A DNA stretch of 64,000 nt, taken from NCBI GenBank assembly GCA_951406725.2, contig OX597836.1:26970001-27034000 (forward strand). Reading direction: 5' to 3'. The DNA comes from Octopus vulgaris. Lineage: Eukaryota. The notes under the pieces were generated by a model, which searched no databases, was not told where the DNA came from, and saw only the letters and a list, made by a program, of their open reading frames with translations. Position 1 is the stretch's first letter. Every line of letters begins with the position of its first letter. Shown piece after piece: positions 1 through 64,000 of the stretch. The position numbers and the translations under genes were made by a program.

Positions 1-125
1 TATATATATATATATGGATACACACACACACACACACAAATATATGTATATTAATATAAATACACGAAAGTACATGAAGTTTGTTAAAAAAAGGGGATCA
101 TGTATATACCTCCTGGCTGTTGAGA

Positions 126-1735
126 TTATAACACCTCGTTGTAAACAATGTTCCTTGTTTTTCCTTGTGGAGCATATACAAAAAGGTTTCTTTTGGTTCC
201 TACTCTTGAGCAGCCAACATACAGTTGCCTATGCGAGAAGCAGGGCTCTTCCAAGAGAAGACCAGCTACAGAGAGGGTTTGACCCTGAGATTTGTTAATA
301 GACATGGCAAAGCTGACACGAAGGGGGAATTGCAGTCTTCTTAATGTAAATGGAATTTCTGCTCCTGATGGAGTAAGAGGAAATCTTGGAATAAAGACGT
401 CATCACCTTTTCCACATCCAGAAAGAATGATCGCCTCGATAACGTGTAATATCATTTTCTTTATCACCAGTCGTGTTCCATTGCAAAGTCTTGGTGGTTC
501 CAGATTGCGGAGTAGCATTACAGGAGTTCCAACTTTAAGTGGTAATATGTGTGGAGGTAGTCGAGGAGGGCTCCAGTGAATTGAGAAATTCAGGAGGATA
601 GTTCACAACTTCATTTATATCTGGAATTGTATCAACAGACTTGTAAGTGTGTATAGTGCCGGGAAGAGAATGCATTAGCTGTTGATTAATTTTGTTAACA
701 ACGACGTTTTTGGAGCTAATATTGCTCTTTCACACAGCCAATTGTGATTTTGGTAGTTTTGTGTGAAGTTAGGAAAGACTTTGTTTTTGAGGTCATCTAC
801 AGAATTAACAACAGGGGAAAATGACCACACTTCCATTTGTCCTGCAGCATCGAGAGGCATCTTGCCTTCACCAAGTGTCAAAATATCCTGTGCAAACTTT
901 GTGGACATTTTGTCGCCGTGTAGCTGAGCTCTCATGTTAGTGGTGAGACTAAAGATTGTAACATGATGCCACAGGGTAGAGGACTTTAGGCATGCTTGAA
1001 CTTCATCAGCTCTAGTGCCTTTCGGAATGACAGGAAGAGTTTGCCTGAAATCACCTGACAACAGAAGCGCTACACCTCCCATTGGAGCCTGACAGTCTCG
1101 GATGTCATTCAGGGCTCTATCTAATGCTTCCAAAGCTCCCTTGTGAGCCATAGTGCACTCATCCCAGACAATTACATAACACATTTTAAGTACTTGTCCC
1201 TGATCTGAGCTTTTGTTGATGTTGCATGAAGGCATTTCGGATGCTGCTACATTGAGAGGGAGTTTAAAAGTTGAGTGTGCTGTCCTGCCACCGGGTAACA
1301 AAGTAGCTGCAATGCCAGAGGAGGCTACAGCTACTGCAATGTCCTGATGCTACCTAACTTCTGCAAGGAGAAGCTTTGTAATAAATGTTTTTCCTGTCCC
1401 TCCAGGAGCATCGAGGAAGAAGATTCGTCCCTCGCGTTGGCGTACGCTGTTAAGAATAGTTTTGTAGGCCTGCAGCTGGTCCGGAAGTAATTTAGGCTCA
1501 TTTTCAACAATGTACTTTGAAAGCGCTTGAGTGTCGTAGGTTGTTTCACGAATGACAGCAGTGGGAAGGCTATATGACCCTGACCTGAATGCTTGTGGCA
1601 GGCCATACGTCGACAATTCATTTCCACCCAGTTTAGCAATTCTGTCTTCAACGTCAATGAGTGTTTTGTTATAGATTTCATTGCTGATACCCTCCATGTC
1701 AAGATAGAGCAGTTGAGCTTGGCGCTGAAGGGGAC
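126..1735 (-). mobile_element. Helitron RepHel remnant, PIF1-like helicase portion (decayed: stop near 1350, frameshifts near 700 and 560)
   Basis: Consecutive minus-strand ORFs give the Helitron/PIF1 motifs FFLDAPGGTGKTF, ASSGIAATLLPGGRTAHS, IVWDECTM, LSGDFRQTLPV, ERAILAPK, MLLRNL..LCNGTRL, RLQFP..FAMSINKSQGQTL, FSH.QLYV..SRV and T.NIVYNEVL. No Rep domain or termini are visible. Confidence 0.92.
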
Positions 1736-3309
1736 AATGTTTTTGAGATTCCGGTTCGAATGTAAGGCAGGTTTGAAAGTGTTCCCAACAGTTATTAGTT
1801 GTAGTGGTAGAGTGTTTATGCCGAATATGTACGTATGCATGTATATATATGTATGTATGCCTGTATATATGTACAAAATCCACTGAGAAGGCTTTTGTTG
1901 GTCTGAAGCTACAGCAGAAGACACATGCCAAGTCATCACACAGTGGGACTGAACCCTGGACCATGTGTTTGGAACGTAGTTTGTTACCACACAGCCACAC
2001 CTGCCCCTATGTATGTGTGTGTGTGTGTGTGTGTGTGCGTATGTATGTATGGGTAGATATATTATGCATGTATATATGTGTATATATGTGTACATATTAC
2101 ATGTACATCTATATATATACATCTACACATAAAATACAAAATACAAAGTTATATCTTGATATCGCTAGTGATAACAGTATTCAAAATATATAACAGACTG
2201 GAATTGTAGGCCCGTCTCTTGCAATTTCGATCAATTGGATCTTGTCCTCCCTCTTGTATAGAAGTGTACGGCTGCAGCGAAATTCATTTTTGGACTTTCT
2301 TCTATCGAAGGCATTTTAACAAAAATGCTTCCGTAAAGACGGTGAAAATATTGTCAATTTCCCCAAACAGGGACAATTTTTAAACAATAACCAAAGCCCC
2401 TTCTCCGAAAGGGGGAGGGTTACGGTTTACAATTATTTAACAAATGCAACACAACAACGTTTCCCTGACGAGGAACCAACAAACGTGATTACAATAGTCA
2501 AACAGTAATAATAATAACAACAAACCTTCTTAATTTATCCCCATTTATGTGAAACCACTTATTCAAGTTCAAGTCATTGATGCAATTTTATACGAATTGC
2601 TAATACACACACACACACACACACATAATCAGGGTGAAAAATTGAATATTAATTTGATTAATATGAATTGAAAACCAGTGGTGTAGCATATAAGACCATA
2701 GCGGATCTTCCTCTAGCAAAAAGGATGACCACTATTAATGGCTCCTCCCTGTTATATAATACTTTCACTTTAATAGTTTCACGCTTGCAAAGAGAAAGTA
2801 GGAAAAGTGTGGTGGTAATAGCAGGAGTAAACCACTTGAAATGAGAGAGGCAAATCGTAAAAAATTGAGTTTTCTCGAATTTTTGCTTAATTGGGGGTCA
2901 AATTGAAAAAAAATTTACATGCCATGACCCAATCGAATCTACTTGGAAAAATCATAGGTAAATTCCAATTGAAGAAATTCTATATTGTAGAATTGTATTA
3001 AAAAGGAACATGGGAACAGGCAGAGAAAATCTGCCTTTTACCATAAGAGATATCGTCAAGAGGCGGCAAACCTCTGGCAGCTGCTTGCTGCTTCTTGATG
3101 TCATCTTTGATAACTAGCGACAGACACAGTATATTTTGATCTGTATGCGGTAGGTTTATCAAAGCAAAAACCCCAAAAGTTATATATATATAACTCCTCA
3201 TCAGTTTTCGATCAGAGAGTCAAGTGCAATTTCGCGCCTTAACGATAATATTGAATCTCCATCTGGTGGCGCCGATGGCGAAAACGCTACCGGGAATTGG
3301 CGATGTGAC

Positions 3310-3686
3310 TATGTGGTAAGTAGCTTGCTTACCAACCACATGGTTCTGGGTTCAGTCCCATTGCGTGGCACCTTGGGCAAGTGTCTTCTACTATAGCCTC
3401 GGGTCGACCAAAGCCTTGTGAGTGGATTTGGTAGACGTATATATGTATATATATGTGTATGTGTGTGTGTATATGTTTGTGTGTCTGTGTTTGCCCCCAC
3501 AACATCGCTTGACAACCTATGCTGGTGTGTTTACCTCCCCGTAACTTAGCGGTTCGGCAAAAGAGACGGATTGTATAAATACTAGGCTTACAAAGAATAA
3601 GTCCTGGGGTCGATTTGCTCGACTAAAGTCGGTGCTCCAGCATGGCCGCAGTCAAATGACTGAAACAAGTAAAAGAGTAAAGAGTA
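3310..3686 (+). mobile_element. tRNA-derived SINE family A (CORE-like), representative copy
   Basis: tRNA-like head (tgtggtaag...gggttcagtccc), CORE-like ccttgggcaagtgtctt, internal (TA/TG)n, tail ggtgctccagcatggccgcagtcaaatgactgaaacaagtaaaagag. Other full or partial copies at about 1880-2008(-), 7590-7820, 8160-8522(-), 15760-15950, 16590-16890(-), 16921-17323(-), 23306-23692, 24241-24648(-), 30225-31000, 34945-35081(-), 42280-42448(-), 43255-43650. Confidence 0.9.
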
Positions 3687-4482
3687 ACCAGACAAAAAAT
3701 AAACAACTATGCGATACGGAAAGTTAACATACAAATGTGGAATAAATTTAATTCAAGATGAGGCAATTAGTGGACGGATAGTGGGCAGAGACGAAAGCAA
3801 ACAGGACGGCTGTGGGCAGGAGAAGAAACTGGAATGAATAAACAAACAAAATAAGGCTTTAGGACCGGCCGGATAGCAGATGGAAAATAGTCAGCCAAAG
3901 GTGAATGGAGAGGGAGACGAGAGAAAATGATGCAACCGTCAGGAAGTCGGCGTGAAAAGGAAGAAGATAAGACGATGACTACAGGTCACATTTCTGTAGG
4001 AGAAAGGATGACAATTTTTATTTCTTCAAATAAAATATTTGAACCAAGAAAAAAAAAAAAAGAGAAAAAAAAAAATTCACTGACAAATCTTCGTGCTGCA
4101 TCATGATGCAGCACGAAGCTTTGTCAGTGAACAGGTCGCGGTCTCAAAGCGACGAAAATATTTTCACAAATTAAATTTAAACGTTGAAGTGAATCTAGCG
4201 GTTTTGTGTGTTTCTTAAATGGCTTATAAACACCTTCCACGCAGCAAGTGTTTTATATATATATAGGGAGAGTTTACGAAAATAAACAAAAGACGAAGGC
4301 AGGTGGAGTACAAACAAACAAATGTATTAGTATAGCGCTCAGGAATAGAAAAAGTATTTTACGTTTCGAGCCTACGCTCTTCGACAGAAAGATACACAGA
4401 AAAAACAAGGAGAGAAACAAGGAGAAAAAAAATTTATGTAATATATGAGAAAAATACGAAAAAAATAAAGTGAAAACGAAAG

Positions 4483-4518
<36 letters not shown>

Positions 4519-4520
<2 letters not shown>

Positions 4521-4908
4521 TACAAAATTAGAGAATGGAGTTATATTTATATGTATATGATTATATAATATTTTTCACTATTATAACAAATTTAATTTAA
4601 TTCTCTGAAGAGGCCGTGGGGCATCCTTGTTAATGCCTCATTTATACCTGCCTTTATGGCTTATAGGTTAAATGAGGTATGACTGTCCTCACTGCCGAAA
4701 CAGCTGTCAGTTTTGATTTATTTGCATATTATATTTGAAATTTTTTACTTATATCTCTTTATCTTTTTACTATTACTGTATATCTCATTTCATTTTATAT
4801 ATTGCCTTTACTCATATGTAATGGTGTATTAAAGTATGGATTGAGTATCATCGGATAGTTGATGTTTTACTGATTTAAGTATGTTTCTCCATTCTCTAAT
4901 TTTGTAGT
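4519..4908 (+). mobile_element. Non-autonomous Penelope-like insertion in a (TA)n tract, with a terminal inverted stub
   Basis: actacaaaattagagaatggag (4519) is inverted to ctccattctctaattttgtagt (~4887-4908). It contains a hammerhead motif and is flanked by (TA)n. Confidence 0.6.
4600..4714 (+). ncRNA. Hammerhead ribozyme motif (Penelope type I, long stem II, palindromic stem III)
   Basis: CTGAAGA-GGC...(hairpin cctcatttatacctg/taggttaaatgagg)...GCC-GAAAC-AGCT-GTC. Both conserved core boxes and an NUH cleavage triplet are present. Confidence 0.72.
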
Positions 4909-5071
4909 ATTAATTTACGGTAATATTATTACCTTTACCCATATAATACAATAGATGAACTGATTGTTTGACAATTTTTAACATCTATGTATTAATTTTG
5001 TTGGGTACCTATCTAGCAGTATATTGGATATATATTATCCCATGGTGGGTTGAATTTTCAACCCCTATCTC

Positions 5072-5128
<57 letters not shown>

Positions 5129-6266
5129 GTACGTATGTATGTATGTATGTATGTATGTATATACATACTCACACACACACACAAAAAGAGATAAATTGAT
5201 AGATACAACTAAGTGGGCAAAGAAAAATATGAGACACTGCCTAGTGCTTTTTTTATGTTGATAAGCCTGGTACTTATTCTATCAGTTTCTTTTTGTCAAA
5301 CCTGTAAGTAATGGGGATGTAAATAAACGAACATCAGTTGTGAAGCAGTGATGACGGCGAAACACAGTGACAAAGACACACACATACACTTACATATATA
5401 CATACATATAAATACGATTGATTTCATTCAGTTTCTGTCTATGAAATCCATATATATACACACACACATAATTTATAATATCGGGGTAATAAAGATTTTA
5501 GAAATTTTTACTACCAGTGGCCTAGCTTATAGAAAAATTAGTCAATAGACTATATATTATTCATATAAAATACAGTGTACATTTAAACACATTAAGAGGT
5601 TTCCATCATAGGAATCCTTTACGCTAGAAAGAACAGCTAAAGTCCAAACCACTAATTAGGGATAAATTCTCGAATGGAATAAAAATATTTTTTCATTCCC
5701 ATTATTTTCCATTCCCTTCGAGTATTTATCCCTAATTAGAACTACCCATATAAAAAAAAAGAACAGCGTCCGGAAAATTCACCGTAAACATTTTTGCCGT
5801 GAGAAAATTTGCAGTAGGAAAAATCCGCCCCACGGACAATAATAAAGTGTATTATATCAGCATTTTTAAAAAAGGAAAGAAAAACGAAAAAAAAAAAAAT
5901 GATAAAAACATCAAATAGGCAAATCTTTATTCAATGTCAAATATTAGAAAAAAATGTGATGAGGTCATTTAATACGTATGGGAATTCCAAGCAAAGCTGC
6001 GCAAATAGTGTACTTTTTGCTGCAGATTGTGTAGGAGTATTTGTGTTTAAATTCTTGCATTAATCTCGCTATAATTTTTTCTCGGTACTTTTTGGTTACC
6101 TCCCTTAATTAAAACAAAGTTGTTTAACCCTAAATAAAACAAAAAAATGAAAAAAAATTAATAAATATGAAAACGGAAAAAATTAAACATCCTACTGAAT
6201 CTAATAACACAGTTCCATATTTAAGAGATGAGGAATTATGTACATTATTTACATTTGTTTGTTGTT

Positions 6267-6311
6267 AACACAACGTTTCGGCTGATATACCCTCCAGCCT
6301 TCATCAGGTGC
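6267..6311 (-). ncRNA. Minimal hammerhead ribozyme at the 3' end of a Penelope-like element
   Basis: Minus strand reads gcac-CTGATGA-a-GGCTG-gagggtatat-CAGCC-GAAAC-GTT-gtgt: stem I gcac/gtgt, stem II ggctg/cagcc, palindromic AACGTT stem III. Confidence 0.8.
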
Positions 6312-6378
6312 CTTGGGGAAATTTCGAACATTGGGCTCTCATTCCTAAGGTATTTTTCGATGTTGTTATTATTATTCA

Positions 6379-6449
6379 GGTCACTGCCTGGAATCGAACT
6401 CGGAATCTTGGGGTTAGTAGCCCGCGCTCTTAACCACTACACCGTAGGT
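6379..6449 (-). other. tRNA-like Pol III promoter module (not a canonical tRNA gene) in the 3' region of a Penelope-like element
   Basis: gtgtagTGGTTAAGagcgcgggctactaaccccaagattccgaGTTCGATTCCaggcagtgacc has A and B boxes and an anticodon-arm-like stem. Second copy at 50749-50814. Confidence 0.65.
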
Positions 6450-6472
6450 AATTATGGAGTGAATTTTAAGGA

Positions 6473-7590
6473 TTATAAATCTAATATTTTCTTATCCTTC
6501 CTTAATACCGGTTCCCATATGCTACTCATATCTGCACTCGGTCTGCTTAGGAGGTTGTTGTGTCCTAGCATATGTGTTGCTTCTTTTAGTTTTCGTAATT
6601 TCCATTGGTGTTCTCTGTCTATTATTTTAACTTCATCCCACAGGGGGAGGTGGTCTCCATTTTTCCATACATGATCAGCTATACCCGATTTATCAATATC
6701 TCCTCTTGTCACAGCTTCGCGATTTTCCTCTACTCTTATTTTGAGGGGGCGGCATGTTTCGTCTTTGTATAACCTACCACAGCTGCATGGGATGGAATAC
6801 ACGCAGTTTTTTTGGTCACATTCACTTCTATTTGTGGCTTTACTCGAAGGAGATATTTGAGAAGTGTTGCATTACTCTTGAATTCTGTTCTGATGTCATA
6901 TCGGCCGCATATCTTTTGTATCTTTTCGGAGAGGCCTTTCACACAGGGTAGACAGATTGCGGACAGTTTATTGGTTTCGTCCTCTCTTTTCTTCATAATT
7001 GGAGTGGATAGTATGTTTTTGGGGGTAGTTGTTGCTTAATAGGTTCTTACAGGGCTTGATCATTTCTTCGTGGTGGGTATCACGATTGCTACTTATATTC
7101 TTTGCTCGATGTTTTAGACACTGAGAAATCACTGGGAACTGAAGTTGAGGTGGCGTCCAGGGAAGGTCGGCTTGCAGTATACGGATGTCCTGTGCGTGTT
7201 ATTAATACGTCCAGGAATGCTAGCTGATTGTCTTTTCCTTTTCCATTGTGAACTGCATTGTGAAATGCCTTTATTGAGTTCATGTGATCTAACAGCACTT
7301 GGACATCTTCCTGGTGGGACCAGAGTATAAAGGTGTCATCAACATATCACAGCCACAGGGTTGATTCACAATGGAAAAGGAAAAAGACAATCAGCTAGCA
7401 TTCCTCAATGTATTAATAACACGCACCAAGTATGGATTCAGGACATCCGTATACCGCAAGTCAACCCTTACTGGACGATACCTCAACTTCAATTCCCACC
7501 ATCCATACAGTGTAAAAAAAGAGATTGCTCAGTGCCTAAAACATCGAGCAAAAAATATAAGTAGCGATCGTGATACACACCAGCGAAGCC
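6473..7590 (-). mobile_element. Penelope-like element remnant: RT C-terminus plus GIY-YIG endonuclease, with an inverted duplicated RT segment at 7361-7590 (+)
   Basis: YSIPCSCGRLY..ET.RPL..R..E, SGIADHVW..DH..WDEVKIIDRE..W.LRKLKEA, LP.VKGLSEKI, EKEKDNQLAFL.V.ITR...TSVYRK.T.TGRYLNFNSHHP. Confidence 0.88.
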
Positions 7591-7879
7591 TTATGAGTGG
7601 ATTTGGTGAACGGAAACCGAAAGAAGCCCGTTTGTCCCCACCACCATCGCTTGACAACCGATGTTGGTGTGCTTACGTCCCCGTAACTTAGCGGTTCGGC
7701 AAAAGAGACCGATAGAATAAGTACTAGGCTTACAAAGAATAAGTCCTGGGGTCGATTTATTCGACTTAAGGCTGTGCTCCAGCATGGCTGCAGTCAAATG
7801 ACTGAAACAAATAAAAGAAAAAATAACCAACTATTTGTGTTTGGTTTTCTTTTGTTTTTTTTTTTGTTGTTTTCTAAAA

Positions 7880-8835
7880 AATACGACTAACAATATTTAT
7901 CGCAAAATTGTGGCTATCGGTTTCAAGTTGCGCTATCAAACAGAAGTAGAATTTCACAACAAAATCCAATGCTTCACTGCATTAGTATGTCTTACAACAG
8001 AAGGCGAAGATGTTATTGAAGATGGAGTTGTTTTATTGACTGGCGACGATGATTTGCTCCGAGAATTTGCATCGTATTTTGAAACTCACTGTTTCGAAGG
8101 TGAACGAGGTCGAAGCTCGTGAAGGCGAAGAATGGAGCCAACATTTCCTATAGAATTAGTCTTTTATTCTCTCACTTGTTTCAGTCATTTGACTGCGGCC
8201 ATTCTGGAGCACCGCCTGGAAGGGTTTTAATCGAACAAATCAACTTCAGGACTTCTTTAAGCCTAGTACTTATTCGATCGGTCTCTCTTTGCTGAACCGT
8301 TAACTCACGGAGACATAAACACACTGACACCGGTTGTCAATCGGCGATGGAGTACACACACACACACACACACACACGACGGACTTCTTTCAGTTTTCGT
8401 CGACCAAATCCACTCACAAGGCTTTGGTCGGCCCGAAGCTATAGAAGACACTTGCTCAAAGTGCCACTCAGTGGGACTGAACCCGGAACCAGCTTCTTAC
8501 CACTCAGCCACACCTGCGCCTATGTGGAATATTTTCGAAAGTGCTCATGACGAATATGAGCTCTTCCCAATGCAATAAATACAATGATCCATCAGTAACA
8601 TGCATTCAGATATCCGGAAACTCATGACGTATTTGAAAAAGGAAGAGAGTATAGCGCAAAAGAAAAAAATCGTATGATTTAAATCGAGGAGATGCAGCAG
8701 AAATAAAGAAAAAGCATAAAGATGTTAATTAATGCTGTATTTTAGAGACAAATCCTTTGATACAATCCGAAGCAAAATGTATGCTATTTACGCAGCATTG
8801 CTTCGAATTTTTATACGTGTTAAATGGAGCTCATC
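7880..8835 (+). mobile_element. MULE (Mutator-like) transposase 3' remnant, interrupted by a SINE A copy at 8160-8522
   Basis: YRKIVAIGFKLRY...F...I.CFTAL, FASYFETH...RRMEPTFPIE|LWN, HSDIRKLMTYLKKEE, YLRSIASN. A related 3' fragment lies in inverse orientation at about 5950-6100. Confidence 0.7.
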
Positions 8836-9046
8836 GCGTTTTTTTTTTTTTATGTTTGACATTGAATAAAGTCTTGCTTTTTTAGAAGGTTCAGTGGAAA
8901 TAAACAACGAGAGAAAATAGCAAAAAAAGGTTTAGTGGCAAATGCCGGACAGAAGTGGGCAGACAGGAGAGCTAGGAAGAACGGGAGATAATAAAGTAGT
9001 GGTGATCCCAAAACGTAGGTGCGCGTGCATGTGTATGTGAGAGCGT

Positions 9047-9895
9047 ATGTCGTTGCTAAGCTCCTGCAACCCCCGCGGTCGCAGAGGGCTTCCGCGGTTG
9101 GAGGGCCCCATGTAAAGATCAAAGTACGTTGATGACTCATCTATTTACTTTGGTTAAGATGTTGAACAAGAATTAAGCTATCCGTGTTGACTGAAAATTT
9201 CAAGAAATAAAATAGTGATGCAGTGTACCTGCCAAAGTTCTCGTAAAAATATTACATTGTACTACGAACGTATACCAGACTTTGTGGATTGTCTGTGATA
9301 TCTGTTGAACACGAACTTTGCTCTCAGCTTGATTGAAGTGATCAGTGATTTCGCGAAGCGGAAAATGCGCCGTGTTTGTCTTTGAAAGTTGCCTGGATTA
9401 TAAAAGTGCTCTTTTAGGATCTTTTCGGTTTGACCGGCAGTTTTTAAAAATAATTTCCACGTAACTAAACACTTTTAAACTTCGTATACTGGTAGAATGT
9501 GTTTATAAAACATCTTTTTCTCTTGGCTTTATTGAGAAAATTCTATAGTTTGTAAGATATTTATTGTTTTTTTTTCTTCAATTCCTGCAATTTCAACCAA
9601 TCAATGACGTCTATTGAGGTGAAAAAAAATTCTGTGCCGTATGAATGTGTCCCTCGTTTAAGAAACAGATTGGGTTTATTTACATTTGTGAAGAAAAAAA
9701 AGATACCCTTCCCCCACCCCTAACCCTAAAACAGATTGAAATGCAATACGTCGATACTAGGATCATAATTGTGGGTGACAATTTCATATGACACCGCTAG
9801 AAAAAACTGCCGTTCAAACCGAAAAGATCCCTCTTTTATTCATTTCTGGATGTTTTGCTTAATGGAATTTGTAAATAAATTTAACTTGTACTATT
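9047..9895 (+). mobile_element. Non-autonomous DNA element fragment, with an inverted paralog at 13042-13473
   Basis: About 430 bp (excluding the nested MITE) match the reverse complement of 13042-13473, whose end CAGGGTCGTCGCTAAGCCCC is hAT-like. Confidence 0.75.
9417..9830. mobile_element. MITE with GGATCTTTTCGGTTTGA TIRs and an 8-bp TSD (Merlin-like)
   Basis: TIRs ggatcttttcggtttgaccggcagtttt / aaaactgccgttcaaaccgaaaagatcc. TSD ctctttta at 9409-9416 and 9831-9838. Partial second copy at about 38470-38694. Confidence 0.88.
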
Positions 9896-11002
9896 GTAAA
9901 TATTTGTACATAAATTTAACTTGTACTATGACATGGTAGCGTTTGTAATATTTCTGCAAACTATTCGCTACTCCTGTTGCTCTCTGCTTTCTACTCTCTT
10001 CCTTCCTGGTTGGTATACCCCTTTACGTCACAAATGAAAGCAACTTGCTGTAAGAATTTCTGACCTTGACGTCCAATCAAACTCTGTAATTGTCTTCTTC
10101 CTCTTCATATATAATTGGGTGGGATTTGATCTCAAAAGTTTGCTTTATCATGGGATAAATCAATCGATCAGTCAATCGATTGTTCTATCAATCAAACAGC
10201 CGAGCTATTGGTCAATCGGCCATACGACCAAACTAACAGCCAAAGAATCGATCAATCAAACAATTGATTATTCAACAAATCAACCAACCAATCAATCAAT
10301 CAATTAATCATTCCGACGAGGCTTGACTTGGAGCTAGAACTTCTCTCCTCTCAACTCATCTCATAAACCAACATTCTCTTCAGTTACAATGCCACAACAC
10401 CGTCCTCTTCTCTTTCTTCTTCTTCCAATCAGGACTCACGCCATTAGCCACAAAGAATTATGGCTAATTCGAGCCTACTCTAAGCTACTAAGAATGCATG
10501 TGGCAACTTGAAGATCCACCCAACACACGCAATAGACTGGCGGTTGCACGGGCGCGAAAGCTACGGTGTTATCCTCATTCCGTAAACAGTGGCTTTTTTA
10601 ACGGGTGGAGAGCGGAACCATCCTGGGGTACAGAGGATTCGCAATCTAGACTAGGGTCTGAAAGTTTTACCGCACCATAGTGGGTTACACCATGGTTCCT
10701 CTGCTTTGTGGAAGAAGTAGGAAGAGTGAAAGTTGTGGTGAAAGAGTACAACGGGGTTCACTACCCCTCCCCGCCGGAGCCTCGTGGAGCTTAGGTGTTT
10801 TTGCTCAATAAACACTCACAATGCCCGGTCTAGGAATCGAAACCGCGAGTCCGCTACCCTAACCACTGGGCCATTGCGTCTCCACTGTACTTGTACATGT
10901 CTCCATTTAGTTTCTTTTAAATTCTGTTTTATGTTGTCCATGCTCAGACACACACTTTCTGTAATCTGGCCACACGAATTTCTTTACCATTCTAAGACAT
11001 CA

Positions 11003-11058
<56 letters not shown>

Positions 11059-11180
11059 CACCTATGTATGTATGTATGTGTCTGTATGTCTGTCTGTCTA
11101 TCTATCTATCTACCTACCTACCTATGTATGTATGTGTCTGTATGTCTGTCTGTCTATCTATCTATCTACCTACCTACCTA

Positions 11181-11211
<31 letters not shown>

Positions 11212-11387
11212 CCTACCTACCCACCTATGTATGTATGTGTCTGTATGTCTATCTATCTATCTATCTACCCACCTATGTATGTATGTGTCTGTATGTCTGT
11301 CTATCTATCTACCTACCTACCTATCTATCTATCTATCTATCTACCTACCCACCTATGTATGTATGTATGTGTCTGTATGTCTGTCTG

Positions 11388-11428
<41 letters not shown>

Positions 11429-11430
11429 TT
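11003..11430. repeat. Compound (TATC)n/(TATG)n/(TACC)n microsatellite
   Basis: Directly visible tetranucleotide arrays. Confidence 0.95.
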
Positions 11431-12298
11431 AGTTATTTCCACACGCACATTCCATCTATCTTCACACACACAAACATACACGCACACTCACACACACAAT
11501 TCCCATCTATCTGTCTATCTGTGTCTACACTCACACACGACTTTATCATTTTCCATCCTTCTTGGGTCGATACAACTTTATCAGTCAACCAATGAGGTAG
11601 ATTATAAATCCATCGTCTCTCTCTCCCCACCTTCTCCACTTCCTCCCTCTCCCGTTAAGTCCTGACTTGCCCGTTATCTTATTCACCACCCCAACTCTGA
11701 CCTCCTACTACACCTACAACCCCTCTCTCTCACTTCCTACTCCACCTTATTCGCTCGCACTTTTTCATTATTCTTCTCTTTCCTCCTCCCCCACACTTAA
11801 TTTCGTCCCGTAATTTCCCTTTGTTGTATCTGTTCCTCGCCTCCCCCCATTTCACAATTTTATGTAAACTTTTTCTCCGTCTTCGACACATCCGATACTC
11901 TTTACATACTGTCACCATCTCTCTCTCTCTTTCTTTCTCTCTCTCTCTCTCTCTGTTTGGCAAACTTTTACTATCTCTGTTCTCTTTCTCTCTCTCACAG
12001 AATAGTGTCTCTCTTTCCCGGTCTAACTTTTACATTCTCTGTCCTCTTTCTCTCTCTTTCTCACACAAGAACATACTCTCACTTTCTTTCATTCTTTCTC
12101 TCTCACTCTTCCACACACACACACACACACACAAACAACCACCACATCTTACCCCCACTCCTTCTCTACGGTCAACTTTCTCATGCTCTCTCTCTCTCTT
12201 ACACATACACACGCAAACAGACACACCGTTTCTCTACAAACTACCTTACAAATTTTCTTTCTCTGCCGTTATCTTTCACTGTCTCTCTTCTTTCTCCC

Positions 12299-12346
<48 letters not shown>

Positions 12347-12501
12347 ATATACATCTACATATATAAGCATCACCGAAACATCAGAGCAAAAATTCCGGTG
12401 GTTTCTGTTACTTCAGATCTCGACGTCCTACAATTGTCGTCTGCTTTTATTTAAAAAACAAAACCACATTAAACAGAACAAACACAAAAATCATTTTCGA
12501 A

Positions 12502-12664
12502 ATGAAGAAGTTTATAATTAATGACTCCATGGGGACTGACGACAAATCTCGTAAAAAACGCAAAAGAGCAATAATATGTCTGGTTATTTTCATAATCATT
12601 GTTCTTTCGTTAGGCCTAGGGATACTAGTTCACTACTTATTAAAGGATAAACCCCAACCGACTG
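12502..12664 (+). CDS. M1 aminopeptidase (APN-like) exon 1: cytoplasmic tail and signal-anchor TM helix
   Basis: MKKF..MGTDDKSRKKRKR-AIICLVIFIIIVLSLGLGILVHYLL: basic cluster then TM helix (type II topology). Donor G|gtaagt is phase 1, matching exon 2. Alternative ATG at 12529. Confidence 0.78.
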
Positions 12665-13041
12665 GTAAGTACTCTATTCTACCATTTATCCATTGCTTGC
12701 TAAAAATATTAATCAAACCTTTCCTAAATCGCAACCAGTTGTCTTTAACCCTTTGTATCCCCGAAGCATTTTCATATGTTGGTCCTAATTGTCTATTCTT
12801 GTTTTCTTCAGACATTTAGTTAGCCTTTGTGTCATACGTTTTTGAGTAATACAAAGGCAACTTTTATTAAGTCCCAGGTTATTCTGATCAACTCCTTCGC
12901 GTGGCTTTTAGAGGCCCCTTGCAACATTTTGTTTCGAGGCGCCATCAAAATTCATAATCTACGCACCTTTTATTCGTAGCTATTATTTTACTTTATTCTA
13001 TCTGAAGTTCAATCTTTCACGTTATCCTTTGGAACATCTTG

Positions 13042-13473
13042 AATAGTACAAGTTATATTTATTTACAAATTTCATCAAGCAAAACATCCAGATATGAATA
13101 AAAGAGCACTTTTATAATCCAGGCAACTTTCAAAGACAAACACAGCGCACTTTCGCTTCGCGAAATCATTGATCACTTCAGAATAATCAAGCTGAGAGCA
13201 AAGTTCGTGTTCAACAGATATCACAGACAATCCACAAAGTCTGCTACACGTTCGAAGTACAATGTAATATTTTTACAAGAACTTTGGCAGGTACAATGTA
13301 TCACTATTTTATTTCTTGAAATTTTCAGTTAACATGGGTGATTTAATTCTTGTTCAAGATTTTAACCAAAGTAAATAGATGAGTCATCAACGTACTTTGA
13401 TCTTTACATGGGGCCCTCCAACCGCGGAAGTCCTCTGCGACCGCAGGGTTTGCAGGGGCTTAGCGACGACCCT
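13042..13473 (-). mobile_element. Inverted paralog of 9047-9895, lacking the Merlin-like MITE
   Basis: Its reverse complement reads ...ataaaagtgctcttttattcatatctggatg..., with a single ctctttta. Confidence 0.8.
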
Positions 13474-14009
13474 GATTCTGATAGTTTGATAAAAATTAGG
13501 AATGTGTATCATATATGATTTATGGACGATAAGGAAATACGACCCGCGTATCACATGCAACGTGGAGGCGCATGACTTAGTGGTTAGGGTGCTGGACTTA
13601 CGATCGTAAGATTGTGGTTTCGATTCCTGGACCGGACACTGGGTTGTGTTCTTGAGCAAAACACTTCATTTCGCGGGGGTGAAAATGAGTAATCCTACGA
13701 TGGACCGATGTCTCGTCCAGCGAGGAATATATACATTCAGAGAAATCGGTCCTAAGCTCTTTGCGGAATAACATGGACTAACCATCACATGTAATACACG
13801 AAACAGACAAAGTGTTAGAATAAAGAACGACACACGGACAATGATAGAGCAAAATAGACAGAATGGTTCAAGGCGGGAATGCTTTTGATAATCGCTCATC
13901 GTTATTACCATTGTAGTCATCATTATATCATCAACATTATTTATCTATTCATTTATTGTTTAACCCGAGGTCAATCTTGTCGGGCAGACTTTAGTTCAAA
14001 GACATTCTT

Positions 14010-14470
14010 ATTTCTTCATTGCCCACAAGGGGCTAAACATAGAGAGGACAAACAAGGACATTAAGTCGATTACATCGACCCTAGTGCGTAACAGGTACTT
14101 AATAGGCGGCGAGCTGGCAGAAACGTTAGCACGCCGGGCGAAATGCGCAGCCGTATTTCGTCTGCCGGTTACGTTCTGAGTTCAAATTCCGCCGTGGTCG
14201 ACTTTGCCTTTCATCCTTTCGGGGTCGATAATTTAAGCACCAGTTACGCACTGGGGTCGATGTAATCGACTTAATCCGTTTGTCTGTCCTCGTTTGTCCC
14301 CTCTGAGTTTAGCCCCTTGTGAGTAGTAAAGAAATAGGTACTTAATTTATCGACCCCGAAAGGATGAAAGGCAAAGTCGACCTCGGCGGAATTTGAACTC
14401 AGAATGTAACGGCAGACGAGATACCGCTAAGCATTTCGCCCGGCGTGCTATCGTTTCTGCCAGCTCGCCA
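14010..14470. mobile_element. SINE family B (Nin/Deu-like central domain): a + copy (14105-14335) inserted into a - copy
   Basis: Head ggcggcgagctggcagaaacgttagc, core gcctttcatcctttcggggtcgata, TSD aggtacttaat at 14093-14103 and 14336-14346. Other copies at about 15950-16160, 29445-29672(-), 48060-48235(-), 55326-55742, 58680-59092(-), 62300-62520, 63428-63620. Confidence 0.85.
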
Positions 14471-14719
14471 AAGACATTGTAGCCATGCATTTCTCGTCAA
14501 CTATTTATACACACACGATGGGTTTCTTCATCTAATAAATTCCATCGGCAAACTAACGGTCATGTCAAAGCCAAAGTAGAGCTAACACTTGGCCAATGGG
14601 CCGTACAGTGGGACCGAACTTGAAGCCACGTATTTATGAAACCGTGCCCCCCACCACACACTCACAACGTATTTTATCAAAAAATTTGCGTTGTGCGTCT
14701 GTGGTAAGAAGTTTGCTTC

Positions 14720-14990
14720 ATCAGACCATATTTTTTCGAAAATGAAGAGGGGATCACAACGGCAGTTTGGATCGATACGTTGAGATGTTTTCGTTGCACC
14801 TGCATTGAACAATCTTCAGTAACTTCACGATGGTGCGACATCGCACACTAAAAGGCAATCAATGGCAGCTGTGCAAGATTTGTTCGGTAACCGTGCCATC
14901 CCAAGATTCGGTGACATTTTCCTGTTTTTTGTTGGTTTTTTTCAACGGTTCCCATTTTTTTTGGGAGTGGGGGGGGGGGGTCACCCTGTA
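14720..14990 (+). mobile_element. Tc1/mariner (Tc3-like) transposase remnant and right end
   Basis: PYFFENEEG...DRYVEM, HDGATSHT, VQDLFGNRAIPRFGDI. Ends ...tcaccctg|TA. Confidence 0.6.
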
Positions 14991-15092
14991 TAACGGGCTT
15001 CTTTCAATTTCCGTCTACCAGACCCACAGGCAGGCTACGCTTCGTTGGTGTTCAGTGTGTCTGTATACTGTCACGTGACGAAGACTATTTAA

Positions 15093-15305
15093 CCCATTAA
15101 GTCCCACTGTCCTATAAATAGGACACTAAACGAGAACATTAAATAAGCTATATCACATTGTGTCAGTGTCCTATTTATAGGACACCAAGTATTTCCATTT
15201 CTACTTGAAGTAAAGGAGTTTTTTTTTCATTTTAACCTGTTTTCAATCATTTCTAAAAATTTAAAAGTAATATTCAGAAATTTAAGTATTCTGGGACTTA
15301 ATGGG
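15093..15305. mobile_element. piggyBac-type MITE
   Basis: TTAA|CCCATTAAGTCCCA...TGGGACTTAATGGG|TTAA, with two internal palindromes tgtcctataaataggaca. Confidence 0.88.
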
Positions 15306-15671
15306 TTAAGGTGTCATCACGTGACGACCACTAATTAAGGTAAGTAACTATGGTGTGTCGATAAACGGTTTCAGAGACTGTAGTTTGGGTTAGTATCGTA
15401 CTCACACACATATATATGTAAACAGAGTTAGTGGTTATATAACCGACTAAGGGATAAAATATCCGTATGTATTATCGGTATCAGTTACCCGTATTATAAC
15501 CGGCATTGGTTGCGGAAACGGCCGTAAGATTTGTTACGTCATCTATATGTTTTATTTTATTTTATCTAGTTTCAGCTCACGAGCTGTGGCCATGCTGGGG
15601 CACCATTAAAACAGCTATAAATATGGTCCAATCGATGTGATTGTCAATCCGAGGTCTTCTCCATTTTCTGA

Positions 15672-15732
<61 letters not shown>

Positions 15733-17329
15733 ATATGCAAGAATATACTTGCTATCTGCGTCTGTGATTGCCCCCCCCCACTATCACTTGACAACCGATG
15801 TTGGTGTGTTTACGTCCCCGTCACTTAGCGGTTCGGCAAAAAGAGTCCGATAGAATAAGTACTAGGCTTAGAAAGAATAAGTCCTCGGGTGGATTTCTTC
15901 GACTAAAGACGGTGCTCCAGTCAAATGACTGAAACAAACAGAAGAATAACTAGGCGACGAGGTGGCAGAGTGGTTAACGCGCCGGGCAGAATGCTTAGCA
16001 GCACTTCGTCCGTCATTACGTTCGGAGTTCAAATTCGACTTTGCCTTTCATTCTTTCAGAGTTCATAAAAAGAAGTCCCAGTTGAACAATGAGGTCGATG
16101 TCATCGACCTGACCCCCCTCCTTCGAAACTGCTGGCCTTGTACTAAAATTTGAAGCCTAATTAATTAACCTCACTGACAAAAAAAAAAAAAGAAAAAAAA
16201 AAAGCAAATCAACAAAATAGTAGTTATACAGGTTTTATTTCTCTTCCTAACGGTTCCAAAAATTGTGTTAATTAACAATAAAAAAAAATTAAAACAAAAT
16301 ATATTCACATTTTAATTATTTAAATTAGGTTCTCTACAAGCCGCGCTTTGTTTCTCATATTTACGTTTGGTCCCAACCACCCCCTTCCATCTTTCCATTC
16401 ACTCCTCCTCCTCCTCCCCCTCGACAACAACAACACCCCCACCCCCACCACCACTCCAGTTCAAATTATTGTTTCTTCCTCCTCCTCCTCCTCTTTCAGC
16501 CACATGCATATTTGTTACAAAGTTTCTTCAACCAACTAGAAATCGTAGCTAAGTTCTTCCTCGAATGTCAGCCCGTCGTCGTTTGTTTATTATTATTCTT
16601 TTATCTGTTTCAGTCATTTGACTTGCGGCCATGCTGGAGCACCGCCTTTTTTAGTCGAACAAAATCATCGACCCTGGGACTTATTATTCTTTGCAAGCCT
16701 AGTACTTATTCTATCCGTCTCTTTTGCCGAACCGTTAAGTTACGGGGATGTAAACACACCAACATCGGTTGTCAAGTGATGTTGGGGGGACAAACACAGA
16801 CACACAAACACATATACATATATATATATACACACGACAGGACTGAACCCGGAACCATGTAATTGGTAAGCAAGCTACTTACCACATACCCACCATTTTT
16901 TTTGGTCTCTTAAATATTCTCTCTTTTCTCTTTTACTTGTTTCAGTCATTTGACTGCGGCCATGCTGGAGCACCGCCTTTAGTCGAGCAAATCGACCCCG
17001 GGACTTATTCTTTGTAAGCCCAGTACTTATTCTATCGGTCACTTTTGCCGAACCGCTAAGTTACGGGGACGTAAACACACCAGCATCGGTTGTCAAGCAA
17101 TGCTAGGGGGACAAACACAGACACACAAACATATACACACTCACTTATATACATATATACGACAGGCTTCTTTCAGTTTCCGTCTACCAAATCCACTCAC
17201 AAGGCATTGGTCGGCCCGGGGCTATAGCAGAAGACACTTGCCCAAGATGCCACGCAGTGGGACTGAACCCAGAACAATGTGGTTGGTTAGCAAGCTACTT
17301 ACCACACAGCCACTCCTGCGCCTATATAT

Positions 17330-17635
17330 ACTGCATTTTGTGGCATTATTTCAAGCCAGCCGGCTTTTTTTTTGCACAAACTGCACGTGCATTTTTCTCG
17401 CGTACGCGTAGTATCGATCGCAACAGCTGATGTATTTGCGCGTACAAATGCACGTTCCCACGGCTTTATCAATCGCTTTCTTACCTGGAATCGATTTTTG
17501 CAATTTTTTCAAGACTTATACACGCCCTGATACCGTCGGTATCTACGTATCAAAATTGAGTGCAATCGGATGGAGGATGCCCGAGATCCTAGAACACACA
17601 CACACACACACACAGAACAGATTTTATATAATAGA
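17330..17635 (-). mobile_element. Probable non-autonomous Helitron, 5' part
   Basis: Minus strand starts A|TCTATTATATAAAATCTG followed by (TG)n, resembling the 5' end of the 24833 Helitron. No 3' hairpin or CTAG found. Confidence 0.5.
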
Positions 17636-18079
17636 TATACAAGTAAAAGTAAGATCCAAGGATCGTGGTGTAGGAAGTCAGTAAGCTTCAAGCAGTCTGT
17701 AGAAGGTATAGAAAACAACTTTCAGGAACAGTAGCGGTTTCTTAACGTAGAGGGTTGTAAAGTTTCCCCGTATCGAAAGTTCAATAAGCTGAAAAAAGTT
17801 ATTTTATAGTCCACGGTTAGCAGCTGGGGTTGATTTGTATGCGAATAAAAAATCCAGAATTAGGGAACACAGTTGATAAAATCCAGGCTACACATCTACT
17901 CCATTCACTAATTTTGGACCGCTGAACTCTACAAGACGTTTTTCATTCTCTCTATCTCTGTTTATTTCCTCTTATTCCTTTCTGTTGAAGAGCGTAGGCT
18001 CGAAACATAAAATACTTTTTTCATTTTTCCCAAGCGTCAGACTAATACACTTGCTTGTTGTTCATACACCTGTCTTCGT

Positions 18080-18135
<56 letters not shown>

Positions 18136-19007
18136 CGTGAAAACATGGACAGGTTGGTCATGTTAGGGAGGTCTTTGATTATTGGTCAGCTGGATCAGAG
18201 ACAACCTTGGGTTAAAAAACAATACCAACAACAATAATTTACTTCAATGTATTCCGTTACAGTTAATCTCTCCCCCACCCCCGTTACACTTAATACACCA
18301 ACCAACCTTATACTATTTGGTTGTGTATCACTATTGCTACTTAGCTCTACGTCCACCTTGGTCAAGATGGAGATTAAGGGACCAAAAGTCACTCGAGCCG
18401 TGCCCACCCCATCCATTTCCATCTTTCATTAGGAATTGAGTAATCCTCATTACATTATCCGATGTCTCCGTTTCTTTTAAATAATCGTTCCAGCGGCAGG
18501 GGTTGCTCGGTGGTTAAAATGCTTGCTTTGTAAACCACGTGGTTTCCGGTTCAATTTCACTATGTGGCATCTTCTTCTCTGCTACAGCTCCTGGGGGGGG
18601 GGCGACTGATGTCTTGTGTGAGTGAATTTCGAGAGAAGAAAACTGTGCGGAAGCCCGTCACACGGACACAGACATACGGACGAGCGCGCACTTTCTCCCT
18701 GCTCCACCACTTGAAAACCGATGTTGGTTTGTTTACATTCCTGCAATTTAGCCGTTCGACAAAATAAACCGATACATTGTAGTAGTAGTAGTAGTGATTT
18801 TATTTGGAGGAGCAGTAGTAGTAGTAGTAGTGGTGGTGGTGGTGATGATGATGCTAGTAGTAGTAGTAGTAGTAGTCTCAGTTGCTGTTTCACGACATTG
18901 TTATCAACATTATAGATTACAGATAAGTAAAGTAAGAGGTTTATCTCAGCCGACGTTTTTCTTGGAAAACAAAACCTCACTATCATTGCTTATTTATTTA
19001 TTCAAAG

Positions 19008-19956
19008 CAGGGGTTCTCAACCATTTTTTTTTTTTAATCTATGATTACTGTTTTATTCTGGTGGCCCCACACCGCCATGGCCATTCAATGTTTTAAAACT
19101 ACTTTTATAGAAATTTCTTTAAAAATTCCTATTTTATTTTTTTTTTCTCACGTTAACTTGTGTAGAGAAGTGCCAGAGAAAGAAACCTTGCTGTGTGTGT
19201 GTGTTTTTTTTTTTAACAATACAGACATCTAAAACAAGACTTTTTCATGGACCCTTAAAATACTCAGTGAGGGCGCGTGGCTTAGTGGTTAGGGCATTCG
19301 GCTCATGATCGTAAGGTTGTGAGTTCGTTTCCCGGCGACGCGTTGTGTCCTTGAGCAAGACACTTTATTTCACGTTGCTCCAGTCCACTCAGCTGGCAAA
19401 AATGAGTTGTACCTGTATTTCAAAGGGTCAGCCTTGTCACTCTCTGTGTCACGCTGATTATCCCCGAGAACTACGTTAAGGGTACACGTGTCTGTGGAAT
19501 GCTCAGCCATTTGCACGTTAATTTCACGAGCAAGCTGTTCCGTTGATCGTATCAGCTGGGACCCTCGTCGTCGTAACCGGCGGAGTAAAGAGAAAATACT
19601 CAACCATTTTTTTCTTCTATCTATCCTTAAATCCTTAAAAATGCTTCAGCCCGAACTATTTTATTCTGGTGGACTCCCATGACTATTCAATGTTTAAAAA
19701 CTAGTTCTTTAGAAACTTCTTTAAAAATTCCAATTTTGTTTTTCGCACATTAACTTGTGTAGGTTGATCGATGTTAAACATTGAAGAAACCTCGCTGTTT
19801 CTTGCAATACGCAACACTATATACATCTATAGTAAAATTTTTCAGAGGTCCTTCAAATACTCTTGTGGGTATCCAATTGACTATTTTGCTGTGTGGAACC
19901 CCAAAAATCTTATATGGACCCTCAGGGGCCATATGGAGCCCAGTTGAAAGCTCCTG
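19008..19956. mobile_element. Non-autonomous hAT (Charlie-like) element with an internal duplication and a nested SINE C
   Basis: TIRs CAGGGGTTCTCAAC / GTTGAAAGCTCCTG. Degenerate 8-bp TSD attcaaag/atttaaac. 19017-19265 is duplicated at about 19598-19865. Confidence 0.65.
19268..19590 (+). mobile_element. tRNA-derived SINE family C, representative copy
   Basis: Head ggcgcgtggcttagtggttaggg...gagttcgtttcccgg, then tgtccttgagcaagacacttt; flanked by aaatactca on both sides. Related copies at about 13563-13760, 20740-21030(-), 27300-27680(-), 40930-41211, 49960-50335, 56300-56535(-), 58142-58680. Confidence 0.85.
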
Positions 19957-21029
19957 ATTTAAACCATCTCCCTCCGTTTTGTTTCATCATGTTGGTAAAA
20001 TGAAGGTAACTATTGCAGAATATGGCGATGAAACAGGATGCAGGTGCAACACAAAATAGTGTCTTGCTCAAGAACACAATATACAGCCCGGTCTGGGAAT
20101 CGAACTCCCCTACATCATAATTAGCGTATCGCCAGCATGGCGTAGGTGTGTCACGAACGTACGGAAAACCAATATATAGAATACCCAATACCAATTTGTT
20201 TCAACTTTTCAGAATCTGTTTATTAGCATAGCGAACATGTCAATGCATGTACCTACCGGCTATCGTTTCTTACTTAATGTTTGGAGGCGAGATTAAAAAA
20301 AAAAAAAAAAAGCCACGGGTAACTTTCATTACAAAACGCACGTTTTCATTATATTTCATTCAGTCTAAAAGAATATTGCAAAGCGCTATTGTCTGAAGTA
20401 AATTTAAAATCGATTAAAAAATGTTCAAATCCGCACCTGTTTTAGTGAATACACTGCAACTGGTTTCAAATTGCCAGCATTTATTGCTTACCTATAATGG
20501 TATTACGCATTACTGAGGGTGAACTAATAATTATGAAATCACAATAAAACTCTTGCCACACTTGTCCCTTTGTTCATTAAGGAACCGGATGTTCTAATTA
20601 AATGCAACATGCCATTTCTAATTTTATCGTGATTACTGATGGTGATATTAATTACATGTTTAGTTATCATAACTTTATGATAACTCAGTTTCATTCATAA
20701 ATTGTATTTAAATTACCCATGTTGTTGTTTGTTCCTTCTCGAGCCGTGAATGGTGGCTCGTAAGGGCTGGTTTCCCGGTTTCATTGGCGTATAGGTTTCC
20801 CGCCTAGCCGGGACGCCGGTCCGTCGCAGGTGAGCTGCTGGATGCAGGAGGAAAGAGTGAGAAAAATTTGTGGCGAAAGAGTCAGCAGAAGTTCGCCATT
20901 ACCTTCTGTCGGAGCCGCGTGGAGCTTAGGTGTTTCACTCATAAACACACACATCGCTCGACCTGAGATTCGAACCCGCGATCCCTCGACCGGGAGTCCG
21001 CTGCTCTAACCACTAGGCCATTTGCCTCC

Positions 21030-24000
21030 ACTAAATTCAGAAGAAGACATTTCCAATGAACAAAATTCAGCAGCTACAAAGGAAACCACTCAAACGACTG
21101 TTGAACACCCTGCATCAGTGAGTGAGAAGGGCACAGGAAAAATGTTTAAGCCTCGTTTATACAACAAAGATTATATAAAACTGGGATTCACATTTTCTGG
21201 AAATGAAAACAACCCTAGTCCCCTGTGTTTAGTTTGTGGGGATATACTTGCAAACGAAAGTATGGTGCCAAACAAAGTGTCATTTCAGTACTAGGCAGGG
21301 AAATTTGTCAACGAAGCCTGTGGAATACTTCATTGGACTTTCAAAATATCTAAAAAAAAAAAAGAAAAAAAGCAGGCTTCGATGTTCACAAAGAGAATGA
21401 AGACATCAGACAAAGCTCAAGGGACAAGTTACTTAGTTGCTCAAATAATTTCCAAAAACAAGGAACGATATAGTATTGCTGAAAGGAATTTTGCTGTGTG
21501 ATTGTTCGAACAATATTTGGACCCGAATTTGAGGCAGAAGTTAATAAAATTTCTCAGGCAGATAACACAATTGGAAGATGAATTCAAGATGTCTCATGAC
21601 ATTAACCCTTTCGTTACCAAACCGCCCCAAAAAAATTTTGGTTAATGTGACCAAACCGCCTAAAGCCGTCCGAATTTACCTATTCATATTTAAATGAGAA
21701 TATCAGAGCAAATCTCTTTAGTACATTCGTGAAAACACGTGATTATACTTCGTAAACAGTTCATCTACAGTTTTGTACAACGATCGACGTGTAATTTTAA
21801 TTCCCTGAATTTTGGGAGATTTTTTTCCACATTTTTTTCGGCATCGATTTCTCTTCAACTTTGAAAATGGATTGGAGTTTCATGTTATCAAGCATTGATT
21901 CTGAATTGGAAAATTTGTGAAGCAAATACTGGGTACTGTTGTGGATTTAGTTTTTATACAGGGAAACTAATGTTAGTCAGCATGGCTTAGGGTATGATGT
22001 GGTCTTGAAATTATTGTTTGAAGCGATCAATGCGGAAACAAACTTACGCAAAATGTAAACAAACACAAAATGGGGGTTCAAATTTCGGAAAATTTGTGAA
22101 GTAAATACTGGGTACTGCGTGGATTTAGTTTTTATACAGGGAAAATAATGTTAGTCAGCATGGCCTAGGGAACGATGTGGTCTGGAATTTATCACTTCCA
22201 TACTATAACCAGGGCCGTATATTATTTTTTGACCGATTTCTTTAGTTCGGTCAAACTTGCGGTGGATTCCAGTATTTCACTTTATTCCACATTTATGGTA
22301 CACCTGTTGTGCATTAAATTCAACTGATGATATAGTGATGTGCACAATTCTTCTTTATCAAAATTTTGTTGCATACCCATTTGAATATTAGCTGATGATT
22401 CATTTTCTATGGTGATGTTTAAACAAAATTTTAATACTTTTACCTTTTGCTCAATTTAAAATTTTAATATTTTTACCTTTTGCTCAATTTACCTGGATTT
22501 ACCTGTAATTAAAGTCACTTTGAGACAAAAGTTATGCAATAGAATTGATTAAGAACCCTTTCTTTAATTATGTTCCAAATATCACATTAATATGTTGATA
22601 AGTAAAAAAGTTACAGTTATTTAATGAAACAAGCCTAGATTCATGATTATTTTAGAATTTAATTGAAACTCATGAGGGGTGTATTTTGGTCAGAAATATA
22701 GTAACAAAAGGGCAAATGAAGAATATTATTGTAGTTATTATTGCAGTTAGACGAATCAACAGATGTCAGTGGGTTAAGCACAATTGATGGGTTTTATACG
22801 TTTTTATTCGTAATGACAGAATTATTGAGCAATTCTTGTGTTGTCTAGAACTTCTACTGAGAACTAGAACTGAAGACAATTTTCAAGCTTTAAATTTCTT
22901 CATGAAGGAAAATGATTTGTTATGGTCAAATTGTGTAGGAATATTCACAGATGGCGCACCCTCGATGGCAGGGTCAATAAAAGGTTTTATAAATTTAGCA
23001 AAAGAAGAGAATCCAAATATTATAAATTATTCATTGTTTTTTTGCGTGGAGAATCGTAAATTGTGCAAATTGTTGAAGATGAGTTACGAAGAATTAAAAA
23101 CGAAGTGGTTCAAATGGTCAATTACATCAAAAATAGACCTCTTAAATCAAGCTTATATGCTCATATTTGTGAAGAAGTGGGAACAAATTTCAAGAAACTT
23201 CTGCTACACACGAAGGTTCGTTGGCTTTCAAAAGGTTGTGTGATTTGTCGTGTATAAGAATTGAGAGAAATGATGCTTAAACTTTTTGAAGAACATCAAC
23301 AGAATAGGCGTAGGAGTGGCTGTGTGGTAAGAAGCTTGCTTACCAACCACATAGTTCTGGGTTCAGTCCCACTGCTTGGCACCTTGGGCAAGTGTCTTCT
23401 ACTATAGCCTCGGGCTGACCAAAACCATGTGAGTGGATTTGGTAGACGGAAACTGAAAGAAGCCCGTCGTATATACGTATATATATGTGTTTGTGTGTCT
23501 GTGTTTGTCCCCACAACATCGCTTGACAACCGATGCTGGTGTGTTTACGTCCCCGTAACTGAGCGGTTCGGCAAAAGAAACTGATAGAATAAGTACTAGG
23601 TTTACATAGAATAAGTACTGAGGTCGAGTTGCTCGACTAAAAGCGGTGCTCCAGCATGGCCACAGTCATACGACTAAAACAAGTAAAAGAGTAGAATGAA
23701 ATTCACAATCTGATTCAAGATGAACTTTGGTGCATCAGATTGGCAAATCTTTCGGACATATTTGTGACATTTGAATAAAATTAACACAGGTATACAGAGA
23801 AAAGCAGAAAATATCTTAACATCGGCTGATAAAATTTGCGCTATGAAAGACAAGATAATTCGGAAACGCAAAGTAAAAGAATGAAATTTTGAAATGTTTC
23901 CCAAAACTTGTGGGTGCGAGCTAAAATATGAGATCATCTCGTTAACTGTTGACCGTTTAACATTGGTTAGAGTAAAACTTGATTATTGTTTCCCAAATAT

Positions 24001-24811
24001 TAAAATCCAAAACTACGATTGGATCAGAAATCCATTTCTTGCAACTGTAACGATTGATTTTTCGCTTACCAAAAAAAAGAAAAACCTAGCTGAAATCAAG
24101 AATACTCGGTGTCTGTTATTGATTTATGAAAAAAAAAACGAATTTACAGATCTTTTGGCTTCGTGTTTCAAAGAAGCATCCAAACCTAGCTAAGAAAAAT
24201 AAATAGATAAAGCTTTACAAATTCTTTTGCAGTTTTCTACTCTTTTACTCTTTACTCTCTCTTTTACTTGTTTCAGTCATTTGGCTGCGGCCATGCTGGA
24301 GCACCGCCTTTAGTCGAGCAAATCGACCCCGGGACTTATTCTTTGTAAGCCCAGTACTTATTCTATCGGTCTCTTTTGCCGAACCGCTAAGTGACGGGGA
24401 CGTAAACACACCAGCATCGGTTGTCAAGCAATGCTAGGGGGACAAACACAGACACACAAATACATATATATATATACATATATACGACAGGCTTCTTTCA
24501 GTTTCCGTCTACCAAATCCACTCACAAGGCATTGGTCGGCCCGGGGCTATAGCAGAAGACACTTGCCCAAGATGCCACGCAGTGGGACTGAACCCGGAAC
24601 CATGTGGTTGGTTAGCAAGCTACTTACCACACAGCCACTCCTGCGCCTAGCACACATTTGCGAAGCATCTTTTTCAGCAACGCTAAACTTAAAGACATCG
24701 AAACGTGGAAACTTGAAAATGCTTAACAGTGAAATGCGAGTGTCATTATCTACCATACCATCTAGTATTAAAAATCTCTGTCCTTCTCATCAACCTCATG
24801 TATCTCTCTGA
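21030..24811 (+). mobile_element. Decayed hAT (Buster/Charlie; ZBED5/SCAND3/FAM200-like) transposase in intron 1
   Basis: BED finger RLYNKDYIKLGFT...PLCLVCGDILANESMVPNK, LQLDESTDV, CVGIFTDGAPSMAG..KGF, LLHTKVRWLSKG, WIRNPF, ICEASFS, QPHVSL*. Contains stops, frameshifts and three nested insertions. Confidence 0.9.
21606..22712 (+). mobile_element. Internally deleted piggyBac element nested in the hAT
   Basis: TTAA|CCCTTTCGTTAC...GTAACAAAAGGG TIRs. Remnant transposase FYTGK..VSQHGLGYDVV.KL (duplicated at about 21910 and 22090) and YYNQGRILFFDRF.SSVKLA. Confidence 0.82.
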
Positions 24812-24832
24812 AATACTAAGTTATAGAAGTTA

Positions 24833-25213
24833 TCTTTATATATAAAAGTGAAGTTGTGTGAGTGTCTGTCTCCTACGATTTAGATTCCTAACTACTCCCA
24901 CATTTTGCGGTGCAGTTTTTAACCAAAACCGGGTATCTTATAGTTGTGATTCATATCGAGCCCTTCTGGGTATTAGCGCGCGTCTACGATGAGTCTACGA
25001 TTTTAAAAACAATTTACCATTATTTTTTTCCATTTTAATGCATTTTTTCGCTATTATATAAGGGAAGTAACTCTCTAAAAATGTCTACGATGAGTGAACG
25101 ATTTAAAAAAAAATTTACCATAATTTTTTTTCCATTTTTTGGCTATAACTCTCTAAAAATGCTTTATAGTTATTTCCCTTACAAACCCGAGCAACGCCGG
25201 GCGATACTGCTAG
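24833..25213 (+). mobile_element. Complete non-autonomous Helitron
   Basis: A|TCTTTATATATAAAA 5' end, 3' hairpin cccgagcaacgccggg, then CTAG|T. Inserted between A and T with no TSD. Confidence 0.9.
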
Positions 25214-25839
25214 TTTTTTATATTAATCGTTACACATATTTACAGATTATTATCGATAAATAATAACTCACATTTCTCTTGGAAATGTGTGTGTGTGTGT
25301 GTGTCTGCGTATGTTTGTGTTTGTCCTACCGTCACTGCTTGACAACTTAGCGGTTCATCAAAAAGAGGCTGATGGAATAAGTAATAGGTTTAAAAAAAAA
25401 AGCCCTGGAGTCGATTTGTTCGACTAAAATCCTTCAACGCGTTGCTCCAGCACGGCTGCAGTCAAATGCCTGAAACAAGTAAAAGAATCTGGCGATTTAA
25501 CTGACGCCAACAAAACCACCAGCAGGGTAGTAAACTTCAAGCATCGTTTTGAAAGTTATTGAATAAAATTATCATTAACAGGAATTTAATCCCATCTACC
25601 ACTCACCAAAAGCGCTTCTGTAAAATCTTGCTTGTTGATATCCTGTCGCTTACATTAAAAATAGTTTTTGTGCTGTTTCGTTCTACAGTTCACTTAGCGA
25701 CATGTCAAAGTTTATAAGTGTATCATCCACATGCTCATGTTGCTCATTAAATAATCCACTTTCTTGGGTTCTTCTTAGCTCATGTAGTGACGGAAGTTGC
25801 TAATTTTAACATCAAATTCCTGTTTCATAGGTTTGCAAT

Positions 25840-26721
25840 GCATCTTCTCAGAAAGATAGGAGTCAGGCAGTAGTGGCTAGTGGAGCCACCTCTATGAACA
25901 CACAAATAGTGAGCAGTGTTCCACAGGGCACTGTCTTGGGACCATTGCTTTTTATAGTGGCCCTCTCAGATATGCTCTCAAATGCCCGGATAGCCACCCT
26001 TGCAAGCTATGCAGATGATACGAAAGTCTCGCAGAAAATACAGAACCCCAGCGATGTTGCACACCTGCAGCAGGAGTTGGACTCAATTTACAGATGGGCT
26101 GAGGATAATAATATGCTGTTTAATGCTGAAATATTCCAAGCCCTGCGCTACCAGCATCCAAAACTGAATATGAAACTTACAGGGTACACTGGTAATCCAG
26201 AGAAGATTCAAAAAGTAGATCGTCTCTTTGCAACAGCTCAGCTACTGGGAAAGGTTGAAACTGTTAAGACTTTACTCCCCGGAGAGAAGACGGGAGAGGT
26301 ATGCAGCAATATATATCTGGAAGATCCCGGAAGGAATTGTGCCAAATTTTGGCATTGAAAGCTACACCAATGCCAGAACGGGACGACACTGCATAGTGCC
26401 AAAGGTCCCAGCAATGCCATCATGCTTCAGGATCATTTACTGCAACAGCCTGGGTTTCAAGGGCCTACAGCTTTTTAATATTCTCTCAAAGAGTCTGAGG
26501 AACTTGCACAAAGTAGATGTAGGGTTTTTTTAATCAAAGCTGGACCTCTTCCTGTTGAGAGTCCCAGATGAACCTACCTCATGGCAAGAGGTGCAAATGA
26601 GGGTAGCTATATCAAACTCCATGCTTCACCAAGTGCCACATATTAGAGGAGGCTCTTAGTAATAACAGTGTAGCAAAATGGCGGTGCATCAGCATGGCCA
26701 CAGCTCTGAGCTGAAACTAGA

Positions 26722-26722
<1 letters not shown>
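25840..26722 (+). mobile_element. CR1/L2-group LINE 3' fragment with an internal deletion
   Basis: S.VPQGTVLGPLLF, YADDTK, LQQELDSIYRWAEDNNMLFN, joined to LSYWERLKLLRLYS.ERRRERY. The 3' tail is ggcggtgcatcagcatggccacagctctgagctgaaactag. Confidence 0.88.
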
Positions 26723-26758
<36 letters not shown>

Positions 26759-28419
26759 CAATGGGCTTTTCCATCTACCAAACCCACTCACATGGCTTTA
26801 GCCTGCCCAAGGCTATAGTAGAAGACACTTGCCCAAGGTGCCACACAATAGGACTGAACCTGGAACCGTGTGGTTGTAAAGCAAGCTCCTTACCACACAC
26901 CCATACCGTGTGCAATCATATATAAACCTCGCCCACAAATGTAAAACGGACAGAAACATCTCCCATTTTTCTTCTTAATCACAACACATGTAAGATATGT
27001 GTTTAAAGGTCAAAACCTAGCAAGATAAAGCCACCTTTACAGTTAGATCAAGCTGTTATCTACACTTAAACGCACGCACCTTTCCTCTCTATCAAGAAGG
27101 GCCTCATCTGGATTTTTATCACCCAGAAGCTAACCCACCCAACCCCCACTGCCACTGAATACATAAAAAAGGAGTATGAGGTGTTGAAAAGTTTAAACTT
27201 TCATGTGTATATGAGTGCGTGTATGTATGTGTATAGTTGCAGATATGTATATGTGTTTGCACACATGTATATGTGTAAATTTTGTACATATGTATCGTGG
27301 CATTCCGTCTGTTACGACGACGAGGGTTCCACTTGATCCGATCAACGGAACAGCCTGCTCGTGAAATTAACGTGCAAGTGACTGAGCACTCCACAGACAC
27401 GTGTACCCTTAACATAGTTTTCGGGCAGATTCGGCGTGACACAGAGTGTGACAAGGCTGGCCCCCCTTTGAAATACAGGTGCAACAGAAACAGGAAGAAA
27501 GAATAAGAGAAAGTTGTGGTTAAAAAGTACAGCAGGGTTCGCCACCACCCCCTGCCGGAGCCACGTGGAGCTTTAGGTGTTTTTGCTCAATCAACACTCA
27601 CAACACCCGGTCTGAGAATCGAAACCACAATCCTACGACTGCAAGTCCGCTCCCCTAACCACTGGGCCTTTGCGTTTCCACAGTACATATGTAAATTGTA
27701 CAGATACATATTTGCGTATGCAAATATGTATGTATATGTATGTGTATGAATGTATTTATGTGTTTGTATGACTGTATATGTATGTGTGTATGTATGTGTG
27801 GGTATGTGTATGAGTATGTATGGTTACATTTGTACATTGTGTGTATGTATATATGTGTGTGATTGTATTTATGTACACTTGTATGACTGTATGTATGTAT
27901 GTGTGTGTGTGTATGTAATTGCGTATGTATTCGTGTATGTGTATGTGTGATTCTATGTATGCCTATGTACGCATGTATGTATGTATTACGTTTGTATGAT
28001 TGTGTGTATGTATATGTGTGTGGGTGATTGTATGTATGCATATGTATGTTCAATGAAAATCACCTTCCTTACCTAGCTGACTCTTGCGTTGCCAATGGCC
28101 CGACCTTGCAACAGGTTGTACTGGGTTACAGGTTGACAGTAGCACCAAGAGTGACCCGACGTCTCTACTGTGCTGCACGCGCACGTCTGCACACACGTGC
28201 GTGCACACACATGCGTTTTCATTCATATATACATATGTATAGTCGCATGCATGTATGCATGCATACTAATGTGCGCGTGCACATGTGCATTAGCGCACAC
28301 GCGTATACAAACACAAAACAAGCGTTGAGGATTGGTAAGCATTAGGGGTTGGTTGGTAGCAGCGACCTTGGTGCAGAGTAGCAGCTGATGCTAAGATGGT
28401 ATAACCGGGTTCTTGGCAG

Positions 28420-28990
28420 TCAGAGCCCTGAAATTTGCCAGAAGGGTATATCTCTGGTGACAGCAATAGGATAAATTGTATTTCTTGTTGAGGGATACTG
28501 CAGGTTATTAGAGGCTATGCAGCTTTTCGCAGAGGCGGAGCTGGCAGTTGGGGGCACCAGGTGAATATGATGGCGCTCTGTCGACAATAGTCCACTTGAT
28601 GCTGGGTATTTCATCTTGGAAATCACGGAGTCTCCAGAGAAAACGAGACAGGGAAGTAGAGGTCTCTCTATCCCTGGATCTGAACGTGTGCATATGTTGG
28701 GAGTATCTTCCTTTGAAATTATTAGCTGTCATACCCGTATAATGCCGAGTAATGCCATCGGATCGTGTAAGGGTGGCTCTGTATACTATGACTCTCGAGA
28801 GACAAGATCCTTCTAGAGGGCACATGGTGGGATTTCGGCGGTTGCAGACTGGGATTGGGGGTGGTGTGGGTGCATTTTTACGTCTGTTGATGCGTGCGAT
28901 GTTGTCTAAGCAGGAGTAGCTCACGACACCGTGTGACCTTCGTCCACCAATCGCAGCCCACCTCATGGTAATAACAATCAACTTCTGTCA
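28420..28990 (-). mobile_element. Penelope-like element remnant, Naiad-like GIY-YIG region
   Basis: VSYSCLDN..., CN.RNP..CPLEGSCL...IVYRA, YTGMTANNFKGRYSQH..TF, STSLSRFLW.L, IKWTIV...SY..G..NCQL.L.EK. Confidence 0.82.
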
Positions 28991-29729
28991 TTGAAATCCA
29001 AAATGGCTGACGATTCAAATTCGTTGGTACCAACGAATTTGAATGAAGATAAAGAAGATGCCTTGTACTGCAACCACTGCTTTTATGGCAAACATCACAA
29101 CATAGAGATGCCATCGAAGGATAAATGTAAAATCCTGCCAGTCCTGTGGGATGAGCTTTTCTAGTAAAGATGACTACATACCAAAGCCAAGAAAAGTCAC
29201 AGACTATCCATAATGCTAGATCGAGTTAGGAAATGAATTCTGCTTTGACACTGAAGATTCTTAAGTAGGTCCCAAAGGTCAGAGAGATATCAGGAGCCTC
29301 AACCATATCTGTGCAGTGTTTTAAATTACACCAAGAAAGGTTTTTAAGATGGCTGCCTCCCAAAACTGTCATCAACACTCTTCTTCCTCTTTTCTTCATC
29401 TCCTTCTTCATCGTCACTGTCTTCCTCCTCTCTTTAGTTACCTATTTCTTTATTACCCACAAGGGGCTAAACACAGAGGGGACAAACAAGGACAGACATA
29501 GGTATTAAGTCGATTACATCGACCCCAGTGCATAACTGGTACTTAATTTATTGACCCCGAAAGGATGAAAGGCAAAGTCGACCTCGGCGGAATTTGAACT
29601 CACAACGTAACGCAGATGAAATACCACTAAGCATTTCACCCGGCGTGCTAACGTTTCTGCCAGCTCACCGCCTCTCTTTAGTTACCCTCACATCTAACCC
29701 AACAACTTTTTTTTTTATTCTACTTACAG

Positions 29730-30084
29730 AGGAGGAGGTGGTCGAAGATCTTGCGGCGTTATTCCCAGTAAAATACACCCTGGAACTTGATCCTGATATG
29801 GGCTCAGGCATTATGTATGGTAACATGGAGTTACTTATGCGATGTACCAACAGCAGTTCTAAGGTAGTGCTTAATAGTATTGGAATTTTTGTGATTAAAG
29901 AGACTGTGGTGATTTCAGAAATCAGTTCCAACCAAATTTTGAAATTTATGATCACCGAGGAGGACCAAACGATAACTTTTCAACTTGTTAATTCTACTTT
30001 TCGAGCTGGTTTTAATTACACGATTTCATTGGATTATGATGCGAACATCAATAAGCAGTTTCAAGGAGTTTTCCAAACAGGACC
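29730..30084 (+). CDS. M1 aminopeptidase exon 2 (N-terminal beta-sandwich domain)
   Basis: Polypyrimidine tract, ttacag| acceptor, CC|gtaagt donor. PVKYTLELDP...GNMELLMRC...VVLNS...YTISLDYDANI...GVF. Confidence 0.85.
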
Positions 30085-31025
30085 GTAAGTACTAAACAGT
30101 TTTCCAAATTCTTCTAAATTACATTGCTCATGCGATGTGCATGTTCCGTTCATAATCAAATGAATTTGGTGGACAGAGACTGTGTGGAAGCACTTTACAT
30201 GTACATATGTATATATATATATATCCCAACCACATGGTTCCAGGTTCAGTCCCATTGCATGGCACCTTAGGCAAGTGTCTTCTACTATAGCCTTGGGCTG
30301 ACCAAAGTGTTGTGAGAGGATTTGGTAGGTGGAAACAGAAAGAAGTCCATCATATATATATTTATAGATATATATATATATATACATATGTATGTGTATC
30401 TTTGTGTCTGTGTTTGTTCCCCATCATCACTTGACAATCAGTGCTGGTGTGTTTACGTACCTGTAACTTAGCTGTTCAGCAAACGACAACGAGAGAATAA
30501 ATACTAGGTTAAAAAAAATAAGTCCTGGTGTTAATTCATTCAACTAAAACCTTTCAAGGTGGTGCCTCAGCATGGCTGCTGCCAAATGGCTGAGAAAATT
30601 TTTAAAAAAGACTATGTGGTAAGAAGTTAGCTTCCCAACCACATGGTTCTGGGTTCAGTCCCACTGTGTGGCACCTTGGGCAAGTGTCTTCTACTATAGC
30701 CTCGAACCAACCAAAGCCTTGTGAGTGAATTTGGCAAGACATAAACTGAAACAAGCCTATCGTCTACATATATATGTACATATATTTATGTGTGTCTTTG
30801 TGTCTGTCTTCCCGCCATCACTTGACAACCGATGTTGGTGTGTTTATGACCTCCGTAACTTAGTGGTTTGGCAAAAGAGACCAATAATATAAATACTAGG
30901 CTTACAAAGAATGAGTCCTGGGGTTGATTTGTTTGACTAAAGCTGGTGCTCGAAAATGGTCACAGTCAAATGATTGAAATGTGTAAAAGAGTAAAAGAGT
31001 ATATATGCATACATACATACATACA

Positions 31026-31069
<44 letters not shown>

Positions 31070-31639
31070 TATATATATGATGTTCGTCCACTCGTAATGG
31101 AGGAAGATCATTGCTGACCTTCGGGAACATTGTGAGTGTGTGTTTGTGTTATTTACACAGGAATATAGATGTCACTGTAACCTGACCCTGGACTCACGGC
31201 TGTGCATCTTAAAAATGCATTCTCTTAATCTAATCAGGATATATTTTCTAAAGTACAAAATTCACTTGAAATACACACACATTTTTTCCCTTCTTAGAAT
31301 GCTTGTTCTTTTTTTTTTTTACCTGTTTCTACTTGTATTCAGTTCTTTTGTGTGTGTGTTTATGTATGTGTGTGCATTTAAGTGTGTGTGTATACATGTG
31401 TAGGTTTGTAACACTCCCACCAACATAAGGACAAAAACTAAGACTATATTTAAAGAATAAATAGAAAAAAATAAATACAGTTTGAAAATTGATTAAACAA
31501 GAAACTGAATAATTTGTAAATACACACATGCAGCACATGAATGTGAGGTTCAAAATATTAAAATAAACAGAAAACAGAGGCAGAGGTGAGGGAACAACAA
31601 ACAAGGTGTATTAGTTTGACACTCAGGGAAAATGGAAAA

Positions 31640-31680
31640 GTCTTTTATGTTTCGAGCTTCTGCTCTTCTTCAGGGAGGAA
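31640..31680 (-). ncRNA. Degenerate minimal hammerhead motif in a short Penelope-derived repeat (relatives at about 4340-4390 - and 17980-18012 +)
   Basis: Minus strand reads CTGAAGA-a-GAGC-agaa-GCTC-GAAAC-ATA. Relatives read gaaGAGcgtaggCTCGAAACGTA. Confidence 0.5.
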
Positions 31681-34071
31681 CTAGAAAAGAAGACAATGGA
31701 GAGAGGGAAGACAATGAAGAGAGAGAAATGAAAAATATGTCTGGATTAACAGTTTTGTGTGTGTGTGTGTGCGTGTGTGCGAGTACATATATTCCATATA
31801 AGTATGTGTGTGTTCCCTTGTCTTAACATCTTGTGACGGATGCAAACGAGCATCGGGATCATACAAATGAGGATGCTGGTTTCCAGTCGCCCATGACAAA
31901 CATGTCTAGCTATGGGGAAATATTATGTTGCTTGGAAACAGGTGAAGGTTGGTGACAGGAAGGGTATCCAGCCTTAGAAAATCTGCCTCAACATATTCCA
32001 TCTGAACCATCCAAGCATAGAAAAGTGGGCATTAAAAGATGATGATATATAATGTATGTATAATGATATGTACATTGATATATAAAGTTTCACATATTAT
32101 ACTAAACACTTCACAGAATATTGAATGTGTGTGTGTGTTTTTGTCCCATCACCACATGACAACTGTAACTTAGTGATTCAGCAAAAGAGACCATCAGAAT
32201 AAGAACCAGTCTTTAAAAAAAACAAAACAACAACAATAGTACAGGGGTCAATTCATTTGACTAAAAATTCTTTAAGGCAGTGCTCCAGCATGGCCACAGT
32301 CTAATGACTGAAACCATTAAAACAGGAAAGACATTGAAAATTAAATGAAATAATCCTTTCTACTAAAAGATTAGGAAAAAACAAAAAAAAAAATCTATTT
32401 TAAAATAAAATAAATAGAAAGAGAAAATGAGTATAGACTGGTGCAAATTTATTTTCCAACTAACAGCAATACCAAACCCTTGAAATTCTTGAAACAATCT
32501 GCTGCCAGAACCTTTATGACATATATTTCAGTTAGGTTGTAATGTCTTACAAGCATCTGTTGACTGATAATCTTACATAAAAACTTTATTTAGTGTCTCA
32601 GCAAACATTCTTAATGTGTCATTTCAGTATACGCAGTTCTAATTGATACTAGATACTAGCATAGATAAGGGGCGCGGGATGACCTCAACTTCACGAATGA
32701 TCCAGAACTAATCTGAGACATATTGATTAGTGGAATGGAATGTACGTATGGTTGAATAGATATGGTGATAAGTACCTCCCTTTCATTTTTATTATTTATT
32801 TTGGGAATGGAATGAAAGGGAAAAACAAGTTCAATGTTGTTATTTAGGCTTTCTGATTTTTATTTTCTCATCAAGGATAGCGTTTGTGAAAACATAGGTC
32901 TTGAACTTGCTTAAATAAATAACTTTTAACCAAGGAATGAGTCTAGAAATACGGATGGGGAAGGGCTTACAGCTGATTTAATTGAACTTGGTATACTAGA
33001 CTGCTGTTAATTTTATCAGTGCCAAGATGATGGAAGGTAAACTCAAGGTAAACTGAGAACGTAAAGGAATTTAACAAAATATTTAGTTCAGAAAGCTACC
33101 ATTTCTGTCATTCCAGCATGACCACCCTCACCTCTGAAATAAATAAATAAATCCCTGTAAACTGATTCCAGTAACTGAGTTTCAGGTCAGTTCTTATCAA
33201 GCAGATGAATGATCAAAGACATTCTAGCCATGCCCATCACCTATCATCAGGCACTTTATTTTGGACTACTTTATCCAATATATCCTTCCTGTTACTTTTC
33301 TAAAGATAGTAGGATGGGATTTGAGATTGAGCTACTATTTCTAGGAAGTCAGACAACGCTGTAGAAGCTCCTTTATATAGTTGTGAAGAAGTAATATTAA
33401 TCTGAACACAGAGCTTTGGGTGGAATGGTAAAAATTATAGACTGTACAATAGTTAGTTATGGCTCATTAGGTTTTACATTTAAATATATATTAGCCTCAA
33501 TTCAGCCTATGATCAAAGACATTCCAGTTATGACCATACTGTTTATTCCAACAGTATATTTCGGAGTTCATTATCCAATGTCCTTTTTTATAAAATACAA
33601 GAAGGTACACAATTTGAAAGATTTGGATATTTCTAGCAGATTGCACAATCATTCAGAGGGTCCCCCAATGGCATATACGGATCTTATATAAATGTGTGTA
33701 TGTGTGTGTGCGTGTATGTATATGTGTGGGTGTGTGTGTGTCTATACATGTGTATATGTATGTGCATGTGTTTATATATATGTACATATATACACACACA
33801 CACACATATACATACATGCATATACACACATGCATATACATGTGCCCACACATATACATACACACAATATTTTGGCTTTGTGTGTAACATGAAATCAGTC
33901 AAACATTAAATTGAAAATTTGGTCTATATTTTTTAGTAAAGTAACAAATTATTTATATATATGTCATGTAGTATAAGAGAGAAACATAAGATCTATTTTA
34001 ATAAACCAGTGTCCATCAACCACTTAAGCTGCTTAACTTTACTTTCGTCTGTGAAACATTTGGTTCAAGAT

Positions 34072-34338
34072 TTAACTGAAAAATCTCTGTATCCTAACAA
34101 CTACTTCTCGGCTGAGACCACAGTCAAGCAGATCTTGTTCTGTGGCTAGAATGAGTTTCTTCAGACTTCCAATTCCATCTTGAACAAGGTTAATTTCTTC
34201 AGGGCTCAGATCCAACATTTTTAGTGTTTCATGCATTAAGGTCACACTGGATTTGAAAGACGCTTGGATGCTTACAAGCCTTTCCTTGAGAACTTCACTA
34301 ACAGGTTTACACATGACTTTTGCAATGTTTAACATTGC
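34072..34338 (-). CDS. SPO16: SPO16/C1orf146-like protein, exon 2 (C-terminal HhH2-like region and stop)
   Basis: Acceptor ttcacag|GCA, phase 0. AMLNIAKVMCKP resembles C1orf146 LMCTIAKTTSKP. GSLKKLILATEQDLLDCGLSREVVVRIQRFF resembles the ERCC1/FAAP24 HhH2 domain. Confidence 0.82.
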   Translation of the reverse strand, partial: AMLNIAKVMCKPVSEVLKERLVSIQASFKSSVTLMHETLKMLDLSPEEINLVQDGIGSLKKLILATEQDLLDCGLSREVVVRIQRFFS

Positions 34339-36118
34339 CTGTGAACAGAAAAGAAACAATATTTAAGAAACTATTATAAAAAATACTGATTCTATCAATG
34401 AGAAAGAAATATAAATTTATAGAGCAGAGCCAAAGTAGATTTCATTAGTGCTGGTCTCATGTAAAATGCACCCAGAGCACTGTGTAGAGTGATTGGCAGT
34501 AGGAAGGGCATCAAACCATGCCAAAACAGACCTCACCAGTGCTGGTGTCATGTAAAGAGCACCCAGTCCACAGTGTAAAGTGGTTGGCAGTAGGAAGGGC
34601 ATTCAGTCATAAAAACCCATGCCAAAGCAGACCTCACTGGTGCTGGTGTCGCATAAAAAGCACCCAGTCCACTGTGTAGAGTGGTTGGCAGTAGGAAGGG
34701 CATTCAGCCATAAAAACCCAATGTCCTCTCAACAATTAGCCAAAAATAATTTTTAAAATGAGAATATCAGAAATGAACTCAACTGCTCTCACAAACGAGA
34801 ATACTGAAAATGAACCCAACCACTCTCAAAAATTAAATAAAAAAAAAATAGGAAAAATAATCCAGAATCCTTGTCCAGTACTGGATTGATAACAAAATTT
34901 AATTAGTTCATGCTAGTTACGAGGCCAGGCATCACTGAAAGTTTCAAATCCACTCACAAGGCATTGGTCAGCCCGGGGCTATAGCAGAAGACACTTGCCC
35001 AAGGTGCCACACAGTGGGACTGAACCCGGAACCATGTGGTTGGTTAGCAAGCTACTTACCACACAGCCACTCCTGCGCCTATGTAAAAAAAAATATCTAT
35101 TTTGTGTTTTATTTACTTTGCTAGGGCGTCGTTGTAGGATCGACTAGTTACGACTAGCTAGCGCGAATGCGCGAGTACGCGCACCTGGACCACTCTTCTC
35201 AAGTAGTACCAGTCTTTATCCTCCTATACACGCACGCATGCATGCATGCAGACAGACAGGCAAAAAGATGTTTGGCGGAACAACTGGGATAAATACAACA
35301 AAATGGACATATACAGTTATTTTTAATCAGCAGAAAATAAGAAACTGATTCAAGAGCTGAGAGTTTCATACGTAGCAATCATAAAGTGACTTTCTGCCGA
35401 TTAAAAGTGCGAGCGTGTAATTGTGTGTAAATTAAGCAGAAAATGGAGATTTGATCCCTGATAAACTCATGTTTATCTTTGCCATTGCCTAACCTATGAG
35501 CATAATATGCTTGCATATTTATGTCCAGGGTTAACACGGGTAATTATACTGGTAGTAAAACGGATATTTTTATCCCTCAGACAGTTATTCCAACCTCTGA
35601 CTCTACTAACCTTTATGCAGACGATTTGATTTCGTTATTTTTCCTTCTCTTTGCCTGTGTGTTACAAATATTGTTATCTGTGGAGTAATATCTGTAGTAA
35701 AAAGGAATGAGCTGTCTTTGGCTGCTATTTCTAAATTTTCGGTATGTGGTTAAGCAATTTGTTGCTTAACCCTAATTATATTTATATATATATAAAAAAA
35801 CTTTTTGTAAAAGTTTCTACCGATAATAGTTCTCTTTTCATACCGGAACTACTTGGTAAAATTTGTTAATTGTAAATTAATAATACATATATATATATAT
35901 ACATACATATATATATATACATATATATATACACACATATATATACACATATATATACATACATATATATATACACACATATATATATATATATATATAT
36001 ACACATCACCTTTCATTCTTTCGAGGTCGATGAATTAAGTACCAGTTACGTACTGAGGTCGACCTAATCGACTGGCCCCCTCCCCCAAAATTTCGGGCCT
36101 TGTGCTTAGAGTAGAAAA

Positions 36119-36167
<49 letters not shown>

Positions 36168-36583
36168 ATGATATGATAACTGAAATACGCAGATATTCTT
36201 CAAGAGCTTGGATTTTAACTCGGACAGACAGACGGATGGGTGGATGTGAGTAATATAACTTATATTTGATTCTGAGTTCAAATCTCAACTCGATAGATTT
36301 CATTTCTCCCAAGGTCGTCGAAATATCAAAAACAGAACCAGAATCAATAAAATCGACGAAAACTCTTAAACGTGTTCTTCTAACATTAAAAGAACAACGA
36401 ATTAACATCAAGTATATTTATCTAAAATGACTAAATTTCTTTTCTCTTTCGTGTTCGTTTTGCTTAGATCCCAATAAATAACTGCTTGGAAAATAAACCT
36501 AGACTTATTTAATTTGGAATGAGTTTTGGTAATTTGTATGAGAGAAATCGATGCTGAGCAATAAATTTTAGTATCCGACTTAC

Positions 36584-37042
36584 TTCAACCACAGATTGGC
36601 CATTGTCATTCAAGACAGGAATCACTTGCAAGCGGCTTTCCAGAAATTTCAGTTGGATATTCTGTAGAGATTCAGTGGCAAAAGAATCGAATACAGAATA
36701 TCTTAAGATCACGAAACACCTTTGATGAAGTCTGGAAAATTTTTCCATTCTGTTTAGTAGTTCTATGCTTGTATCAGAATCATTGTGTTCCCCCTGTTCG
36801 TTGGTGGAAGCTAATCTGGTCGACAGAGGTGGACATGTTTGTCGTCTGCTGTTAAAGACATCGTAGACGATCAAGAAAGCAACGGACGAAGAAGGAAAGA
36901 TGCAGCTGTCTTTTATCACTGTACTGCTGAAGCGAATGAAGTAATTAGAGTCGCGTAACAGTGCAATAATGTCACTGTTCGACAATGATTGATGAATAAT
37001 AACAGGTTTCGCTTGTTCTCTTCGATCTTCTTGATGATTCAT
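36584..37042 (-). CDS. SPO16: SPO16/C1orf146 (SCRE)-like protein, exon 1 (XPF/ERCC1-like inactive nuclease fold)
   Basis: ATG at 37042; donor GAA|gtaagt, phase 0. The blocks IIHQSL...IRFSSTV..DSCIFPSSSVAFLIV, RMEKFSRLHQRCFVIL and IQLKFLESRLQVIPV match my recollection of human C1orf146 ([61 protein letters not shown]). Confidence 0.85.
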
Positions 37043-38779
37043 GTCGTTAACGGAAAACCGTGTTTGTCCATTCTTCAGATGGGAAGTTATTTTTCTGGAA
37101 AATGTGTAACGTTTTTTCTTCTTGGAATGCAACAATTATCTAATTTAGTTGTGAATCATCTTATTTCATCATGACCGAATAAAAACTTTATGAATAAAAT
37201 ATTAACAATTTCCGGTACTTCTCGTAGTCAGGCAATGACATTTACACATAATGGAGGTAATACGCAATATTTATATAAAATATAGATACTTTATCCCACT
37301 TATAAGCAAATAATTACATTTATAACTATTTTTAAGCACTATGTTTGATAATTATAACAAATATGAAAACATTTTAGCTTACATGGAAAATTACCATTTC
37401 GTAATTTTCCACGTAAATATACGGAAATGCGAAATGATCAGAGCTTAAAAAAAACCGAAAGTAGAGATGAAGATTATCTTCATTGATTTGTGTTAATATT
37501 TCTTAAATTTCATGAATTCAGTCTTCATCTGTTTCATACGTCTTTTATAAAACGTTTCTAATGTTAAAGCAGCTGGACATGGTGATATTTCGGGGAAATA
37601 TCCGTAGTTTGCTGTAGCGAACTGTTCTAAAGATTTTCTCTTAGTAAAGATCCCATTTCTAGTCTAGTTGTTACTTACAGCCATGGTATGTTATCAAAGG
37701 CATTCCAGCCGTGACCATATAGTTTTCGTTTTTCAGCCAATCTATGAAAGACTATTTACTATACGATATGTCCCATTCATTAAGATTATAAGATGTGATA
37801 TGACTGCTATTTCTAGCAAAGTGGCCATAATTGAATCGTCCTGTAGCCTTCTGACCAAGCAAACTTTTGATCAAAAATATTCCAGCTGTGACTACTTCTA
37901 TCGACCAGCGTTATACACCGTACCACTTTTTTAAAGACGTTAAATTGATATGCAAGGGAGATTTGACCCCAACAAAAAGGTTAAAGTCTCGGTCAAACAC
38001 CTAATATTTGAAGCAGACAGACATGGACAACCATTTTTGAGAATTGAGCCGCATAAGTCATGGTTCATTAGGCAGGCTTTACAACTAATAAACGCTATTT
38101 ACCTAGTGGAATTAAACGTGCCATTCAGAAAGCCCCGCGGGCCGCATTTTAAGCAAGCTCAACCCAGACTTCAAATCAAAAGGGTTTCATCCACGATTGG
38201 TTATCTTTGAGGGAGATTTTGCTACTTGTTCTAGCAGGTCGATCCACTACTTTTCCAAGTGTGTACAATAAACTTGCGGAATAACTCCCACATAAGTTGT
38301 AACTTTTGGTTTTTTTTTTTTTAAATTTTTTCGAGATTTTCCTCATTTTTCTTGTACCCAACATTTCAAAACAACACACGTGGAAGAATGAAACCCTTAA
38401 AACAAAAACAAAAAAATAATAAGATCCAGGTTTTCAAACTTTTAACCCAACCCCACATCCATCGATTAAAAAAAATTGAGGTAAAAAACATTCTGTGCCG
38501 TATGAATATGTCCCTCGTTTAAGAAACAGATTGGGTTTATTTACATTTGGTGAAGAAAAAAAAGATACCCTTCCCCCTAACCCTAACCCTATAACAAATT
38601 GAAATGCAATAGATCGATACTAGGGTCATAATTATGGGTGACAATTTCATATGACATTTGGTAGAAAAAACTGCCGTTCAAACCGAAAAGATCCAAAATT
38701 TACGTTATTTTTGGTCCTGTTATAAGGATTTCACATTTTGGAACAAATGTCATTTGCATTTTTGGAGGGAAAAAAAGTT

Positions 38780-39254
38780 GGCATTCCTTCGATATAACTC
38801 GACAAACTCGACATTTGACTTCGGGTATTTCTTTGACAGTTGCTGAAATGGGAGGAGAACACATGTGTTGTGTAATATAGATATAACGAAATTATGCCAG
38901 TAATGTCTCATTTTAAACTTGAAGAAAAAAAAGCCTTGCATATTCGTTCTTACCTTGCTTCATGTGTGTATGATTCGTAAAATCCGCAAATTTCCAAGCA
39001 GAAAGCAGAATCGAAGTTTACAGAGACACAGACAAGAATAAGCACGCACGCACGCGCACACACACACACACACGCACGCACGCGAGCACGCACACACCCA
39101 GCCACCCTCCCACATACACAACACACACGCACACACACACACACGCACCCCACACACACCATTAGCTTTCTTCTCCTCCTCCCATTTCAGCAACTGTCAC
39201 GGAAATACCCGAAGTCAAATGTTGAGTTTGTCGAATTATAATCGAAGGAACGGC
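38780..39254. mobile_element. MITE with ~90-bp TIRs
   Basis: ggcattccttcgatataactcgacaaactc...aaatgggagga is inverted at 39172-39254. Near-perfect 9-bp TSD aaaaaagtt/aaaaaattt. Confidence 0.8.
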
Positions 39255-39320
39255 AAAAAATTTCGTACAGTCCCCATCTTCCTCATCTCCATCGTACTTT
39301 TCACGATTAAAATGATTTTT

Positions 39321-39735
39321 GGCGATCTTTCGTCTCTAGTAGACCTTTCCATCGATTTCCGTAAAAAATTTTTTTTTTTACATATGAGCTTGCGGGAACT
39401 TTTGAAGTAATATACATACATATACACATACACCGAGTAAAAAATTTCAGTTATCTCTTTCTTTCACACATTACTCTGTCTCTTCACACACACTAACAGA
39501 AGCACTTCACTTACACAACATACTGTCTGTCTCCCACACCCCATCAAACACGCACACATGTACATCAATGCTTCACATGCACGGTAACTTCAAAAGAACT
39601 TCCCTCGTCATACAATCGCTTTCTCTTAGTCTCTTTCGCTCTCATTACTTCAAAAGTTCCCGCAAGCCCATATGTAAAAAAAAAAAATTTTTTACGGAAA
39701 TCGATGGAAAGGTCTACTAGAGACGAAAGATTGCC
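39321..39735. mobile_element. MITE with ~90-bp TIRs and an 8-bp TSD (Merlin-like)
   Basis: ggcgatctttcgtctctagtagacctttcc... / ...ggaaaggtctactagagacgaaagattgcc. TSD tgattttt on both sides. Confidence 0.87.
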
Positions 39736-40560
39736 TGATTTTTTTCTCTTTCTCTTGTCATTTTACAATGTTCCATACTCTGAAACACTTAACATACTCG
39801 TAATTTGCATTCATGAAAATGTTTTTTTTTCTTCAAATTTCCTAACCTTTCTCTATTTCCATCAAATGATGACTATTCAATTGTTGAAAAAAAAAATTAA
39901 TTCCGTTTTTTTTTTAAACATTTTTCGTTCTCACTATTAACCACATGTTAATTCATTTTTTTGTCACCCCTAAATTGCACCCCATCTTCCTCATCCTATA
40001 GAATCTTATTTCTCTATGCCCTGGAACCCCTATCTTGCCCGAAATATAAAAGTTTTATTAAACTTTCTGCATTGTCAAAAGCTTTCCATTTTCTCTCGTT
40101 TTTCGTTCACTTGAGTGTTTTTACAATAGCACACTGTCTGAGACGTCATTCTCCAAGAGGTTATGTCTGTAATAACACACTTGGAAAAAATTTTTCAGCG
40201 ACTTCAAACATTTTCCGCCACTGAAAACTATTTTTGTTTTTTTTTAATTTCAAAAAATATCTACTAGAAGTCAATTGTGGCAGGTGCTCTTCTGAGAGGA
40301 CGTCTGTTTCATTAGCAAGAAATCTGGCAAGACTTTCTTTTGAACCCCTTTTTATTTATTTTCTTTTCTGCACAAACCACCGTTTTCGGCTATGGAGAAT
40401 ACGAATCTGCAAAAAAATTGGCAAAAATCGGCATTTTGAAATTCCACCCCCACTTCCCTCATTTAAAACTTTTTTCAGAAATTTTTTTTTCAAAATATGC
40501 AGAAAAATACGGAGATTATGATTCTGAAAAAAATATTGCCAAAAAGTTTTGGTAGTTACA

Positions 40561-40625
40561 GTTACAGTTAGGGTTAGGGTTTGGGTTCTAGGGTTAAAGT
40601 TAGGGCTTTAGGGTTTTAGGGTTAC
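40561..40625 (+). repeat. Short degenerate interstitial (TTAGGG)n tract
   Basis: gttagggttagggtttgggttctagggttaaagttagggctttagggttttagggtta. Confidence 0.7.
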
Positions 40626-40686
40626 GGAAAAAAGTGCACTTTGATGATTATATTTTACAGTAATTTACAATTTTGATGTATGATTA

Positions 40687-40866
40687 AAAATTTAAAGAAA
40701 ACCGAAAATGGAGAAATATTGATGAACAACAATTGACTTACATCAATTATTATTTATTAATTCAATATAAATAGACTGCATCCCATATTGAATTAATAGA
40801 TAATAATTGATGTAAGTCAATTGTTGTTCATCAATATTTCTCCATTTTCAGTTTTCTTTAAATTTT
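40687..40866. repeat. Near-perfect long palindrome (~82-bp arms, ~16-nt loop)
   Basis: aaaatttaaagaaaaccgaaaatggag...attcaatat / atattgaat...ctccattttcagttttctttaaatttt. Confidence 0.92.
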
Positions 40867-41413
40867 GATTCTTGATAAACCCGTGTTTATCCTTGTCTTT
40901 ACCTATAATTTATGAGCATAATATGCTTATGTGGAGACATGGCCTAATGGTTAGAGCAGCCGATTCATGGTCAGGGGATTGCAGTTTCGAATCTCAGACC
41001 AGGCGATGTGTGTGTTTATGAGCAAAACACCTTCCGGCAGAAGGTAATGGTGAACTTCTGCTGACTCCTTCGCCACAACTTTATCTCACTCTTTCCTCCT
41101 GCATCTTGCAGCTCACCTGCAACGGACTGGCGTCCCGTCCAGGTGGGGAACCTATACGCCACGGAAACCGAGAAACCGGCCCTTATGAGCCAGGAATGGC
41201 TCAAGAAGGAACATAATATGTTTGCATATGTATGCCCATGGTTAAACATAGGTAATATATCAGTAGTGTAATGGATACTTCTGTCCTTTAGATGGTTATT
41301 TTAACTTCTAACTCAGCTAACCTTTAATATATGATTAAAAAGAAATATATCACAAGTAAAAAAAAAAAAAATTAAGGAAATGAATAAATATCTTTTTGTT
41401 TTTGCTTTTTCAG

Positions 41414-41569
41414 AAATTTTGTCGCCACTGTCTTTCAGCCAAATTCGGCAGCAGAAGCTTTCCCTTGTTTTGATGATCCGACAATGAAGGCCATCTTTCA
41501 ATTAACAATCGTTCGAAGAGCTGACCTTATATCTCTCTCCAACACTGAGAGAAGCCACTCAGAAGACAG
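41414..41569 (+). CDS. M1 aminopeptidase exon 3
   Basis: tttcag| acceptor. NFVATVFQPNSAAEAFPCFDDPTMKAIFQLTIVR...LSN is the M1 AFPCFDEP motif. AG|gtaaat donor. Confidence 0.93.
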
Positions 41570-42232
41570 GTAAATGAATGATTATTAACGAACTTCTTAA
41601 TTATCTCTGCTACATTCTCTTCTTTACCATTATTGTCATTGTTCTTGTTGTAATGTCGGAGAAGTGAAATGGTGTGGAGAACTCTCAAACACATCACCAT
41701 TTAATGTCCATGTTCCATGCTGGAATGGGTTGGATGGTTTGTCAGGATCCAATGGGTCCAAGAACTGCATTCTTCTCCAGTGTCTGCTTTGGCATCATTT
41801 CTATCACTAGATACCCTTCCTAACACCAACCAACATGTACTGGGTACTTTTTTATGCAAGTTCTTCTATTTGAGGAGTGTGGTTATTCCACATTACTCTG
41901 TAAGGAGCATGGAGCATATTTCCCCCTGGATGGGATGCTAGTCCCTTGCCGGATTCCTCATTTTTGCCAGCTGAGTAGAGTGGAGCCATGTGAAATGAAA
42001 TGCTTTGCTCAAGAACATAACGCATTGCCCAATCCAAGAATCGAAACCACAATCTTATGATCATTAGTCCAAGACCCTAACCACTAAGCCATGCCCTCCA
42101 ATTTTGAGGAGTGTAGTATACCTGGTTATATCAACTCCAATACTTGATAGGTACTTACTTTATCCACCCTGGAAAAAGGAAAAGCAAAGTTGATCCCAGC
42201 AGGGTGGTGGTGGCAGTGGTGTATATACATAC

Positions 42233-42279
<47 letters not shown>

Positions 42280-42623
42280 TATACGACGGGCTTCTTTTAG
42301 TTTCTGTCTACCAGATCCACTCACAAGGCTTTGGTCGGCCCGAGGCTATAGTAGAAAACACTTGCCCAAGGTGCCACACAGTGGGACTGAACCCAGAACC
42401 ATGTGGTTGGTAAGCAAGCTACTTACCACACAGCCACTCCTGCACCTAAGTTCTTTTACTAAATTCTTTGTTATATTTAAAGTTAACTGAAAAAAAAATA
42501 CAGAGCATCTCAGCAGAAGTATGATAAGAAAAGGGTTAAAACGGGAGCTACAACAGAAAATAACAGTGCTGATACTTGAAATTAACTGCCAAGATTTCTT
42601 TTACTGTTTTTTTTTTTTTACAG

Positions 42624-42741
42624 GAATCACAGCATGGTGGCAGATGTCTACAAGGAAACACCTAGAATGCCTACATATCTTGTAGCATTTGTAATTTGTG
42701 ATTATAAATACGTTGAGCAAGAAACCAATAACGGTTTGAAA
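42624..42741 (+). CDS. M1 aminopeptidase exon 4
   Basis: ttacag| acceptor. DVYKETPRMPTYLVAFVICDY is the M1 TP.MSTYL.AF motif. AAA|gtaagt donor. Confidence 0.93.
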
Positions 42742-43941
42742 GTAAGTTTTGGTGATGAGACAGGATATTGTGGAATATTTTTATCTCTACAATTCAACTA
42801 TTTCACTTGCTAAGGAATATGTTTTTTTCTGCAATGTCAACCGTTTTGGTTGCTATAGAATACTTTTCCTGTATAATTTAACTGTGGAACTTTTAATTGC
42901 GGAAATTACATATGTCTTCTCGAAATTTCATTGTTCATAACTTCACAAAACAATATTATATACCAATCGATCTTTTGTGTGGGGATGTCATGTTTGGAAC
43001 TTCTTTTTATGTTGAAACATGTCAAGTTTATTGATGCTGGGTGACTTGCAGAAAATACCAATTCTATTTTTTTTTTTTTTGGTAGATATTTAACGTCATT
43101 ACTGGAATAACCATGAATTTACAGCTAAAGAGTTAAGGGACCTCATTAAACCTGTGACCAAAGACATTCCATCCATGACTGAACTACTTTTTTTTCAGCT
43201 ACATTAAATTCAGGGCCACATTATCCAATGTCCCCTGCTTTTATCTTCACCATTTTGCTTACCAACCACATGGTTCTGGGTTCAGTCCCACTGCATGGCA
43301 CCTTGGGCAAGTGTCTTCTACTATAGCCTCGGGCCAACCAAAGCCTTGTGAGTGGATTTGGTAGACAGAAACTGAAAGAAACTCGTCGTATATATGTATA
43401 TACATATATATATATATATGTATGTATGTGTGTGTATATGTTTGTGTGTCTGTGTTTGTCTCCCCAACATCACTTGACAACCAATGCTGGTGTGTTTACG
43501 TCACCGTAACTTAGCGGTTCGGCAAAAGAGACCAATAGAATAAGTACTAGGCTTACAGAGAATAAGTCCTGGGGTCGATTTGCTCGACTAAAGGTGGTGC
43601 TCCAGCATGGCCACAGTCAAATGACTGAAACAAGTAAAAGAGTAAAAGAGTATATCCACTCAAATTTTCTTTACCCTTAACTGCAGGAAGCAGTTTTATA
43701 TACCAATCTATATCTTGTTCAAGAAAGTCATGCTTGGAACTAATTTCTGTTGAGATATGTCAAGTTTATTGAGGTAACATGGCTTGCAGGAAATAGCGAT
43801 TCTATTTTTTGGTAGATATTTAACATCATTACTGGAATGCTCATGGAATTTAATTCTAGAATTAAGAGGTTAACTATTTCAGTTGCCATGGAATATGTCT
43901 TTGCTACCTGGAACTACTTTGGTTGTTTATATGAATGACTA

Positions 43942-43986
<45 letters not shown>

Positions 43987-44072
43987 CATGGTTTATAATC
44001 ATTCAAAAGAAAGTAAGAAAATGGAGATATAATATTTAATAAAAATTTATTATCTGCAAAAATCAAACATAG

Positions 44073-44155
44073 TCTCTTACAGCTGTTTCAATTAAGCCTA
44101 ATAGATTAAATAACAATTATTAAATCATTATATTAGGCAAAATCTCTTCAGAGGG
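44073..44155 (-). ncRNA. Hammerhead ribozyme motif of the same type as 4600-4714
   Basis: Minus strand reads cct-CTGAAGA-gat...att-GAAAC-AGCT-GTA-agag, next to an AT-rich Penelope-like tail. Confidence 0.55.
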
Positions 44156-44463
44156 GTAGAAAAGAGATTTACCATTAGGTTTTTAAGTGTTGTATTTTAT
44201 AAATATGTATGTGCGTGTGTGTGTATGTGTGTGTGTGTGTGTGTGTGTACTAATGCTTATGTATTTATGTTTGCAGTTATGAAGGCGTGTGTATTAATTT
44301 GGGTCTATGAATGTGCATTAAAATGAGTGTTTATGAAGGCATGTATGTGTGTATATGAATCCATGTGTGTGTTTGTATGTATGTGCGTGTGTGCGTGCGT
44401 GTGTGTGTGTGTGTGTGTAATTTATAAACGAGTGTATATCATATCTACTTATCTTTTTTTCAG

Positions 44464-44581
44464 ATTCGTTTTTATTCCCCAAAACCAACAGAAGATCTGA
44501 AGGCATTCGCTAGTTTTACCAAGAAGTCTCTGGAATTCTTCACTGATTACTTTGACATGAACTACACACTGCCAAAATTAG
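44464..44581 (+). CDS. M1 aminopeptidase exon 5
   Basis: tttcag| acceptor. IRFYSP...SLEFFTDYFDMNYTLPKL(D). G|gtaag donor. Confidence 0.93.
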
Positions 44582-45618
44582 GTAAGAAAAAAAATAGGCT
44601 TCGTCTAGTGAGCTTGTTTCTTGTTAAACACGGGAGAGTTGCTTCATTACCTGTCTCTCTCACACCTTTTTTTTCCTTTCCAAATAATCTTCAAAATATC
44701 ATTAGGTCACCACAGGAGCAATTCAGATTCTGTCATCATGGACCATACCAATGTTTCAAGTTATTCTGGCAGACTTAATCTCTGTTTAAGACCTTGATTA
44801 CAGCCATGTACTTACATGGCTTTTCGGCATGGATATTAAACAAGAGACACTTGAAAAGAAGCTTGGTGCTATTTACATGAAAGTGCTTCATGAAGTTCTC
44901 AATCTTTCTTGGCAGCAACATTTTTCCAAGCAGCAACAGTATGGTGATCTTCCTATCATCAACTCAGTAATCAGAAAAAGAAGAGCACCTTATAATAATA
45001 ATAATAAAACATTGTGTACAGTGCTCAGGTGCACTACAACTCATCTAAAGTGTATGTATAATACATAGGGTAATGTACAAGCATCAGGAAAAGAACAGTG
45101 CATGAGTCATGACATGCATATATGTGTATGAGTATGGAAGGGGGACAATCAGGTGTAGTTTCGGCGGATTTCGGAAAGCATGAGGGCCTTAAAGGATGCA
45201 GTGTCATGGCAGTCAACAACTGACGCAGGCAGTTTGTTATGCAGGACATTTCACCACAACATTCTCTCTCTCTTTCTTCCTGTTTCTGTTGTACCTGTAT
45301 TTCAAAGGGGCCAGCCTTGTCACACACTGTGTCACACTGAATCTGCCCGAGAACTACATTAAGGGTACACGTAACTGTGAAGTGCTCAGCCACTTACACG
45401 TTAAATTCACAAGCAGACTGTTCCATTGATTGGATCAACTGGAACCCTCATTATTGTAACTGACGGAGTGCCACAATGCTGTATCTAGGTCAATTTAATC
45501 AACTATGACCCCAACTTGAAAATTTAAGGCCTTATTTCAGTGTTAAAGACCATTATCTAAGGGATGCGAGAAAAGAGATGATAGGTGGGGGTGTGATGAG
45601 AGCCATGTCGTCTTTTAA

Positions 45619-45828
45619 CCCTTTCAATACCAACCCGGCTGAAAACATCTCTAGATCTGTAGTACAAATGCCTTGTTTTCAAAAGTTCTGAATTAAAATC
45701 TTCCACCAAACCTTAGTCATATTTTATGTTCATAACACTAGCTGAATGATAACTAAGTTATTTTACTAAATTCTTTGTTATATTTAAAATTAATTGAAAG
45801 AAACACAGAACATCTGTTAACGAAAGGG
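45619..45828. mobile_element. piggyBac-type MITE
   Basis: TTAA|CCCTTTC...GAAAGGG|TTAA. A right-end fragment of the same family lies at about 42446-42540. Confidence 0.8.
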
Positions 45829-45945
45829 TTAATTAGATTTCTTTTAATTGACAAACTAATACATTTTCTCTCTGCTTATTTATTTATTTGTATCTTTGTC
45901 TATTTGTTCGTTTGTAATCTTTCAAACTTTTGATTTATTTGACAG

Positions 45946-46154
45946 ATGTTGTGCCTGTGAACATGTACCCTTTAGCTGGTATGGAAAACTGGGGTCTCAT
46001 TCTGTTGTCCGAATCTTTTCTGCCTGATGTGAAGGATGTTAATGGAAGGGTATTGGAGGTTGGCATCAGTGATACTAGTGGAACCAGTAGCACCATGCCA
46101 TTAGAACAACTTACAAAGAGTTTGAAACTGGTCTTGCATGAAGTCATTCATCAG
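45946..46154 (+). CDS. M1 aminopeptidase exon 6 (AGMEN and HEXXH motifs)
   Basis: gacag| acceptor. DVVPVNMYPLAGMENWGLIL...LVLHEVIHQ. CAG|gtttgg donor. Confidence 0.94.
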
Positions 46155-46243
46155 GTTTGGACATCATGAATTGATTGATTTATTGATTGATTGACAGATA
46201 AATAGAGAGAAATATAGAGAGGAAGATAGATAGATACATAAAT

Positions 46244-46298
<55 letters not shown>

Positions 46299-46373
46299 TA
46301 GATAGATAAATAAAGAGAGCGAAAGATAAATAGATAGGTAGAGAGAGAGAAAGATAGATAGATAGATAGAGAT

Positions 46374-46453
<80 letters not shown>

Positions 46454-46479
46454 AAAGATAGATAAATAGATAGATGGTT

Positions 46480-46518
<39 letters not shown>

Positions 46519-47153
46519 TAGATAGATAGACAAACAGACAGACAGACAGATAACTTGCAAGCAGCTTGGTGATCTAACTGGTTCTGGCACCATGTAAAAA
46601 GTACTGGTGTTAGTGCCACATAAATAGCACCCTGTATACTCTGTGAAGTGGTTGGCATGAGGAAGAACATCCAGCCAATTCAGACAAGCAGAGCTTGGCA
46701 TGGTTCTCTCGGCTTTGCCAGCTCTTGTCAAACCATCTGATCTATGCTAGCACGGAAAATGGTCATTAATTGATGATGATAAAGATGAGAATATTGTGGA
46801 GAAAAGCCTGACATTCATGATGTTGGTGAGCATCCAAAACATGTCGTGAAAGTGGAACCAGTAAGATAATTTCTTAGTAGTTGTTTGATGTAGACACCAA
46901 TCTGCTCTGTCAATGTAGCCAATCAAATGTGGTTAAGAAGTTCATTTCATAATCAGATGGTTTCAGGTTCAATCCCTGTATGCAACTCTTTGAGTTTTAA
47001 TGTCTTCAATTATGGACACAACTTCACCTTGTGTATAAAGTTTGTTCAACTCAGGTGCAACATTCATTGAGTAGAACAGGATTTGAACTCTGATAATTAA
47101 TTAATTAATTTCCCCAAATTTTTGTTTATTTTTGTTTTTTGCTGCTTTTACAG

Positions 47154-47267
47154 TGGATTGGTAATGTGGTGACCCCCAATAACTGGAAGAACAACTGGTT
47201 AATTGAAGGATTGACTGAGTACCTCACCTTGCGTTATATCTACAAGCTTGACGACCGTTTCTTAAAG
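47154..47267 (+). CDS. M1 aminopeptidase exon 7 (third Zn ligand)
   Basis: WIGNVVTPNNWKNNWLIEGLTEY places E exactly 18 residues after HEVIH. 114 nt, GT-AG boundaries. Confidence 0.95.
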
Positions 47268-47549
47268 GTATTCCACACTTTATTCTACTTGAGTCTTTAT
47301 ATAGGGAGATGGGTGTCTTCAGATGAATTTGTTGTGTTGAGGACAGCTGAGAGAATAAACTATTGGCCAGCTGCCTCATATTTTTCATGAGATCAAATCT
47401 GTTGGCAGCATTTCATTCTGTTCCTGGCCAGAACAGCCTTGACTCAGTTAGCTGTGTGCATATTGTCATACTTATCATCGTCATCGTCGTGGTCGTTGTG
47501 GTCATTGTCATCATCGTCGTCGTCGTCACCACCATCGTCGTCATCGTCG

Positions 47550-47601
<52 letters not shown>

Positions 47602-47619
47602 AATAATAATAATAATAAT

Positions 47620-48036
47620 AAATGCCCTGATGCAGTACCAGGCAGTGGCTCTCATGGCTTCTGATCTTAACTGACAGGAAGTGTTATCATGTACATTGTT
47701 TTGTCTTGGTATAAAAGATGGGCTACAGCAGATATTCTGCTCAATACTACAGATTTGCTTGTCAGTTGTTTGATCTTAACCAGACGAGCATGTCCCTTAG
47801 TGGCTGACGATATGTGCATCTCTGATCATGAGCAGAAGTAGTGGAGGAGCATCATAGCCATGTGTTGAGAGGGATTCTTTGGGGTTTGAATAATTCACCT
47901 CTGGAGAAATGGGTGTTTCGTTCAACATTCTTAAACAACCCTTATTCAGGGACCTTTTGAACAGGATGGGTTACTCGACTAGAAGAAAATTCTAACTGGG
48001 CCCCACCTGCAAGGTCATGTGATGTTTATCTTGATA
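47620..48036. mobile_element. Repeat associated with (AAT)n tracts (longer copy at 50815-51360)
   Basis: Two high-identity copies of cagtaccaggcagtggctctcatggcttctgatcttaactg..., each abutting (AAT)n. Confidence 0.75.
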
Positions 48037-48234
48037 TTTTTCTGTAAGAACAGCCATTTTGGGGGAGGGGATGAGTTGATTACATTGACTCCAATATTTC
48101 ACTGGTACTTAATTTATTGACTCCGAAAGGATGAAAGGCAAAGGTGACCTCAGCAGAATTCGAACTCAGAACAGTGGCTGACGAAATACCGCAAAGCATT
48201 TTGCCCAGCATGCTAATGATTCTGCCAGCTTGCC

Positions 48235-48268
<34 letters not shown>

Positions 48269-48347
48269 GTTTCTTTATTTGCCACAAGGTCAATATATGA
48301 GAGGACATTAAAATAACCCAATTTGTATTTGCCGTTTATTTCTATAG

Positions 48348-48446
48348 AACAAAGAAGATTTGGACTTCATAAGATTAAGAGCTATGTTTGATGTCCATCT
48401 TGTTCCTGTCAATGAATTAGCTTTCACCCAAGAGATAAACATACAA
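48348..48446 (+). CDS. M1 aminopeptidase exon 8 (shortened; catalytic-Tyr position is Asn)
   Basis: tctatag| acceptor, CAA|gtgagt donor, phases 0/0. NKEDLDFIRLRAMFDVHLVPVNELAFTQEINIQ. Confidence 0.75.
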
Positions 48447-48494
48447 GTGAGTAACAACTCTATTTATTATCTTTTATGTTTTGTTTCAGCCATT

Positions 48495-49165
48495 GGGCTG
48501 TGGTGGTACTGGGGTACTGTGGTGATGCTGGGGTACTGTGGTAATGCTGGAGTACTGCGGTGATGCTGGGGTACTGTCATGATGTTGGGGTACAGTGGTG
48601 ATGCTGGGGTACTATGGTGATGCTGGGGTACTGTCATGATGTTGGGGTACAGTGGTGATGCTGGGGTATTGTGGTGATGCTGGGGTACTGTCTTGATGTT
48701 AGGGTACAGTGGTGATGCTGGGGTACTGTGGTACTGCTGGGATACTGTGGTAATGCTGGGGTACTGTGGTGATGCTGGGGTACTGTGGTGATGCTGGGGT
48801 ACTGTGGTGATGCTGGGGTACTGTGGTGATGCTGGGGTACTGTCTTGATGCTGGGGTACTGTGGTGATGCTGGGGTACTGTGGTGATGCTGGGGTACTGT
48901 GGTAATGCTGGGGTACTGTGGTGATGCTGGGGTACTGTGGTGATGCAGGGGTACTGTGGTGATACTGGGGTACTGTGGTGATGCAGGGGTACTGTGGTGA
49001 TGCTGGGGTACTGTCTTGATGCTGGGGTACTGTGGTGATGCTGGGGTACTGTGGTGATGCTGGGGTACTGTGGTGGTGCTGGGGTACTGTGGTGGTGCTG
49101 GGGTACTGTGGTGGTACTGGGGTACTGGGGTAATGCTGGGGTACTGTGGTGATGCTGGGGTACTA
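48495..49165 (+). repeat. 19-bp minisatellite (gctggggtactgtggtgat), about 35 copies
   Basis: Directly visible tandem array. Confidence 0.95.
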
Positions 49166-49395
49166 TAGTAACTTGCTACTCTTGTGAGGAGTGTGTCTGG
49201 ACATTTAGCAGGATTAAAGACATGTTGAAGGATGGATGAACTTCTTGTGGGTCAATAATGGCCATCCAGTTAAAAAAGGGCAATGGCAAACCAGTCCAAG
49301 AAACCACTATGAGAAAGTCAGAACAAATTAATGCTATGGCTAAATATTTTCTATACAGTTTAATATCTAAAATAATTTCTTTCTTCATATTTCAG

Positions 49396-49461
49396 GGACC
49401 TTTGGCGTTTTTAATTTTGGAAGAAATTGTTGGAGAAGAGAAACTGAAAGAAGGCATCAGG
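49396..49461 (+). CDS. M1 aminopeptidase exon 9
   Basis: tttcag| GPLAFLILEEIVGEEKLKEGIR |gtaaac, 66 nt; corresponds to the usual GASVL.ML...LG...F..GL segment. Confidence 0.88.
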
Positions 49462-49675
49462 GTAAACATTTAGAAATATTTTCCTTAAGTGAGATCAAAG
49501 TAAATCTAGATAAATTTTTTCCACCACTGTCTAGGGGAAAAAGGACTGGCCACATTAAGGAGCCCTGCTCTATACAATGGCAAATATATTCAGATATATT
49601 CAGTGATGTAACAAACAGAAACATCAGCCATTTGATGAAGTTATTTGTTTTTAAGCTTACTTCTCTTCTTTACAG

Positions 49676-49741
49676 ATATTTTTGAAAAAATATAAATTGG
49701 AAAATGCTGGGGAAGAGGAATTCTGGGATTGCTTTGAAAAG
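49676..49741 (+). CDS. M1 aminopeptidase exon 10
   Basis: ttacag| IFLKKYKLENAGEEEFWDCFEK |gtgagt, 66 nt. Confidence 0.9.
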
Positions 49742-50748
49742 GTGAGTATGAATGAGTTAAATGCAGTAATTGTTTTGTTTTCACTTTTCATAAATAATTC
49801 TACACCAAACATAACAACCAAGAAGAAACTAAGGTCAGCTGGAATATGAGTTTTTCAGATGGCAGGCTCAACTCTACTGTAATATATTTGGCATGGGTTT
49901 TAGTTGCTAATCCTTTGTTGGTTGATTGTTCACAGTATTAAGTTCACTACATGTGAAGACTGTGGAGGCGCAATGGCCCAGTGGTTAGGGCAGCGGACTC
50001 GCGATTGTAGGATCGCGGTTTCGATTCCCAGACCGGGCGTTGTGAGTGTTTATTGAGTGAAAACACCTAAAGCTCCACGAGGCTCCGACAGGGGATGGTG
50101 GTGTACTCTTTCACCACAACTTTCTCTCACTCTTTTTCCTGTTTCTGTTGTACCTGTATTTCAAAGGGCCGGCCTTGTCACTCTCTGTGTCACGCTGAAT
50201 ATCCCCGAGAACTACGTTAAGGGTACACGTGTCTGTGGAGTGCTCAGCCACTTACACGTTAATTTCACGAGCAGGCTGTTCCGTTGATCGGATCAACCGG
50301 AACCCTCGTCGTCATAACCGACAGAGTGCTTCCATACATGTGAAGACGAGAATGTCCACACTAATATTTGGGTTTTCTATTATTAACCCACATTGTTTAT
50401 AGTTACATGTGTACATATGTTTGATTAAATGGAATTACATTCACGAGATAACAAACATTACAGTTTGAAATCTTCAGTTAGTTTAAAAGATGTACTGGAT
50501 CATCTGTTGCTGGAAAATTACTAATTAACTCATAATATTAACCCTTTAGCATTTAAACTGGCCATAGCTGGCCCAGATGTTCTACCTGATTTATGTTTAA
50601 AACAGCCAGATCCAGCCTCTCACACCTATCCTACAATGTCATTCTAAAAATGAGTAGCTAGATCATCAAAATCTCAAAGCTATGAAATTATGAATGATTA
50701 ATTGAAAACAGTGTGATTAAATAAGCATTGCAGTTGATGGAATAATCT

Positions 50749-51575
50749 GGCGTGATGGTTAAGAGCATGGGCTACTAACCTCAAGATTCTGAGTTCGATT
50801 CCAGGCAGTGACCTAGTACCAGGCAGTAGCTCTCATGGCTTCTGATCTTAACTGATTGGAAGTGTTATCATGTACATTGTTTTGTCTTGGTATAAAAGAG
50901 GGGCTACAGCAAATATTCTGCTCAATACCACAGATTTGCTTGTCAGTTGTTTGACCTTAACCAGTTGAGCAAATCCCTTAGTGGCTGATGATGTGTGCAT
51001 CTCTGATCACGAGCAGAAGTAGTGGGGGAGCATCATAGCCATGTGTTGAGAGGGATTCTTTGGGGTTTGAATAGTTCACCTCTGGAAACATGGGTGGTTC
51101 TTTCAACATCCTTAAACAACCCTTATTCAGGGACCTTTGAGCGGGATGGGCTACTCAACCTGAAGAAAATTCTAACTGGGCTCCACCTGCAAGGTCATGT
51201 GCTGTTTATCTTGATATGAGATCACCATGTTGCGCACATATGGTTGTGATGCATGTGCCTGGTGTACCTTTATCAGACGGGTAGTCATGATGGGTATATT
51301 GGGCTTCGTATATTTTACCCCAGTGTCACTTTGATGGCATGAACTGCTCTCTCACTCAATAATAATAATAATAATAATAATAACAACAACAACAACATTG
51401 AAAACTACCTTAAGAATGAGAACCTAAGTTCGAAATTTCCTGAAGACACCTGATGAAGGCTGGAGGGTATATCAGCCGAAACATTGTGTTAACAACAAAC
51501 AAGATGAGGACAAATATCTGTCAAATGTAAATAATGTAAATAATGTACATAATTCATCTCTTAAATATAGAACTG
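50749..51575 (+). mobile_element. Solo tRNA-like plus hammerhead module, split by the (AAT)n-associated repeat
   Basis: tRNA-like head at 50749-50814. Hammerhead acac-CTGATGA-a-ggctg..cagcc-GAAAC-att-gtgt at 51446-51489. The tail matches 6205-6375 (reverse complement). Confidence 0.78.
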
Positions 51576-51638
51576 AAATACTTTCCTCTCTGGCCAATCT
51601 AAATTCTAAATGGTCAAACATAAATTTTTATCTTTTAG

Positions 51639-51784
51639 TTTATGGAGAGAAAAGATCTATCAGTGAAAGAAATAATGAAACGATGGACAAGTCAAGAAAA
51701 TTACCCTCTTGTTACTGTGAGTGGGATTAATTCAGGACAAACTGTACACGTCACGCAGGAGGCATTTTCATATGTAGAAGATCA
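51639..51784 (+). CDS. M1 aminopeptidase exon 11
   Basis: ttttag| LSVKEIMKRWTSQENYPLVTV...VTQEAF is the M1 IM..WT.Q.G.P..TV motif. CA|gtaagt donor. Confidence 0.92.
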
Positions 51785-51844
51785 GTAAGTATGGATAGAT
51801 TCTTTGTTTGATGGCAGCCATTGGGGGTCAAGAAACTAATTCAG

Positions 51845-52798
51845 GTCACAGGAAGATTTTATGAAAAGGATTACAAATAGCCTGGGCAAAGTTTAGAAAG
51901 CTTCTATCCCTACTGGTGACAAAGGGTCTCTTGCTCAGAGTGAAAGGTACGATGCATGTGTGCGAACTGCCATGCTTCATGGTAGTGAAACATGGGCTGT
52001 GACTGCAGAGGACATGTGTAGGCTTGAAAGAAATGAAGCTAGCATGATCTGCTGGATGTGTAATGTCAGTGTACACACACGACAGGGTGTAAGCGCCCTG
52101 AGAGAAATGCTGGACGTAAGAAGCATCAGATGTGGTGTGCAAGAGAGACGTTTGTGCTGGTATGGTCATGTACTGCGGATGGATAAGGAGAGATGTGTGA
52201 AGAAGTACCACTCCCAAATGGTTGAAGGTATCCGATGAAGAGGTAGTCCCAGGAAGACATGGGATGAGGTGGTCAAGCATGACCTTCAAATGTTGGGCCT
52301 CACAGAGGCAATGACAAAAGACTGAGATCTCTGGAGATATGCTGTGACTGCAAAGACCTGACAAATAATGTGAGTTCATGGCTGTTTCCTGCACAGTTTC
52401 GCATAGCCCCAGCCCATCCAAAGTACCTTGGATTGCAGAACAACCTGCTGTGCTTACCTTGGATCGTAGGGTGACCTGCTGTGCTTGAGGAGACCTATTG
52501 AGTCAAGTAGATCAACATCAAAATAAATATCAAATGGAAATTGTAGCTGTGATACCTGTGGCAGTGGCACGTAAAAAGCACCATCCGAACGTGGCCAATA
52601 CCAGTGCCACCTTGACTGGCTTCTGTGCCGGTGGCACGTAAAAAGCACCCACTACACTTACGGAGTAGTTGGCATTAGGAAGGGCATCCAGCTGTTGAAA
52701 CACTGCCAGATCAGACTGGAGCCTGGTGCAGCCTCCTGGCTTCCCAGACCCCGGTCGAACCGTCCAACCTGTGCTAGCACGGAAAACGGATGTTAAAC

Positions 52799-52828
<30 letters not shown>
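51845..52828 (+). mobile_element. RTE-clade LINE 3' end (ORF C-terminus, 3' UTR, (GAT)n tail)
   Basis: AWAKFR.LL.LLVTKG, ACVRTAMLHGSETWA...LERNE, RRLCWYGHVLRM, PRKTW. Ends ggaaaacggatgttaaac(gat)n. Confidence 0.88.
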
Positions 52829-52829
<1 letters not shown>

Positions 52830-53574
52830 AGGCCCTTGCACAATATGGCTTTAACCTTTTATGTGTTTCCTTCATTGGACTGTGATCACACTGGGGCACC
52901 AATTTGAAAGGGTTCAGTCAAATGAATTGACCCCAATAGTTTTTTTTTAAAGCCCTGGTGCTTATTCTATTGGTCTCTCTTGCCAAACTGCTAAGTTACA
53001 GGAGCATAAACAAACCAACACTGGTTGTCAAGTAGTGGTTGGAGACAAACGCAAACATAGAGATGTGCATGCACACACACACACACACTTACACACACAC
53101 ATACACACATACACACACACAAGCATACACACATGTATCTATTCACACACATACACATGATGGGCTTTTTCCAGTTTCTCTTCACCAAATCCATTCATGA
53201 GTCTTTTGTCAGCCCTGGGCTATAGTAGAGGACACTTGTCCAAGTTGCCACACAACGAAAAAAATGAATTGCTTCTGACCCTAGAGGAAGTAAGTTTTCC
53301 TTGGACTGGGTCTGTCGCAGGTGAGCTGCTAGATGCAGGAGGAAAGAGTGAGAGAAAGTTGTGGCAAAAGAGTCAGCAGAAGTTTGCCATTACCTTCTGC
53401 CGGGGCCACGTGGAACTTAGGTGTTTCGCTCAAAAACACACACATCACTTGGTCTGAGATCTGAACCCACGATCCCTCGACCGCAAGTCCGCTGCTCTAA
53501 TCATTATGCCATGTGCCTCCACACCTACAAAGTTTGGCTTGATTAATTCAAATCAATATGGAAAATTAAGTATT

Positions 53575-54295
53575 CATCATCATCATCATCGTTGGACGGT
53601 TCAACTGGGTTGGACGGTTCAACTGGGATCTGGGAAGCCAGAAGGCTGCACCAGGCCCAGTCTGATCTGGCAATGTTTCTATGGCTGGATGCCCTTCCTA
53701 ACGCCAACCACTCCATGAGTGTAGTGGGTGCTTTTTACGTGCCAGACGAGTCTGGCAAACGGCCACGATCGGATGGTGCTTTTTATGTGCCACCGGCACG
53801 GGGACCAGGCGAGTCTGGCAAACGGCCACAAACGGATGGTGCTTTTTATGTGCCACGGCATGGGGGCCAGGCGAGGCTGGCAAATGGCCACGATCGGATG
53901 GTGCTTTTTATGTGCCACCAGCACGGGGGCCAGGCGAGGCTGGCAACGGCCACGAATGGATGGTGCTTTTTATGTGCCACCGGCATGGGGCCAGGTGAGG
54001 CTGGCAAACGGCCACGATCGGATGGTGCTTTTTATGTGCCACCGGCACGGGGGCCAGGTGAGGCTGGCAAACGGCCACGATCGGATGGTGCTTTTTATGT
54101 GCCACCGGCACGGCGACCAGGCGAGGCTGGCAACACCCACGAACAGATGGTGCTTTTTACGTGCCACCGGAACGAGGCCAGGCGAGGCTGGCAAACGGCC
54201 ACGATTGGATGGTGCTTTTTATGTGCCAGGCGAAGCTGGCAACAGCCATGAACGGATGGTGCTTTTTACGTGCCACCGGCACGAGGCCAATCGGG
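53575..54295 (-). repeat. RTE 3'-UTR copy with a tandemly amplified ~60-bp unit
   Basis: About 9 copies of ggccacgatcggatggtgctttttatgtgccaccggcacggggccaggcgaggctggcaaac, homologous to the reverse complement of 52560-52650. Confidence 0.88.
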
Positions 54296-54886
54296 GCAAT
54301 ATTTGATGAAGTAATCTGAATGCCAAAAGGTTAACATAACTAAATAATAGAAGTCAATTTGTAGGGTACTTCTGCAGTTCTGTATTTCTCAGAATAAAAA
54401 CCTCATCTGAAGTATCACAAAGTTCCTGTCCCTAATCTTTTGAATATATATTTCAAGTACTTCTAAGTGTTTCAGTCAAAAGTTCAACATTTTTTACAAT
54501 AATTGAACCTGTCTCATTAGATAAATATGTGACTCTCAGGTTACTCAATTGCCACCTGCTTCTCCTCCACCGTTTGTCTTTATCATTTTCGTTTTACACT
54601 TTCTCTGCAATGGTTTTCTTCCACTTTTATCTTTTTGACTGCATTATTTTTTTATCAGGTGAATAACCTGCCAAAGTTGATCTTGGCTTTAATCTTTGTG
54701 GGTGGGGTCAGGTTGGGGGTGGGAGTATGGGGGAGTCAATAAAACAAGTACCAGTTGAATACTGGGGTCGATGTAACTGACTTAGCCCCTCCCCCAACAA
54801 TTTCTGGCCTTGTGCCAAAATTTGAAACCATTACTTTATCAGGTAATGTGTGTGTGTGTGTGTGTGTGTGTGTGATTGTGTGTGTC

Positions 54887-54975
<89 letters not shown>

Positions 54976-55134
54976 AACAGGCTTCTTTCGGTTTCTGTCT
55001 ACCAAATCCACTCACAAAGCTTTGGTTTGACTGAGACTATAGTAAAAGGCACGTGCCCAAGGTGGCACACAGTAGGACTGAACCCAGAACCATGTGGTTG
55101 GGAAGCAAGTTTCTTACCATTATATATATATTTT

Positions 55135-55960
55135 TTTTTGACTGTGTGAAGGAAAACATGACGAAACTGGATATGAACAAAAGTGATTGGGAAAACGATG
55201 TTCTAGATCGAAACAAGTGGAGAGGTGCTGTTAGGACTGGTAGCAATGCCTAGGAGCAAAAGATGATTCAGCACTCTGAGCTTAAAAGGGGCTGTCACAA
55301 AGGAACTGGGATCAACAATGAACAAGGGCGGCGAGCTGGCAGAGTCGTTAGCACACCGGGCGAAATGCTTAGCGGTATTTCGTCGGCCGTTACGTTCTGA
55401 GTTCAAATTCCACTGAGGTCAATTTTGCCTTTCATCCTTTCGGGGTCGATTAAATAAGTACCAGTTAGGCACTGGGGTTGATATATTCGACTTAATCCAT
55501 TTGTCTGTCCTTGTTTGTCCTCTCTGTGTTTAGCCCCTTGTAGGTAGTAAAGAAATAGGTATTGTGTCTGTCGTTACATTCTGAGTTCAAATTCCGCCGA
55601 GGTCAACTTTGCCTTTCATCCTTTCGGGGTCGATTAAATAAGTACCAGTTACGCATTGAGGTCGATATAATCGACTTAATCCGTGTGTCTGTCCTTGTTT
55701 GTCCCCTCTGTGTTTAGCCCCTTGTGGGTAGTAAAGAAATAGAGATCAACAATGAATATTGGATATGTATTATGTATGACTGGGTTCTGTTGTCAAAAGC
55801 AGGATACGTTAACCATAAGAAGTCACATGAAAAGTGAAATGCCCAGGTAGGTGATGATCTTGGACATCAACGGCCTCTTACGACTTGTGTCATATGTCAC
55901 AAAACTTGTAAGACAATATCTGGACTTGAAAGACATGTGCTAGGTCACAAAAACACTCCT
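55135..55960 (+). mobile_element. RTE-like LINE C-terminal remnant with C2H2-like fingers, interrupted by a SINE B dimer
   Basis: DCVKENM..LD....WE...LDRNKWR.AV..G, then WICIM...SKAGYVNHKKSH and CVICHKTCKTISGLERHVLGH. TSD gatcaacaatgaa at 55310 and 55744. Confidence 0.6.
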
Positions 55961-56190
55961 ACAGAATTGGATTACAAAGGGCAAAGATACGAAACCTGAA
56001 TTGTATCTGTTACTTGTGTTTTAAAACCTGTCAGTCTGCAGCTGATCTTAAAAGTCATCTAAGAGCTCATCAATGAAGTGGTTGTGCGAGGTGATGGGGT
56101 GTGGTGTGTGTGTTCATCTGTCAAGATGAAGCAATCATCATTTATATATATATGTGTGTGTGTGTGTGTATGTGTGTGTGTGTGTGTGTG

Positions 56191-56238
<48 letters not shown>

Positions 56239-56783
56239 TGTATATGTACGTATATGTATGTATATGTATGTATATGTATATATATATATATATGCAGTCG
56301 CCCATGCATACCAGCCTCCCCTCTCCATGTCACCGATGTTGTCCAAGGGAAAGGCAATGGCCGATACAGCTTGGCACCTGTGACGTCGCAACTCATTTCT
56401 ACAGCTGAGTGAACTGGAGCAACGTGAAATAAAGTGTCTTGCTCAAGAACACAACACGCAGCCCTATCCAGGATTCGAGCTCACAACCTCACGATTGTTA
56501 GCTCGACGCTCTAACCACTGAACTACGCACCTTCACTTATCAAAAATGTATCAGATATTCCAATCAGTCTAACTGATGTTTGGTATAAACCCATTTACAG
56601 CAGCTTTTGATACAATCTCACTATGGTCAATTAAGTAAACACTTGTTGATAAGAGTGAAATGGTACCATTTCACAGCAAAGTTGTACAAACATGACAGGT
56701 GTTTATCACCATTTAATGTATCGAATGGATTTAACTCAGTGATGACTAAAATCTATGCACTTACCACAGAGGTAAAGTTTATG

Positions 56784-56819
<36 letters not shown>

Positions 56820-56852
56820 CCCACTCAAATGATATATTTTTAAAATTTTTAG

Positions 56853-56932
56853 TGGTAAATGGATCATCCCATTCACTTTGTCTGATTCTGAAAACAGGAC
56901 CGGAAGACATTTCTATCTCCAACCTGAAACCA
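56853..56932 (+). CDS. M1 aminopeptidase exon 12
   Basis: ttttag| (H)GKWIIPFTL...FYLQPET, the M1 W.IP motif. A|gtaag donor; phases 2 and 1 fit the neighbours. Confidence 0.85.
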
Positions 56933-57024
56933 GTAAGAAAATCCTTTTATTTGTTGCAATTATTTCAATGAATTGATTGAGCTTGCTTTTTCTCTTTTTC
57001 CTCTTTTTTGAATTCTTTTGTTTT

Positions 57025-57592
57025 TACACTCCTCCTCCTCTTACTCCCCCCCTCCTCCTCCTCCTCCTCTCCCCCTCCCCTCCTCCTCCTCCACTTCCTC
57101 TTCTTTCTCCCTCACCTCTCTTCCCCTCCTTCTTCATCCCCCTTTTCCTCCTCCTCCACTTCCTCTTCTTTCTCCCTCACCCCTCTTCCCCTCCTTCTTC
57201 ATTCCCCTTTTCCTCCTCCTCCACTTCCTCTTCTTTCTCCCTCACCCTCTTCCCCTCCTTCTTCACTCCCCTTTCCTCCTCCTCCACTTCCTCCTTTACC
57301 TCCTCCACTTCCTCTTCCTCTTTCTCCCTCACCTCTCTCCATCCTTCTTCTTTATCCCCTCTTTTCCTTCTCCTCCTCCTACTCTTCTTCCTCCTCCTCC
57401 TCTTTCTCCTTCACTCTCTTTTTCTCCTCCTCTTCTTTCATCCCACCCTCCTCCCCTTCTCATCTTCCTCTGCTTTCTCCTTCTTCTCTTTCTCCTCCAC
57501 TTCCCCTTTCTCTTCCTCCTCCTCTTCTTTCTCCCCACCTCTCCTCCTCCCTTTTTTCCTCTTCCTCTTCCTTCTCCACCACCACCACCACC
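57025..57592 (+). repeat. Polypyrimidine (CCT/CT-rich) low-complexity tract with internal ~60-bp repeats
   Basis: About 570 nt of almost pure C/T. Confidence 0.95.
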
Positions 57593-57755
57593 GGCCTCAG
57601 CAGCTCTGGCAGAAGGTATTGGTGAACCTCTGCTAATGTTCAGTCCTTGAGGTTTAACACTCTCTAATTTCGTGACCTTTTGACCCTCAGTGAACTTCCC
57701 TTGCCTCAAGTCAGGAACCACCCTTTGCTAAATCTCCGTCCTTTTGCCCTTTCAG

Positions 57756-57877
57756 GTGCAGACATCTCTCTGAATAAACCACAATGGTACATTGCCAATA
57801 ACCACGGCTTCTATCGTGTTAACTATGACACCACCAACTGGCAGAACCTCATACACCAGCTCATGCAAGATCACACG
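57756..57877 (+). CDS. M1 aminopeptidase exon 13 (start of ERAP1-like C-terminal domain)
   Basis: tttcag| WYIANNHGFYRVNYDTTNWQNLIHQL..DHT |gtcagt. Confidence 0.94.
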
Positions 57878-59412
57878 GTCAGTGAAAGGACATCACCTAC
57901 TTTCTCACTATTGTTCATTATGTTCCGACTGTTCCCCTCTCTCTCTCTTTCGGAGAGGCACAAGCACCTACACGCACACATACACACACGGCAGTAACTT
58001 CCACCTACCGAATTCAATCACAAAGCTCCGGTCAGCTCGGGGCTATAGTGGAAGACACCTACCCAAAGTGCCACGCAGTGGGACTGAACCCGAAACCATG
58101 TAGCTAGGAAGCAAGCTCCCTAACCACACAGCCATTACTTGTGGAGGTACGTGGCTTAGTGGTTAGGGTGTTGGACTTATGATTGTAATATTGCGGTTTC
58201 AATTCCTGGACTGGGCAATGCATTGTATCCTTGAGCAAAACACTTCATTCCGTGTTGCTCCAGTCCACTCAGCTGGCAAAAAGAAGTAATCCTGTAATGG
58301 ACCGGTGCCCCCATCCAAGGCCGGTGGGGGGGGGGGGATATATATGACATAAAACTGGGAAATCGGCCCTTATGAGTCAGCATAACTCAAGAAGGTAACT
58401 TACCTTTTTAAGTAGAGGCACATGGCTCAGTGGTTAGAATGTTGGGCTCACAATCATGAGGTAGTAAGTTTGATTCCCGGACTGGGCTGTGTGTTGTGTT
58501 CTTGAGCAAGACACTTTATTTCACGTTGCTCCAGTTCACTCAGCTGTAGATATGAATAGTGATGCTGCTGGTGCCAAGCTTTATCAGCCCCTTTGCCTTT
58601 CCCTTGGATAACATCAGTGGTATGGAGAGGGGAGGCTGATATGCATGGATGACTGCTGGCCATCCATAAACAACCTTACTTCTTTATTGCCCACAAGGGG
58701 CTAAACATAGAGGGGACAAACAAGGACAGACAAAGGGATTAAGTTGATTACATTGACCCAGTGCGTAACTGGTACTTTATTTATCAACCCCGAAAGGACG
58801 AAAGGCAAAGTTGACCTCGGCAGAATTTGAACTCAGAACATAAAGACAGGTGAAATACCTATTTCTTTACTACCCACAAGGGGCTAAACATAGAGGGAAC
58901 AAACAAGGACAGACAAATGGATTAAGTCGATTATATTGACCCCAGTGCGTAACTGGTACTTATTTAATCGACCCCGAAAGAATGAAAGGCAAAGTCGACC
59001 TTGGCAGAATTTGAACTTAGAACATAACAGCAGACAAAATACCACTAAGCATTTTGCCTAGCGTTCTAATGTTTCTGCCAGCTCACTGCCTTAACAACCT
59101 TGTCCAGACTTGTGCCTTGGAAGGGAACTTTCTCATGGACATTCATAACTAAAGAGGGTCTTAACCCTTTACCCTACATACATATTATGATATGGAGCAG
59201 GGAGACTGGCATGGGAGACTGCTGGTCTTTCATAAACAACCTTGCTTGGACTTGTGCCTCAGTGGGGAACTTTCTATGTGCAATACCATAGTCATTCATG
59301 ATCGAAGGGGGTCTTTACCTTTTTTGCATTTTTTCTTACAATCCACCACCATCACCACCACCACCACCACCACCACCACCACTAAATCACCATTCACCAA
59401 TTATAATTTCAG

Positions 59413-59468
59413 GCCATCACGCCGGTCCAGAGAACCAATCTTATATCTGATTCATGGGCCCTGGTCAA
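59413..59468 (+). CDS. M1 aminopeptidase exon 14
   Basis: tttcag| AITPVQRTNLISDSWALVK |gtaagt, 56 nt; the I...NR..LI.D...LA motif. Confidence 0.9.
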
Positions 59469-60006
59469 GTAAGTAAAACCCAAATACTGTAACCTTACAA
59501 GGACTCAGTGAGGGGTTCACATTTTTATCTCATGATTACCAAAAGTTTTGCTGTTGTGTTGTTGTTGTCAGTCTTCATATCAGCCTAGATCCATTGAGGC
59601 CATTCCAGCTGTGACCATCCTGTCTTCTTTCACCAAACAACATAATCCAACACATCTTTATTTTAAGACTTGTGGTCGAGGGATCGTGGATTCAGATCTC
59701 AGACCGGGCGATGTGTGTGTTTATGAGTGAAACACCTAAGCTCCATGCAGCTCCGGCAGAAGGTATTGGTGAACCTCTGCTGACTCTTTCATCACAACTT
59801 TCTCTCACTCTTTCCTCCGGCGTCTTGCAGTTCACCTGTGATGGACTGGTGTATCGTCCAGGTGGGGAACCTATACGCCAATGAAATCAGGAAACCGGCC
59901 CTTATGAGCCAGGCATGGCTAACAACAATATCCTTAGTTACTCATCTGCAGCAGCATATGCTACCCAACTGCATCATCATCATCGTCGTCGTCGTCGTCG
60001 TCGTCG

Positions 60007-60058
<52 letters not shown>

Positions 60059-60569
60059 AATAAACTAATGAGAGCCTCTACATGATTGCACAATCTGTTA
60101 AAAACAGCAGCCAAATTTTTCCCTCAAATAACACTATACTGTCTTAATAAAAAAAATTAACACACTTGATAGTGTAGTCCTAGATACACCATGTCTGGCA
60201 AAAAGTGATAGACGGACATGGACAGAGCATCTTTCGCTATTAGTCTACTTGTTCAGGGCTGGCCTAGGGATAAACTACTGCCACTGCTATCACCACCAAT
60301 ACTACCCCCCCCTCCACCTCCACCACCCGTGGACTTGGGGACAGCAAGAGACCCTCCACATGACCATCCCATATATAGCACTGAAATCTTTATCAATTCA
60401 AATAATCATCTCAGAAAAGGAAGGACACATTGGCTAGTGTATTCCTTGGTAGACTGTGTCTAAATGAGAAGAGACAGGAAATGATCATAGAATCATAAGT
60501 TTGATTATAAGTCAGCTGGATTATCTGACCTGGGGCCAAACAATAACAATTACAAAAAGCACAGCTGCC

Positions 60570-61068
60570 CTACCACCATCAAACACCACCACACACTACC
60601 TACAACACTACACCACCACTACCATCAAACATTGCCTTCACCATCACCACCACCACCACCACAACCACCACCACCCTGACCATACTACCATCATCATCAC
60701 TATATCACCACCACCATACACCACCACACACTACCTACACTACACCACCACTACCATCAAACATTGCCTTCACCATTACCACCACCACCACCACCACCAT
60801 CACCCTGACCATACTACCATCATCATCACTATATCACCACCACCATACACCACCACACACTACCTACAACACTACACCACCACTACCATCAAACATTGCC
60901 TTCACCATCACCACCACCACCACCACCACCATCACCCTGACCATACTACCATCATCATCACTATATCACCACCACCATACACCACCACACACTACCTACA
61001 ACACTACACCACCACTACCATCAAACATTGCCTTCACCATCACCATCACCACCACCATTACCACACTT
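60570..61068 (+). repeat. CAC-rich higher-order tandem repeat (~133-bp unit, about 3.7 copies)
   Basis: caccacacactacctacaacactacaccaccactaccatcaaacattgccttcacc recurs four times. Confidence 0.92.
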
Positions 61069-61107
61069 TCTAACATGTCCATGTTTGCCTCTGGTACTCT
61101 TTTACAG

Positions 61108-61255
61108 ATCCAATAAGTTAGATGTGAACATCTTCCTGAGTCTTCTTGACTATATGAACAAAGAAACTGAGTACTTACCCTGGATGGCTTTCTTTGGGGC
61201 CACTTCTGAACTCTTCAGTTACTCAAGCCAATCTGAGAATCTTCCCACTTATTTG
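61108..61255 (+). CDS. M1 aminopeptidase exon 15
   Basis: ttacag| SNKLDVNIFLSLLDYMNKETEYLPW...TYL |gtatg, 148 nt. Confidence 0.92.
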
Positions 61256-61264
61256 GTATGCTTG

Positions 61265-61632
61265 GCTTTTGTCTTTATTGTCCACCCATCTATTATTGTC
61301 TTTATTGTCCATCCGTCAATTTTTGTCTTTATTGTCCATCCATCCATTGTTGTCTTTATTGTCCACCCTTCCATTTTTTCTTTATTGTCCATCCGTCCAT
61401 TATTGTCTTTATTGTCCATCCGTCAATTTTTGTCTTTATTGTCCATCCATCCATTGTTGTCTTTATTGTCCACCCTTCCATTTTTTTCTTTATTGTCCAC
61501 CCGTCCATTATTGTCTTTATTGTCCATCCGTCAAGGTTGTCTTTATTGTCCACCCTTCCATTATTGTCTTTATTGTCCACCCGTCCATTATTGTCTTTAT
61601 TGTCCATCCGTCCATTTTTGTCTTTATTGTCA
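61265..61632 (+). repeat. 27-bp minisatellite (ttgtctttattgtccacccgtccatta), about 13 copies
   Basis: Directly visible tandem array. Confidence 0.95.
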
Positions 61633-61949
61633 TAATTTAAAGAGAAATCATTAGTGTTGATGACAATTTCAGTCAGAAAAGGGCAAGGGAGGGAACTTTG
61701 AAATTTAAATGAATTAAAAATTAAATGATGACAAGCTGTGCGAAGTGTGCCTAATGTTTAGCAAGTAAGGGAGATGACTGTGAACATGTTTGAGTCATAT
61801 TAGACCTCATCAATGTCATATAGTGGAAACAAGTGGGAACCAGATTTTAGTATGACCTGAGTTGGATCATCAATTTTGCAGTCTGTGGCTGCTTTGAGAG
61901 TTTTACTTCCATCACTTACTTTTCTAACCCAATTATTTAATTTTTACAG

Positions 61950-62026
61950 TATTTCTTCCAAGAAAAGATTAAAAATATTTACCAAAAAGTGGCTTGGATT
62001 GATCACGGCTTGAGTTTGAATGACAG
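61950..62026 (+). CDS. M1 aminopeptidase exon 16
   Basis: tttacag| YFFQEKIKNIYQKVAWIDHGLSLND AG|gtaag. Confidence 0.87.
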
Positions 62027-63193
62027 GTAAGGAAAATCAGATTTTCTTTGTTGTATAAATTGGTAAAAGCAAGCAAAATCTCCCATTACACTCAATGATG
62101 AGTATCTTAGTTATTTGAGCAATGGAACTGCCTACTCACTGTACTATAGTAACCGAGTATTCCACACACCCTTGTATGCTTAATGCAATCCCCTCCTCCC
62201 AAATATTGTGTGTGAAATGGTTGGCCCTTTAGTTGCAAGTAAAACCTGTCTTGTATTGGTATAATTATACTATAACCAGTTTTGTATAGTAACACTGTTG
62301 AAGGTGGCAAGCTGGCAGAAACGTTAGCACGCTGGGTGGAATGCTTTGTGGTATTTCGTCTGCCGCTACGTTCTGAGTTCAAATTCTGCCGAGGTCGACT
62401 TTGATTTTCATCCTTTCGAAAGGATGAAAGGCAAAGTCGGAATTTGAACTCAGAGTGTAGCGGTAGATGAAATACCTCAAAGCATTTCGCCTGGCGTGCT
62501 AACATTTCTGCCAGCTGACCAGCTACATGTCAAACCGTCCAACCCATGCCAGCATGGAAAACAACGTATGTTAAATGGTGATGATGATGATGATGAACAC
62601 CCGCCCTGATACTTTTTGACCAGACCTCGTATGCCGCCAGTTGAAGGACTTCCATACATTTTCTATCCACTCAATTCTATTCTGAAAGATTAGCATGACC
62701 TACATTTAGTCTGGCAAGGTGGGAACAAGAGGACATTGAATGTGTTGCCTTGTGGTATTAGCTCCAATTTTTTTTTTTTTGTGGTCTGAGTTCAACTCCT
62801 GCTGTGGCCTACCTGGCTGGTAGACTTGATTTGCCACCCAGGTTACCCCCCTCCCCCACCATCACCACCTGATACTCTAAGGATACTTTTGAGTGAAATC
62901 CACCCTGTTGCAAGCATTTGTGTCAGGACTCCAGTTTGAAGATACTCTTCTCCCTCTTTGCTCCTCCGCCGCCCCCATGCCCCCACCGTCCTTATAAGTG
63001 TCATGGCTACCTTGTCTCCTTCCTGATTAAACAACAAAACCAAATGTTTCCTCTCTGGTAACAGAACTGTCCCCCCCTCTGCCCCCCACTCGGTGGTGGT
63101 GGTGGTGGTGGTGTTGAGACTCTGATAGTGGCTAGAAATAGCAGGGATTACTTGTCTGACCAATGTATACTGATGCATATTTCTTTCTTCTAG

Positions 63194-63304
63194 AATGCTC
63201 CAGAATGGAGTCATCAATGAAGCTTGTAGGATGGAACATCCTTCCTGTTTATCAAAAGCCAATCATCTATTCAAAAGATGGAAGACACATCCTAAAGAAA
63301 ACAA
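63194..63304 (+). CDS. M1 aminopeptidase exon 17 (gene continues beyond the window)
   Basis: ttctag| MLQNGVINEACRMEHPSCLSKANHLFKRWKTHPKEN AA|gtgagt, 111 nt, with the conserved AC......C...A...F..W pattern. Confidence 0.92.
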
Positions 63305-63307
63305 GTG

Positions 63308-63356
<49 letters not shown>

Positions 63357-63734
63357 TATTATTATTGTCATTATCATTATTTATTATTATCATCATCATT
63401 GTCATCATTATCATCATCATTATCATTTAGGCGGTGAGCTGGCAGAATCGTTAGCACGCCGGGCAAAATGCTTAACAGTATTTCATCTGTTGCTACGTTC
63501 TGAGTTCAAATTCCGCCAAGGTCAACTTTGCCTTTCACCCTTTCGGGGTCAATAACTTAAGTACCAGTTGAATCTTGGGGGGGGGGGTCAATGCAATCAA
63601 TTTACCCCACTCTCCTGAAATTACTTTATATTATTTTCCATCTTACTATTAGTTTTGTTTTCATTTTGAAAAGTCAAAATATATTTTGTGGTTTATTATT
63701 GTTTAGTGCACCTGTGCTGGTGACACATAAAGAA

Positions 63735-64000
63735 CACCTTTGGAGGCTTCATGGAGGCAAAATGGTTGAGTTCTTTTTGAGTGTTGGGCCTCATGGAGGC
63801 AATGACTGTGACCTTTGGAATTATGTTGGCCTCACGGAGGCAAAGTGACTGAGTTCCTTTTGAGCACAGGGTGTCATGGAGGCAAAGTGGCTGAGTTCTT
63901 TTGAGTGTTGGGCCTCACAAAAACAATGACTGTGACCTTCAGAATTATGTTGGCCTCACAGAGGCAAAGTAGCTGAGTTCCAGCAAGCACTGGGCCTCAT
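63735..64000 (+). repeat. ~40-bp tandem repeat related to the RTE ORF end
   Basis: Units gttgggcctca(t/c)ggaggcaaagtgactgagttccttttgagt resemble 52291-52330 tgttgggcctcacagaggcaatgac. Confidence 0.7.

Follow-up and report, generated by a model that had tools for sequence, protein, structure and literature searches.

Results

Gene organization at the locus

The window analysed here, a stretch of 64,000 nucleotides of the Octopus vulgaris genome (contig OX597836.1), contains the first 17 exons of a gene for an M1 aminopeptidase-like protein. These exons (12502-63304, + strand) hold 734 codons without a stop, are compatible in phase, and are all joined by GT-AG introns. The original prediction described them as an intact M1 gene of 17 exons; exons, phases and open frame agree with that description, but exon 17 is not near the gene end. 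The gene extends ~43 kb beyond the window, where 24 further exons encode the remainder of this M1 module and the whole of a second one. Exon modelling gave a reading frame of 1,796 aa in 41 exons, with every intron GT-AG and no internal stop, in which an anchor is followed by a degenerate M1 module (module A) and then by a canonical one (module B). The features are listed below, in window positions unless stated otherwise.

12502..12664, +: exon 1, start codon, short basic cytosolic tail and type II transmembrane anchor at aa ~23-46 (exon model; hydrophobicity of P0004)
29730..30084, +: exon 2, domain I of module A (PF17900, E 3.4e-08)
41414..41569, +: exon 3, TVFQP (41427-41441) with Q181 kept, Arg of ARKAFPC lost (exon model, Pfam, alignment)
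42624..42741, +: exon 4 (exon model)
44464..44581, +: exon 5 (exon model)
45946..46154, +: exon 6, AGMEN, LSE, an 18-residue insertion and HEVIH (exon model, alignment, structure model)
45975-45989, +: AGMEN, aa 314-318, including E317
46005-46013, +: LSE
46137-46151, +: HEVIH, with H368, E369 and H372
47154..47267, +: exon 7, WLIEG (47196-47210) and the third zinc ligand E391 (PF01433, E 1.4e-06)
48348..48446, +: exon 8, ending in FTQEINIQ (contigs of two runs splice it to both neighbours, exons 7 and 9)
48438..48440, +: codon AAC for Asn442, at the position of the catalytic Tyr (alignment, contigs)
49396..49461, +: exon 9 (exon model, contigs)
49676..49741, +: exon 10 (exon model)
51639..51784, +: exon 11, end of domain II and start of domain III (exon model)
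56853..56932, +: exon 12 (exon model)
57756..57877, +: exon 13, boundary of domains III and IV (PF11838, E 1.1e-05)
59413..59468, +: exon 14 (exon model)
61108..61255, +: exon 15 (exon model, Pfam)
61950..62026, +: exon 16 (exon model)
63194..63304, +: exon 17, the last in the window, to aa 734 (exon model)
63305..64000, +: beginning of intron 17; the gene passes the window end
G000:C23:27035720-27041130 (outside the window): exons 18-21, remaining domain IV of module A
G000:C23:27041948-27076722 (outside the window): exons 22-41, basic linker, module B and stop codon
Module B residues: GAMEN 1187-1191, H1223/E1224/H1227, E1246 and Y1309

Modules A and B are identical at 239 of 803 residues and their intron phases match in order throughout (19 of 19), and thus the open reading frame holds two homologous catalytic-type units in tandem. 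In RefSeq, the O. sinensis and O. bimaculoides models are each one protein (1,692-1,798 aa) in which every Pfam domain occurs twice, and the O. vulgaris frame is identical to O. sinensis XP_029650203.1 at 1772 of 1798 aligned positions. The O. vulgaris annotation divides the locus into four separate records, a split which appears to be wrong. In the whole genome exon 6 matches itself alone, and a second copy of module A, processed or otherwise, was therefore rejected. A search with exon 27 of module B retrieved four other M1 exons, located on C3, C9 and C18 and 60-69% identical, and no additional M1 match was found in the 157 kb downstream of the gene. A repeat in intron 8 gave no match in a phage search, an uninformative result.

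Both modules on one transcript

Spliced contigs of X9 and X10, from two studies, cross the exon 7-8-9 junctions proposed in the original prediction with the AAC codon unchanged, and the genomic AAC recurs in contigs from X9, X10 and X20. The 817-nt intron between modules A and B is spliced in contigs of all four runs examined, from four studies. A 5,631-nt contig of X9, whose length is compatible with the entire CDS, carries exon 8 as well as exons 21-22; exon 8 lies at record position 4238 as compared to 4235 predicted from exon 21, so that the contig is continuous from exon 8 to exon 22. Both modules are thus found on one spliced transcript, with the proviso that Logan contigs are assembly paths rather than single molecules and that isoforms with only A or only B may also exist. 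The RNA status of the runs is a computed guess (14 matching runs were so classed, none being listed as RNA on record), and exon 8 is not covered in X19. A search for octopus expression data returned no listing tied to this gene.

These contigs bear on the alternative that two adjacent genes, a Tyr-less membrane pseudo-peptidase and a separate M1 gene, are joined only by read-through or annotation. The four annotation records fit such an arrangement, and contigs do not prove single molecules. However, exon 21 ends without a stop codon and its frame runs on into exon 22, the spliced junction is in frame, and module B lacks a separate anchor, given that P0004, a full orthologue, contains only one hydrophobic segment. 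Furthermore, the fused frame is retained in Argonauta and, at ~40% identity, in P0009 (1,827 aa) and P0010 (1,820 aa), whose whole frames lie on 5.9-7.0-kb contigs. We consider the two-gene arrangement hardly credible. A stand-alone pseudo-peptidase or receptor, as first proposed, is thus not supported as the product of this gene, since the frame runs on through a spliced intron into a second, fully equipped M1 module.

Active-site residues of modules A and B

Module A retains the zinc site as predicted: H368, E369 and H372 of HEVIH are followed by E391, 19 residues beyond the second His. It is also as predicted that FTQEINIQ/GP crosses the exon 8/9 junction and that AAC (N442) aligns in the column of the catalytic Tyr. 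The near-invariance of this Tyr holds among M1 modules with an intact HExxH and Glu, 239 of 250 having Tyr in that column, and by codon logic A-to-I editing of AAC yields solely Asp, Ser or Gly codons, never Tyr. The spacing of 49 residues between MEN and HEXXH is the longest of all 229 modules measured, 189 of which have 31. AGMEN, LSE and WLIEG, by contrast, are weak signs of remodelling, since modules whose catalytic residues are intact often show changes of this kind. Of the 239 that have both the zinc ligands and the Tyr intact, position 2 of GAMEN is G in 34, WLNEG is without its N in 61 and YRE is without its R in 76. AGMEN itself keeps M, E and N, with A at the first position. The amine-binding residues E317, Q181 and E391 are all retained; binding of the free amino terminus by the distal E/Q is an M1 feature (PMC6222927), and of 308 modules 172 have E and 89 have Q at this position. 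Overall, 51 of the 67 highly conserved columns are retained in module A, where the 5th percentile of 228 canonical modules is 59.

Introns 7 and 8 yielded no M1-like candidate for a Tyr-bearing alternative exon 8. Open phase-0 candidates numbered 81 in intron 7 and 6 in intron 8, with a Tyr near the end in 7 and 2 of them, respectively, and tblastn with Tyr-bearing segments gave nothing better than E 0.06. Such an exon was rejected on these grounds.

Module B is intact, with GAMEN, YRE, HELAH-X18-E, WLNEG, the distal E/Q and the catalytic Tyr; it retains all 67 highly conserved columns, and its matches include chains of aminopeptidase N, at E about 1e-167. Judged from its residues, cutting is likely done by module B. 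An AMC assay on the whole protein would probably show activity and mislead about module A, because the second module in the same chain keeps all catalytic motifs.

Whether module A might still be enzymatic, with slow or altered chemistry or specificity, as in a two-site enzyme like ACE or domains I and II of carboxypeptidase D (CPD), has to be weighed against these data. In this case the Tyr would be replaced by Y311, by the 18-residue insertion, or by Asn442 via a water. All three zinc ligands are present, as are E369, the general base, and E317 and Q181, which bind the amine, and domain II is 92% identical to that of O. bimaculoides. Substitute donors for the Tyr do exist: in the available text, the ERAP1 Tyr mutant has some activity left (PMC5545687), and thermolysin has a His at the equivalent site. 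Nevertheless, the strong retention of Tyr where zinc ligands are intact speaks against an active module A, and the neighbouring, near-invariant Lys (column 406), Asp (377) and Arg (152) have been lost as well. In addition, domain II of A is not more conserved than A's other domains across deep splits, with 37% identity to P0009 as compared to 57% in B. An enzymatic module A therefore seems unlikely to us.

Structure prediction

The four-domain M1 fold of module A is supported by PF17900, PF01433 and PF11838 and by a model (P0005, to aa ~736; pLDDT 83, pTM 0.83), which shows a normal M1 fold and retrieves ERAP1/IRAP in Foldseek at E about 1e-50; by sequence, module A matches ERAP1 at E 2e-63. 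The 18-residue insertion in exon 6 is modelled as a low-confidence loop, and the 40 residues preceding N442 have pLDDT of only 48-62. When the domains IV of the two modules were predicted as a complex, with no alignment used, the median was 0.33 against a mark of 0.34. By alignment and model, module A is missing a catalytically required residue and retains the fold, as expected of a pseudopeptidase.

Conservation and history of module A

Asn at the Tyr codon is also found in O. sinensis and O. bimaculoides, and Argonauta module A has likewise lost the Tyr. P0009 and P0010 keep the Tyr in module A, where the neighbouring residues are lost. Considering that these two sister-group orthologues retain it, the Tyr was likely lost within octopods. 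Searches for further module-A orthologues returned Octopus, Argonauta and P0009/P0010 only. In a quick tree modules A and B grouped as sisters with a support of only 66, and in another tree they were not sisters.

Identity to O. bimaculoides is 750/831 (90%) in module A and 712/783 (91%) in module B, and with its frame intact module A appears from such comparisons to be maintained. The alternative that it is a decaying relic, persisting merely through its position between the anchor and module B, would fit its long branches in the quick tree (stem 0.98 versus 0.39 for B; toward Octopus 0.67 versus 0.45) and O. sinensis isoform X2, in which 52 residues (exon 19) of domain IV of module A are missing. 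We find it very improbable, since within Octopus A evolves no faster than B (tips 0.053/0.037 in A versus 0.030/0.048 in B, quick tree) and its frame, its fold and all 19 introns are retained. In a DNA contig of X20, a hand count of exon 8 alone gave five amino-acid-changing and three silent letter differences, a sign that constraint may be relaxed around the lost Tyr.

A basic-residue run at the A/B boundary occurs in three Octopus species and Argonauta. It raises the prospect that module A acts as a pro-part bound to the membrane, or assists folding, and that cleavage at the lysine-rich linker (aa ~907-912) frees a soluble module B. Precedents, as given in the available text of the sources, are the LPH profragment, an intramolecular chaperone (PMC6412902), and polyserase-1 processing (PMC1435904). 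But the run is weak in P0009 and absent in P0010, it is not an R-x-K/R-R site, and retention of a zinc site is not obviously expected of a pure pro-part, all of which makes this possibility quite unlikely.

Discussion

Our preferred reading, to which we give a probability of about 0.6, is that of one two-module chain, an ectopeptidase in which module B likely cuts and module A, deprived of its Tyr, is likely almost inactive and is kept as a folded, probably zinc-binding partner. The originally predicted maintained, membrane-anchored pseudo-peptidase is right in that the Tyr loss is real, transcribed and present in orthologues and the module appears to be kept; that the module stands alone is not supported. 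Family knowledge suggests that without the Tyr module A would stabilise the transition state poorly, with a rate lower by two to three orders of magnitude; this putative inactivity is judged by analogy with the Tyr-to-Phe mutants of ERAP1, where the rate drops 200-fold (PMC5545687), and of PSA, where kcat drops 1000-fold (bioRxiv 10.1101/2023.05.30.542994). Historically, a duplication predating the split of octopods from the P0009/P0010 lineage would have given the two modules, after which module A may have evolved fast, losing first the surroundings of the Tyr helix and later, in octopods, the Tyr itself.

As for its role, module A might serve as a stalk or scaffold which anchors, folds and positions module B, or its E317, Q181 and E391 might still hold peptide N-termini, uncut; the present data fit scaffold and peptide-binding roles alike. 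A more far-reaching version, possible but doubtful, would make module A a repurposed zinc-holding peptide-capture domain which binds free N-termini, leaves them uncut, and supplies or regulates the active module to which it is tethered. Its ligands may then be dietary, neuro- or immune peptides.

Aminopeptidase N, ERAP1 and IRAP (MEROPS M1) have the same type II anchor, four-domain fold and HEXXH-X18-E. Unlike these enzymes, the octopus chain has two complete modules, one of them without the catalytic Tyr and with an 18-residue insertion, and PDB M1 entries among the matches listed are of single-module length. Two M1-fold proteins offer partial parallels: yeast Tma108 keeps HExxH-x18-E, binds nascent N-termini in its pocket and is presumed non-catalytic, and C. 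elegans MNP-1 is presumed inactive in the available text (PMC10368266) and lacks the zinc ligands which octopus module A has. Both are described as single-module proteins, and neither account consulted mentions fusion to an active M1 module, in contrast to the fused octopus chain.

Multi-module M1 proteins, judged from predicted chains, recur across invertebrates. They include Ruditapes XP_060551724.1, Mercenaria XP_053377176.1, Plakobranchus GFO47453.1 and Brachionus RNA03939.1, known as predictions, whose modules are both canonical, unlike octopus module A, and hymenopteran M1 proteins with three modules per predicted chain. Because the modules of those molluscs and of the rotifer group with each other, the duplications look independent. 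Our literature searches turned up no description of multi-module M1 proteins.

In other families, active and inactive tandem domains are a well-known theme. Sucrase-isomaltase has tandem duplicated enzyme units on an unrelated fold, an analogy only. Tandem duplicated units also occur in hexokinase I/III, and the available accounts of polyserase-2 and LPH describe such units with some dead, again on unrelated folds and as analogies only. Closer in design is CPD (M14), a tandem membrane metallopeptidase whose inactive unit is, in the available text, needed for full function in Drosophila (PMC11266112). This too is analogy and not membership, as CPD belongs to another family and fold and is a type I membrane protein; moreover, its domain III has lost nearly all active-site residues, whereas octopus module A retains the zinc ligands and general base.

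In summary, the picture of the locus is corrected from a dead enzyme to one enzyme with a disarmed half. Canonical single modules, P0009/P0010, and Argonauta with Octopus form a natural series for the origin of a pseudoenzyme, in which the intact module B of each chain provides an internal control. If module A does capture peptides, a single chain would here pair an M1 enzyme with a pseudoenzyme, whose disarming can be traced stepwise across cephalopods, and it would be a case within an undescribed, repeatedly evolved invertebrate class of multi-module M1 proteins.

Results

Gene structure

The 17 GT-AG exons of the original prediction were reproduced when the gene was rebuilt from the window (12502-63304; phases compatible, 734 codons, zero stops), and they match Pfam Peptidase_M1_N, Peptidase_M1 and ERAP1_C. 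The gene is about twice the length visible in the window. Exon 6, used as a query, matched proteins of 1,746 aa (O. sinensis) and 1,692 aa (O. bimaculoides), in both of which the three Pfam domains occur twice, and mapping of both onto the 200 kb retrieved downstream of the window (L002) gave a complete model of 41 exons and 1,796 aa with zero internal stops, in which 1772 of 1798 aligned positions are identical to O. sinensis XP_029650203.1. The double-length protein is already in RefSeq, under automatic names. In the O. vulgaris annotation the locus is divided among four records; by eye, CAI9739506.1 (P0005) has the window residues wherever the window departs from O. sinensis.

Exons 2-21 make up module A and exons 22-41 module B. 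The two are identical at 239 of 803 aligned residues, and each has 19 internal introns whose phases follow one order; 11 of these introns coincide in the alignment and 8 are 1-10 columns apart. These shared introns show the homology of A and B, not the date of the duplication, because they may be ancestral to the subfamily. A hydropathy scan of the full-length orthologue P0004 found a single membrane segment, at the N-terminus. The exon 21/22 junction (L002:7130/7948) encodes an inter-module linker that is lysine-rich in octopods and not conserved in P0010, a two-module orthologue from Logan clusters. In O. sinensis isoform X2, domain IV of module A is shorter by 52 residues, a gap with the length and place of exon 19 (L002:3650-3805), which suggests in-frame exon skipping.

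Other elements in the window were as follows.

126-2006, minus strand: broken frames with helicase-like motifs (GGTGKT P-loop, later Pif1-like stretches), presumably a Helitron remnant
about 21050-24800, intron 1: fragmented frames interrupted by other repeats, resembling a hAT/ZBED-type DNA transposase
25831-26358 (plus strand), 28508-28987 (minus) and 6473-6871 (minus): reverse-transcriptase-like (YADD motif) and GIY-YIG-like fragments, likely LINE and Penelope remnants
48498-49164, intron 8: minisatellite (19-bp unit, 35 copies, 89% matches), beginning about 50 bases past the exon carrying the lost Tyr

Transcript evidence

Among 21 listed runs, whose RNA status is a guess by the search tool, the A/B boundary was compared in four runs from four studies, and in 4/4 a contig links L002:7130 to 7948 across an 817-nt GT..AG intron. 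An X9 contig (5,631 nt, depth 29.5) holds exon 8 and exons 21-22 collinearly, with 2,761 nt upstream where 2,598 are needed and 2,337 nt downstream where 2,260 are needed, and bridges one of the annotation splits. Modules A and B would share one transcript; contigs are assembly paths, so that shorter isoforms may exist. That these are two genes rather than one is the least probable alternative. Exon 8 lies at position 4238 of this contig (4235 predicted). The additional 3 nt agree with a Glu codon present in other Octopus proteins: in exon 11 (51639-51784), around aa 535, the genome encodes one Glu less than O. sinensis and O. bimaculoides do, and an indel polymorphism would be consistent with the greater length, by 3 nt, of the X9 contig from exon 8 to exon 21.

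Exon 8 was compared in X9, X10, X19 and X20. X9 and X10 contigs cover it and continue on either side into sequence that reads as the 3' end of exon 7 and the 5' end of exon 9, and the AAC codon is unaltered; X20 covers it as genomic sequence and retains AAC, and X19 has no coverage of it.

Active site of module A

All the motifs originally quoted were located: AGMEN (aa 314-318), LSE, HEVIH (aa 368-372) with E391, WLIEG, TVFQP and FTQEINIQ|GP, with AAC at 48438-48440 (Asn442) in place of the catalytic Tyr, originally numbered as APN Tyr477. Division of 228 proteins into modules gave 331, of which 308 cover the catalytic core and were aligned. HExxH+E is intact in 250 of 269 modules after removal of near-duplicates, and Tyr is present in 239 of these 250; both Octopus A modules are among the 11 without Tyr, and at least two of the 11 reflect alignment gaps. 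In the 239 Tyr-bearing modules, the second residue of GAMEN is G in 34 cases, WLNEG is without its N in 61 and YRE without its R in 76; therefore AGMEN, WLIEG and LSE, proposed as signs of remodelling, say little alone. The 49-residue MEN-to-HEXXH spacing proved correct; none of the 229 spacings measured is longer, and 189 of them are 31 residues.

Against 67 columns conserved at >=90% in 228 canonical modules (5th percentile, 59 kept), Octopus module A keeps 51, module A of P0009 and P0010 55, and B modules 65-67. The losses in module A are concentrated around the Tyr helix, and the amine-binding Glu and Gln are retained. Module B (TTQFEP, GAMEN, YRE, HELAH, WLNEG, FDDISYNKG) has all the sequence features tested that mark an active M1 enzyme, whereas module A lacks the Tyr, a loss borne out by genome, contigs and alignment.

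AlphaFold2 was applied to P0005 together with 91 single-module relatives; this record differs from the gene model at the N-terminus, lacks part of exon 5 and ends at aa 736. The model (pLDDT 83.2, pTM 0.83) matches ERAP1, IRAP and ERAP2 in Foldseek (E about 1e-50). It places N442 (P0005 residue 462) in a helix, within its first turn, where Tyr would be expected; the 40 preceding residues have pLDDT 48-62, and the 18-residue insertion forms a loop modelled with low confidence (pLDDT under 50).

Evolution of the two modules

Orthologues of module A come from three Octopus species, from Argonauta (record beginning after HEXXH) and from P0009 and P0010; the latter two form the sister group of octopods in both module trees and likely represent other cephalopods. 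P0009 and P0010 retain Tyr and the ordinary 31-residue spacing in module A, and Argonauta lacks Tyr, with a shortened segment there. Trees (FastTree, 261 rows; quick IQ-TREE, 41 rows, then 35 after dropping six, three of them long-branch) exclude gappy modules and Argonauta A. The A and B clades are each fully supported, and A+B has support of 66 in the 35-row IQ-TREE and is not recovered in FastTree; the trees thus speak neither for nor against a cephalopod-specific duplication. Module A has the longer stem (0.98 vs 0.39 for B) and branch to Octopus (0.67 vs 0.45). Change within Octopus is similar (90% identity to O. bimaculoides for A, 91% for B), and that module A is a decaying relic seems very improbable.

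In venerid clams, Plakobranchus, Brachionus, Patiria and Acanthaster, the double modules of each lineage pair with one another (IQ-TREE, 41 and 35 rows), which points to repeated independent duplications of M1 modules. At least one degenerate module occurs in 15 of the 55 proteins that have two or more scored modules, vs 13 of 146 with one; the sample is biased by summed scores, and errors in gene models or alignments may account for some cases. Predicted M1 proteins of at least three modules, from hymenopteran and other sources (P0012, P0013, P0015, P0016, P0089 and others), include several with degenerate modules. Four further M1 catalytic exons in the octopus genome are 60-69% identical to module B (G000:C3:153545169, C9:22092470, C18:57064703 and C18:56975578); the pair on C18, separated by about 89 kb and on the same strand, may represent a further tandem or double-module gene.

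Discussion

An ERAP1 Tyr-to-Phe mutant is reported to have a 200-fold lower rate with some activity remaining (PMC5545687, which names Tyr438 yet numbers the mutant 433), and a PSA Tyr mutant a kcat lowered 1000-fold (bioRxiv 10.1101/2023.05.30.542994). Residual or altered catalysis by module A, to which the remaining ERAP1 activity is relevant, is unlikely. Tma108 and MNP-1 are described as single-module M1 pseudo-enzymes, in contrast to the two modules here. Carboxypeptidase D, whose third domain is described as inactive yet required (PMC11266112), works in a similar way, although the octopus protein is not a member of that family. At the level of titles and abstract openings, the open-access literature gave no relevant account of tandem M1 proteins or of this gene.

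Judging from topology and 18 glycosylation sequons, a type II anchor would hold the two-module ectodomain outside the cell or in a lumen, where module B likely trims N-terminal residues as APN does. Module A could instead be a cleavable pro-part, which we consider improbable. We favour, at a probability of about 0.6, a near-inactive module A kept as a folded partner that would anchor and position module B and may bind peptide N-termini.
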